The notes under the pieces: model-generated
What the model was told of the DNA's origin: nothing
Databases searched by the model: none
What the model saw: only the letters and a program-made list of their open reading frames with translations
Shown here: positions 1 to 64,000 of the stretch, one piece after another
Position numbering within the stretch: position 1 is the first letter of the stretch
Layout of the letters: each line of letters begins with the position of its first letter
DNA from: Piromyces finnis finn
Taxonomy: Eukaryota; Fungi; Neocallimastigomycota
Length of the DNA stretch: 64,000 nucleotides
Assembly (NCBI GenBank): GCA_002104945.1
Contig: MCFH01000007.1
Span: forward strand, 558,001-622,000
Direction of reading: 5' to 3'
Program-made: the position numbers and the translations under genes

Positions 1-3000
1 TTGAATTTCTTATAATATTTAGGTTTTATTTAATTATTATTAGAAATATCATTTATTTTATAAAGAATTTATAATTAATAATTGAGACGTGAAAAAAAAA
101 AAAATTCACTCTATTTCATTTACAGATATATGATTTTATTGTATAATTAAATGCTCTTTTTAATAACATTGAATTACAAATAATATTAAACAATTAAGAT
201 TTTAAATTTTTTGTTGTTTAAAAAAATATTTAATTAATTATAAAAATATATAATATAAAATATTTAATACTAATTTTTATAATAAGAATACAATATATAT
301 ATTATATAATAAAAAAATATTTACCTTATTTAAAAAAGCTCTAATATTATTGTTTTATTATAAGTCTTATATTTTTTATATCTCTACTATTTGCAAGTTA
401 GAGCTATAATTATTCTTTTCTTTAAAATTTTTAATATTTGTTTTTTTTTTTACTTCTTTTTTGGTATTTAATTGAAGTTTTTTTTTTGTAATTTTTAATT
501 TTTACTTCTATACTTTGATAGAATTTTATTATTTATTTGATTATTGATTTATTATTTTATTCATTTATTCTTCATTTATATAGAATATATAAAATATAAT
601 GATTTTTATCAATATATTTCTGTTATTTATTTTTATAGTTTTAAAAATATATAAGAGTATATTTAATAAAAAAATATATATATTTTAATATATAGAATAT
701 ATAATAAGATTATGTATTATAGTTAATAAAAATGATCTATTATTAATTGTTCATATATATATAATAAATAGAAAATAATAGAGGTTATTGATAAATAATA
801 AAATATATATAACAAAAACTTTTTTTTTTATTTTGATGGTTATTGGTTATATGCTATAATCTATCCTTTTTTTTTTTAGATTTCGAAATATACTATGTTT
901 TGTTATTTTTGTTGCTGTTATTACTTACTATAAACTATTGTTGTTACTGTTACTGTTGTTGTTGTTGTTGTTGTTTTAAATACTTTATATTTTTTAGTAT
1001 TGAATAAATAGATACATTTATTTCATTTTATTTCATTTTTTGTTTTTTTTTTAAATCTATATATAATTTTTTTTTTAAAAAAATTTTAAAGAAAATATAT
1101 TTTAGGGTTAAAAAGAAAACAGGTCCATTAATAAATATCTTTTAATTAATCAAAATGAATAAAAAAAAATTAATATTATTCTGTTTAAAACATATATATT
1201 ACAATATAATCATAATATATTAATTTAATTATCTAAAAACTGTTAAACTTTTTATTATTCTTTTATTTTTAGAATGAAAAAAACAAATAGAAATAAAGTT
1301 TGAAAGAAAATGTTTATACAAAAAGATTGCTGTTAGTAAAAAAAGAAAGAGTAAAAGAGTTTAGTTAAAAATAAAAATAATAATTATAATACTGAAAAAA
1401 ACCCTCTTAGTATTTTAATTGAAAAAGAGGATGTTATTAATATTATAATCATCAACTCTAAGGTAAATGATATTAATCTATAGATAATAATAATTATCTA
1501 TTATCAGCTATTATACTACGAAATAGTTAAATCTTTCTGGTTTACTGTGTTACTCTACATGGTTTAATTTTTTTGTTTTTATTATTATATTAAATAATAA
1601 TTATTTATCAATCTTTAATATATTAACAATCTATTGCAATATATGTAATAATTAAAATAGTTGAAACTATTATTTATTTTTTAAATATAATAAATTTATA
1701 AAATCAAACTGAATAATTAAATTTATTGGTTATTATATAAATACACAAGTCAATTATTAAACTAATTTACAATATATTATGAATTAATTGTATGAATATA
1801 AATAATATAATAAATTTAAATTAATAAATATAATCCACAACATTAATAATTATTTAAATGAAATAAACATAAACAACAAAAATTAATATAAACATTAATC
1901 AATAGTATTTTTTTTTTAAGCATTTCTTATAATAATAATGAAAGACGTTAAACTCCATTAAAGCTATTATGCTTTATTTAACAATGTAGGATACATAATT
2001 TTAAGGCAATAAAAAAAAGAAATAAGAGGATATTATAAAATAAAATCTCAAAGTATTATGATAATAGAAAGATAAATGATTATTCTTTTTGAGTTAAAGA
2101 AGAAAATAAACTTTTTTTATTTTAAATAAATGATTTTTATTTTATCCCATTTTATTGATTTTATTGTTAAAAAGTTTTCTAATAGGTAACAAAAAATAGT
2201 TTAAAAAAATACTAGCATTGAATAATACCAATTAAGAAATGGAAAATTATGAAGAATATCTGTTTTATAAGGTAATAAAAGAACAACATATGTAAATTAT
2301 CAAATAATAAAAAAAACAAAATGAGATTTTGTTTTAATAATACTATTTTTATTATTTTTAAATATTCAATTTTTATGATATAGTATTATCAATAATAAAT
2401 ACTTTTTTTGTATAAAATCAATTCATGAAAAGTGAAAAAGAAATAAAGATGACTTTCCATCATTAAATTCTTTTTTTTTTTTTTTCTATAACTTTACAAT
2501 TATAAAAATTTTAATTTAATTTCAAAAATTTACTTTTTTGGTAATTTGGATACATTGACCATGTATTTCTTTAATTAAACCAAAATTAAATACAACAACC
2601 AAATCCAAACCGTTTATATAATTAAAATCTTTATATAACTATGAAATAGTTAAATAAATGAATAAAAAAAAAAATACAGTAATATCAAGAATGAAATTGA
2701 AAAAGATATTTGTTAATATTAATACCTTAAAAAATAAAATATTTTATTGTATTTATTAAATATTTATCATTTAATAAATCTATAATCTGTAATAAATAAT
2801 TGGTAGTATAAATTTATTTTTAACATTAAATTACATCTTTTAACTTTAAAAAAAAAGGTCTATTATCTATTATTTGTAATACAAAGGTTTTTTTAACTTT
2901 ATAACATATACAAATACATACAAGTTATATAATATAATCCAGTATACATTTTCATAATTATATTTATTATGTAGATGTAGGTTTTTTATCAAAAAAAAAA

Positions 3001-3259
3001 AAAAAATAAAATTTTCAATATGAAATATATTTGTTAATGTATACGAATTGACTACATTATCCTATATAATGTATACAAAGTATTTGAATTGAAATTTTTA
3101 ATTAAAAATTTCAAAAGAATTCTATTTAAGGATACAAATAAAAGTCAAAGGTTTAATAAATGTTTTTTTCATTTACAACATAGAAATAGTGTTATAATAA
3201 TTTCATTCGACTCTTTAATGCCGACTTTTTATTAATAATAAAATATTTTTAATATAAGA

Positions 3260-5076
3260 ATGCCGAACGAACAGATTTCAAATACAGTACTAAAGATTGT
3301 ACAACTCATTTTAAATAAAAGTAAGACAGGAAATGTAAATCAGGAGGTTATATCAAAATATCATGAATATTCAATGAAAATTCTTGGAAGGTAATAAAAA
3401 CATAAACAAATTAAATAAATATATAAGTAATAATGAAAAATATTATAAACTTAATATTCTGATAGTATAAACAAAAAATATTTTATAATTAATTTATATT
3501 ATTAAACCTATTAAATTTTTATAGCCGTATGTCACATATGGTATTAAAGGATGAGGTTCATGTTTCAACTCAAATTAAAAAAAGATGTATGAATTTCTCA
3601 AATAGTAGTTTTCGATTTAAATTTAAAAACAATATTATTTATTAACTTTTTTATATACTTTTGTTCATTTACATTTTTATAATTTTATCAATTCATAGTA
3701 TTAAGAAAAAATAATCAAAATATGGATTCAGCCTTATTATTTAATAACTTATTTATTAAATTACAATCAAAAGTATGCTAATAACAATAACACTAAAAAA
3801 TTTTTAATATAAATATATTATTATTTAATGATAAATAATTGTTAAATTAATATTCATGATATCAATTTTTTTTTTTTTTTTTAATAAGCCGATTTTAAAA
3901 AATAAATGGGCAGTATTATACTTTTTATTAAATCTATCAGAACAACTAGAAAATTATACTGCATCTTCAAATGTAACGTATTAATTATTTTATTTAGAAT
4001 TAAAAAGTATATAACTTATCACACACCTGTATATCTATAATGTATTAATTTTTCATTTTTTTTATTTTAATTACTTTATTTCTTCCAATAAATTGTAATA
4101 TATTTAGTTAATTGATACAACATTAGATTCTATACAATTATCAAACATTGATATAGAACCAAAAAAAGAAGATTCTCAAGTGGAAGAAGAAAAAATACAT
4201 TTTCCAGAAACGCAAGAACTTAATCAATTAAAATTTTTAAACTTATACTATCATCAAAATGGTACATTTTAAAATTTCAAAATTAAATTTCATTCAAATA
4301 ATTAATACTAATTGAAAATTTACTATATAAATGTGTATAAGAACAACAAGAAATTACAGAAGATGTATTAGTTCATGATCTTATTTATATATTCCAAGGT
4401 ATTCATGGCCGATATATTAAATTTAATCCAGAAACAGATAAATTTACTATTGATGAAAGAGTAATATTACAATTACAATTTATATCACAAATAATTTTAA
4501 GAATTAAAGAAAAAAATAATAATTGAATTTTAAAATTAAAATTATTTTAATATTTAATATGTTTTAAAAAAAATATATGGTTTAATTATATCAAAAACTT
4601 TTAAAAGTTAAAAATACCAAAACCAACCTATGAGTTAATATCAAAATTATCTGAATTGGGATGGCTTTATAGACAAATTCATCAATTTACATATCAGGTT
4701 CAACCGATAGGATTAGTTCGACAAGTAAATAATATTTAAAAACGATAAGGAAATAATAATAATGAATTAATATAATAGTACCAGCATTAATTCTATATTT
4801 TTATGATTATAATTTGATTCTTTATATTCTCAATATATTACTATTATAATGACAAACTATTCATCTAGAGATTTTGTGCTGCCCTTCAAAAAGAACTTAC
4901 AGAATATTATAAATTAATTACAGTATTAGAAAGTCAATTGATAGCGTATGGATCATCTGATGAAAGCAATAAAAATTTTGTTTCAAAAAAATTATCACTA
5001 AAAAGATTATTAGTGTGGACACAAGAACCTCTTCAAAGAATAAGATTTTTAGAAACTTTGGTTAAATTATTTAAAA

Positions 5077-5110
<34 letters not shown>

Positions 5111-6965
5111 TAATAATAATGCAAACGCTAACTAAAAGAGTTTCTGACCAATTCATAAAACTAAAAAAAAAAAAAAAAAAACTAAACAATTATTTAATTT
5201 TATTATTCTGTGATAAAACTTTTAATATATATATTAAATATAAATAGAATGTGGAGGTGGTGATTTAATATCAAAAATTCATAATTTTGTTAATCATGGT
5301 GATCCATTTGTACAAAACTTTATACATGACCTTCTTTGTGAAGTATGAATATGAATAATATATCATAACATATTAGAAAAAAAAAAAAGTACTTATACAT
5401 TATACATTGATAATAATTTCTAATTCGTATATGTCCTATTATTCATTAAAAAGGTATCAACACCTTTCTTTGATATGTTAAAGAAGTGGATTTACGAAGG
5501 TGAATTAAATGATCAATATAATGAGTTCTTTGTAGAAGAGCATCAAGATATTCATGGAGAAGATTTATGGAATTTAAAATACTCTATGCGTCAAAATGGT
5601 AGTATGTTACCGTCTTTTATAAATACTACACTTGCAAAAAAGGTATAATTTCAATATATCTATATTGATATATATATTAAATTTTTTTTTAATAAACTAT
5701 TTATAATATAAACTATTATTATATTTTTTAGATTTTAGTTATTGGAAAATCATTAAATTTTATAAAAGATAGTTGTAATGATAGTGAATACGTTTTAAAT
5801 AGAAGTAAAGAAGCAGAAAATTTAAATGGTAAAATATTATTATTATTATCATTATTATTATTATTATTATTATCCTAATAATAATTTATAAATAATAAAA
5901 TACTAAAAATATTATGAAACAAAAATTGTTTAACCCTATAATTTTTTATTTTAAAGTATTTAACTATGATAGTATAGAAGCATTAGAGGAAATTGTGGAT
6001 GAAAATTATATTAATACAAGTAATTATTTATTAGATATTCTCTTTACTCGGTATAAGCTTAAGGATCATTTAAATGCCTTGAAGCGGTATCTCTTATTAG
6101 GTCAAGGTGATTTTATTCAAAATTTGATGGATTCATTAGGGTAAATACTTTAAAGTTTAGTAGTAGACATGATTTTAAAAAAGTTTTTATTATTAAGTCA
6201 TCATGCCCTTTTTTTTTTTTTTTTTTTTTTTTAACTAGACCAAGTTTAAGAAATAAAGCAGTTGGTTTATATCGTCATAATTTAACTGGAAGCTTAGAAA
6301 CTGCAATTCGTGCTTCAAATGCCCAATATGATGATGATGAAATTTTGAATCATCTTGACGTTAGATTATTATCCGTATGTTTTTTTTTTTTTTTTTTTTT
6401 TTTTAGATTAATATTTATAATGTTAATGCTATTAATTTTTAATAATCATCTTCTAAATTATAAAAAAAAAAAATAAAAATGAAAAAAATTTTTATTATTA
6501 TTTAAAAATAAATAGCCATCTGAAGGTGATGTTGGATGGGATGTATTTACATTAGATTATCATGTTTCTCAACCATTAAATACCATTATAACGTCAAGTG
6601 CAATGGAAAAATATAGAAAACTTTTCCATTTCTTATGGCGATTAAAAAGAGTAGAACATACTTTATCTGCTTCCTGGAAACGTCATTTAATAAGAGATTA
6701 TAAAACACAAGGTAAAAATAAAAATTAATAGAGGTTAAATATAATTTTTTATAAATGCAATGAAAATATAATTTATTCAACAATGCATTAAATATGCTTA
6801 TATAATATATATATCATTTAATAATAATAGAAATAAGAAATGAACTACATAAATCTAATTTAATATTAAGTGAAATGATTCATTTTATATATCAACTTCA
6901 GTACTATTTCTTATTCGAGGTGTGTATCATTTTATTTTAATAGTAAAAAATTAATAGATTAATAG

Positions 6966-7004
<39 letters not shown>

Positions 7005-7037
7005 ATCCTATATTAATAATGTTAATTTAATATTTAT

Positions 7038-7071
<34 letters not shown>

Positions 7072-8012
7072 GGTATTGGAATGTTCATGGGACGAATTAA
7101 ATAAATATATTGATAAACATACTGGTAATTTAGATCAATTAATTAAAGAACATAATCGTTATTTAGCCAATATTATACAAAAGGGTCTTTTAGCACCATC
7201 AGAAGTAAAATATAATTATATACATTTTATTTTCTTTTCTATTTTATTTGTAATACTAATGAAATGTCATTTCTTTTATTATTATTTTATACAATTATAG
7301 AAACTTATACCAACATTAAATAAATTATTTGATTGTTCTTTAATCTATTCTAAAAATCAAGTACATATTAATAAAAAAAAATATCTATTTTCTTTTTTAA
7401 ATAGATATGTTGTATTAACCTTTTCAATATATTTAAAAAATAGAATGAACTTTATAACTTTGCCGAAAATCAATTTTCAAGAAATAAGAAAAAAGCAAGA
7501 TTATCTTATCAACAAAAAATTGAGGTAATAAATAAATAAAAATTTTAAAAATATATTTTTTAAAAAAAAAATTAACATTCTTTTAATCCAAAATGGAATC
7601 TATCTATTTGATTTAAAAAAATAAATAAATAGGCTAAATTTGGTTTAGAAAGTAGTACCACTTATTTACAAGATTCCCAAATTTCAGATACACAAAGATT
7701 TTACGATATAAAAAATAATTTGTATCAAACAGCAGCTATATTCCATGTAAAAATAATTTATTTTATTTTATTAAAATATAATCATTATAATAACAAAATA
7801 TATTATATATATATATATAGCATAGCAAGTATCATACTAATAAATGTCTTTTTTTTTTTTTAATAAAAAAAATTTTTTTTCAAAACTTGATTTTATCTCT
7901 ACAGGAAAACTTTTCCTATTTAATCACAAGACTTTCAAACCATCAAAATGAAGCTTTTAAATCATTAAGTCTAAGATTAAATTTCAATGGTTACTACATT
8001 TCTACTATTTAA
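3260..8012 (+). CDS. SPC98: Gamma-tubulin complex component 3 (Spc98/GCP3), multi-exon gene
   Basis: Manually spliced GT-AG exons. Exon 1 is 3260-3390 ([18 protein letters not shown]...). Later exons give [86 protein letters not shown] and terminal [15 protein letters not shown] (TAA 8010-8012). These are GRIP-domain motifs characteristic of GCP3. Not every internal splice site was verified. Confidence 0.9.
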
Positions 8013-9301
8013 ATACAATATGTAAAACTATAAATATATATATTTTTATACATTAGGTTAAAAAAAAAAAAAAAAAAAGGTCATATTAAAACATTATTTA
8101 GAAAATCGTTTTATAAATTTTAATCCAATCCAATCCAATACTATTGTCAAATATATATATCATGAATGTATATAGTTTTTCCTTTCTGTTACATATTTAT
8201 TTATTTTAAAATTTAATAAAATGAAAAAAAGTATGAAGGATATAAAATAAAAAAATAAAAAATAAAAAATAAAATAAAATAAAAAATACTGTATATACAA
8301 TTTTATCTTTCGTTAAATTAAAAAAATAACTAAATAAACCATAATTCTCATATTTAAATTAATAAATTGTTTTTTTAAATAATATAAAAAAAAAAAAGGA
8401 AAGCATCATTTTATGTTTTTAAAATTTTTTTTTTTAATAAATTTTGAAATCTATATTTTTACCTTTATATAAAATTAAATCATTCTTTATCCTTTTACAG
8501 TTCAAAAAAAAAACTTTTGAATATTCTTTTTTATCGAAAATTGTAACTAAAAAAAAAAAAAAGCTTTTTTTTTTTTTAATCTATATATTTTTTAATCTCA
8601 TAGGTCTTTTTTTTTTTTTTTTTAAATATAATATGTATTATATATATATATATACAATAAAATATAATAAATAAAAATCACCTACAACTAAATAAAATTG
8701 AAATAAAAAAAAAAAAAAATTAGAATACATATACAGTTAAAATAACGTTAAATACTTTTCTTAAAAAAACTAAACCCTTTATATAAAAAAAAAAGATTTT
8801 TTTTTTTTTTAATTTTATTTTTTTTTTTTATATATATATTTTTATATATTATATGTGCATAATTTAAAAGTTTTTGTTGTAATTATTATTATTATTATTT
8901 GCATTTGCTTTAATTTTTGTTTGTTTCTTTAATATATAAAATAGAATTTTTTTTTTTTTTGTCTTTTCTTCTTGCTTTTTTTTTTCTTTCTTTTTGATTC
9001 TTCGCTTTTAGCCTTAATAATTAAAAAATAAAAAGTCTTCTTTAAATTTTTTTTTTTATTATAATATGAAAAATTTTTTACTTGTGTATTAAAAAAAAAA
9101 AAAAGAATATTTATAATCAATAATAAAAATAAAGAAAGGGTAAAAAAAAAAAAAAAAAAGGAGACAATAAAATAAAATAATAAATAAATAAATAAATAAA
9201 TAGTAAATTATTATTATTGTCTTTTTATCCTTCCCACTTTTTATTATTCATTAAAAATATTATAAAGTAATTTATATTTATATAAATAGTTAAATGATAA
9301 T

Positions 9302-12300
9302 TTAATATTCCGGTGAAAGAACAATTTGAGCACGATTGATCTATTTACAAAAAATTAAAAGATTATAAAGTTAATTTTTTTTTTTTTTTTTTTTACTTTA
9401 CTTTATATAAAATAATAATATTTCATAGTCTAAGAAAAAAAAAATTTTTTTTTTCTTCTTCCACTAAATTTATCGTGAACTTACTTGAGTAGCTAATGAT
9501 TGAACAGTAGAATAATAATCAATAATATTTTTAGAAAATTCAATACCATAAATCATCTTAATGGAATAAAATAATCTTTTACTAAATAAATCTTTTTGTT
9601 TTTCTGCTTCAGTAGGAATACCACCAGTACCAACACGGTTTGGCCATCCCTTAGTAGCTACAAAATCTTCATCTAAACCTAAGGTTTCATCTTCTTTCAT
9701 GAATAAACAATTCTTTACAATTGGTAATAAATTCTCTGCAATATCTTTAATATTTTCTTCTTCGGAAAGTCCCTTTTTAATTTCATATTCATTGGCTATT
9801 CAATATACAATATGAAATATAACGTTTTAATTATTAATGTCATATACGAATATCATAAAAAAAAAAAAATCAATTTAACTTTTTTAATACATACCAACAA
9901 TTTCAAATGGTTGACTAACAGATAATACATTATAACCATCTTTAAAGTGATAACGAACTTCGTAAGAACCTAATTCCCATGGAATTAAATTGTTTTCAAA
10001 AACTAATTCACCCTTAACAATATCTTGATTATTATCATTGTAGACTTCAGTAACAATCTTTGAAGCCTTAATGAATTCTTCATGTTCTTCATCAGTCCAT
10101 GATTCTTTCTTTTCGTCTTCAATTGATTCATCATCATTTTTACCTTTACCAGATAAGCAATATAACCATCTTCCCTTACAACTCTTAGTAGTAACAGAAC
10201 GCTTTTTATTTTGGGTAACACGGTAAATACCTATCCAATCTAATGGAGTAACTGTATTCTTTGGAGCTGACCATTGAACTATTATTGGTGAACCTAATGA
10301 AAACATTTTACTTTCTATTTCGTTGGTCTTATTTTCTGATAAACTTAAATCTGAAACATGATGAACTTCAACTTGATAGAATTCATTAGATGGAAGACTA
10401 TCTTGAGAATATGAGATTTTATTGGATTGGGTATTATCATGACTATGAATTACAACAACAATAATTGAAACATCATATATAATAATAGAAAAATAAAAGG
10501 TATATTTAGTAAATAAAATTAGGTATTTCAAGACACATTACAAACAATAGTTAAAATAAGCAATTTTAATTATTTGTCGTCAAAAAAAAAAAAAAAAGTC
10601 GAATTAATACTTACGATTTTGTAAATTGTTGTACAACTTTTTCAGCAGTTTCATCAACAACTTCCTTTGTCTTTTCAAAAAGTTTAGTAGCTGAGTTACT
10701 AATGGATCCACGTCTTCTTAAATTTGGATTACTATCATTTCTGGAACTAGCTACAAGAACAATTCCATCGCTATCTTCTTCGTCAGTAGTTGGTGAAACA
10801 GTTTCTGGATCGTTTAAACTATTTGCCCATTTGTTAACAGCACGCTTTAAACTCTTGTTGGAAACTACACGTTTTAATCCAATTTCCTTAATATCCTTTT
10901 GAACAGTATCATAAATATTCTTAATTCTGGCATCCTTGCTCATAATCTTATTAACTTCCTTCATAATACCACTTTCTGCACCAGCCTTCTTTCTAACAAC
11001 AGCATTACCATAAATCTTATTCATATGTGGTTTTTCAACAAATTCTAAGAAGATAATTGTAAGAATGTGACCTGCTAAAGTACAAAAAGCTAATGGCCAT
11101 GAGTTAGTAATTAAGGCAATACCATAGAAAGCAGCTTGACCCATGAATTTTTCTGGATTGTTAAGGAAACGGTAAATACCACTGTAGTATAATCTTTCGG
11201 TAGAAATTAATTCCTTGATGAAGAAATCACCATAGAACCAACCATAGTCACCAAGAACTTCATAAACTTCAGTAGCAGTGTAAATATGTAAAATGATTAA
11301 TAACTATTTTTTTTTTTTAATTGATAGTATTATATTAACAAAGTTAGTATTTGAACTATATAAAAACAAATAATTAATCTAATTATTATAGTATATTATG
11401 ATATACTTACGAATCCAACAGTGTGTCTTAATAAAACTGTACCGTAAGTCCATTGATCTGGTAAAGTATAATTTCTTATGGCATAGGCAATGAAAGAGAC
11501 ATAGGTAATACAAATGACAAAGTTGTAAATACTAAATGATTATGGAAAGATTAAAAATTATTCGAAAAGATAGTAAAACATTATATATTGATGAATTAGG
11601 AATGAATTAGGGTAAATATTTTTTTTTAAAAAAAAAAAAAAACAGTGAAGAATATATAAATATGTTGATTAGTATTTGAAAGATAATAGAATATGTAATA
11701 TTAATAAATTCTACTATAAATATAAAATTTAAAGTTACTTTTTCCATTGTTGGAAACCTTCACGAATAGATTGACCATTTTTAATGTAATGCTTGTTCCA
11801 AGAATTGAATTTACTTTGGAAGTATAAGATAGTACCAACACCTAAAGAAGAAGCAAGTCTCCATATCCAACACATACTTTATTATAAAAAAAAAAAAGTT
11901 TGGTTAATTTTTATATCTTATAATAAGTTTAACCATTTATTTATATGTATTATATATATGTATAAATACTTACACTATTGGCATTTTACTTGACTTATCA
12001 ACTGCAAAGGTGTATATAATGGTAATGGCACAAACGACAACACAAAGAATATCACTACTCTTATATAAATCAAGACGGAAGAAACCAATGGCATCCTTAT
12101 TATTAAAGTATTGACGAAGTTTTTCAAGTTCGATTTTAGTTGGACGTTGTGGATTGCTTGAGCCATAAATCTTATTAATATGTGGATTTTCAACAAATAC
12201 AAGGAAGCCTAATTGTAATGCATGAATAAGAAGTGAAATAAATAATACTAAATAACTCTTTGACATTAAAGCTGAACCGTAGTAACCAATATAACCAACA

Positions 12301-13293
12301 GAATACATTGGATGTGGAATAATTTCGAAAACACCATCAAAGGTTAAATTAGAATCGACAAGGAAGAAGAAATCACCCCAGTCTATCAGATTAAATATTT
12401 CATAACATTATAAAATAATAATAAAAGAAGTTTTTTCCATTAAAAATAGAATTCCAAATCAAAGATATGATTTTTAATGAAAAATAAATTAAATCTTTTT
12501 TAAAATATTATGAATTTCATTATTCAATAAATAGAGTACTTACACCAAGCGAAATCTTTAACAACACGATGAGCATCATGCTTTACCCAAATGTTTAAGG
12601 CAATTAAAATGAAGGAGCCAAGGAAACGAAGAACATCAATAATAGTGAATGGATCTGGCATTTCTACATAACGGAAACTGAAACAACAGTACGAAGTGAA
12701 ATCATTAACTAAAATTAAATCTTCAATACAGCGGAATAAAAGCCAACAGTTGTATTCAACTGGAACAGCCTTTACAATACAATTAATAAATATAAGAATG
12801 AATATATAATGAATATTTTTAATGAAAAATATTAATAATATTATCCATTTGAAAACATTGTTATATTCCTAGTTATTGAAAGGAATATAACTAGGAATTA
12901 TATAATATTAAAAATACTTACATCAAAATCGTAATCATCATTCATCTTTTTTGTGAATTGTTGACGAATTAAACGAACAATAAACTTTTCTTCATCTTGA
13001 TGTTCTTTTCCCTTAACGTGATTGAAAATATGTTTCTTTAAGAACTTAACAACACCTTGTCTATCACTTTGTATCTTTAAAAGATAACCAATACCAACAT
13101 TATATAATAAACGCCATAAAATACTAGTGACTAAAAAGAATAAACCACTGGTATTAGTACAGAAGAAAAGGAATATTTGAATGAAATATACAAAAAGAGT
13201 AGCATATTCAAAAATTGAATGGCTAAATAACTTTGTGATATCAAAAAGATTATTCATTACATCAGTAGTGAATGGAACTTCAAACTCTGTTGT

Positions 13294-13331
<38 letters not shown>

Positions 13332-13736
13332 AAAAGGGGAAAAAATATTTATTTTATTATTACGATTATTACAAATATTTTAAAAAATATTTTCGTTTCA
13401 GCATCTCTCATTAATATATTTATTTGAAGAAATATTTTTATTCAAATTAATAAAAAGTTATATTTATTGATTGATATTTCAAAAATTACAATATATCATA
13501 GAAATGAAATTTTTAAATCCTATTATAATAGGAAGAGTTTTCTAAAATGATTTCATAAATATACCATTCTTTTAAAAAAAAAATTATTACGTACCAATAT
13601 TGGTTTGTAAGGTTCTTCCAATAGTTTTCTTTTTTTTGTAATTTTCATATTCCAAGTTTGTATCACCCAAAAAGAGGTTTAAAACTCCTGAAAAACCAGA
13701 ATTTTTTTCTTCCTTTTTAGTTTTTTTTTGTTCCAT
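9302..13736 (-). CDS. CHO2: Phosphatidylethanolamine N-methyltransferase (Cho2/Pem1), multi-exon gene
   Basis: ATG at 13736 (exon 1 ends IGRTLQTNI|gtacgt). Spliced exons give [91 protein letters not shown] and final [12 protein letters not shown] (stop 9302-9304). This is the duplicated PEMT-domain architecture of fungal Cho2. Confidence 0.9.
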
Positions 13737-15858
13737 AATGATAAATATTTTATTTTTTATCTATGGTTTAACTATTTTAACTATTTTATTTAATTGTTTT
13801 TTCTATTAAGTTGTTTATTTATGAAGTGAAATTGCGAAATAAAAAGAATTATATATAGGATATATAGAATTAATAATAAATAAATACAAAGAATATATAA
13901 TTTTATTTCTATTATAGAAATTTTAGTAATAATAATAAATGGTATAACGTTTGTATTGACAATTAATGTTTTACCTAATTTGTTTAAATTTCTTATTTAA
14001 AAAAAAAATAAATAAAAATATAAGGTTAATTTATTATACTATTTTAAATAGAGAAGAAAGAAATAAGAGATACTTTCGATTACTTTTGATTATATTATAA
14101 TATCATAAATCTCTCTTTTATTTGCCTTATAAAATAATACTCTAATCTTTTTTTACTATTTATTGTTGTTGTTGTTGTTTTTGTTACTATTACAATTTAA
14201 TATATATTTTTATATTTTATAAATTTATAAAATTACTTTTTTTAATATTTACTTTTTATCTATATTGTATTTGTTTAACTATGGTACAATTCTTCTTTTT
14301 CAAGTTTAGACTATTTTTATATACAATATATAGGTAAAAAAAATATTATATTTATTCTTTTTTTTTTTTTTTGATATTACTCTTTTTTAATATAAAATGA
14401 TTCTAAAAAGTTACTAATATTCTTATTTATTTATAAAATATAATTGTAATAATTATTGCACTTATTATATATTTATATGTATTAGTCAGCTTTAAAAAAG
14501 AATAAATATTAAAATATTTTTTTTAATCTCTTTTACTATTATTTCTATTAGAGATATATTAAAGAATAAAGAAGTAAAAAGTACCCTTTTCCTTTTATAT
14601 ATATATATTCACAAGATAGAGTTATCTTTATATATTATTTATTTATTTGTTTATATATTTATTTATTTAATTAATACTAATTAATTATAACCATTTTTAT
14701 TATTTTCTAATATATTAATGATATGAACAATTTATTATTAATTATGTTATATAATATATGATGAATTATATTGTAATATATTATAGTCTATTTTGTGTAA
14801 ATATAAATTAATAATAATTTATTTAAATTATAAATTATTATGTAACACCCAACAATAGGCTACAATAATTGTTTTGATGATTTTAAAAATTATTAAAGTG
14901 GAGTAAATATTGGAAACTTTTTAGGCCAAGTGTGACTTTTATGTGCCAGAACAAAGCTCTTTACTAATAAAATATTTTAATAGTTTTGTCAAATTCATTT
15001 ATTTAGAAAGCGTAAATTCAATTGTTTATAAAAGGAACTAATTTATTTTTAATTTCCATGTTACTATTTTCTTCTTTTTTTTTTTTTTTCATCAATAGCT
15101 CGAAAACATCTCAAATTTATATAAAAATCAATTAATTATATACTTACAATTTACTACTTTGTAAGAAATGATCTATTTCTACTAGTAGAATTATAAAGAG
15201 AAATATTATTTTCTTGTTTTTTTCTTTTTAAAAAAAATATATTGTTTCTTACTTTCTTTTTTTTTTTGTACTTGAAAAGTTGCGATTTTTTATTGTTATA
15301 ACCAATATAATATATTATTCTTTTTTTTTTTTTATGTTTATTTATTATTAATATTGATTAAATTTAATACCCTAAAACAACTATTATTAAAATATACAAG
15401 TTAATTAAATTGAATTATAAAAAAGTTATTTTTTCTCGTTCAACTTTCAGAAATAGGAAAACAAAATAGTATCAATTATATATAATATTTACAAAGCATA
15501 AATTATGTCTTTTGGTAATTTGTCCTAAGTTATTAAAATTTAAATAATAAAATAATAAATTCAATAGAAAAAAAATATATTTTTTTCAAGAAATTTCTTT
15601 CTTTTTCCCTGGTTATTATTATTATCTTTTTTATTTTATATTTTTTTGTTTTATTATATAACCGTTAAGTATTTTTTAACTGATATACATAAAGCAAATG
15701 AAAAAGATGTGACTAATGTTAAAGAAAAGAAAAGAAAAAATACGTTTAAAATTTGATGATATTTATGAGAAAAAAATTTAATATAAAATAGAAAATTAAA
15801 TAATATATTGAAATTAAAAATCTATATTAAAATAGGATAAATTAAATTAAATCTTTTT

Positions 15859-15891
<33 letters not shown>

Positions 15892-16822
15892 GTTGGTAAG
15901 AAGGTGTATAAACCACATCAACATGAAGGATGATAATGAAACTTGTTTATAGGTAAACAACGATGACATTACAAAATTTACAACATTAGCAAAGAATTGT
16001 TTAATTTTTATTGAATAATAAATGCTATGTATCGATAAACAGTTGTTTTTTATTTTATTACTTTTTACTTTTAAAAGAAAATTTTACTCATCAAAGAATA
16101 GATGCTATTGAAATTTTACCTATGATTTTTAAAGTTACTTTGTAAACCTTATCAAATAATATAATGTTTAACATTTAAAGGAATAAAAATAAAAAATAAT
16201 TCTTTAAGGATTATTGAAACAGGCGTTAGTATTTTTAATGTCTGACTCGAAATAAATACTTTTTAAAATTTAAATACATAAATACAAATATTTTAGTAAT
16301 GTGTAAAGAGAAACAAATAAAGATTATGATTCATGTTCTATAATAGATTCCAATCTAAATTCAATATAGTTTAGGCAAATTTAAATGAAATGGAATGTTT
16401 TGTTAGGAAAAAAATTTAAAGTATAAAAGGGAGAACTTTAAAACAGATAAAACCAAATGATAAAATATACATATCCTAACCTTTAATACAAAAGTTTTGG
16501 TGGAATAAATTAAATAGTTTTTTAAATATCTAAAAATGAATCTTTTTATTCACTAACTTAATGGATAAATTATAAAAAAAAGCAAGAATTGAACTGATGT
16601 ACAAGTAAATGAGATTACATAAAAAAAGTAGTATGTTAATTTAATTGTAAAAAAAAAGACCTGCCCGCCTGTCCGCCTGCTTTTTTTTTCTTTTTAGCTG
16701 TTAAAATAAAAGGAATAAAAAGCTCAAAAATCAAAATTTAATTAAATATTGTATTAATAATATATTACAGTATATTATAATATAAAGGGAAATATAATAG
16801 ATCATTTTATATTAATACTTAA

Positions 16823-16836
16823 AAAAGCTTAATAAA
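16823..16836 (+). repeat. Left target-site duplication of the SINE (AAAAGCTTAATAAA)
   Basis: Identical to 17395-17408 and directly abuts the T23 tail. Confidence 0.9.
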
Positions 16837-17394
16837 TTTTTTTTTTTTTTTTTTTTTTTAACGTCCGAGTGCATTTCTCCCATCGATCAGAGTTAGCTCC
16901 AATGGTGGTTCTTAGAGAAACGTTGGCTCATTCCTATTGCTAGGTGGTTGTGACCCTCCTGGTCTGTCATACTGTTTCTTCAGCTTCGACGCTCACTTAA
17001 TCCATGTACATTAGATGCATGTCGTTGTACGATATTTCACAACTACAATGCTAAGCCTCTTATAGTCAATTTGATCACGTGTCAACCGCCCCCTAATGTT
17101 TACACTTAAATTGATTAAGGAATATTATGTGTTTTTGGCATAGCCTAAGTCACCACTTATTAAGTTCTAATTTGGAATGTACCATGTACACTAGACCCTC
17201 TCAGGCCGGCTAGACGAGTGTTATTATCATAGTAGTAAATTAGAAAGTTCATTTATACTTACCTGAATATCATAACCCAACCCATGGCAAACCCAGTGGG
17301 AAAATCCACAGGCACTGACATCTGCGGGGTCGAACCAGAAGCCTTATGTATGCTAAGGAAACGCCTTAACAACCAGGATAAAAACTGGAACGAC
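16837..17394 (-). mobile_element. Non-autonomous retroposon (SINE-like), 558 bp, tRNA-like head, LINE-related 3' segment, poly(A) tail
   Basis: GC-elevated island in very AT-rich intergenic DNA. T23 run at 16837-16859 is the poly(A) tail on the minus strand. Exact 14-bp direct repeat AAAAGCTTAATAAA at 16823-16836 and 17395-17408. B-box GGTTCGACCCC near the 5' end. No long ORF. 50-nt similarity to the LINE ORF end at 59398-59450 and 61426-61478. Confidence 0.85.
17326..17380 (-). promoter_or_regulatory. Putative internal RNA polymerase III promoter of the SINE (B box plus degenerate A-box/D-loop)
   Basis: Minus-strand GGTTCGACCCC (17336-17326) matches the B-box GGTTCGANNCC. TATCCTGGTTGTTAAGGCG (17380-17362) resembles the tRNA D-arm ...AGTGGTTAAGGCG, but the A box is degenerate. 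Confidence 0.55.
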
Positions 17395-17408
17395 AAAAGC
17401 TTAATAAA
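17395..17408 (+). repeat. Right target-site duplication of the SINE (AAAAGCTTAATAAA)
   Basis: Identical to 16823-16836 and directly abuts the element 5' end (GTCGTTCC on the minus strand). Confidence 0.9.
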
Positions 17409-18790
17409 AAGTAAATCTATTAACTTTAATTAAAAATTATTATAATGAAGATATTTTCATATGAATAAATCAAAAAATTTTATTTATTTATATTTAATAT
17501 ATTATGTAAATTTACTTGAAATATATAAAAATTAATTAATTAATATATTGAAAAAGCTTGTACAAAAATTAATAATTTCCTTTTTTAGTAAATTATTGAA
17601 AAAAAAGAATATGATTTTTTATTATTAAAAAAAAGTTGACATTGAAGGAGGGAGGTAAGAAAGAAAAGCAATGGTATTGTTGTTTTTAGGTAAAAAAAAA
17701 AAAGGAACTAATTTTTAAACTGGGGATTGTATAGCTATATATTGTATTAGTTTCTACATCGATATTATTCATGTTGAAATAATTAATGATCTAAATAAAG
17801 TATTCTTTTAAGAGAGATTCTATTTGATTTATTACTTTTCAAAGGATCATTAAAAAAAAAACTTTTATTAAAAGAAAGGAAATAAAATATTACTTGATAT
17901 TATTAAGTTGATTTTTACATCCATATGTTATTTTGATTTTATTCCTATTACTAATAAAATTATTATTCAATAATTATAAATTGTTCGTTTATTAAAATGA
18001 ATTATCTTTTTTTTTTTTTAGATAAAATAAAAGATACATTTTTATCAACTTGTATTGGTATTTGTTATGATATGAATACTTTTTTATAATCTCTTTTACT
18101 TGTAAAAATAAAAAATAAAATTATGGTTAAGTATTTCATTAATGGTTGGAAAGATATTAACAAAATGAAGCAATGAATTACACAATTACATTATTCATTG
18201 TATATTTGTATCAGTAAAACATAAACGTATTTTAATTTAATCAGGGAAACATAAACATTATTTATTTCCTTAAAAAAAGGATGGGTATAATATTTATTAT
18301 TATATTTAAGGTTCATGTTATATTATAATAAAAAAGTCTCTACATATATTTAATAAAAGAGATAGAATTATTACTTCATATATATATTCTAAGTATTAAA
18401 AATTATATTCATTCATCTTTTACATGAACATTTATCTTTTCTAACTCTTTTTATTTAATTTATAAAATTTTATTAATTCAATATTTAAAATAATTTCTCC
18501 CTTTTAATAATTATTTATTCATTCATTATTAATAGTTTTTTTTTTTTTTTTTTAACATAGAAATACTATTTTATGTAATATACATTTTGTATATTATACA
18601 AAAAAGTTTAATTGTTTTTATTTTTAAATAACGATTAAAATAAAAAAAAAAAATAAAGGATTCTATTCAAGTTAGTTTAATATTATGAGTATATAAGATT
18701 GCTATTAATAATATTTTGTATTACATTTCTTTAAAAAATAAATATATTTTTGAAAATATATTTACTTTTGAAGAAAAAAAATTAAAAGTA

Positions 18791-26522
<7,732 letters not shown>

Positions 26523-29018
26523 TTAAGTATTTTTAATTTTAAGTAATTATTTTTATTAATATTTTCTTTAAAAGAATGTGTTTCTTTAACAGTATATGTT
26601 TTGATATTTATATATTATATATAAAGAATCTGTATAATCTGTATAAATAGATGATTATAATTTATAACACTTTTTTTTTTTTTTTTTTTAGAATCAAAAT
26701 ATATCTTTGTAGTTTAATATTAAAGAATTTATCTTTATTATTCATAAAAAAAACTATTTCATTAAAGACTACTCAGTTTATAAATTTGTATTATAATATT
26801 CTACATATAAATTTTTTTTTTCTATTAATAATATTAATGGTAATTAATAATAATTAACATTAAATTGAAGAAAATGAATAATTATAAATATATAAAATAA
26901 AAAAAATATTATATTCTTTTTTTTTTTTATATATATATATTTCTATTTTTATTCTTTATTTTTTATGTTATTCTTTTTAGTTTTTTAAAAAAAACTTTAC
27001 AAAATTATATTTTTAGAATAGTATTGGTGATACATTTTAGAAATTTAATAACTTTTTAAATTTAGCTTTTGTTTTTAAAGAACTTTATTTTTTAAAATGG
27101 AATTTAAGAGAATTTATTTTAATGGTGGAAATTTATTAAATGAAATGAAACCTTTAATAACTTTGTACTTTTTAATAATTAATTTCATGATTTGACCTAT
27201 TAATTAAATAATCTAATATAAGACATTTTTTTTTATTTATTTAATCTACTCTATATTTGTTAAAGTTTTTATTGTTTTAACCAGTTATCATTAAATATTT
27301 TAATTATTTTAAATATATATAATTATTTATAATAAAAGAATAAAAGGAACCGAGTCAAAAAATACAACATTTTTATCAGAAATTATTTCTATATTAATTA
27401 TTATTAATTAATTATTTTATCTTTAAATAATAGTAATGATCGAAATGAACTAAAAAATAATTTATTCCAAAGTATTTATTATTGAATTTGCTTTATATTT
27501 ATTACTTTTCAATTGGCATTTCCTTTTTTTTTCATTAAAAATTTATAAAAGTATTAAATTATCATTTATATATCTACTATGTAACCAGTATATCAGTATA
27601 TATAGGCTAAAGTATACTCTTTAATAACCTTTTTTTTTTATTTTATTTATCATAGTTAAAGAGAGTATTGTTTAATTATTAAAATTTTTAATTATGTAAT
27701 AATTTAATATTATATTTTTTCCAAAATGATTGTTTTTTATCATTTTAATATCAATGTATCTAAAAAATATTTAAAATAATTATTCTTTAAGATTATGGAT
27801 TTTATGAAATCTTTTACACATTAGTTTACAATTTAAATTAATAGTATCAATAGGTAAAACATCAACATTGCTTTTTATATTGTATCTCAAAAAACAAAAA
27901 CAAAGATATGTTTATTAAAATGAAGAGAAATATTTTATTTGTCTATTTGTCTATTATTATTGCTAATAATAATTTAGGACAGTGCTTAATAATTTGTTTT
28001 AGGATTATAAAATAAGGAACTTTATCATTTAAATTTAATATTATTATTGTAAAATTAATTATGTTCTATTGAATATTTACATGTTATTATTTATAATATA
28101 TTCATGAACAATATAAATTATATATTAAAATATTGAATAATAATAAAAAATGAAAATATTATAACCATACTGCATGTATTACATGTATAGAATGGATGTA
28201 AAAAAAAAAAGTCCATTAAAAACTATTAATTCTATTTTTAATATATTTGATTAAGAAAATCAATTCAAAATATGAATTTATCCTTTAATGTATTAATTAA
28301 ATACCATTCTATTTTTATTATGATATATAAAAATAGATACTAAAATAAATTATCTTACTCTTTATATGTGCTTCATTAGTTTTGTTACATTAACATTTTA
28401 TTCGTTAAAACTAAATATGTCATCAAAATTTAATATTAAATATTTAATTAGTATAAATATGGAAAATAATAATTTAAATGTATTAATTTAAATCAATTTA
28501 TATAATCGGTATAACAGAAAAGTGGTATATTTATATTTATTTGAACTATTATTAACTATTATAATAAATATTAAATAGTATAAAAAATAAAAAAGAAAAG
28601 TTAAAAATTAACATTATATAAAATATTTATTAATTTAAATTTAATAATATAGCAATATAATTTATTAGGAAAAGAAATAAAAAAAATTTGAATTATTTAT
28701 TCAATTGTATTTATGGTATTATTAAATCCCATTTTATACTATTATATAATGAATAAATGTTACTTTAAATACGAAAAAAAAAACATAAAACTAACAATAT
28801 TGATTCAAAAAGCTTTCTAAATTCTCATATACATATATAACATTCCTTCCATATATGAATAATCTAATAAAAATAAATAAAAAAAGTTTATAATTGCTTT
28901 TTATTATTTTATTTTATATATGAGAAGTAACGATTAATAATTGTGTAGGATGTATTAATAAAGATAATTAAAGTATATTATGTATTTTATATGGGTTATA
29001 ATATGATATTAAAAATAT

Positions 29019-29194
29019 ATGTCATTCTATTATGTTATAATAAAAACCTTTCAATAATAAAATTCATGAAACTAAAGATGTCATTCTATTATGTTATAAT
29101 AAAAACCTTTCAATAATAAAATACATGAAACTAAAGATGACATTCTATTATGTTATAATAAAAACCTTTCAATAATAAAATACATGAAACTAAA
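29019..29194. repeat. Tandem repeat, 3 x 59 bp
   Basis: Unit TGTCATTCTATTATGTTATAATAAAAACCTTTCAATAATAAAATWCATGAAACTAAAGA starts at 29020, 29079 and 29138, with 1-2 substitutions per copy. Confidence 0.9.
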
Positions 29195-32100
29195 AATAAT
29201 ACTATTTAATTGTTATACTAGTTAGTTGTTATACTATTTTGAAAAGGTGATAAGATTATAATTTCATTTTCAAATAGATTTAATTATTTTAATTTATTAT
29301 AATTTTTCAGATGACAAAAAAAAACTTTAATTTTTTAATATAAACAAATAAAAATTTTTTGCCAAAAAAAGAAAAAAAAGACTCTAATTTTGTCATACCT
29401 TTTAAAAATAATAAATAATAAGGTTTTTAAAATTTTATACCCAATTAAATGAACGAATAAAAATTCAATTTAATTAAAAAATATTACTAAATAAGGTTAA
29501 TAAATTTCCATAATTAAACTTTAATAAAATGTTACACGAACAATATTAGAAAATTACCAAAAAGAATAAATCTAATTATATTGTAATTTTATATAACAAA
29601 ATATAATAATAAATTATATTATATAATAAAATATATAATAAAAAGTATCTAAAATTATTATTTCAGAGCCAATAATATGCAAAAGAAAATATATATAAAA
29701 TAAATATAAATAAATGTATTACGATATATTTTAATTAAATTAATTAAAATACTCTATAAAAATGAAATAGCCAATAAACATATCCCAGTAAATTACATAT
29801 AGAAAAGTAAATAAGAATGAGTAATTAGGAGCAGAAGTATTGTATAAAATAGAAAGATGATAATTTAATATAGAAAGAAAAAGAATGGAATATAGTATAA
29901 AGGTAATTTTATATAGTATAAATTTGATAATTAATTATATTGAGTTGGTATTTCTATTAAAAGCATGACTATATTTTATTTAAAAATAATATATTTTATG
30001 CATTTTCTATAGTTCAACATGAACTAGGCAAATAATTAATGTTTATCCACATTAATTAATTATTTTATATTATATATAAAGTATCCAGAAATAAATTAAA
30101 TTAATTAAAAATAGAAGTAACAAAAATAAATTAAAAAAATATTCCATAATTAGAAAACTAAAGTAAATTAAATATTTATTACTATTTATTTTATTTATAT
30201 TTATAAAATATAGAATAATATAGAATAGAATATAGATTTTTTTAAATATGTAATATAAACAAAGGAATATAAACAATACCAAAAGAAAACCAACTCAAAT
30301 ATTAAAAAAAAAACCATGATGATTCAGGCTCATTCCATATTAATGATACTAAACAACAATTAATTAAAAAAATTATAAAATTACTTTTTTTAGTTGATGC
30401 GACACGGCACATATATTAAATATTAAAATGCCGATATAACAATTAATAGAAATAATAATAGGTTTAACCGTGTGTACTTTGATAGAGTATTATTTTCAAA
30501 GCATCTAATGAATAGTAAATGCTTTTGTATATAATAAAAAAAACGACTGAAAGGTAATGCATTTTTTATAATTAAATCAAGAGAATAGTGTCTTATGATA
30601 ATGAGCATAATATAAAATTACCCATAATTATGTTCACCTTTACCAATCATTTATCCCTTTATCCTTTTTTTTTATTATAAATATATATAAATATTTATAA
30701 TATGTGTATGTACAATGACCCATCACCCTTTCATATTCATATAAAATAAAATGAATACTTATTTAGAAAATAATGTATTAAAAATGTATTATGAAATTAT
30801 TTAATTTAAATATTTAATATAGCAAATTTAATTTACTAAAAAATAGAAAAGGAAGGCTTTACCATTTTAATAATGAATATTATATGTAACAAAAAAAATA
30901 ATAAAATTTCTAACACTATCAATACATTAACATTATTTTTTTAATAAGCATAGTACTGTAACTATTAAAAATTAAAATAGAACAAGTAGTACTTTTAAAA
31001 CCAAAAAAAAATTATAATTACATATCAATATATATCAATATATACATTATGAATAATATTCTATAAGAACCTTTCAAGGTATAAAACGTTATTGATCGAG
31101 CTGTCATTTTTTTTTTTTTTAATTTCTAAATTACTAAAACTATTCTATATAATATATAATAAATATATATAATATATAGTCAATATTATTCAAAGATTAG
31201 AATGTAATTTAAATATATCATTTTTTTTATTTATTTAATATAAAATTCAAAGTACTATTTTGAATATATGAATTATATATAAATTAATATATAATAAATA
31301 TAATTACGATTTAAATATATATTGAATTATATTTATAATATATGATAAATATTAATAAATCTATTACATTGTATAATTATTATATATACATATTTATATA
31401 TTAAAATAAATATATTATAAAATTAATTTAAAAAATGTGCCAAATCAATATTATTATATATAAAGAATATAAAAAATAATATATCAATTTTAATTAATAA
31501 TTTACACAAAATCTTAAATAATAATAATTTAAAATTTTGAAGAATTAAAAATAAATATATAAACTTTGTAGCTTTTTTTTTTTTAAAATAAAAGTTAACT
31601 TGACATTTAATCAATAATTTGTTTGATTTAATCGTCTATTCCCTTATTATGCTAAATAATCAATAAAAAAAAATAAAGAATAAATAAATATTAAAAGATA
31701 TATAAAAATTATTTTTAATACTATATATAATTTATAAATTATGCTTATATGATTTTATAAAATAAAAATGAAGAAATAAAACACTTTTATTCAACTAAAA
31801 AAGAAAGTGTTTTACTTGCTTCATAACAAATTAATATTATTTATTATTTATCAATTATTATATAATTTATTATCTCACAAAATATCATTTAATTACTTAT
31901 AAAAAGAAAAAATATATAAATATTCATAATTAACTAATTCTTTAATAAGAAAAGGAAATATACATATAATTATCTCATCAAATTCTCTTATATTTTTTTT
32001 ATTATACATATTCATATTTTATCTCAAATACCATTATTATATTTAATTCATTTCAACAACGACAATATTATTATTATTTTTCTTAAATTTATTATAAAGA

Positions 32101-32490
32101 AAAAAAAAAAAGAAAATTCATAAATAATTACTTTAAATTTTAGCAATATTTTATTATTAATAGGTCAAAATTGGTATTATTGAACCATTTAAATTTATTC
32201 ATTCCATTAAATAATTTATAATAATATATGTTTTATAATATGTTAATTTAATTTTAAATTTTGTATTTCAATTTATTCCACTAAACGATATCAAAGGTAT
32301 TATTTTTTGAATATTTTTAATTACTGAGATACATATTATAACTATTAAAAAAAAAATTTTTTTTTTCATAATTGTTATGCTTTTTTTTTCAATGTTCTAA
32401 TTCCATGTCTTTTTTTATACCTATATAAAGCTATAATTGTATTTTATATATATTTTTAATTCTAATAAAAAAATAATTTAAATAAATAAA

Positions 32491-35400
32491 ATGAAGTTTA
32501 AAACAATATTTAAGAAATTAAACCCAAAAAAATATGATAAAAAGTCAGCATTAAATGATAGAATTTCACCAACTTCTCCTTCCCCCGCTTCATCACCAAA
32601 TACAACTTCACCTGTAAATTATAAACCTATTGATTTTCCTCAAAGAAAAACAAGTAGTGTTTTTCAAGGATATCCAAATAATCATTTTAATATTTATGGT
32701 AGAAAATATTCAGCATCAACTATTAGTTCTAGCTCACTTCCTACATCATTTCCCCCAGTACCTTATGTTGTACAACCAACTAAACAAAATGAAGTTACTG
32801 AAATAAACCAAGAATCATTAGATTATTCACAAGTTTCAACAATACCATCACCTTCTCGTAGAGAATCATATATAACGTCAAGACGTTCATCTCAAAAAGT
32901 CATCAATCAAGAAAATATCGATATAAATGAATTTCGTAAAAATTCAATAGGAAAAATACACGGTGCTAACGAATTTTTTGGTGTAAAATCACTTGAAAAT
33001 TCAAATAATACCACTACTCTTATTAATTCAAACGATGAGGTCATGACTTCTTTCCCATCAAAGCGTTCAAATTCTCCAAACGATCATTCCAATACACTTA
33101 ATCCATTGTTAATGGCCCTTCATAAAGATAAAGATGAAAATAGACAAGAAAAAAATGATGAAATTTTGGAATACATTGATAACCAAAATGAAAATCTTGC
33201 TGTAGATGGATATTTTGAAAGTCCTTATCCAGAAACACAAACATATGAAAATAATAATACATTAATGAGGACCATTAGTACAAAACCACATTCACAACCA
33301 CATTCTCCACTTTCACCATCCTTATCTATTTCTTCAAAAAAGAAAACTCATTCAATATTTGGATATTTAAAAAAGAAGGATAAAAAGAAGGATAAGGAAT
33401 TTAAAACAGTATTCAAAAATTTTAGTGTTATGGATACACAATCAATTGAACATGAAGGATTGATTATAGTCGATAATCAAAATAACGCTTTACACAGCCT
33501 TTGGGAACAATGTAATTCTGATCTTATGAAAAGAAATAGTACAATAAATAAAAATTCAGTAGTTCCACCATTATCTCCATTAAGTACTGCAAAATCACTA
33601 AATAATGAAAAAATAGTTCCACCATTATCTCCATTAAGTACTGCAAAATCACTAAATAATGAAAAAATTAGTACAAGTCCTATTAGTACGCCATTAAATT
33701 ATGAAAAAGTATCTAATCCTCATAATTCACAATCAAACTATCACAAAAGTTTAGAAAGAAAAAGTACAAGTCCATTTATTTCACCAATAAATGAAAAAAA
33801 TTGTATGAATATCAGTCCACTCAGTTCACCATCAAATCAAGAAATATTAAATTTAAATTTAATTCAATCTTCATTAAATAACAAAAAAATTAGTTCTAGT
33901 CCACTTCATTCACCAAAAAATGCAAATAGAATAAGTGTTAATTCACGATATATAACTGGTAATAATGAAAGAATAAGTAGTTCTTACAGCTCACCAATAA
34001 ATCAACACATGAATTATGAAAGAATTAGTCCACTTAATTCACCATTAAACCACAAAAGAATTAGTCCACTTAATTCACCTTTGAGTCATGAAAGAATGAG
34101 TTTATTTAGTTTATCTAATGAAAGAGTAAGCCCAAATCTTTATAATTCACCAGGAAATTCTGAAAAAAAGAATAGTCAACTTAATTCATTAAAAGATGAA
34201 TCACAAAACGGAATTAATACTATAAGACCACCACGTTCCCAAAGTATTAATTCTCAACAACGTAACTTTAGTTATTATAATGGTGTTGTTAATCATTCAC
34301 CTTCACCATCAACTCCAAAATATCCAATAAATTCAATCGCTACATCACCAAGATATAAAATTTACATGAAAGAGAGTAATGATAATAAACCAAATGTTGA
34401 TTTACTTGACGATACAATGAATTCTCAACAATGCAATAGTGAAGTCAGTTATTCTCTATCAATGTTAAAATCTCAAGTAAACCCATACGCCACTTCACCA
34501 AGATATAGAGTTTATATGATGAATAACAATAACAATGACGATAATAAAACTAACGCTGATTTTAATACAATTAATAGCATCAATTATAATAATAAATCAA
34601 GAATTAATTCCTTAAAAGGAAAACCTTCTGTTCCTGGTAGAAATGATTCTTTATTTAATAATTTAACTGTAAATATACAAAATAAACCATTGTCTCATCA
34701 ATCATCAACTTCCCATCCATTAGTAGAAATGTCAAAATCCGATTTATTGTTAAATAATAAAAACAATAATAATAGTAGAACAAGTCTTCGTATTAATACC
34801 AATGTTCCTGTAAGAATTGTTCATTCCCCTGTAAATAATAAACCACAAATTTCACCTAATGGTTATTCACTTAAACTTACAACATCACCATTACCACCAC
34901 TAAGAACTAGAAAGTCACCAGCATTAAGTTATACTAAACTATCCTCACCAATTTCACCTACATCTAATGTTTCCAGTGAAGATATATTAAAGGAAAATGT
35001 TGGACAAACTGATATTAGTACAAATAATAATTCTCTTTCAAAGAACAAAAACAACATTTTAAATAGTAATATTGAAAAGGAACAATCAAAAGAGTGTATT
35101 TCATTAAAGGTATCAGAAACAGAAAAAGAAAGCGTTTTAGCCAAATATTTAGAAGAAAGAACAGAAGAAGAAAGTACCATTATTAGCTTTATTGAAAAAC
35201 CATCTGAACCAGAAACTGAAATTATTGAAAAGAAAGAGAAATCATTTAAAAATTTAAAAGAAGATACTACTGAGAAAGAAGAATTGACTAAGGATTCAAA
35301 AGAAAAAACTATTGAGAAAGAAGAATTAACTGAAGACTCAAAAGAAAAAACTATTGAGAAAGAAGAATTAACTGAAGACTCAAAAGTTAAAATTATTGAG

Positions 35401-37038
35401 AATGAATTAATTAATAATTCAAAAGAAAAAATTATTGAAAAGGAAGTGTTATCTGAAAATTCTAAGGAAATAATTGAAGAAAATGTAAATGTTGTAAAAA
35501 CGATAGATGTACAAATTGAAAATAGTTTGTGTGATGAATTAAGTGATGATACTATCAAAACTATTCCTGAACCTTCCATACACTCAATGAACACTGAGAA
35601 CGCCGGGTCTGTTAAGTCAAAGATTTCTACTCTTTCAAAAATATCTAATAATGTAAAAACATCATTAAAAAGTTTTGCAAAGAGTTTAGGTGATAAGGAT
35701 AATATATACGAAAACACTGACATATCAAGAATTTCTAAGAGATCTTCTATCACCAGCTTTACAAGTAATAATTCTGATGATTCTAGCATCTCTGATCTTT
35801 TTTCTACAACAATTACTAAATGTCCAGTAACAGAAGAAGCCCAATGTAGCAATCCAGCAAATCAAGATGAAGCCATTCGATATAACATTGAAAATATGAA
35901 ACCAATAAAAATTATTAAAGAATCAAAGAATAGTAATCTTGGTAAGAGAACATCAGGTATATTAAAAAACAGATCTTCATATTCCATATTGAAAAATAAG
36001 AGTTCTTTTAATAAACTTAAGAATAGAAATAGTGGAAGTATCTATAGTATTTATAGTGGTAGTATTGATGCTTTTCCAATTAAATTAGATGAGATGCCAT
36101 CAAAAAAATTAAAAAATAAAATATCTATAGAAAGTAAAAAAAGTAAAGTAAGTTTTTGTGAAGATAAAAATATTTACAGAAACATTACCATTGATAGAAA
36201 AGATAGTTCAAAATTAAAGCGTATCAGTAATAGTAGTATTATTCCCTACATTGTAGAAAAGTCATTAAATCAAACCACTATCTTGAATGAATCTTCAATA
36301 AAATTTGATAATTATAGCACTACTGAATCCTTTTCTATTTTAAAAGGAAACTTTAATGAAGACGATGAAAGTATGAATGGTAACATCGGCTTTTCAGATA
36401 ATGAATATAATACCGATATTCCAGCTGAACCATACTTTTATCAAATTCACAATATGCCATCTATTTCCTCCATAAACTTTTCATATGATTCAGAAATTGA
36501 TGCTGTCGTTTCTGATCTTACCAAAGAAAAAATTCAAATATTCGATCAACAATTATTGAATAATAAAACCAATTCATCAGCAACTTTTTATCATAATAGT
36601 CATGAAGATACAATGAACAAACGTCAAAGTAGTAATAATACTTATCATAATGAAGATGAAGAAATAAGTAACTTTTTTGAAAGTCAATCTGACAATAGAA
36701 CATCTTTCATTGTAATTGGTAAAGATGATGATGTATTAAAGGAAAATTCATTAGTTGATAAGAACACTAAAGGTAATACTTTATATAATGATAAAACTAA
36801 TAATAAAGATTCATATAGTAATAGATTAAAAAAAAATAATCAATTATTGTCCAATTCTGAATCTTTAAACTCAACTTCTTCTGTAAACGCTATCCGTAAC
36901 TTTCCACAAAATGGAAAGGATTTTAAATATACCCCAAGTTGTTCATCATCAATCATAACCAATATATCTACCAATACCAACAATATCAACAATAGCATAA
37001 ATAGTAACTATAGTATATATTTTAATAATTATTTATAG
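32491..37038 (+). CDS. Large uncharacterised Ser/Asn/Pro/Lys-rich, probably disordered protein (1515 aa ORF; may continue into 37920-40213 by splicing)
   Basis: A 4.5-kb stop-free ATG-initiated ORF is very unlikely by chance in such AT-rich DNA. Internal repeats include VPPLSPLSTAKSLNNEKI x2, ISPLNSPL x2, EKEELT(K/E)DSK x3 and ATSPRY x2. No recognisable domain. Confidence 0.8.
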   Translation: MKFKTIFKKLNPKKYDKKSALNDRISPTSPSPASSPNTTSPVNYKPIDFPQRKTSSVFQGYPNNHFNIYGRKYSASTISSSSLPTSFPPVPYVVQPTKQNEVTEINQESLDYSQVSTIPSPSRRESYITSRRSSQKVINQENIDINEFRKNSIGKIHGANEFFGVKSLENSNNTTTLINSNDEVMTSFPSKRSNSPNDHSNTLNPLLMALHKDKDENRQEKNDEILEYIDNQNENLAVDGYFESPYPETQTYENNNTLMRTISTKPHSQPHSPLSPSLSISSKKKTHSIFGYLKKKDKKKDKEFKTVFKNFSVMDTQSIEHEGLIIVDNQNNALHSLWEQCNSDLMKRNSTINKNSVVPPLSPLSTAKSLNNEKIVPPLSPLSTAKSLNNEKISTSPISTPLNYEKVSNPHNSQSNYHKSLERKSTSPFISPINEKNCMNISPLSSPSNQEILNLNLIQSSLNNKKISSSPLHSPKNANRISVNSRYITGNNERISSSYSSPINQHMNYERISPLNSPLNHKRISPLNSPLSHERMSLFSLSNERVSPNLYNSPGNSEKKNSQLNSLKDESQNGINTIRPPRSQSINSQQRNFSYYNGVVNHSPSPSTPKYPINSIATSPRYKIYMKESNDNKPNVDLLDDTMNSQQCNSEVSYSLSMLKSQVNPYATSPRYRVYMMNNNNNDDNKTNADFNTINSINYNNKSRINSLKGKPSVPGRNDSLFNNLTVNIQNKPLSHQSSTSHPLVEMSKSDLLLNNKNNNNSRTSLRINTNVPVRIVHSPVNNKPQISPNGYSLKLTTSPLPPLRTRKSPALSYTKLSSPISPTSNVSSEDILKENVGQTDISTNNNSLSKNKNNILNSNIEKEQSKECISLKVSETEKESVLAKYLEERTEEESTIISFIEKPSEPETEIIEKKEKSFKNLKEDTTEKEELTKDSKEKTIEKEELTEDSKEKTIEKEELTEDSKVKIIENELINNSKEKIIEKEVLSENSKEIIEENVNVVKTIDVQIENSLCDELSDDTIKTIPEPSIHSMNTENAGSVKSKISTLSKISNNVKTSLKSFAKSLGDKDNIYENTDISRISKRSSITSFTSNNSDDSSISDLFSTTITKCPVTEEAQCSNPANQDEAIRYNIENMKPIKIIKESKNSNLGKRTSGILKNRSSYSILKNKSSFNKLKNRNSGSIYSIYSGSIDAFPIKLDEMPSKKLKNKISIESKKSKVSFCEDKNIYRNITIDRKDSSKLKRISNSSIIPYIVEKSLNQTTILNESSIKFDNYSTTESFSILKGNFNEDDESMNGNIGFSDNEYNTDIPAEPYFYQIHNMPSISSINFSYDSEIDAVVSDLTKEKIQIFDQQLLNNKTNSSATFYHNSHEDTMNKRQSSNNTYHNEDEEISNFFESQSDNRTSFIVIGKDDDVLKENSLVDKNTKGNTLYNDKTNNKDSYSNRLKKNNQLLSNSESLNSTSSVNAIRNFPQNGKDFKYTPSCSSSIITNISTNTNNINNSINSNYSIYFNNYL

Positions 37039-37648
37039 TAATTTATAAATTTCATTATATCATATGAAGTATTTTTTTTTTTTTATCATATAGCATTTTT
37101 TCATTGAATTAATTTTTTAATTATATTTATTATTTACCTTTTATAATAATTATAATTAACAAAACAAAAATAATATATATTTTTATTTTTTTTATACTTC
37201 TTAATGGTTATTCATTATTCTCCAAAGAAAAAAGTAATAGAAATATGAAATAATAAATATAAATTAAAGAGAAAGAAATAGAGAAATAATAATAATAAAA
37301 AAAAAGATAGAATATTAGTTATAAATAATTAATATTATTAAAATAATAAATTATAATAATAGTAATAGTGATGATTGAGATAAAAATAGTTTAAACTATA
37401 CAAATTTTCTTCCCTTTTACAAATATTTTAAATATTTTTTTTTAAAAAAAAAAAATATAAAAAACAAAATATTAATTTTTATATATTTTTATATATATTT
37501 TTATGAAAACAAAAATACACTAAAAACAATTATTTATTTTATATCAATCATCAATATTAACTTATTATATTTATATAATGATTATCATTAATAATCCTAT
37601 TTTTTTTTTTCCACAAAAATAAAAAAATAATGCAAAAAAATATGCATA

Positions 37649-37759
<111 letters not shown>

Positions 37760-37885
37760 TCTATCAAAATATTGTTCAACATTCAAAATTAAAAAAAAAA
37801 AAAAAAAAAAAAAAATAAAATATAAAATCTTTAAAAAAAAAAATTACAACTATTTAATAAAATTTGTACCTTTTCAATTTAAAAA

Positions 37886-40213
37886 TTGTCAAAAATAAAT
37901 ATAAATAAAAAAAAAAAAGATGATAAAAAGGAAACAAAACCATTATATAGTGATCATATATCAATTAAAACAAGATATTCTGAACCGTGTGAAAAACTAG
38001 ATATTAACATAAATGACAGTATTACCATGGTTAAGAAAGATAAATCTTTTAAGTCTACAGGTGACATAGATTCTGTAAATAATATTGATATAGATTTATT
38101 GGATTTAAAATTGGATTTAAATTTAAATTTTGATTTAAAGGATGAAATTTGCAATTCTATTAATTTAGAAAAAAATGAAGAAATTAAGAATAATTATGAA
38201 TTTAGTAGCCTTGAGATTGAAGATAGTCCAAATGAATTAAAAGACTTAAATATCAATAAAAAAGAAAGCAAAAATCTTTCTTCCCCACTTAGTCCTACCA
38301 ATATTAATACTAATAATTCAATTAAAGCTAAAAAAAATAATACAGATGATTTAAATTTTAGTAGCATCAAGAAATTAATTCAAAATAAAAAAAATAGTGA
38401 TGAATCTAGTTCTTCAAGTTCCCAATCAGATTCAAAATCAAATGAAGATGGTGAAAAATCTAATCATATAAAGTTTAATAATAAAGAAATAAGAAAGATC
38501 AAGAATCAAAAAAGAGAAAGCAATGACTATAATAAAAATGAAATTAACAATGAAAATCAAGAAACCGTAAAAAGATCTTTCTCAAAGCAATCAAGAAGTA
38601 GTAAACTTGAATTTCCATTCAGAAGGTCTTCATCAAAACAATCTAAAGATAATAAAAATGACTTTCCGTCAAGAAATTCTTCCGTTGTTACCACCGCATC
38701 AAAAACAAAAAATGATAATGTATTAAGAAGATCGTCTACTAAAAGAAGTGTTAATGATTATTCTAAAACAGTTCAAGATTGTATTCAGCAATTAGCACCT
38801 GCCTTTAAGAATTTTGATTCGCAATTTTCACCAAGTAAAGAAACCCAAAAGAGTGAATGTCAATTCGAAAAGAAAATTTCATACGAGAACAAGAAAGAAT
38901 CTCATTTATTCACTGATATCAAAAAATCAACAGTATTGGGTAAAGATGACATTTTTAAATCTAAAAAAACAAATGAAATATCAAAAATTAAATTTACCCC
39001 CATGAAAATAGCATTACCATCAAAAACTGACAATAATGCCTCCGAAGAACCTCTTACCATTGTTGTTGGAAATCAAGAAGTTACCCATTATAATTATAAA
39101 AGCTTTTCAGCTAAATCCAATTCTGTTGCAGTTGTTTCCGGTCAATATTCTACTCATAAAGATTTAAATAAAAGTACCCATAAATCTTTTGTTGAAGGTA
39201 CTACCTTGGTTAATAGTGATAGATATAGTAAAAATTTTCAAAAGTCCAAGTTAGTAGGTTGTTCAACATTAGTCAACAGTGAGGAAAACCCAAGTTTCTA
39301 TCCATCAAAAATAATTCAATCAAGCAAAATCATAAAAGAGAAAAGGAAGCCAGCATCCTTATTACCAAGAAATGAATCACTAAAAATTTTAAAGGATCAA
39401 TATCCAAAGGAATCCATTAATGCCGATGAAATTGTTGCAGCAAAATGTGTTGAAATTAATGGAAAAAAGAGTATTAAAAGTGAACGTATTAATACCAATG
39501 AAATTAAAGGCAAAACACCTCAACATAAGAAATATCAATCTTCACCAGTTAAATCTTCTAAACCAGCTCTGTGTGATGATTCAACAAATAAAACAAAGTC
39601 TGTAGATATTAATACTATGACTTTTTCAAGAAGAACTTCATCTCTAATTAATCCAACCAGTGTTCCATCACCATTACTCTATAACAAGAATATTCTAAGA
39701 GTAAAAAGAGAAGGTCTCCCACACCGTAAAAGAATTTCACATCGAAGTATAACCAAGAAAACCAGTCAAAGTTCCAGTTTAAAGATTAGTTCCATATTAA
39801 ATGAAGAACAAATAATGGCCAAAAAATCATGGGAAACCAAAGATGATGAATCTATCAATACAAATAGACATGCTAGTCATAGAACAAGATCTAGATCTTT
39901 CGGACCAGGTGATTTATCAAAGTATTATATGGTTGCCTTAGCCAATGTAATGTTTAATAATGGAAATTCAAAAGCTCTGTTTGAATCACCTTCTTATAAT
40001 AAATCTAATCAAGAAATTTTAAAAGAATTAAATGACAATGGTGTTATTTCTTTCCGTAGAAATAGTGTTGATCAATATGCTAATAATGATATCACATCAC
40101 CAATTTTTGAAAAAATTAATGGTTTAACCAATTTAGAATTTATTGAACTATATTTGGATATTGTTCAACGAAACCTTTCTATTGATGAGTTATTACAACG
40201 AATTTCAAAGTAA
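37886..40213 (+). CDS. Uncharacterised Lys/Ser/Asn-rich coding region (775 aa ORF, TTG start; probably a downstream exon starting at 37920)
   Basis: 2.3-kb stop-free frame with no ATG at its 5' end. An A-run+AG acceptor-like site lies at 37918-37919. The C-terminus looks helical (LEFIELYLDIVQRNLSIDELLQRISK). No recognisable domain. Confidence 0.7.
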   Translation: MSKININKKKKDDKKETKPLYSDHISIKTRYSEPCEKLDININDSITMVKKDKSFKSTGDIDSVNNIDIDLLDLKLDLNLNFDLKDEICNSINLEKNEEIKNNYEFSSLEIEDSPNELKDLNINKKESKNLSSPLSPTNINTNNSIKAKKNNTDDLNFSSIKKLIQNKKNSDESSSSSSQSDSKSNEDGEKSNHIKFNNKEIRKIKNQKRESNDYNKNEINNENQETVKRSFSKQSRSSKLEFPFRRSSSKQSKDNKNDFPSRNSSVVTTASKTKNDNVLRRSSTKRSVNDYSKTVQDCIQQLAPAFKNFDSQFSPSKETQKSECQFEKKISYENKKESHLFTDIKKSTVLGKDDIFKSKKTNEISKIKFTPMKIALPSKTDNNASEEPLTIVVGNQEVTHYNYKSFSAKSNSVAVVSGQYSTHKDLNKSTHKSFVEGTTLVNSDRYSKNFQKSKLVGCSTLVNSEENPSFYPSKIIQSSKIIKEKRKPASLLPRNESLKILKDQYPKESINADEIVAAKCVEINGKKSIKSERINTNEIKGKTPQHKKYQSSPVKSSKPALCDDSTNKTKSVDINTMTFSRRTSSLINPTSVPSPLLYNKNILRVKREGLPHRKRISHRSITKKTSQSSSLKISSILNEEQIMAKKSWETKDDESINTNRHASHRTRSRSFGPGDLSKYYMVALANVMFNNGNSKALFESPSYNKSNQEILKELNDNGVISFRRNSVDQYANNDITSPIFEKINGLTNLEFIELYLDIVQRNLSIDELLQRISK

Positions 40214-41527
40214 ATTGCAAAAAAAAAAAAAAAAAATCCATATAATAAATTCATCTATCTACAAAAATATTTATATGTTTATTTCATATAGGTAAATATA
40301 TAGATTTTATTAAAAAAAAAAAAAAAAGGAAAAAATTAATATTGTAAAATTAAAGTACATATTTTAATAACAATAAAAATATATATAATATATTATTATA
40401 GTATATTTTTTTTTAAAAAAAAGAAAAAGAAAAAACATGAATTTATTTTAATTTATTGACTTCTTTTTATTGTTAATCTACTTATAAGTTTAAATGATAT
40501 AAAAAGAGATTTTATCTTTTTATATCTATTTTTGTTATTATGTTGATATTCTTAAATTTATATTTTTTATAATTAAACACTGTTTTTTGTACAATTCATA
40601 GATAATTCCAAAAAAAAAAAAAAAAAAAAAAAAAAATACTTCTCACAATTAATAAATAATAATAAAATAAATTGAAAAGATAAAATTTTATTAAAAATCA
40701 AATTATCCAGTTTTAAAATAATGGAAGAATTTTTAAATAAATCTATTAATGATTTATGTTTTTTTAATGGGAATTTATTTTAATATAAATTATTATTTTT
40801 AATCTTTTTAGTTTGCCAACCTTTACTATCGTAAGTGAAGATTCATAATGAAAAGATCCACATATCTCTGCACTACAACACTTTAATGAATATTCTTTAT
40901 TCTTTCTACAGAATTCATAAAACATCCGACTACATTAAGACTTTTTAATAGATAAAGAAAAAATATAGTACGTTTTGTATTATAGATATTATCATAACAT
41001 ACAACATTTAGATTCCACATATCTATACAGATATTATTATTTAAACCTTTGAAAAGCATTTTATTATCCGTTTTATTGTCAATAGAAATATAAATAACTT
41101 CACATTGTTATTAAATTCTATTTATTTAGATTTAAATGGATAAAGAATTAAAATATATCTATGAGTCTTAACTTTTTTATTTTTTATCTGGAAGCTCAAT
41201 AAAATATTTAATATAATTAATCATTATTCACTCATACAAACACATCGTTTTTATAACAAAATAGTCTGTAATATCCACAAAATAATGTAGAAATAATTAA
41301 TCATAAAACTCTTTAAATTTCATGATTAGAAAAATAGATGAGGTTTTATATCAAATATAGTTCATGATTGGGGCGTTAGAATTTTAATGTCTTTTATTAT
41401 ACGCCACTATATAATAAAAATCATATCTTGGTATTTATCCATTCTTTTACCAAAAACCGGGAAAAAAAAATATCATGAAGATTCCCTTGACGAATCAAAA
41501 ATGATATTAAAGAACAATGATTAAAGG

Positions 41528-41559
<32 letters not shown>

Positions 41560-41875
41560 GTAAATAACAACTACTTTATATAATAAGATAATCGGTCTAT
41601 TTTCAAAGTATCATAATTTTTTTTAATTCCACTAAATTAAGAATTTATATATTTTATAAATATGATGTATTTTTATTTAATATCTTTTTAAATTATTATA
41701 AAAAAGAAAAAAAAAAAAAAATAGTTAAATTATTAATCTTGAAAATAATTAAAATAATTGATAATTATATTTTATAAATATCTTAAAAGTAAATTCTTTT
41801 AATAAAGATAGATTTTTAATTTCATAATTAAAATATTAAATATCGTTATAGATCAAAATAAAAAGAAAATGATAT

Positions 41876-41876
<1 letters not shown>

Positions 41877-41954
<78 letters not shown>
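41877..41954. repeat. (AAT)n microsatellite, ~26 units
   Basis: Pure trinucleotide run downstream of the CBM18 gene. Confidence 0.95.
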
Positions 41955-42102
41955 GATTTACTTTTAATTATACAGTTAATTCAATACAACATTAAATTAA
42001 ATTATTAAATAACTTTATAAAGTATTCTATATAGTAATAGTATGTTATTACGATAATAATTGATGATAATGAAATATTATTATTAATTTAGTTATCGATT
42101 AA

Positions 42103-45100
42103 TTAAATAGAGTTTTCATGAATTAATTGTCCAATTTTATAACCATAATCTTCTTGGTAATTATTAGCATTAGCAAATTTAATATTATAATATAAATGAG
42201 GATCGAATAAATTGAAGAAAACATCATAGGTTTCATTGAAAAATTTAGAAAATAAACTTTCTAAATTAACCGATAGAACTATACTTTTATTTGAAACCCA
42301 ATCTCTATTGTCGGTATCAATATCTATGATGAAAACATCATTGGTGACGGTTGATTTAAATAAAAGCTCTGACTGGAAGTATTTATAGGCTGGAGCAAAA
42401 CCAATATTTTCTAGAGATATATTTATTGTATTATTTTCAAAGAAACTATCTCTTAAAACATATCTATAACCTAAATGATAATTCATATATTCTTCAGCTG
42501 TTACTTTATTCCAATTTGGTTGATAAATTTGTTTGCTAAAAGTAATATTCCATCGGTTAAAAATTAAGCGATCATATTCATCATTGTAATAAGATAGATG
42601 AATATTCTCGCTATGGTTTTCACAAACATAAAAGTTGTTATAATTATCTGGACTAGCAATGACCTTTTTAATATCTGATAATTCATAAATTTCCTCATAC
42701 TCATCATTTTTTATATTGGAAAGAACTTCTCCACCATTTGGTACCCTTAGACATAACTCTTTTTGAAAATCAACTTCATCTTTTCTTGGCATTTTTACAT
42801 AAAGTTTTTCTGTATCATCATTAAAGCAGGTAACAGCCACTTTACTATAAGTACCAGTATCTGTTTCGCTATAAAATAATCCATCATTATACAAACTTAG
42901 TCTTTTAATTAGTTCTTCATATTCTTTGCTACTTTTCTTTTTAATTTCATTAGTGATAGCTCTGTGATGACAAGGGGTTCTCACTGCTAAAAATATAGAA
43001 TTATCAAACTTTTCATTAATGGCTTCCATAATTTTAGTATTTGAAATTAAGGATGTAGCATGTTTAGTACTATGCATTTCACCCCATCGACCAACAAAAA
43101 CTCCTTGATAAATATATATAACATCTTTATATTTATTAACTATACTTGAAAGTTGATCAATATGTGTTAAAATAGTATCAATATTTTCTGGTTCTTTATC
43201 TGTTGGACTGTATCTATAGCAATTACTTCCCTCAACCAAAGTAAATTTTCCATTTTCTCTTTTTGATAATTTAGAGGTTTGATTTGTTACTTTAATATCA
43301 TTTTTATCATTATTGCTAGCCATAATATTGCTTTTACTTAATACACTTTTCATATATTCAATATCTTTATTTGTTATATATTCTTCACCATTATCTAATT
43401 CTTTTTTTACAAATAATCTTTCTTCTAACACAGATGATGATGTTGATGATGATGATGATGATGACTTTGAACTTCCGCTATCATAATAAAATCTTAAAAT
43501 AATTTGGGTTGTTGGATCAATCTCTTCCTTTCTTTTTCTATATTCATTTAATAAATAATCTAAAAATTCTAGTGCTTTTGTGGAAATAGGTGAGTCATAA
43601 TATTCTGATAATCTAACACCTAAATATTGCAATCCTGTTTTACTTTTTCTTACCATACTAAAAGTATAGATAAAATTGCAATCAGTATCAGCACTGTCTG
43701 TTAAATCTATGGTGAAAGAACCATGGAAACAACCTCGATATGGATTTTGTAATTCATTAAAAGATTCTTTCATGACTTCAGGTTTATATTTTGTATTTTC
43801 TATACATGTGCCATAATCTAATTGACAATTGTTTGAGAGAGCGCAATAAGAAAATGTTTTTCCACAAAATCCATCTTTACTACAACAATGACCTGAAGGG
43901 CATTTACCATATCCCGGTCCACATTTACAGTTTCCAAATTCAGATTGGCAATTATTGGAAATTAAACAATATGCATCAGTTGTACCACAATATCCTTTTG
44001 CACTGCAACAATGATTAGAGTTACAAATACCATTGTCTCCACTACATTTACATGTTCCAAATTCTGGTTGACATCCTTTAGCTGAGGAACAGTAACTTGT
44101 TGTCTTTCCACAATATCCTTTTGCACTACAACATTGATTAGTACCACAACTACCAAAAGTACTACCACATCTACAATCACCATATTCAGATTGGCAACCA
44201 TTAGAAGTAGAGCAATATTCTTCTGTTTTTCCACAGAATCCATCCTTACCACAACATTGACCTGAAGGGCATTTACCATATTCAGGTCCACATTTACAGT
44301 TTCCAAATTCAGATTGACAATTATTAGAAATTAAACAATATGCAGCAGTTGTACCACAATATCCTTTTGCACTGCAACATTGATTAGTACCACAACTACC
44401 AAAAGTACTACCACATCTACAATCACCATATTCAGATTGGCAACCATTAGAAGTAGAACAATATTCTTCTGTTTTTCCACAGAATCCATCTTTACTACAA
44501 CATTGACCTGAAGGGCATTTACCATATTCAGGTCCACATTTACAGTTTCCAAATTCAGATTGACAGTTATTAGATGCTGAGCAGTATGCAGCAGTTGCAC
44601 CACAATATCCTTTTGCACTGCAACAATGATTAGAGTTACAAATACCATTGTCTCCACTACATTTACATGTTCCAAATTCTGGTTGACATCCTTTAGCTGA
44701 GGAACAGTAACTTGTTGTCTTTCCACAATATCCTTTTGCACTACAACATTGATTAGTACCACAACTACCAAAAGTACTACCACATCTACAATCACCATAT
44801 TCAGATTGGCAACCATTAGAAGTAGAGCAATATTCTTCTGTTTTTCCACAGAATCCATCCTTACCACAACATTGACCTGAAGGGCATTTACCATATTCAG
44901 GTCCACATTTACAGTTTCCAAATTCAGATTGACAATTATTAGAAATTAAACAATATGCAGCAGTTGTACCACAATATCCTTTTGCACTGCAACATTGATT
45001 AGTACCACAACTACCAAAAGTACTACCACATCTACAATCACCATATTCAGATTGGCAACCATTAGAAGTAGAACAATATTCTTCTGTTTTTCCACAGAAT

Positions 45101-45462
45101 CCATCCTTACCACAACATTGACCTGAGGGGCATTTACCATATCCCGGCCCACATTTACATTTTCCAAATTCAGATTGACAGTTATTAGATGCTGAGCAGT
45201 ATGCAGCAGTTGCACCACAATATCCTTTTGCACTGCAACAATGATTAGAGTTACAAATACCATTGTCTCCACTACATTTACATGTTCCAAATTCTGGTTG
45301 ACATCCTTTAGCTGAGGAACAGTAACTTGTTGTCTTTCCACAATATCCTTTTGCGCTACAACATTGACCTGTAGGGCAATTACCATACCCTTCTCCGCAT
45401 TTTAAAGCATGAGTAATTGAAATAAATAATATAAATATACATATATATATTGTTACTTTCAT
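42103..45462 (-). CDS. Secreted protein: signal peptide + 13 hevein/CBM18 chitin-binding modules + DUF4874/DUF4832-like (putative glycoside-hydrolase-fold) domain; intronless
   Basis: Hydrophobic leader MKVTIYICIFILFISITHA. Thirteen 41-aa 8-Cys modules of the form CG..yG.C...qCCS..GyCG.T..YC.....CQ.efG.C. C-terminal motifs NPYRG, IILRFYYD, QGVFVGRWGEMH, AVRTP, LYNDG...DTGTY, NGGE, HLGYRYVL and LENIGFAP were recognised from bacterial DUF4874/DUF4832 proteins (motif recall, not a search). Confidence 0.85.
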   Translation of the reverse strand: MKVTIYICIFILFISITHALKCGEGYGNCPTGQCCSAKGYCGKTTSYCSSAKGCQPEFGTCKCSGDNGICNSNHCCSAKGYCGATAAYCSASNNCQSEFGKCKCGPGYGKCPSGQCCGKDGFCGKTEEYCSTSNGCQSEYGDCRCGSTFGSCGTNQCCSAKGYCGTTAAYCLISNNCQSEFGNCKCGPEYGKCPSGQCCGKDGFCGKTEEYCSTSNGCQSEYGDCRCGSTFGSCGTNQCCSAKGYCGKTTSYCSSAKGCQPEFGTCKCSGDNGICNSNHCCSAKGYCGATAAYCSASNNCQSEFGNCKCGPEYGKCPSGQCCSKDGFCGKTEEYCSTSNGCQSEYGDCRCGSTFGSCGTNQCCSAKGYCGTTAAYCLISNNCQSEFGNCKCGPEYGKCPSGQCCGKDGFCGKTEEYCSTSNGCQSEYGDCRCGSTFGSCGTNQCCSAKGYCGKTTSYCSSAKGCQPEFGTCKCSGDNGICNSNHCCSAKGYCGTTDAYCLISNNCQSEFGNCKCGPGYGKCPSGHCCSKDGFCGKTFSYCALSNNCQLDYGTCIENTKYKPEVMKESFNELQNPYRGCFHGSFTIDLTDSADTDCNFIYTFSMVRKSKTGLQYLGVRLSEYYDSPISTKALEFLDYLLNEYRKRKEEIDPTTQIILRFYYDSGSSKSSSSSSSTSSSVLEERLFVKKELDNGEEYITNKDIEYMKSVLSKSNIMASNNDKNDIKVTNQTSKLSKRENGKFTLVEGSNCYRYSPTDKEPENIDTILTHIDQLSSIVNKYKDVIYIYQGVFVGRWGEMHSTKHATSLISNTKIMEAINEKFDNSIFLAVRTPCHHRAITNEIKKKSSKEYEELIKRLSLYNDGLFYSETDTGTYSKVAVTCFNDDTEKLYVKMPRKDEVDFQKELCLRVPNGGEVLSNIKNDEYEEIYELSDIKKVIASPDNYNNFYVCENHSENIHLSYYNDEYDRLIFNRWNITFSKQIYQPNWNKVTAEEYMNYHLGYRYVLRDSFFENNTINISLENIGFAPAYKYFQSELLFKSTVTNDVFIIDIDTDNRDWVSNKSIVLSVNLESLFSKFFNETYDVFFNLFDPHLYYNIKFANANNYQEDYGYKIGQLIHENSI
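43804..45402 (-). repeat. Coding tandem array of 13 x 123-bp CBM18 units with a 615-bp (5-unit) higher-order period
   Basis: The marker AATACCATTGTCTCCACTAC recurs at 44026, 44641 and 45256, a spacing of 615 = 5 x 123. Confidence 0.9.
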
Positions 45463-45637
45463 TTTTATTTTTTTTTATACAAATTGCATAAGCATTTTAC
45501 TTTATTTTTTTTTGTCTGTTTATTTGTTTATTTTAAATTACAAATTACAAATTTAAATTAATGTCATTCAAAAAATAAAAATAAAAATAAAAAAAAAAAA
45601 AAAAGGAAATATATATATATATATAATTTTAAATAAT

Positions 45638-45676
<39 letters not shown>

Positions 45677-48600
45677 CTGAAAATCTTTATTATTCATTTA
45701 ATTTATTGATTGTATAATAAATATTAAATGTAAATAAATTTTAATTTAATGCATATTATAAATATTAATTAATATAATATTTTTTTGTTTAATACTTTTT
45801 AAATAGATAAAAAAGAGAAATTTAAGAAAAAAAAACAATTTCATTATTAATAGATTATCTTCTCTGTATGATGTAAGCAAAGGTTGAATAAAGCAATAAA
45901 GAATAAAGTAATTGAAAATAAAAAGTTTTTATCATCAAAAATAAAAATAAAAATAAAAATATATATACATAAAAAAAAATAAATTAACACAAAAAAAAGT
46001 ATTTTTCTTTATTTATTTTTATCATTATTATTATTTTTTAAACATATTTTTCTAGTTGTACTAATTTATACTTGTTTATTTCAAGAAAAACTGCATTGAA
46101 AATAAAAGTTGAATTCTCTTTTTTTTTTTTTTTTTAAATGTCTTTTTTTATTGATCATATTCAATTGCTAAATGAAAATAATCTTTTTTTTTTTATTTTA
46201 TATATTTTCTTATTATAATACAGTAATAATGATTATTAGTATATTTTAACTATTTATTTAATATATAAATTGCATAAAGTTTTTTATATAAAAATAAAAC
46301 AATATAATAGTGTAGTATAATAAATGAATTGTTAATTGAAATGTTTTTTTTTTTTCTTCATTTTTATCTTTTGTTTCCTTTTACATTTAATTATTTTATT
46401 AACACTTTATATATAAAATTAATTAGACTATATTACAATCATTATTAATAATAATTATTTAATAAAATATCAAAGTTTCTTTTTCTACCTTTATGAATAA
46501 ATCAATTTCTTGTAAATGTTTTCTTATTGCAACACACAAAAAATTCAAAATTCAAAATGTATAATCCAAAAATTTTAATGTAATGGATTATACAATTTTT
46601 TTTTTTTATGGTAACTTTAATATATACATAAATACCGAAATACATAATTTAATAAAGTTTGTATTACATTTACCAAGTAAATAAAAAAAAAAAAAAAAAA
46701 AGAAGCATTCACCATTCTTTTTATCATAAAGTGTTATGATCTATGAATAATACTTTGAAAATGTATATTGTATATTGTGAAATCATACAATTTAGTGTAT
46801 GAATAAAAAGTCCTAGTACAATCACTAAACTAAACCTAATTCTGAAGTACTAATTATAAGCTTAATAATAATTGGCCTATTTAATATACTAAATAAACCA
46901 ATTATCTATATATATTACACATAACTACGTCATCAAAATAAATATTATATATTATAATAAAAAAGAGATATTATAATCATATTTATTTCTATATATATAT
47001 ATATAGTTTATTTTTTCTATAACAATAAACAAGCTATTATTACTAAAAAAGCATTATCATCCCTAAATAACTTTATTAATATAAAAAATGTAGATTGTAA
47101 TATATACGACAATCTTCTTTAATGTACATTTTTCCAATTTACCAATAATTATAAAATGTATTTCTTTTTTTATTGATGGATTAATAATATTAGCCAATAG
47201 AATTCAATTCAAATTGTATTACTACCAGAATTTTTTATGGAAAAGAACATTCTTGGGATATTTGAAATTAAACCAAACATAGAACTTTTAACAAATGAAA
47301 TTTGTTATCTAAGCTCAATCAGTTCAATCAATCAGAAAAAGGGAAAAAAAAAGAAAGAAAGAATCATTTGTTTATTTACAACACAAAAAACATAAATTTA
47401 TAGAATGTTTGTGGCGTATTATTTATGTATTTAGTATGTATTAATATTAATAATTTACCTAATGTATTTGTTTTATGTTGAAAGTTCAAGGAAATGCATA
47501 ACAAGAAAAAAAGGATATTGCAATAATAATAGCACTACGTATAAATTATTTTTTTTTTTAAAAATTAAACTTTATTTCATTTCATATATTTATATTATAT
47601 ATATTATATATAACGTATTATTTAATTAAATATTAATAAAATCTTAGCATAGTAGAAAAAAGAATTAAATAATGCTAATATATCCTATATAAATCTTTTC
47701 ATAACCCTTAGCACTATTTTTTTTTATTTTTTAGACTAGGAGAATACACTTCTTGTTATATTTATTTATCAATTTATGATTTTAAACTATGTTAGATGAT
47801 AATGCACATTGATATTACATATAACTTATCCATTGACATTAATTATTTACAACAGAACATTCCTTTTAATATTATTATACCTTTTTTATATATTTATTTA
47901 TTTAATAATTAAAAAATTATATTAATTATTACATATACTTATACAATAATAATATAAAATAAAATGATAAAATGATCCTATTTTTACTTTATAGCTTAAA
48001 CAAAAAATATAAATAAAAATAACAAAAAAAGTTATATCAATATATATTAATGAAATATTATTATAATTACAGTTTACTTTATAAAATTGTTGTTTAATAA
48101 CTCAATTAATTTATTATTATAATGGAAATAGAAATAAAAGGAAAGAATAAAATAAATAATATTTATGAAAAAACATAAAAAGAATTATTTATTAATAAAT
48201 TAAATAAATTGAAAAATAAAACTTTTGATAATGTGTAAAAAAATATTTTTATGATCTTTGATAAAATTTTAATAATTGTATTTACTATTATTTAAATGTC
48301 AGACAATTTCTTTTTTATTAATAATTGAAATATAAATATTTAATCTTTTGTAATTTTTATATTTTCAGGGTTATAAACTTAAAATAATTCATTTTTTCAA
48401 GAATTTTTTGATGGATCATCCCAATTAAAAAAAACAAATATTTTAAATAATTTATATAATAAATTAATGTATAAAATGTTAAAGCCTTGTTACAATAAAA
48501 CAGTAATTGTAATTGTATGCATCATATATTAAATAAAAGAAATATTACTTGAAATTTTATTCAGTTTTTTTTACTTATTTTCTACAACATTATATATTTA

Positions 48601-50390
48601 ACATTACGTTTTAGTAATAATAGAAAAAAAATATTCAAAAAAACAGTTTATTTAAACAAAATGGTCATTAATTTACATAAAATAAAAATTGAAATAACGA
48701 GTAAGAAATTTATAAAATTTTGTATCTAAACTAAAATATATTTTATTAACTTTTTTATTACAATAAAACTAATGCCTAATACAAATACACTAATAAAATA
48801 AAAAAAATTAATGTAATAGTAATTTACATATTTAATGAATTTTAAAAGAAAAAAATAATTTTAATCCTTATAATATTTAATTTAATTTATTATTGTAACC
48901 CTTGAAAAGTTTTTTTTTTTTTTTTCTTTACAGCATAAAAAATAGTCTAGTCAAGTAAAATACTATATATTATTTCTATCGTTTAAACTAATTAAAAGAT
49001 TAATCCTTTTTTTAAAAAAAAAAAAAAACAAAATATTTAATTAATTTTTTTAATTAACTTTATAGATATATTTATGAAATTTTCATATATTAAAGTTTAT
49101 TTCAAAAAAATAATATTAATTTTTGAATAAGCATCTTCAATACATTATTATGCTATTATGAAATAATAACAATATTATAAATTAATATATTGCATTTTAT
49201 ATTCTACGTAAACTTTATAAAAGTATGTGTAGTTGTAAATTAACATATATTGATAAAAGAAAATATTATATTACATATACAATATAAAATTAGTGTAAAT
49301 TTAAAAAGATAAAAGTATTCTATAGTGACTTCTTTTTATAATAATTAAATGAATTAAAAAATGAAATAAGGACACTAAATTTTAATTTAAACTATAACTT
49401 TTTTAATTTTTTTAAAATATAAATGATAATCATATATTTATTTTTAATTAAATATTACATTTGAAAATATAAGTGAATATGCTAAAAGTTTATATAAAAA
49501 TTAAAATTATAAAAATTAAAATTATAAATTATAATTTAAACATTTTTTTAAATACCAGATTTAATATATCAAACAACTAATATATATTTCATTATTGAAT
49601 AAATAATTAAAAAAAAGGAAGCATTTTAATACTAATAAAAATAAAAATAAATTTAATAGTACAATGAATGCATGGATTTATGAATTGTAGAATTACTATT
49701 AAATAGAATCAGTTAATATAACTATTACTTTTTGAATAGCCATATTTGTATATTTTATTAATTTAACTTTTATATCATTTACTAAAAAAATAAAAACTAT
49801 AATAAAATAAAATAAAACAAAACAAAATGTTAAATTTCATATAGATCAAAAAAAAATTTTTTTTTAATATATAATTTTAATTAAAATATGTATATGAATA
49901 AATTAATAAATTAAATTAACATTTCAACAAAAATATTTTAATACACATAAAACTTATGGGATATTATTACATTATTAACTATATATTTATATTTATTTAT
50001 AATGTAATGTTATATTTCAATTCTTACAATAAGTTGTTTATTCTTTCTTTATACATTAAAAAATGATAATAGAAATAGAAATAAAATAAAATGCATTAAA
50101 CTTTTTTCAGTTGAGAATATTTTATAACATGTGTATTCTATTTTAAAAGAGAAATCATTGATATTATATATTATATATTATTTATATTTTAATTATTACT
50201 TTCATTTTAATATATCTTGCTTAATATTTAAAAATATTAAATAATATTCATTATAAATATATTAAATAAAATACCCTATACAAATTTACTAAACATAATT
50301 TATAAAAACATTTACACATTAACATTACACAAATGTAATAATTCATTTTTTTGAATTTCCTATAAATGTATCCACTTTTATTAAAGTTAG

Positions 50391-50604
50391 TTCTTTTTCA
50401 AAATTTTAAATAAGTTGTATATATATATATTTATTAATAGCTATTTTCTATGCCTATCTTTAAATATGTTAATAATCTACTTATTACAATAATAAAATAT
50501 TATTCTTTTTCAAAATTTTAAATAAGTTGTATATATATATATTTATTAATAGCTATTTTTTATGTCTATGTTAATAATCTATTTATTACAATAATAAAAT
50601 ATTA
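50391..50604. repeat. Tandem duplication of ~112 bp (second copy with a small deletion)
   Basis: TTCTTTTTCAAAATTTTAAATAAGTTGTATATATATATATTTATTAATAGCTATTTT... starts at 50391 and again at 50503. Confidence 0.8.
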
Positions 50605-51489
50605 GAGTAATATATATTCTATATTCATTATAATTACAATAGTTATAATAATAATAGATATATTAATAGAGTATGATTTATAAAAATATATTTTTATTAA
50701 ATATATATTTAACTTTAAAATAAATACTTTTAAATTTTATTATAGAAACATTTCTATAAAAATTGTATTATAATAATTATAAAAACGTTTTTTTTTAAAA
50801 AATATTGATTTTTACTTTAAATATTTTTGTTTTTAAAATAAAAATTACGATTATTCTTATATATATATAAATAGAATAAAAGTTATAAATAAAGTAAAAG
50901 TATGACAAAAAGTTTTATAAGTTTAAATATTTTAACTAAAAAAATAAATGTTTATTTAAAAAAAAAAAAAGAAACTTATATATTTAATAATATATATTTT
51001 TTTTTTAAAAAATTAAGTAAAAAAATAACAATATTATTTAACATTAAAAAAAAAAATTTCCATATTTATTTTAAACCTTATAGAATATTATCTAAATATA
51101 TATATTTATAATGTAATTTTTCAATTATAATATCATTTAAAAAATCATAACCGTAAATAAAAATAACCAAACTTGAATAACTATATTATTTATTATGTTT
51201 TTCTTTTTTTTTTAAAAGTAGATTCATTAAAAAAAGTTTTATAATTTTTAATACTGTCCATGTATATCTTTTTAATAATAAATTATTTATGGAATTTATA
51301 AAAAGTTATTAATAATTATATATATAAAAATACCAATACTATTATTAGAAAAAATTAACTATTAAAAACAATTTTTTATAAATGTTTTTAAATATATTAT
51401 ATATTATAATTTATCCATAATCAATAAAATTTTAAAATAAAAACATTTTTCATGCTGATTTTTGAAAAACTTTATTATGAATAAATAAC

Positions 51490-51535
<46 letters not shown>

Positions 51536-52799
51536 TATATAATAAACATATTATGTATTGTTTATTGATTAAAAATACTTTCTTTTTTTTTGTTAGTTGA
51601 TTAATTATTAAAAAATAATACACAAAATTAATATATAATAACATTTTGTGAAAAGATTATTATTCAAAGTTTATTTTAAAATCAAAAATAATAATTAATA
51701 CTACTTCTTTTTAATTAAAAGAATAGATAATTAAATATTTTGATTATAATTTTTTATTTAACAATTTTAGATTTTTTTTTTAAAAAAATAAAAAATAAAT
51801 AAATAAATTTTTTTACTATTTATAAATTGTTTATTTTTCTATATATTTTAATATTTTAATTAATCTTAATTATTTTAAAATAATAATAAATAATAATAGT
51901 TAACACTTTTAAAATATTTTATATATATTTATTATTATAATTAAACTTTAAAACTTTCTTTTTTCGAAAAGAGTAAATATCTATTTTTTAATATTTAATA
52001 CCTAATTAATACCTAAAATAAAATTTTTTCATAAAAAAATAAAAAATTATAATTGAAATAAAATTTTTTAAATTAATATATATATAAACTTTTTAAAAAA
52101 CTCCGATTTTTTATATTAATATTCAAAAATCTATAAAATTATATTTAAAACTATTCTTTTTCATTTTTTTTTCTAAAAGAATATTGAAGTATAATTAAGA
52201 AATAATTAAAGTAAGTTCAAATTAAAAATTTATTATTATTAACAAAGAATTGGAATAGAGATTATTTTATATTTAAAAAGTAATTATAAATAATAGTAGT
52301 AAAAATTTTAATAGAAGAGACTAAAATTATTAAAAGAAAAGAGTAAAAAAAAATAATATATATAAATCAGTAAGTCATATTAAAACGGTTCGAATAAAGT
52401 AGTAAAATTAATAATAAAAAAGTTGTTAATTAAATGAAATAAAGGAATTTTAAATGTTATATAAAGAAAATCATACATTAAAAGAAATATTATATATGGA
52501 ACAATAAATAAGAAACAAAAATTATTTTTTCAAAACAAAAAAAAAAAAAATTTATTATAAATATTTATATAATACTTATAAATTTTCTTTTTTTATATAT
52601 ATAATTTCTTAATTTTTTAAATAGGTTAAAATATTATATAATATATTTTTATAATAATTAATTAGAGAAAAAGGAAAAAAAAGGGTTTTTTATTATAAAA
52701 TCTTTTTTTTCTCTTGTATTTTTGTTTTTTTTTTCTTTTTTGATTTTTTTTATCAATATTTATATTGTATTTAATCCTCCCATAAATTAAATAATAAAA

Positions 52800-55700
52800 A
52801 TGAAATTATCAAGTCGATTTGGGTAATTTTAATAAATATTTTTTATAATAAAATATTTTATAATAATATAAAAAAAAGAATATTATATTAATTATTTATA
52901 TTTATTTCCTTCTTTTTTTATTTATTTTTAAAAAACTAATCTCATATTATAATAAATAACAATCTTAACAACAACAACAAATAAAAAAAAATTAAAATAT
53001 ATAATACTATATATATTTAATGAATAATAATTATTTTACAATAAAATTATTAAAAATAATAATCAAAATAAAAAAATTTTATATTAAAAAAATTTAAAAA
53101 TTATCATCTGTATTATTACAATAAAAAAAAAAAAAAAAAAAACGAACAAACAGCATTTTATTAGCCTTAGGAATAGCATCCAAGGTTTCTGCTTTAACTA
53201 CACTTCCATCTTGTAAAAATGTAAAATCAATTTCTGAAGAAAACTGTAATGGTGCATACTGTATATATAATACTGATTTAGAAGCTGCCGAAATTACTCA
53301 ATATGGTGCACCAAGTAAAGCCGATAATGGTATTTACTTAACTCAATATGTTAGCAACGTTGGTTGTAAACCAGTCTTTGGAGATTTCCAAAAAACTCTT
53401 TCTGTAACTTCTGGTAAGGTTCACTTATTCTTCGAAGCCAACAACAACATTCTTACTACCTCTGGTACTGTTGATTCAGCATACGAATGTACTATTTCAT
53501 CCAACCTTGTTGTTGATTGTAAAGATTTCGAAAGTGCTGGTGTAGAACTTAACAAGTACTACATTAATGCTGCTGCTGACGGTTTAACCGCTGCTCTTGG
53601 AAACTACAGTTCTGGTAATGTTTCCCCAATTGATGGTAAGAGTGGTGCTTTCTACCCATCAGGAAAGGAAATTGGTTTAATTAGCTGTGGTGCTGAAAAG
53701 TGTGAAATTTCAAAGACTTCCTTCACTGGTAATGCCTACTATCTTTCTACTTTAGTTGGTTACGTTATTAAGTGTACCAGTACTAATGGTTGTGACAATG
53801 TCCCAGTCACTTCTGAAGCCTACTTCCACAATGCTGCTTACTCTTCTTCCTCCACTAACCAACTTATCTACTGTAATGGATCTCAATGTGAAGGTTTAAC
53901 TACTACTGCCGGTAACTACGTTGATGAAGACACCAAGAAGCTTATTGAATGTGGTAACGGTACCTGTAAGACTAACACTAGTGTTAACAACTTCTACATT
54001 TCTCCAAATCCAAACATTTTAATTGACTGTACCAGTGGTACTTGTGAAAATGTCCAAGCCAAGATCGGTATTTACATTTTAGGTCAAGATGGTGGTCAAT
54101 TCATTAAGTGTGACTCTTCAAGCTGTAACCAACTCTCCGCTTCTGAAGCTGAAAAGATCCCAATTTGTGATGAATCTAGCAAGAAGTGTGCCGTCAGAAG
54201 CAGCAACAGTGGTAACAGTGAAGCTCAAGTTCTTCTTCCAGAAGGTGCTTACTGTAGAAACGAATTAGGTACCATTTTATACTTCGCTACCAACACCATT
54301 GAACTTGATAACTCTATTGTTGTTACTACTTCCTCTAACTGTATCCAAGCTAACTCTGCTTACTTCCAATTCTATTACACTGTTGGTCCAACTATCTACC
54401 ACATTGACGATGGTGAAGTTACTCAAATTACTGCTGCTGGTTACTACTTCATTAACACTAACAGTAACAAGCTTGTCACTGGTACCAAGATTGAAGATTA
54501 CAACAACTCTTACGTTAAGTTATACAAGTGTAACGGTGTTTCTTGTGTTGTTATTCCAAACCCAAGTACCACTACTTACTATGTTGATGTTAACAAGAAG
54601 ATCTTCAAGTACACTGGTAACACCTTCTCCTTTGCCTATGACAAGGATGTTATTTGCCGTTACGCCAACAACAAGTGCAGTCCACAAACTGACTTAAAGA
54701 GTATGGAATTCTGTGTTACTGCTGCTGGTGAATTAGTTATTGCCTCCAACGATATTGAAGCCAAGAAGGAAGGAAACTGTTACAAGGCCTCCTCTATTAG
54801 CAACGAAATCTTCGGTTACTCTTCCAACTTATACAAGTTAAACTTATACGATGCCACTCTTATTGACAACACTGGTTACTTCCTTGTTAGTATGAACACT
54901 AACAGTACTACTGAATTCAAGGAATTCAGCAATAAGAACAGTGACATTGTTCTTTACGGTTGTTCCTTATCTTCCTGCACTGTTAGAACTCCAGAAACCG
55001 GTGTCTACTACTACGACAGCGTTAGCCACTACTTAGTTAAATACGATGCTTCTTCCTCCCAATGGGTCTACCCAACTACTGATGGTTACGCTTTAATTTC
55101 TACTGAACCAGGAGAAAAGTACGTCAGAAAGTTCACTGTTGACTCTACCAACAAGGTTACTATTACTGCTAAGGTTAGTGATGGTTACTACTACACTACC
55201 GACAATGAAATGTACGAATGTCCAAACACTGAAGGTTCTTCCTGTGACTTAATTGATGAATCCATGTACGTTATGACCAACGACAATGAATTATACTACT
55301 GTAATGTTGATGATGATGATCTTTCATCCACCGTTTGTAACAAACAATCTTGTGTTCTTGGTGAATTATACTACATTGGTGGTTACCACTTCAGATGTGT
55401 CACTGGAAACATCTTCAACATTCTTTCCACTAAGTACTGTAACAATGATGAACTAGTCGTTGTTAACTTCCCAACTGCCTTCTCTGAAACTTACCCATCC
55501 AACGTTAAGAACGCTGTTGATGAAATTTCCAAGAACAACAACAACACTGCTACCGTTAAGGCCGGTTCCAACCACCTTACCGTTATTCCAGGTATTTTCA
55601 CTAACTGTACCTACGATAAGGAAGAAAAGATGGCTAGCTTCGATCTTGTTTGTATTGAAAACTACGTCGTTCTCGACAGTGAAAAGGAACCACAAATTTG

Positions 55701-55845
55701 TTCTACTTCCAAATTAGGTTTCGTTGGTTGTAACGACGATTCCGAAAACCCAGACAAGTGTAACCCAAGTTCTGCAATGACTATCTTCTTATCTAAGGTA
55801 GCTATTGCTGTTGCTATGGTATTCTTAGGTATCATGTTATATTAA
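52800..55845 (+). CDS. Scaffoldin-like cell-surface protein of the anaerobic-fungal cellulosome type (~904 aa, 2 exons)
   Basis: Exon 1 is 52800-52822 (ATGAAATTATCAAGTCGATTTGG|gtaatt) and the intron ends aaacag at 53153. Exon 2 from 53154 is stop-free and in frame with ORF 54703-55845. The signal peptide is MKLSSRFGILLALGIASKVSA. Repeated Cys motifs of the type (G/A)YY/F...LIxCxxxxC occur (LIYCNGSQC, LIECGNGTC, LIDCTSGTC, FIKCDSSSC, LYKCNGVSC, LYGCSLSSC). The C-terminus is hydrophobic (IFLSKVAIAVAMVFLGIMLY). Codon bias (aac, ttc, aag, ggt, acc) suggests high expression. Confidence 0.8.
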
Positions 55846-56094
55846 ATTTAAAAATTTTATAAAAAATATATATATATCATTTATTTTCACATAAACCTAT
55901 TACAAAATCAAAATGAAAAAAAAATCAAAATGAAAAAAAAAAAAAAAAAATTCAACATTTCTTTTATAATTAAATACACACACAATATACATATACTTCA
56001 AAGAACCTAGAATTAACAACAAAAACAACAAAATTTTCAAATCAAGAAACATTAAAAAAAAAAAGTAAAGAAAAAATATTTCTTTTATCTTTTT

Positions 56095-56127
<33 letters not shown>

Positions 56128-56899
56128 AAAATTCAATTTTAATTATAATTTATTTTTGTTTTATATTATATAAAGTAAATTTTTAAATACTTTATAATTT
56201 ATTCATTTTTTAAGTATTAAAGAAAAGGAAACAATTTTAATTATTTAAGATATGAAAATATTTTTGTAAAAATATCAAAACAACAGAAAAAAGAAAAAAG
56301 ACAAAAAAAAAAAAAAGATAAAATATATAGTTAAGGATTAAAATTTTTTTTAAAAATATATCTTTTAATATTTACAACGTTTAATATTATTGAAAGGAAA
56401 TAAAAAATAACTTGAAGATTTAATATATTCTTTTAAATATTAATGTATATATTAAAAATCATTAATTTCATTATTGTAAGTAAAAAAAAATAGGCAATAT
56501 AAAACAAATTATTTAAAAGAATAATAATTTCTCTTCAAAATAATTTTTTAATTTCCTGAAAATGTTTTATAGAAAAATAAAAAAAGATAATTTAAGAAAA
56601 ATATAAATCCTTAATTAAAATTTTTTTTTTTTTTTAATGTCAGAAATATTTGAAGTATTTTAAATAATTTATTAGTTTCTATTTTCTTTTTACATTTTAT
56701 GTAACTATTTACTTTTTTATTATTAAAAATGTAAATTATTTTAATTATTCGTTTTTATTTACATATTTTAAATTAAATAAATAAAAAAATAAAAAAAATT
56801 TATATATTATATGTGTATGTGTTAAAATAATTATATTCGTCAATTTATAAAAAATTTATGTAATATTCAATTAAAAAATGATTATTTTATTGTGAATAA

Positions 56900-59712
56900 C
56901 TAGATGTGTGGCATGATCATTTCGAAAACCTTGCATCAGATCCAAGTGGTGTAAGTCTTGATTTGGAGCATTGGTATGAAGAACCAACGAATAAACGTTT
57001 TTCACTTCCTATGCTTGATGAGTGGGATATCAACCAAGATATTAGTATTGATGAAGTCAAGTCAGCTATCCTCACTACTCCAAATTATAAAGCATCAGGT
57101 CCGGATGGTATTCCAATTGAATTTTACAAAGCATTAGTTCCATCAAGTAATGATTCTAATAATGCTACAGATAATAATTCTTCTGGTAATACTACTTCAG
57201 ATAATGATGCTCATGGTTTAAATTTTATTCTTAAATTATTCAACCGTATTTGGGATGGAGATTTCCCCAACTCATGGAATGAATCCAGTATTGTTTCTAT
57301 TCCTAAGAAGGGAGATTTGACAGATTGTGATAACTATCGAGGTATATCACTTATCAATAATGGTATTAAGTTGATTTCCAAAATTGTCACCACTAGAATC
57401 TCAGAATATGGTTTAAAGAATAATTTCATTAGACCTGAACAATTTGGTTTTCGAAAAAAGGAAGAAAGTATTAGTCTTTTCATTTCAATCCAAGAAATAT
57501 GCCGTAGACGTCAATTAGATAATAAAGAGACATATTTGGCCTTTTTAGATCTCAGGAAAGCATACGATTCAGTCCCAATCGGTAATATTCTCCATAAATT
57601 AGATTGTTTAGGAATCCGAGGTAAGAGTCTACAATTTATCAAAAATTTATATTTAACATCTAAGGCTAATGTCAAATTAGATGGACAATTCTCGAAATCT
57701 TTTGATGTGAAGAAAGGAGTCCGTCAAGGTTGCCCACTTTCGCCTATTCTTTTTAATCTCTTTATTAATGATATATTTAAAGAGTGTGAAGATCTCGGAG
57801 TCAGTTTAGGTGACACTCGATGCTGTGGTGGACTTTTTGCAGATGATATAGTTATTTGTGCTCCAACAAGAGGATGCTTAAAAAAGATGCTTAGAAGAGT
57901 TAATGAATGGGCCTTGTATAATGAAATGGAATTTGGTATCCAGAAATGTTCAACGATGGTGATTCGTCCTGAATCAATAGAAAATCAGAACAAGAGAGAT
58001 CCAACATTTTACTTAGCAGGACAACCCATTCCAACTACTGACTGCTACACTTATCTTGGTGTTCCATTTGATAAGAATCTGTCCCTTAAACCAGTAATTA
58101 AAGCTCTTAATAACAAGGTTTTGAAAGGGCTTTTCTCAGTCAGTAAATTCTTAAGAAATCCTAATATTCCTATTCCTTTCAAAAAACTAGTACTTAACTC
58201 TCAAGTGATTAGCAGAGTTTCATACTTTGCACCATTACTTGGATCCAACAAAGCTAGGTCTAGGATTGCTCAGAAGCATGTTAACAAAGGAATACGATGG
58301 GTTGCCGGAGTTCATAAAGCTGTATCGTTTATATCTTTATACTCTATTTCAAAAGATTTGAATATTCCTCCATTGTCAGCCAAATGTGCGTTAGCTCAGG
58401 TTAGATGTTTTAACAAATGGAAAAACTCAAATTGTATTATCTCACACCTTGTCAATTACATTCCTAAATTTAGAAAATACACGTGGTGCAAATCAAGTAG
58501 GACACTTGATAAAAAACTAAAGAAACATGGAGATGTTAAAGCAGTTAAAAACTTTTATTGGAAAGATCTCAAAGGGAATTCAATCAAAGCGCAATATTAT
58601 GATGATAATAAATTTATTGAAACTAAAGATTTTATTAAATTATGTTATGAATACCCAGAGTTTGCCTATGGCTTCTACTGGCTATTGAAAGCAAGAAGCG
58701 GATACAAGTTGGATGCTAGAGTTGCCAAAGCTGCTAAATTTGTTGATCCAATTTGTCCTAACTACTGTCCATGTTGCAAGTGTGGTGTTCAAAGTATTAA
58801 ACATTGGTTATTAGATTGTCCAACATTTAGAGATATCCGTATTAAACATTATGATTCCATAGTCCAGCTATTAAATTTTTTCAGTCAACGTAATTCCAAT
58901 AGTCCTATCAATAATAATGAAATTGATAATGTCAGTAGAGATAGCAATAACAGTAATAGTAATAGTAACAATAATAATAATAACAATAGTAATAATAACA
59001 ATAGTAGTAATAGTAATAATAGAAATAGTAATAATAACAATAGTAGTAATAGAAATAATAATATTAATAATGATAGCAATAGTGAAGATAATAATTCTAA
59101 TTTAGATAGTAATTTAGTTAATGATAGTAATAGTTCTAATAATCCGGTGAATATTAATGTGTATGATTATTCTAGTGTGTGCAGTAAAATATTTAAATTC
59201 CTTCTTGGGGGAAGAAGTTTTAACAATATTAATTACAATTCAAGGGAATGGAAAGAACTTTGTAAGCGTCAGATTCAATCTGGTACTAATGAAGGAGCAC
59301 CATTCTTGACGGTAACCGCGGAACTTCTAACCAAAATCATGCCTTTTGCTATTGGCCAGCAATGGTCAATGTTCAAAAGGTTTGAAGCAACATCCAAGAG
59401 CGTCAATGCTGAAGAAACAGTAAGACAGGCCAGGAGGGCCAGCGCAACCAATGGAGATCATAATTTTGTCCCATGATAAAATTTTGATCTTTGGCTCGGT
59501 GTCCCATTGGAAGTCAAATACAATTATTATACTTTAGTATGATAGTGGCTTTCTTACTTTAATTAAAATTACTAGAATACATTATACCCAGTTTTTATTC
59601 ATTTGTGTTTATTTAAACATATTTTTTTTATTTTTATTTTTATTTTTAATTTTTTATTACATGTATTATAATTTTAATTAAATTAATAATAAAGTTTAAA
59701 ATATTTGATGCC

Positions 59713-59749
<37 letters not shown>
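56900..59749 (+). mobile_element. Non-LTR retrotransposon (LINE) copy 1, 5'-truncated, RT + CCHC, A34 tail
   Basis: The frame is open from 56900 to TGA at 59476. RT motifs: KASGPDGIP, SIPKKGDLTDCDNYRGISL, QFGFR, FLDLRKAYDSV, GVRQGCPLSPILFNLFIND, LFADD, YTYLGV. Zinc knuckle CPCCKC...HWLLDC. A ~240-nt 3' UTR is followed by poly(A) at 59716-59749. Confidence 0.92.
56906..59476 (+). CDS. LINE reverse transcriptase (N-terminally truncated, intact frame, 856 aa)
   Basis: See RT motifs above. The GTG start is only the truncation point, not a true initiation codon. Confidence 0.85.
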   Translation: MWHDHFENLASDPSGVSLDLEHWYEEPTNKRFSLPMLDEWDINQDISIDEVKSAILTTPNYKASGPDGIPIEFYKALVPSSNDSNNATDNNSSGNTTSDNDAHGLNFILKLFNRIWDGDFPNSWNESSIVSIPKKGDLTDCDNYRGISLINNGIKLISKIVTTRISEYGLKNNFIRPEQFGFRKKEESISLFISIQEICRRRQLDNKETYLAFLDLRKAYDSVPIGNILHKLDCLGIRGKSLQFIKNLYLTSKANVKLDGQFSKSFDVKKGVRQGCPLSPILFNLFINDIFKECEDLGVSLGDTRCCGGLFADDIVICAPTRGCLKKMLRRVNEWALYNEMEFGIQKCSTMVIRPESIENQNKRDPTFYLAGQPIPTTDCYTYLGVPFDKNLSLKPVIKALNNKVLKGLFSVSKFLRNPNIPIPFKKLVLNSQVISRVSYFAPLLGSNKARSRIAQKHVNKGIRWVAGVHKAVSFISLYSISKDLNIPPLSAKCALAQVRCFNKWKNSNCIISHLVNYIPKFRKYTWCKSSRTLDKKLKKHGDVKAVKNFYWKDLKGNSIKAQYYDDNKFIETKDFIKLCYEYPEFAYGFYWLLKARSGYKLDARVAKAAKFVDPICPNYCPCCKCGVQSIKHWLLDCPTFRDIRIKHYDSIVQLLNFFSQRNSNSPINNNEIDNVSRDSNNSNSNSNNNNNNNSNNNNSSNSNNRNSNNNNSSNRNNNINNDSNSEDNNSNLDSNLVNDSNSSNNPVNINVYDYSSVCSKIFKFLLGGRSFNNINYNSREWKELCKRQIQSGTNEGAPFLTVTAELLTKIMPFAIGQQWSMFKRFEATSKSVNAEETVRQARRASATNGDHNFVP

Positions 59750-59751
<2 letters not shown>

Positions 59752-61741
59752 ACAATTCTCGAAATCTTTTGATGTGAAGAAAGGAGTCCGTCAAGGTTGC
59801 CCTCTTTCTCCTATTCTCTTTAATCTCTTTATTAATGATATATTTAGAGAGTGCGAAGATCTAGGAGTCAGTTTAGGTGACACTCGATGCTGTGGTGGAC
59901 TTTTTGCAGATGATATAGTTATTTGTGCTCCAACAAGAGGATGCTTAAAAAAGATGCTTAGAAGAGTTAATGAATGGGCATTGTATAATGAAATGGAATT
60001 TGGTATCCAGAAATGTTCAACGATGGTGATTCGTCCTGAATCAATAGAAAATCAGAACAAGAGAGATCCAACATTTTACTTAGCAGGACAACCCATTCCA
60101 ACTACTGATTGCTATACTTATCTTGGTGTTCCATTTGATAAGAATCTGTCCCTTAAACCAGTAATTAAAGCTCTTAATAACAAGGTTTTGAAAGGGCTTT
60201 TCTCAGTCAGTAAATTCTTAAGAAATCCTAATATTCCTATTCCTTTCAAAAAACTAGTACTTAACTCACAAGTGATTAGCAGAGTTTCATACTTTGCACC
60301 ATTACTTGGATCCAACAAAGCTAGGTCTAGGATTGCTCAGAAGCATGTTAACAAAGGAATACGATGGGTTGCCGGAGTTCATAAAGCTGTATCGTTTATA
60401 TCTTTATACTCTATTTCAAAAGATTTGAATATTCCTCCATTGTCAGCCAAATGTGCGTTAGCTCAGGTTAGATGTTTTAACAAATGGAAAAACTCAAATT
60501 GTATTATCTCACACCTTGTCAATTACATTCCTAAATTTAGAAAATACACGTGGTGCAAATCAAGTAGGACACTTGATAAAAAATTAAAGAAACATGGAGA
60601 TGTTAAAGCAGTTAAAAACTTTTATTGGAAAGATCTCAAAGGGAATTCAATCAAAGCGCAATATTATGATGATAATAAATTTATTGAAACTAAAGATTTT
60701 ATTAAATTATGTTATGAGTACCCAGAGTTTGCCTATGGCTTCTACTGGCTATTGAAAGCAAGAAGCGGATACAAGTTGGATGCTAGAGTTGCCAAAGCTG
60801 CCAAATTTGTTGATCCAGTTTGTCCTAACTACTGTCCATGTTGCAAGTGTGGAGATCAAAGTATTAAACATTGGTTATTAGATTGTCCAACATTTAGAGA
60901 TATCCGTATTAAACATTATGATTCTATAGTCCATCTATTAAATTTTTTCAGTCAACGTAATTCCAATAGTCCTATCAATAATAATGAAAATGTTAATATC
61001 AGCAGAGATAGCAATAACAGTAATAGTAATAGTAATAATATTAATAATAACAATAGTAATAATAACAATAGTAGTAATAGAAATAATAATATTAGTAATG
61101 ATAGCAATAGTGATGATAATAATTCTAATTTAGATAGTAATTTAGTTGATGATAGTAATAGTTCTAATAATCCGGTGAATATTAATGTGTATGATTATTC
61201 TAGTGTGTGCAGTAAAATATTTAAATTCCTTCTTGGGGGAAGAAGTTTTAACAATATTAATTACAATTCAAGGGAATGGAAAGAACTTTGTAAGCGTCAG
61301 ATTCAATCTGGTACTAATGAAGGAACACCATTCTTGACGGTAACCGCGGAACTTCTAACCAAAATCATGCCTTTTGCTATTGGCCAGCAATGGTCAATGT
61401 TCAAAAGGTTTGAAGCAACATCCAAGAGCGTCAATGCTGAAGAAACAGTAAGACAGGCCAGGAGGGCCAGCGCAACCAATGGAGATCATAATTTTGTCCC
61501 ATGATAAAATTTTGATCTTTGGCTCGGTGTCCCATTGGAAGTCAAATACAATTATTATACTTTAGTATGATAGTGGCTTTGTTACTTTAATTAAAATTAC
61601 TAGAATACATTATACCCAATTTTTATTCATTTGTGTTTATTTAAACATATTTTTTTTATTTTTATTTTTATTTTTTTATTTTTTATTACATGTATTATAA
61701 TTTTAATTAAATTAATAATAAAGTTTAAAATATTTGATGAC

Positions 61742-61782
<41 letters not shown>
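59750..61782 (+). mobile_element. LINE copy 2, same family, more strongly 5'-truncated, A38 tail
   Basis: Begins GGACAATTCTCGAAATC, equivalent to 57683 of copy 1, directly after copy 1's poly(A). Near-identical protein to TGA 61504, the same 3' UTR, and poly(A) at 61745-61782. Confidence 0.92.
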
Positions 61783-61785
<3 letters not shown>

Positions 61786-62143
61786 TCATGCTCATGGTAC
61801 TGAGAGAGTAGAAAGAATTAAATCCAAGTATTGCGCAATGGATGCTTGGTGCCCTCTTGGGAACGTGCCTTCATTTATTTAATAATGGAGTTTATCAAGG
61901 GGGTCTACTCATGCTCATGGTACTGAGAGAGTAGAAAGAATTAAATCCAAGTATTGCGCAATGGATGCTTGGTGCCCTCTTGGGAACGTGCCTTCATTTA
62001 TTTAATAAATGGAGTTTCTCAAGGGGGACTACTCATGCTCATGGTACTGAGAAAGTATAAAGAATTAAATCCAAGTATTGCGCAATGGATGCTTGGTTAG
62101 TCTTTAAAGGAAAATTATTAGGACTAAGCTCATGGTACTGAGC
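61783..62143 (+). repeat. Tandem 123/124-bp monomers at the 5' end of the third LINE (2 full, 1 partial, 1 remnant)
   Basis: TACTCATGCTCATGGTACTGAG... starts at 61783, 61906 and 62030 (partial to 62096). A GCTCATGGTACTGAG remnant lies at 62128-62142. Confidence 0.9.
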
Positions 62144-62742
62144 GATTAAAAAACATTTTATTCATCGAATTTAAGTATTTGATGAATAAGTTGAATGTTT
62201 GATATTCAGGTAAGTTTGTATAGTATTTTATTAGAAGAGTATTACATTTTGTTGCTGTATTTTTTCTTTTATTCATGTATTCATGTAGTACTACTCTTCT
62301 CTTGTAAGAATCCAATGTAGTCAACTTTAGCATTTGCATTGTATTTTTATATTCATGTAGCTATTGTTGTATTGTTTCTTGTAAGAGACTGATTCACTCT
62401 ACATCATGTAAAAATACTATTCACAAGCTTTCTGGTGTCGACATTCTTGATTCAAATTTTTTACCAATTTAAATATTTAATGAAAAGTAAAGTCAAACAA
62501 TTTTAGTGTCAAAAAGCGAATCGAATTTACTAACAACAAACCAAAACTAGAATTTTTAAAGAAAATTTACAACTAGAATTCAAAAAAAAAGAAACTTTAA
62601 ACAAAGCATCGTAACAATTTTTGTTCTATCCAGTACTTTTAAGAAGAGAGAGAGAGACAGATTTTTTTCCATATACGTTATATTTGTAATTTTTATTAGT
62701 ATTTATTTTATATTCAATATTTTTTAATTAGAATTAATTATC

Positions 62743-63102
62743 ATGTCAGTCCTTTATATTAAAGATAAGAATTATATCAGACGTGGTACCCGGTCTTATG
62801 GTATCCCCTTAGATGATATTCGCTCCTTCTTTATCCGTGGTATTCGATCATGGTCAGTAAATATGCTATGGGAAAAACTCGAGGTTATTCTAGAAGATAA
62901 ATTTAATTCAGTTATTAGTGTTAAATATTTTCAGACTTTCAATGTTCACTTTTTCTTAGTCAAGGTTCATGGTTCATCGAAAGATTGTATTAAAATCTTA
63001 CACATGTTAAAGAAGAAACTTTCAGTTACCTCAATTTCCTTTTCAGCTCGTAGTAGAAGGAATCACAAATACACTTTTTCCACACTCAAACGTAAAATTT
63101 AA
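62743..63102 (+). CDS. LINE ORF1-like / N-terminal RRM-like domain (119 aa)
   Basis: The ATG ORF lies immediately upstream of the endonuclease frame. The pattern FFIRGI - helix - VISVKYF - HFFLVKV - helix - SISF fits an RRM beta-alpha-beta-beta-alpha-beta order by eye only. Confidence 0.5.
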   Translation: MSVLYIKDKNYIRRGTRSYGIPLDDIRSFFIRGIRSWSVNMLWEKLEVILEDKFNSVISVKYFQTFNVHFFLVKVHGSSKDCIKILHMLKKKLSVTSISFSARSRRNHKYTFSTLKRKI

Positions 63103-64000
63103 TTTCTAATAAACATCAACATTCTATTCAACAATCATTTCAACAATCAGTTCAACAATCTCATCAACAATCCGATCTTCAACAAGATCTTCAACAGGAT
63201 CTTCAACAGGATCTTCAACAAGTTTCCCATCATGAAAATATTCCAGATCTACAGCAAACACAATTTCAATCTCAACATTCAACAATTAATTCTAATAGCT
63301 CTATCAACTCTGATAACAGTTCAATAGTTGATAGTTCTTCAGTTTCACAGCCATCTAGTAATAGTTCTACTTATTCCTCTGATGCATCATCCATTAATAA
63401 CGATGACTTTAATAATAATAATAATAGCAACGATTCTTCCTCATCCAACAAGCCTGATAACTTTTCTTTTTGTCTTAGTTGGAACACCAATGGGTGGAAT
63501 CACGAAAAGAGAGATAGTATTAGCTATTTCACAGCTATTTTCAAACCATTATTTTTATGTTTCCAAGAAACTGGTAATGGTTCTGGATCGAATACAGATT
63601 ATCCTTGTCGTGTTACTTTGCGAAACTATAGACACTTTTTCAAGAAAGCTGACGAATCAGTTCCGGGAATGAGAGGTTTATATTTAGGTTTTCACAATTC
63701 GTGTCAAGCCTCACTTGAAAACTTCTCTGGAAAATATATTATTTCTATTTATACTTTTAGTCTCTGGAATAGATTCAAATGCTCGATTGGAAATGTTTAT
63801 ATGCCTCATAGTCATCACAACATCTATGTTGATCATGCAAAGTTAGAAGTTCGCTTGTGGTTACAAACTCATTCATCCCATCCATCGATTCTTGTTGGTG
63901 ATTTTAATATGTCTAAAGTAAAATTATCCAACTGGTTATCAACTAATGGATTAGGAGATTGGGAAATTCTTCCGCTTAGAGGGTCTACTATCTCTTGGAC
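63096..64000 (+). CDS. Gln/Ser/Asn-rich linker + apurinic/apyrimidinic-type endonuclease of the LINE (partial, not in the ORF track)
   Basis: Manual translation: NLISNKHQHSIQQSFQQ...(DLQQ)x4...FCLSWNTNGWNHEKR...CFQETG...GNVYMPH...ILVGDFNMS, with no stop to the window edge. The first ATG is at 63669, inside the domain. Confidence 0.85.

Follow-up and report, generated by a model that had tools for sequence, protein, structure and literature searches.

Retrotransposons of the anaerobic gut fungus Piromyces finnis include a SINE and LINEs that have a 50-nt module in common, and comparison across LINE lineages shows that in the LINEs this module is conserved as a predicted fold of the sense-strand RNA. 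The SINE is mobile, multi-copy, abundant and young, and it carries the module intact. It appears to have captured this module alone from a LINE, with no flanking LINE sequence on either side. A first-pass annotation of a single stretch of DNA had put forward a fungal SINE-LINE pair with a covarying RNA element. The pair is real, with two further P. finnis loci holding SINE copies, and the covariation is borne out by an alignment of LINE lineages, which is evidence new to the present analysis.

The SINE, the LINEs and the shared module

The window (the whole stretch of DNA analysed, 64,000 nt) has a G+C content of 21% and contains the SINE on its minus strand, with the following features.

16860-17394, minus strand: SINE body, 535 nt, starting GTCGTTCC and ending GGACGTT, with boundaries set by three independent copies that have different flanks
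16837-16859, minus strand: SINE poly(A) tail, 23 A, by direct reading
17395-17408, minus strand: target-site duplication, 5' copy, 14 bp, TTTATTAAGCTTTT, by direct reading
16823-16836, minus strand: target-site duplication, 3' copy, 14 bp, TTTATTAAGCTTTT, by direct reading
17326-17336, minus strand: B-box-like GGTTCGACCCC in the SINE head, by direct reading
16945-16994, minus strand: shared module in the SINE, 50 nt, equal to SINE nt 401-450 and 85 nt upstream of the poly(A)
16966-16990, minus strand: predicted hairpin 1 of the SINE module, with outer stem GUC/GAC, an internal loop, inner stem GCUG/CAGU and loop AAGAAA (alignment columns 17-41)
16952-16964, minus strand: predicted hairpin 2 of the SINE module, GACC-AGGAG-GGUC (alignment columns 43-55)

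The element holds no long ORF and can be recognized as a SINE because it is short and non-coding, has dispersed copies, target-site duplications and an A-rich 3' end, and includes a region in common with a resident LINE. Its head contains GGTTCGACCCC, a perfect fit to the B-box consensus, GGTTCGANNCC, as well as CTTAGCAT, which by eye resembles a tRNA-Ala anticodon loop. A tRNA origin of the head, although suggested by these motifs, is not confirmed: ARAGORN calls no tRNA in it and a comparison of the head with Rfam gave no match at E values up to 10. A run of five T residues lies 10 nt from the 5' end of the SINE.

The mobility of the SINE is evident from its other copies. The second, in locus L028 (contig MCFH01000011.1 of P. 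finnis), is identical at 534 of 535 positions (99.8%) and sits within a LINE copy, where the SINE plus its poly(A) has TTTAACAATATC on either side; one of the LINE copies in the window is uninterrupted at the corresponding place, which makes a filled and empty pair of sites. The third, in locus L029 (MCFH01000009.1, also P. finnis), is 99.6% identical and has the duplication (A)TGGTTTTATATC. Target-site duplications of the three copies measure 14, 12 and 12-13 bp, each with a different sequence, and the poly(A) runs comprise 21-40 A. The 12-13-bp duplication of a full-length LINE in L028, (A)TTTCTTAAAAA, is of the same length class as the duplications of the SINE, and in the L028 and L029 loci SINE and LINE copies are nested in each other.

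The abundance of the SINE was examined in one DNA run, in which 939 contig pieces are at least 80% alike on the SINE and 434 of these 939 are at least 99% alike. Summed word depth, which is not a copy number and was taken only as an order of magnitude, rises from 220,000-320,000 in the SINE body to 400,000-485,000 in the tail and 660,000-715,000 in the module, with unique flanks of the same run at 84-337. This run suggests approximately 10^3 SINE copies. The module is the part of the SINE with the highest depth, a sign that it is probably common to further elements. Only two variants at a frequency of at least 5% fall in the module in one DNA run and neither breaks a pair: 16963 T>C (A>G in the RNA sense, 21%) changes an A-U to a G-U pair, and 16987 C>T (21%) lies in the internal loop. 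The first-pass annotation had stated that a single-copy SINE, or absence of the segment from other copies, would speak against it; the SINE is multi-copy, as seen in L028, in L029 and in the 939 contig pieces, and the segment is present in these other copies.

Sequence words of the SINE occur in public sequencing runs of four organisms and in gut metagenomes. In RNA libraries of three other organisms, contigs match the SINE without a single difference over 287-505 nt and end near the SINE ends. These element-only contigs show that the SINE is present in RNA libraries, while the polymerase and the start site are not readable from them. Two loci of Neocallimastix lanati (43 kb) contain LINE modules and no SINE.

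On the plus strand of the window, tblastn with full-length relatives identifies three LINE copies, A, B and C, arranged head to tail.

56894-59715, plus strand: LINE copy A, 5'-truncated, corresponding approximately to ORF residues 585-1385 of full-length relatives, by tblastn with a relative
56906-59476, plus strand: ORF of LINE A, 856 aa, RVT_1 at E 8.5e-36, stop codon at 59474-59476
59219-59230, plus strand: empty-site counterpart of the L028 SINE insertion, where LINE copy A is uninterrupted
59398-59450, plus strand: module in LINE A, at codons -26 to -9 of the ORF, with predicted hairpin 1 at 59402-59426 and predicted hairpin 2 at 59428-59440
59477-59715, plus strand: 3'UTR of LINE A
59716-59749, plus strand: poly(A) of LINE A
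59750-61744, plus strand: LINE copy B, 5'-truncated, abutting the poly(A) of copy A, with its ORF at 59705-61504, by ORF list and tblastn
61426-61478, plus strand: module in LINE B, identical to the LINE A module
61745-61782, plus strand: poly(A) of LINE B
61783-64000, plus strand: LINE copy C, 5' part only, continuing past the end of the window

This arrangement corrects the first-pass annotation, in that copies A and B are 5'-truncated and head to tail and a third copy is present from 61783. Copy C begins with three monomers of ~123 nt, which are followed by the 5'UTR and by the start of the ORF at 62743. Full-length relatives have one ORF of ~1,380 aa beginning at the 5' end and containing Exo_endo_phos (APE, PF03372) and RVT_1 (PF00078) domains, and a CCHC-like motif is found in the LINE ORF. 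The combination of APE, RT, a Cys-rich C-terminal region and poly(A) is that of the L1 clade, to which these LINEs may belong. The best match of the ORF to a solved structure is human L1 ORF2p (E 1e-29); R2 is the only other LINE clade among the PDB matches, and few LINE clades have solved structures. Most LINE 3' ends that can be read to the poly(A) have AATAAAG ~20-25 nt upstream of it. The nearest named protein, ORX54320.1 of P. finnis, shares 95% identity with the LINE A C-terminus, and a protein search with the C-terminal half of the ORF returned 25 relatives at 41-71% identity, almost all of which end in TKSVNAE.TVRQASRASATN.DHNF.

When the SINE is compared with the window by blastn, the sole match other than poly(A) is to both LINE modules (53 columns, 5 mismatches, E 6e-11), in agreement with the coordinates and letters that the first-pass annotation had given for the shared segment. 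The SINE and LINE modules are identical at 45 of 50 positions with one additional 3-nt gap, and the ungapped 41-nt core gives an E value of 3e-8 under short-query blastn settings. A chance origin of the similarity is ruled out for practical purposes by the blastn E value and by the recurrence of the same block at every LINE ORF end that was fetched. The block is also richer in G+C than the 21% window, which makes a chance match less likely. Three of the five differences fall in the internal loop of hairpin 1, and the others amount to one pair in hairpin 2, A-U in the SINE and G-C in the LINE; the placement of these differences had been described correctly, as had the overlap with the last codons of the RT ORF in the LINE and the stop codon in the SINE, where the module reads GTA TGA in the ORF frame. 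The three unpaired differences occupy internal-loop columns that are variable among the LINEs too, and the stop codon results from one of them. The SINE has each of the 11 pairs intact, even though its module differs by 10% from the nearest LINE.

Outside the module the two elements have little in common. The distance from module to poly(A) is 85 nt in the SINE, ~265 nt in the window LINE and ~195-460 nt in other LINE lineages. Sequence 3' of the module is unrelated between the SINE (85 nt) and the LINE (~265 nt), with local alignments no better than shuffles, and comparison of the SINE body and tail with the LINE 5'UTR and 3'UTR likewise gave nothing above shuffles. A 16-mer, TGATATTCAGGTAAGT, that is common to the SINE and the LINE 5'UTR (E 0.007) was rejected, as it fails the shuffle test and is missing from other loci. 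A better partner LINE was also sought among the fetched lineages; none matches the SINE tail beyond the module and the window LINE stays the best.

Covariation in the module

Comparison of the SINE with the window LINE is by itself weak evidence for structure, as five substitutions placed at random in 50 nt would all avoid the 22 stem positions with a probability of ~0.05 by simple arithmetic, and LINE relatives were gathered for this reason. The resulting alignment comprises 21 distinct sequences, namely 19 LINE lineages (from metagenomes, P. finnis and N. lanati), the window LINE and the SINE. Metagenomes were scanned with a pattern in which the eight stem positions of hairpin 2 were all unconstrained, and the scan returned 18 true LINE 3' ends; L012 and L017, from the same scan, are chance matches rather than LINE ends. 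Seven further LINE ends were obtained through protein look-ups, which use no DNA pattern, and four from the P. finnis and N. lanati loci. A scan of viral contigs with the module pattern returned nothing.

Across the 21 sequences 97.8% of stem cells are paired, compared with 11.7-39.8% when the partners are slid by 1-3 columns, and the 12 sequences found without a DNA pattern give nearly the same result (97.7% against 10-38%). The covariation score is 0.264 versus 0.102 in shuffles, and it was reached by 0 of 500 shuffles. RNAalifold, with no structure supplied, yields the same two hairpins. Three of the four hairpin 2 pairs covary: pair 44-54 is GC in 13 sequences, AU in 4, UA in 3 and GU in 1; pair 45-53 is CG in 16, AU in 3 and UA in 2; and pair 43-55 is GC in 12, GU in 4, AU in 3 and AA in 2. 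The remaining pair, 46-52, is CG in 18 sequences and unpaired in 3. One pair of hairpin 1 covaries, the middle pair of the outer stem (18-40), which is UA in 19 sequences and CG in 2 (L023 and L024, which represent one lineage). The inner stem of hairpin 1, GCUG/CAGU, is invariant in all 21 sequences and thus provides no covariation evidence. Substitutions that are random with respect to the pairings had been named beforehand as an outcome that would count against the element; the changes among LINE lineages respect the pairings. The alignment contains five variable G-U cells and one invariant G-U pair, and A-C occurs in 0 of 231 cells. Tolerance of G-U together with the absence of A-C indicates a fold on the sense-strand RNA. 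The predicted two-hairpin structure is well supported for hairpin 2 and partially supported for hairpin 1, for which there is a single covarying pair, contributed by one lineage, together with frozen synonymous sites.

The stems are no more than 3-4 bp long. When the SINE 50-mer is folded on its own, both hairpins appear (-11.3 kcal/mol, z -1.8); folding of single sequences is not significant (z -1.7 to -1.8), and the hairpins are missing from the MFE fold of the full-length SINE. L022, at 43% identity the most divergent lineage, has another and stronger hairpin in the hairpin 2 position, GGAAGG-ACACGG-CCUUCU. In this lineage and in a second LINE of L031, a hairpin is kept at the hairpin 2 site and hairpin 1 is not clearly kept. 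A long-range pairing of the 3' terminus (..GACGTT) with the 5' flank of the module (GAGCGTC) was considered and rejected: its rank is good in the window SINE, in LINE B and in L024 but poor in most lineages and in the two other SINE copies, which have GGAAGTT.

The substitutions in hairpin 2 had been interpreted in the first-pass annotation as a compensatory pair. The A-U versus G-C difference is indeed present, but an origin within the SINE is not required, as the GACC/GGUC stem of the SINE also occurs in six LINE lineages (L006, L010, L011, L015, L020 and L026) and may be inherited from another LINE subfamily. At an identity of at least 99.6%, the three readable SINE copies are too alike to add anything to the covariation, so that the evidence comes from LINE diversity and none of it bears on selection within the SINE.

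Explanations for conservation of the module

As the module lies within an ORF, the block might be conserved only for the C-terminal peptide of the LINE (TKSVNAEETVRQASRASATN), with the hairpins a by-product and the SINE match accidental. The peptide is kept down to 41% overall identity, as this explanation would predict, but the manner in which it changes makes the explanation very improbable. In the ORF frame, one side of the hairpin 2 stem corresponds to the codon that follows Q and the other to the codon that follows the two loop codons, which mostly encode S-R. The residues on either side of the loop codons are, in a set of 46 distinct C-terminal peptides, A..A in 31, D..S in 4, V..T in 3, T..V in 2 and I..V in 1, all of them pairs encoded by codons complementary at their first two positions, and the exceptions are all singletons; metagenome DNA adds the pairs S..D and V..I. 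Non-synonymous changes occur as RNA-complementary pairs. Synonymous sites in the module are likewise frozen, with third-position identity of 84-88% in the codons ACC AAG AGC GTC AAT, which the scan pattern left unfixed, compared with 52% in a conserved block 10-75 codons upstream, and the SINE module retains every pair despite its stop codon. Selection in the LINEs preserves the base pairs and not the peptide. Conservation at the level of DNA, in which the palindromes serve as a protein-binding or recombination site or in which gene conversion acts between SINE and LINE with no RNA fold involved, gains some plausibility from the fact that short palindromes (GGCC...GGCC) pair in DNA too and from the nesting of SINE and LINE copies. 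This would leave the asymmetry between G-U and A-C unexplained, which fits sense-strand RNA only, and the 10% divergence between the SINE and LINE modules, set against identity of at least 99.6% among SINE copies, argues against ongoing conversion; we consider a DNA-level cause improbable.

An RNA fold could serve the two elements in different ways. We propose that the module is a template-recognition handle of the LINE protein that is exploited by the SINE, a proposal to which we would give an even chance. Under it, gut-fungal LINEs with a single ORF, APE and RT domains and poly(A) ends would carry a cis-acting two-hairpin module in their last ~25 codons. The LINE protein would bind the module while the RNA folds again in the wake of the terminating ribosome, after which the poly(A) would serve to prime reverse transcription. 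By presenting this handle at 85 nt from its poly(A), the SINE would get itself copied in trans. We speculate that the position at the ORF end may allow binding upon release of the protein, which would favour cis action. Such a handle is suggested by the capture of the module alone from the LINE and its lack of coding use in the SINE, by its conservation, the highest of any nucleotide stretch in the LINE 3' region, and by the integration signature common to both elements (poly(A) and 12-14-bp duplications). Counting against it, LINE tails with AATAAA and poly(A) suggest relaxed priming of the L1 type, for which no handle is needed. The module also lies away from the 3' end, where the known RT-recognition stem-loops sit. 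Alternatively, the module could be a LINE RNA structure with another role, such as ribosome pausing or termination control, stability, export or evasion of silencing, and the SINE module a relic of chimeric origin, for instance through template switching off LINE RNA, in an element mobilised via its poly(A) alone. The location in the ORF just upstream of the stop codon is in keeping with such a role. So is a third predicted hairpin, which the LINE has after the module, across the stop codon, and which the SINE lacks. Each element has a poly(A) end, and to judge from the near-identity of the three copies and of the 434 contig pieces, the SINE family is young enough for the block to have been retained without selection. 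However, the SINE retained exactly this block with all of its pairs intact at 10% divergence, and a non-coding SINE could make no use of a role tied to translation, yet depth within the SINE tail peaks on this block in the DNA run. On this evidence we regard a relic as less likely than a handle, and as the main alternative to it.

Relation to known SINE-LINE systems

The human L1 and Alu elements, of the relaxed type, resemble the P. finnis pair in their poly(A) tails and 12-14-bp target-site duplications. We know of no sequence module that L1 and Alu have in common, and Alu is thought to reach ORF2p via SRP9/14 and the ribosome. The P. finnis SINE, in contrast, carries a predicted RNA fold derived from a LINE.

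A closer parallel is found in monocots, where the L1-clade LINE1-1_ZM, the maize ZmSINE2 and ZmSINE3 and SINEs of sorghum have a common block of ~50 nt that can form a hairpin with compensatory stem changes (Ohshima 2012, PMC3472496). The maize block occurs in a LINE lineage ending in poly(A) and has been taken to mean that a LINE otherwise of the poly(A) type recognises its template stringently (PMC3472496). In the maize pair the block comprises the last ~45-50 nt and is located in the 3'UTR, whereas the P. finnis module is in the ORF, far from the poly(A), with unrelated sequence between; it further differs in having two predicted hairpins and a fungal host.

The first-pass annotation had drawn an analogy with the eel pair UnaSINE1/UnaL2. 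In the stringent-type systems of eel UnaL2/UnaSINE1 and zebrafish ZfL2, the LINE protein recognises a common stem-loop RNA, on which retrotransposition depends (PMC1636434, PMC4176376). The analogy holds for a shared, conserved stem-loop with compensatory changes and does not extend to its position. In UnaL2-type elements the stem-loop is in the 3' tail by short terminal repeats and the whole tail is common, whereas the P. finnis elements have only an internal module in common, located in the ORF of the LINE, and have neither a common 3' terminus nor a short-tandem-repeat end, both ending in poly(A).

Among fungi, the account of Aspergillus fumigatus AfuSINE2-1a and I-1_AF describes a tRNA-related SINE with 14-bp duplications, the 3' part of which is like the 3' region of a resident LINE-like element (PMC5063351). 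In that fungus the SINE and LINE copies adjoin, copy numbers are very low and the similarity is to the 3'UTR (PMC5063351). The passages on this pair report no covariation-supported structure, whereas the P. finnis SINE has ~10^3 copies and a covarying module that lies in the LINE ORF. Among the papers covered by a full-text literature search, none dealt with SINEs of Neocallimastigomycota.

With its module in the ORF and off the 3' terminus, the P. finnis pair represents a variant of the known theme of a stem-loop shared by SINE and LINE. It departs from the known cases in four respects, which are the internal ORF module, the unrelated downstream sequence, the presence of two hairpins and the high copy number. 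The choice of template by LINEs and its interception by SINEs are known in detail for few animal systems only, and the pair described here is a natural and apparently active one in an early-diverging fungus. The common element is small, discrete, supported by covariation and located at the ORF end, and the pair is directly testable. The LINE C-terminus offers a clear case of RNA structure constraining protein evolution through complementary non-synonymous substitutions, and a SINE family of ~10^3 copies would be useful to annotators of Neocallimastigomycota genomes. We advance only tentatively, as possible but on balance doubtful, the broader view that a poly(A)-type LINE selects its template by an internal two-hairpin handle at the ORF end and that a SINE of ~1000 copies parasitises it via this handle alone. 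If true, this would add a third mode of LINE template recognition beside the '3'-tail stringent' and 'poly(A) relaxed' modes. An RNA fold would then dictate which amino-acid pairs are allowed at the C-terminus of the LINE protein and may provide a physical basis of cis-preference.

Variation in the shared module and the adjoining LINE hairpin

Over the 50-nt two-hairpin module that the SINE has in common with the end of the LINE ORF, about 21% of the depth in the DNA sequencing run X2 carried 16963 T>C together with 16987 C>T. The stop-codon base specific to the SINE was not among the variants listed in this run. Together these observations suggest that there is another SINE subfamily, or an element related to it, whose module has a G-U state in its second hairpin.

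The LINE has a third hairpin, in which the start of the 3'UTR pairs with the last codons (GAT CAT AAT TTT) and thereby spans the stop codon:

59456-59489, third LINE hairpin, up to 11 bp

This hairpin is kept in the nearer LINE lineages with little covariation, and the SINE is without it.

The SINE head and 5' region

Searches of the SINE head for tRNA similarity with ARAGORN and Rfam were negative. Features of the 5' region are as follows.

17384-17380, minus strand, T5 run 10 nt from the SINE 5' end
L028 (second SINE copy, MCFH01000011.1) 10832-10851, AGGGGCGTAAAAGAAAGAAG, 20 extra bases that separate the first base of the SINE from the 5' target-site duplication
17272-17257 (SINE, minus strand) and 62200-62215 (LINE 5'UTR, plus strand), TGATATTCAGGTAAGT, 16/16 identical, E 0.007

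The position of the T5 run is awkward for Pol III transcription, and the 20-base extra is confined to the L028 copy. The 16-mer shared with the LINE 5'UTR contains CAGGTAAGT, a perfect 5' splice-site/U1 complement that occurs in the window at these two sites only (0.18 expected). When the local alignment was compared with shuffled sequences, the 16-mer match did not reach significance, and none of the other fetched loci contained the 16-mer.

LINE 5' monomers and insertion pattern

LINE copy C, the last of three copies in the window, begins with tandem units that resemble the promoter monomers of mouse L1:

61783-62132, three units of ~123 nt each, two identical over 103 nt and the third 71% alike

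The start point of the full-length LINE at L028 falls within one such unit. Elsewhere in the window, at 43796-45448, a 123-nt unit is repeated in tandem about 12-13 times; this array has no relation to the SINE-LINE finding.

LINE 3' ends are stacked head to tail, each on the poly(A) of another, for example at these loci:

Window 56894-64000, stacked LINE copies A, B and C
L002 330-1073, two LINE tails, 373 nt apart
L031 16370-16900, three consecutive LINE tail fragments, each ending in poly(A)

This pattern suggests that A-runs are preferred as insertion sites.

Follow-up and report, generated by a model that had tools for sequence, protein, structure and literature searches.

The closest described relatives of the protein considered here are SIR_1591 and the other DUF4874/DUF4832 hydrolases of Gram-positive pel loci, which carry the same pair of Pfam domains and are extracellular, as is predicted for the fungal protein (PMC12345266; bioRxiv 10.1101/768473). 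Encoded in the pel operon of Streptococcus intermedius and composed of a TIM barrel and a DUF4832 region, SIR_1591 disperses Pel aggregates, as does PelA_H, evidence that concerns aggregate dispersal only and does not extend to the bond cleaved (PMC12345266). In streptococci and clostridia, reading frames for DUF4832 proteins directly adjoin pel genes (bioRxiv 10.1101/768473). When compared by description, SIR_1591 and the fungal protein both combine a TIM barrel with a β-sandwich that borrows an N-terminal strand (PMC12345266). The bacterial pel-locus proteins are about 470 residues long, begin with a membrane anchor or signal, and lack any carbohydrate-binding module (CBM), whereas the fungal protein is eukaryotic and has loop insertions of 88 and about 22 residues and 13 CBM18 modules. 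We infer the kinship of the fungal domain to SIR_1591 from the shared Pfam domains and the pel-locus context; nearly everything recovered by a profile search for the named members from streptococci was an unnamed metagenomic protein.

Other systems resemble the fungal protein in proposed role, in fold class, or in overall plan. Sph3 (GH135), Ega3 (GH114), and PelA_H (GH166) are alike in the proposed role, the extracellular trimming of cationic α-1,4-linked GalNAc/GalN exopolysaccharide by (β/α)8-type enzymes, but they have no sequence relationship to the fungal domain, use other catalytic motifs, and lack CBM18 arrays; Ega3 is anchored to the membrane rather than to chitin. The glycoside hydrolases of clan GH-A (GH5, GH26, GH39, GH42) are only 6-12% identical to the fungal domain, their solved structures give no sequence-level match, their NEP motif is missing from it, and barrels that are not glycoside hydrolases score equally well in structural comparison. 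Fungal wall enzymes bearing CBM18 and the CBM18 fusions of gut fungi follow the same plan of signal peptide, tandem hevein modules, and secreted functional domain. What sets the present protein apart from these fusions is its partner, a bacterial-type DUF4874/DUF4832 barrel, and a count of 13 modules that exceeds the relatives seen, such as the eight of one paralogue (C199).

The gene lies in a 64,000-nucleotide stretch of Piromyces finnis DNA, referred to here as the window, and is a single uninterrupted open reading frame from ATG to stop that encodes 1119 residues (Table 1). An identical 1119-residue sequence is already held in NCBI, UniRef, and EukProt, so its public model, too, has no intron, in agreement with the uninterrupted gene described in an earlier note on this DNA. 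Contigs from three studies, whose RNA origin is not confirmed, span 42038/42062..43900 without a gap and end 41-65 nt beyond the stop codon. The gene is intact and probably transcribed, with a GC3 of 12-15%. The "intron-dense neighbourhood" of the earlier note is not what is found, as the closest neighbours are themselves long uninterrupted reading frames of 1515 and 775 residues and nearly all paralogues of the gene are single long frames.

Table 1. Features of the CBM18-DUF4874/DUF4832 gene, in window coordinates
Feature	Position	Strand	Basis
Coding sequence, complete and intronless, 1119 aa + stop	42103..45462	-	ORF translation, identical database entry, contig coverage
Signal peptide, residues 1-19 (MKVTIYICIFILFISITHA, then LKCG)	45406..45462	-	Hydrophobicity; cleavage site judged by eye
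13 CBM18/hevein modules, 41-aa period, 8 Cys each	43801..45402	-	Pfam and regular expression
Five-module block, modules 2-6, first copy of 615-nt internal duplication	44665..45279	-	Copy comparison
Five-module block, modules 7-11, second copy of 615-nt internal duplication	44050..44664	-	Copy comparison
(β/α)8 barrel, protein residues ~573-1000; DUF4874 and first half of DUF4832	42463..43746	-	
Fungus-specific 88-aa insertion, β3-α3 loop, Ser-rich, partly low-confidence	43204..43467	-	Alignment and pLDDT
GRWGEMH; invariant Glu E795 just past β4, candidate acid/base	43072..43092	-	Alignment, AF2/DSSP, translation
NGGE; invariant Glu E912 at β7 end, candidate nucleophile	42727..42738	-	Alignment, AF2/DSSP, translation
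Second fungus-specific insertion, ~22 aa, directly after NGGE	42646..42711	-	Alignment
C-terminal β-sandwich (second half of DUF4832), completed by the domain's first strand	42106..42462	-	DSSP strands 447-562 and strand 2-7

The N-terminal half of the protein has the features of a secreted, chitin-directed polypeptide. The N-terminal 19-mer is the sole strongly hydrophobic one in the protein, and the junction at the end of the signal peptide (...ISITHAL[KR]CG) is shared with the C199 paralogue. A scan of hydrophobic 19-mers over all 1119 residues gave no transmembrane segment or GPI-like tail, and Pfam gave no CBM10 fungal dockerin at E<=1, consistent with the absence of a dockerin remarked upon previously. 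Chitin_bind_1 is matched in 13 stretches (E 5.3e-73, 241.4 bits in total), all of which fit the eight-cysteine hevein scaffold C-x(4-8)-C-x(4-5)-CC-x5-C-x6-C-x5-C-x6-C. The signal peptide, the 13 hevein modules, and the domain of about 560 residues reported earlier are all recovered. Among the ligand positions of hevein, an aromatic residue (Tyr or Phe) is kept at W23 and Y30 in every module and S19 in nine of the 13, while W21 is replaced by Lys or Asp throughout. Chitin binding by these modules is plausible from their sequences, as is a role of the array as a tether to the fungal wall. Part of the array has arisen by internal duplication, the two 615-nt copies differing at only 7 nt, every one of them within columns 120-175.

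The remaining 565 residues contain DUF4874 (PF16173; 1.4e-30, 106.5 bits against a cut-off of 30.1, in two stretches) followed by DUF4832 (PF16116; 6.2e-29, 101.7 bits, cut-off 29.2), both above their gathering scores and in the order typical of the family, as the earlier assignment had it. In an AF2 model (pLDDT 87) they form one (β/α)8 barrel and a β-sandwich, in line with the TIM-barrel, glycosidase-like fold that had been proposed. An ESM Atlas model of a bacterial DUF4832 protein superimposes on the fungal domain with TM scores of 0.72/0.86 and an rmsd of 2.4 Å over 426 residues; as modelled, the fungal domain shares the fold of bacterial DUF4832 members. Searches of the PDB with the domain and with a 30-sequence profile gave no real sequence match, the single hit, RSV F2, being spurious, and NCBIfam has no match for the protein.

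Over 30 fungal and bacterial sequences, 19 alignment columns are invariant, among them E203, H213, E241, R274, D306, E342, and E358 (fragment numbering), and the family motifs NPYxG, RFxYD, EP, GxWGEMH, AVRTP, NDG, VPNGGE, and HLGYRY are all present. The two glutamates singled out in the earlier note, those of GRWGEMH and NGGE, whose motifs translate as described, correspond to E241 and E358; according to DSSP on the AF2 model, E241 comes directly after strand 235-238 and E358 falls within strand 355-359, at the ends of β4 and β7. E203 and E342 are two further invariant glutamates.

Superimposed on this conserved core are the two insertions specific to the fungal proteins. No bacterial homologue has the larger one, nor does P0019, and the model has a pLDDT <50 at fragment residues 112-132 and 159-182. 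The possibility that this segment is a retained intron was ruled out, as it is in frame and free of stop codons, is kept in the public models of orthologues, and is covered contiguously by the contigs of the three studies.

A search of bacterial species genomes gave 433 relatives of the domain, of which the best 80 are almost all from Lachnospiraceae. In the phylogeny, all 25 gut-fungal rows form one clade (SH-aLRT 100) that is nested inside a 71-row Lachnospiraceae clade (SH-aLRT 98), together with one of two bacterial paralogue clades, a placement that supports horizontal transfer from bacteria, as had been suspected. The closest bacterial homologues are 30-36% identical to the fungal domain, and the branch leading to the fungal clade is long, at 0.99 substitutions per site; this branch length and the two new insertions indicate that specificity may have changed. 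A homologue assigned to a "Methanosphaera stadtmanae MAG" was rejected as an archaeal occurrence, since its 3.5-kb contig has 27% GC and pairs within the fungal clade with P0007 of Piromyces sp. E2; it is probably a misbinned fungal contig.

Nor is the gene a lone oddity; it is one member of a gut-fungal family with multiple copies, which public proteomes already include. About 7-8 paralogues occur in P. finnis itself, the identical architecture is found in other Piromyces proteomes, and the heads of the paralogues are interchangeable, being either CBM18 or a ricin-type lectin, a fold that commonly binds Gal/GalNAc.

The genomic context of the nearest bacterial relatives links the family to Pel exopolysaccharide. 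Their DUF4874/DUF4832 genes adjoin those for PelG, PelF (DUF3492 and GT4), and DUF2194; among the 56 such loci of at least 12 kb, to which these counts are confined, PelG is found in 50, PelF in 48, and DUF2194 in 46. With the closest bacterial kin in pel loci, and with SIR_1591 known to disperse Pel aggregates (PMC12345266), the earlier description of DUF4874/DUF4832 proteins as being of unknown function is outdated. No pel genes flank the fungal gene, and neither PelG nor DUF2194 was found in the P. finnis genome; the fungal gene therefore descends from a pel-locus group but now stands outside such a locus. Co-transfer with CotH, which neighbours DUF4832 in some Gram-positive pel loci, was considered and is unsupported by 80 Lachnospiraceae loci, where tblastn with fungal CotH and fungal GH114 queries gave no match within 8 kb on either side, a weak query that a distant CotH may escape.

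Elsewhere in its genome, P. finnis has genes that recall those for Pel and galactosaminogalactan (GAG). These include three giant reading frames with DUF3492 and GT4 (PelF/Gtb3-like synthases), Agd3-like deacetylases (Agd3_CE match, 2e-79), and at least 25 GH114 matches, all at least 125 kb from the CBM18-DUF4832 gene and not clustered with it. Sph3 (PF12138) was not detected in P. finnis, which is weak evidence because the control search with PF12138 also matched nowhere. The abundance of GH114 in anaerobic fungi is an acknowledged puzzle, its substrate not known since it was first noticed (PMC6054980).

The reading that we favour, with a probability of roughly one half, is that the protein is held at the wall and there hydrolyses a Pel/GAG-like GalNAc/GalN polymer. 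A gut-fungal ancestor took the gene once from a bacterium akin to the gut and rumen Lachnospiraceae that encode the nearest homologues within Pel exopolysaccharide loci; full amelioration to AT-rich codons, the two loop insertions, multiplication, and fusion to CBM18 or ricin-type heads followed. After removal of the signal peptide, the hevein-type modules would hold the protein with high avidity on the fungus's own chitin wall, and the C-terminal 565 residues form a single catalytic-type unit made up of the barrel, which Pfam splits into DUF4874 and DUF4832, and the β-sandwich. The polymer would then be hydrolysed at the hyphal surface by means of the Glu after β4 and the Glu at the end of β7. 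Judged from gene content and homology, the target would most likely be the fungus's own matrix and less likely the Pel matrix of neighbouring bacteria. Because PelF/Gtb3-like, Agd3-like, and numerous GH114 genes are present in P. finnis whereas Sph3 was not detected, the DUF4832 family could be the GalNAc-side hydrolase. The architecture, the class of fold, the conserved residues, the bacterial origin, and the pel-locus setting of the closest relatives are demonstrated by the analysis, and enzymatic activity, substrate, chitin binding, and localisation are deduced. More tentatively, gut fungi may possess an entire GAG/Pel-type system, with a Gtb3/PelF-like synthase, an Agd3-like deacetylase, and expanded GH114, in which a Lachnospiraceae pel-locus enzyme, shown on the chitin wall via CBM18 arrays or aimed by ricin-type heads, takes the part of the absent GalNAc hydrolase that Sph3 or PelA_H plays elsewhere.

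Whose polymer is attacked bears on a rather unlikely alternative, that of an anti-biofilm or competitive enzyme. Here the target of the wall-tethered hydrolase would be the Pel-type matrix made by Lachnospiraceae and further Gram-positive bacteria of the gut that colonise the fungus or the plant particles it shares with them, and the effect would be to keep the hyphae free of growth or to release sugars. The domain derives from these same bacteria, in which pel loci are common, foreign aggregates are dispersed by externally added SIR_1591 and PelA_H (PMC12345266), and Ega3-type enzymes are reported to break up microbial biofilms (PMC8778642). However, the fungus owns synthase-like and deacetylase-like genes for such a polymer, and a tether to its own chitin would confine the reach of the enzyme to the immediate surface.

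A second alternative, about as improbable as the first, is that specificity shifted after transfer to a β-linked polymer, either a plant cell-wall polysaccharide or the chitin, chitosan, or glucan of the wall targeted by CBM18. A CBM is usually directed at the substrate of the enzyme that carries it, and the long fungal stem branch would accommodate such a change. The β4/β7 Glu pair is a hallmark of clan GH-A, whose known members cleave β-glycosides, and together with the top structural matches (GH5, GH26, GH10, GH39) it points to the β-glycanases of that clan; it runs counter to the Pel reading, Pel being α-1,4-linked. Also counter to that reading is a DUF4874-DUF4832-dockerin_I protein from the cellulosome proteome of a Ruminococcus, a hint that some members may act on plant substrates (PMC7480376). 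One Atlas cluster bears the name "Type 1 dockerin," and a further one joins DUF4832 with Glyco_hydro_42. Against a β-linked target, the closest bacterial kin are pel-locus rather than plant-degradation genes, and every family-invariant residue is retained.

Least probable by far is a non-catalytic wall protein, whose CBM18 array shields chitin or whose barrel serves only as a lectin: CBM18-only transcripts and transcripts with CBMs but no catalytic domain are common in anaerobic fungi (PMC6054980), but the seven invariant polar residues, four of them Glu, are kept in every fungal paralogue examined, and a conserved 565-residue barrel would be costly as an inert appendage. The wall-protective effector role suggested in the earlier note is likewise disfavoured because all invariant catalytic-type residues are kept.

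In the guts of herbivores, anaerobic fungi have a key part in breaking down fibre, and the gene ties them to Pel/GAG from a second and independent direction. A hydrolase family with bacterial members in pel loci entered the gut fungi by one transfer from rumen and gut Clostridia, and was then multiplied and given wall-anchoring or lectin heads. Even if the proposed activity is false, the gene remains a clear case of horizontal transfer followed by domain shuffling. If the proposed activity is true, a eukaryotic branch would be added to a glycoside-hydrolase family that, to our knowledge, is not yet classified in CAZy, together with a candidate Pel-dispersing enzyme. Should the captured-hydrolase system hold as well, it would represent a chimeric eukaryote-bacterial form of matrix remodelling and help to explain the long-standing GH114 puzzle. 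An active hydrolase would also be a practical tool, obtainable by expression, for probing the hyphae of gut fungi for a GalNAc/GalN matrix, which would matter when the fungi attach to plant particles or to their bacterial and methanogenic partners.

The gene under study is real and intact, and the earlier note described it correctly. One open reading frame runs unbroken from its ATG through 1119 codons to a stop codon, and in it Pfam finds Chitin_bind_1 in 13 stretches (E 5.3e-73), DUF4874 in two stretches (E 1.4e-30) and DUF4832 (E 6.2e-29), in agreement with the 13 hevein modules and DUF4874/DUF4832 domain first read there. The GRWGEMH and NGGE motifs singled out in that reading both translate, and, as it stated, no fungal dockerin is found: the protein has no Pfam CBM10 match even at E<=1. 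The proposed signal peptide corresponds to the hydrophobic N-terminal MKVTIYICIFILFISITHA (cleavage site placed by eye), the sole strongly hydrophobic segment of the protein. As hydrophobicity of the sequence reveals neither an internal transmembrane segment nor a hydrophobic C-terminal tail, the protein should be secreted, with no membrane or GPI anchor. The picture of an intron-dense neighborhood is not borne out, however, as the adjoining ORFs of 1515 and 775 residues are uninterrupted and the paralogues are mostly single frames too. LINE-type reverse-transcriptase ORFs lie beyond these two neighbors.

Features of the gene, its surroundings and the Piromyces finnis gene set (bare numbers are window coordinates; C200 is the contig carrying the window, C146, C178 and C199 are other contigs, and L numbers are loci with their own numbering)
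Feature	Location	Strand	Basis or note
Gene under study	42103-45462	-	ORF and Pfam
GRWGEMH motif	43072-43092	-	translation
NGGE motif	42727-42738	-	translation
ORF, 1515 aa, adjoins gene	32491-37038	+	uninterrupted; no Pfam match at E<=0.001
ORF, 775 aa, adjoins gene	37886-40213	+	uninterrupted; no Pfam match at E<=0.001
Two RVT_1 ORFs, LINE-type element	56906-61504	+	Pfam (8.5e-36, 4.4e-16)
Giant ORF, 2678 aa, PelF-type DUF3492 + GT4 end	C200:1203191-1211224 (L093:191-8224)	+	Pfam
Giant ORF, 2785 aa, DUF3492 match	C200:1153080-1161437 (L094:80-8437)	+	genome scan only
Giant ORF, 1154 aa, PelF-type DUF3492 + GT4 end	C146 (L095:3617-7078)	-	Pfam
Agd3-type CE18 deacetylase gene pair	C200:746501-756000 (L098:1174-2631; L098:7532-8728)	-; +	Agd3_CE
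GH114 tandem array (example)	C178:783351-815117		dense array
CBM18-type paralogue	C199 (L002:421-3201)		one 927-aa ORF, 8 modules

The gene is not categorically new. Its exact 1119-residue sequence is already deposited in NCBI, UniRef and EukProt, and the CBM18-DUF4874-DUF4832 architecture is deposited from Piromyces sp. E2, labeled only “carbohydrate-binding module family 18 protein”, and occurs in rumen metagenomes. CBM18 fusions and Clostridial gene transfer are well known in gut fungi, and the DUF4874/DUF4832 family has one characterized member. In the P. finnis assembly (56,455,805 bases, 232 contigs), about 7-8 members of this family are found, nearly all paralogues being single long frames; a second CBM18-type member has 8 modules and 68% identity, the remainder have differing N-terminal parts, and some members in other gut fungi bear ricin-type β-trefoil lectin heads. 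With the C-terminal domain constant and the N-terminal parts varied, the gene is one of a gut-fungal family with interchangeable carbohydrate-binding heads. The public model BCR36DRAFT_407124 (762 residues) is identical to the C199 paralogue across the entire catalytic domain, has another N terminus and omits part of the CBM18 array; its repeat region is likely mis-modeled.

A pattern search resolves the hevein array (residues 21-554) into 13 modules of eight cysteines each, repeating every 41 residues exactly; this count rests on the assembly and an identical public model, as short-read contigs cannot confirm copy number. Modules 2-6 and 7-11 form a duplicated 615-nt block with only 7 differences, all inside 55 nt; the array has therefore expanded only very recently, through unequal exchange or gene conversion. 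Of the hevein ligand residues, all 13 modules retain the position-23 aromatic residue (Tyr or Phe) and Tyr30, and 9 retain Ser19, whereas Trp21 is replaced by Lys or Asp in every one; chitin binding by the array is plausible.

No PDB relative of the C-terminal 565 residues is found by single sequence or by 30-sequence profile. A confident AlphaFold2 model from the 30-sequence alignment (pLDDT 87, pTM 0.88) predicts a (β/α)8 barrel at domain residues ~19-446 (protein numbering adds 554), followed by a β-sandwich at 447-565 that the first strand of the domain completes. DUF4874 spans β1-β4 and DUF4832 spans β6-β8 plus the sandwich, so the two Pfam “domains” divide one barrel. Seven polar residues are invariant among the 30 fungal and bacterial sequences (E203, H213, E241, R274, D306, E342 and E358). 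By DSSP of the model, E241 (GRWGEMH) directly follows β4 and E358 (NGGE) ends β7, a “4/7” arrangement consistent with the guess of a catalytic pair. Relative to bacteria, the fungal clade has a ~22-residue insertion after NGGE and an 88-residue Ser-rich insertion in the β3-α3 loop; P0019, a CBM18 member from Piromyces sp. E2, has neither.

Within a compared stretch of 2601 nt beside the repeat array, contigs of four runs from three studies match the coding sequence at 100% identity. They cover 42038/42062 to 43900 without gaps, ending 41-65 nt past the stop codon, and are essentially absent from the AT-rich flank at 41300-42037. The libraries carry no RNA label on record; with total contig sizes of 20-45 Mb, below genome size, they look like transcript assemblies. 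The gene is thus probably expressed, and transcript-like contigs across the insertion argue against its splicing.

When bacteria and archaea were scanned with one genome for each species, 433 relatives were found, the best 80 of which come almost entirely from gut and rumen Lachnospiraceae (Acetatifactor, Dorea, Roseburia, Eubacterium, Fusicatenibacter, Schaedlerella and others) at 30-36% identity. The earlier note's proposal of horizontal acquisition is supported by a maximum-likelihood tree (114 sequences, 463 columns; IQ-TREE quick search, LG+C20) whose bacterial rows are those nearest the fungal query, thinned of bacterial rows >60% and fungal rows >97% identical. In it, all 25 gut-fungal rows group in a single clade on a long stem (SH-aLRT 100; 0.99 substitutions per site), nested in a 71-row clade (SH-aLRT 98) with one of two paralogous Lachnospiraceae clades; the second (SH-aLRT 100) and the outgroups fall outside. 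DUF4832 proteins also exist in animals (PMC13350694); on the eukaryotic side the tree covers gut-fungal sequences only. In the ESM Atlas, every one of the nearest clusters is bacterial, and the gene's GC3 (12-15%) is fungus-typical, against 36-51% GC in donors. Together these lines support one old bacterium-to-fungus transfer with expansion afterwards. Clostridiales are the main donors to gut fungi in published surveys (bioRxiv 10.1101/487215), and the main texts of such surveys do not mention the DUF4874/DUF4832 family. SUTP01000129.1, a 3516-bp contig assigned to a “Methanosphaera stadtmanae” MAG, encodes a ricin-head member that groups with Piromyces sp. E2 within the fungal clade; given this position and its 27% GC, the contig almost certainly comes from a gut fungus, not an archaeon, and was placed in the wrong bin.

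Genomic setting was examined for the nearest bacterial relatives of the fungal domain. At three loci viewed in detail, the homologue gene adjoins PelG, PelF (DUF3492+GT4) and a DUF2194 protein, with other glycosyltransferases and often another DUF4874/DUF4832 paralogue. Within ±8 kb of the homologue, PelG occurs at 50, PelF at 48 and the DUF2194 protein at 46 of the 56 nearest-relative loci with >=12 kb available. Likewise, a preprint (10.1101/768473) notes DUF4832 ORFs directly adjoining pelDEA_DA FG in streptococci and clostridia. The premise that such proteins are of unknown function is outdated: recombinant SIR_1591, a TIM-barrel plus DUF4832 protein of the Streptococcus intermedius pel operon, equals PelA_H in its efficiency at dispersing Pel-dependent aggregates, the Pel concerned is GalNAc-rich, and a matching barrel and strand-completed β-sandwich are described for it (PMC12345266). 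On the locus counts above, pel-locus hydrolases are the ancestors of the fungal domain; SIR_1591 is likened to it by shared Pfam domains and pel-locus context. Two paralogues occur at 59 of the 80 best Lachnospiraceae loci, divergent and side by side, and they form two separate clades; gut fungi inherited just one type. In one ESM Atlas cluster of the family, labeled 54% Uroviricota, 39% of members carry Por_Secre_tail; such proteins may be polysaccharide depolymerases encoded by phages or prophages.

P. finnis itself has genes of the Pel/GAG (galactosaminogalactan) type. Three giant DUF3492 ORFs, two on the window's own contig, are candidate Gtb3/PelF-like exopolysaccharide synthases, and an Agd3-type deacetylase pair (Agd3_CE, 2e-79 and 2.5e-45) lies 125 kb from the window on that contig. 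GH114 (Ega3-type endo-α-1,4-polygalactosaminidase) has at least 25 matches; its abundance in anaerobic fungi is unexplained, and a galactosaminogalactan-like polymer has been speculated (PMC6054980). None of these synthase-, deacetylase- or GH114-type genes clusters with the gene under study. PelG and DUF2194 are not found in the P. finnis genome, nor is Sph3 (PF12138), a weak result as the control was also silent. CotH has at least 124 matches genome-wide.

The favored reading, at a probability of about 0.5, is a secreted, chitin-tethered hydrolase: the CBM18 array would hold the protein with high avidity on the fungus's own chitin, and the barrel would act at the surface of the hyphae on a GalNAc/GalN polymer resembling Pel or GAG, in all likelihood that of the fungus's own matrix. 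The heads of some paralogues would suit such a ligand, as ricin-type folds commonly bind Gal/GalNAc. It is rather unlikely that the same enzyme is directed at bacterial Pel biofilm. Equally doubtful is a specificity shifted toward a β-linked plant or wall polymer, suggested by a catalytic layout like that of GH-A and by bacterial relatives with dockerins in a Ruminococcus cellulosome proteome (PMC7480376). The main tension is that a β4/β7 Glu pair is typical of β-linkage enzymes whereas Pel is α-1,4-linked. That the product is a non-catalytic wall protein is very improbable.

The gene is thus a eukaryotic, putatively chitin-tethered descendant of bacterial pel-locus hydrolases, formerly a “DUF of unknown function”. 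Both the pel-locus origin of the gut-fungal family and its fit with the GAG/Pel-type gene set of P. finnis appear unreported within the literature searched. The GalNAc-side role played elsewhere by Sph3 or PelA_H could, in this fungus, fall to a wall-tethered hydrolase.
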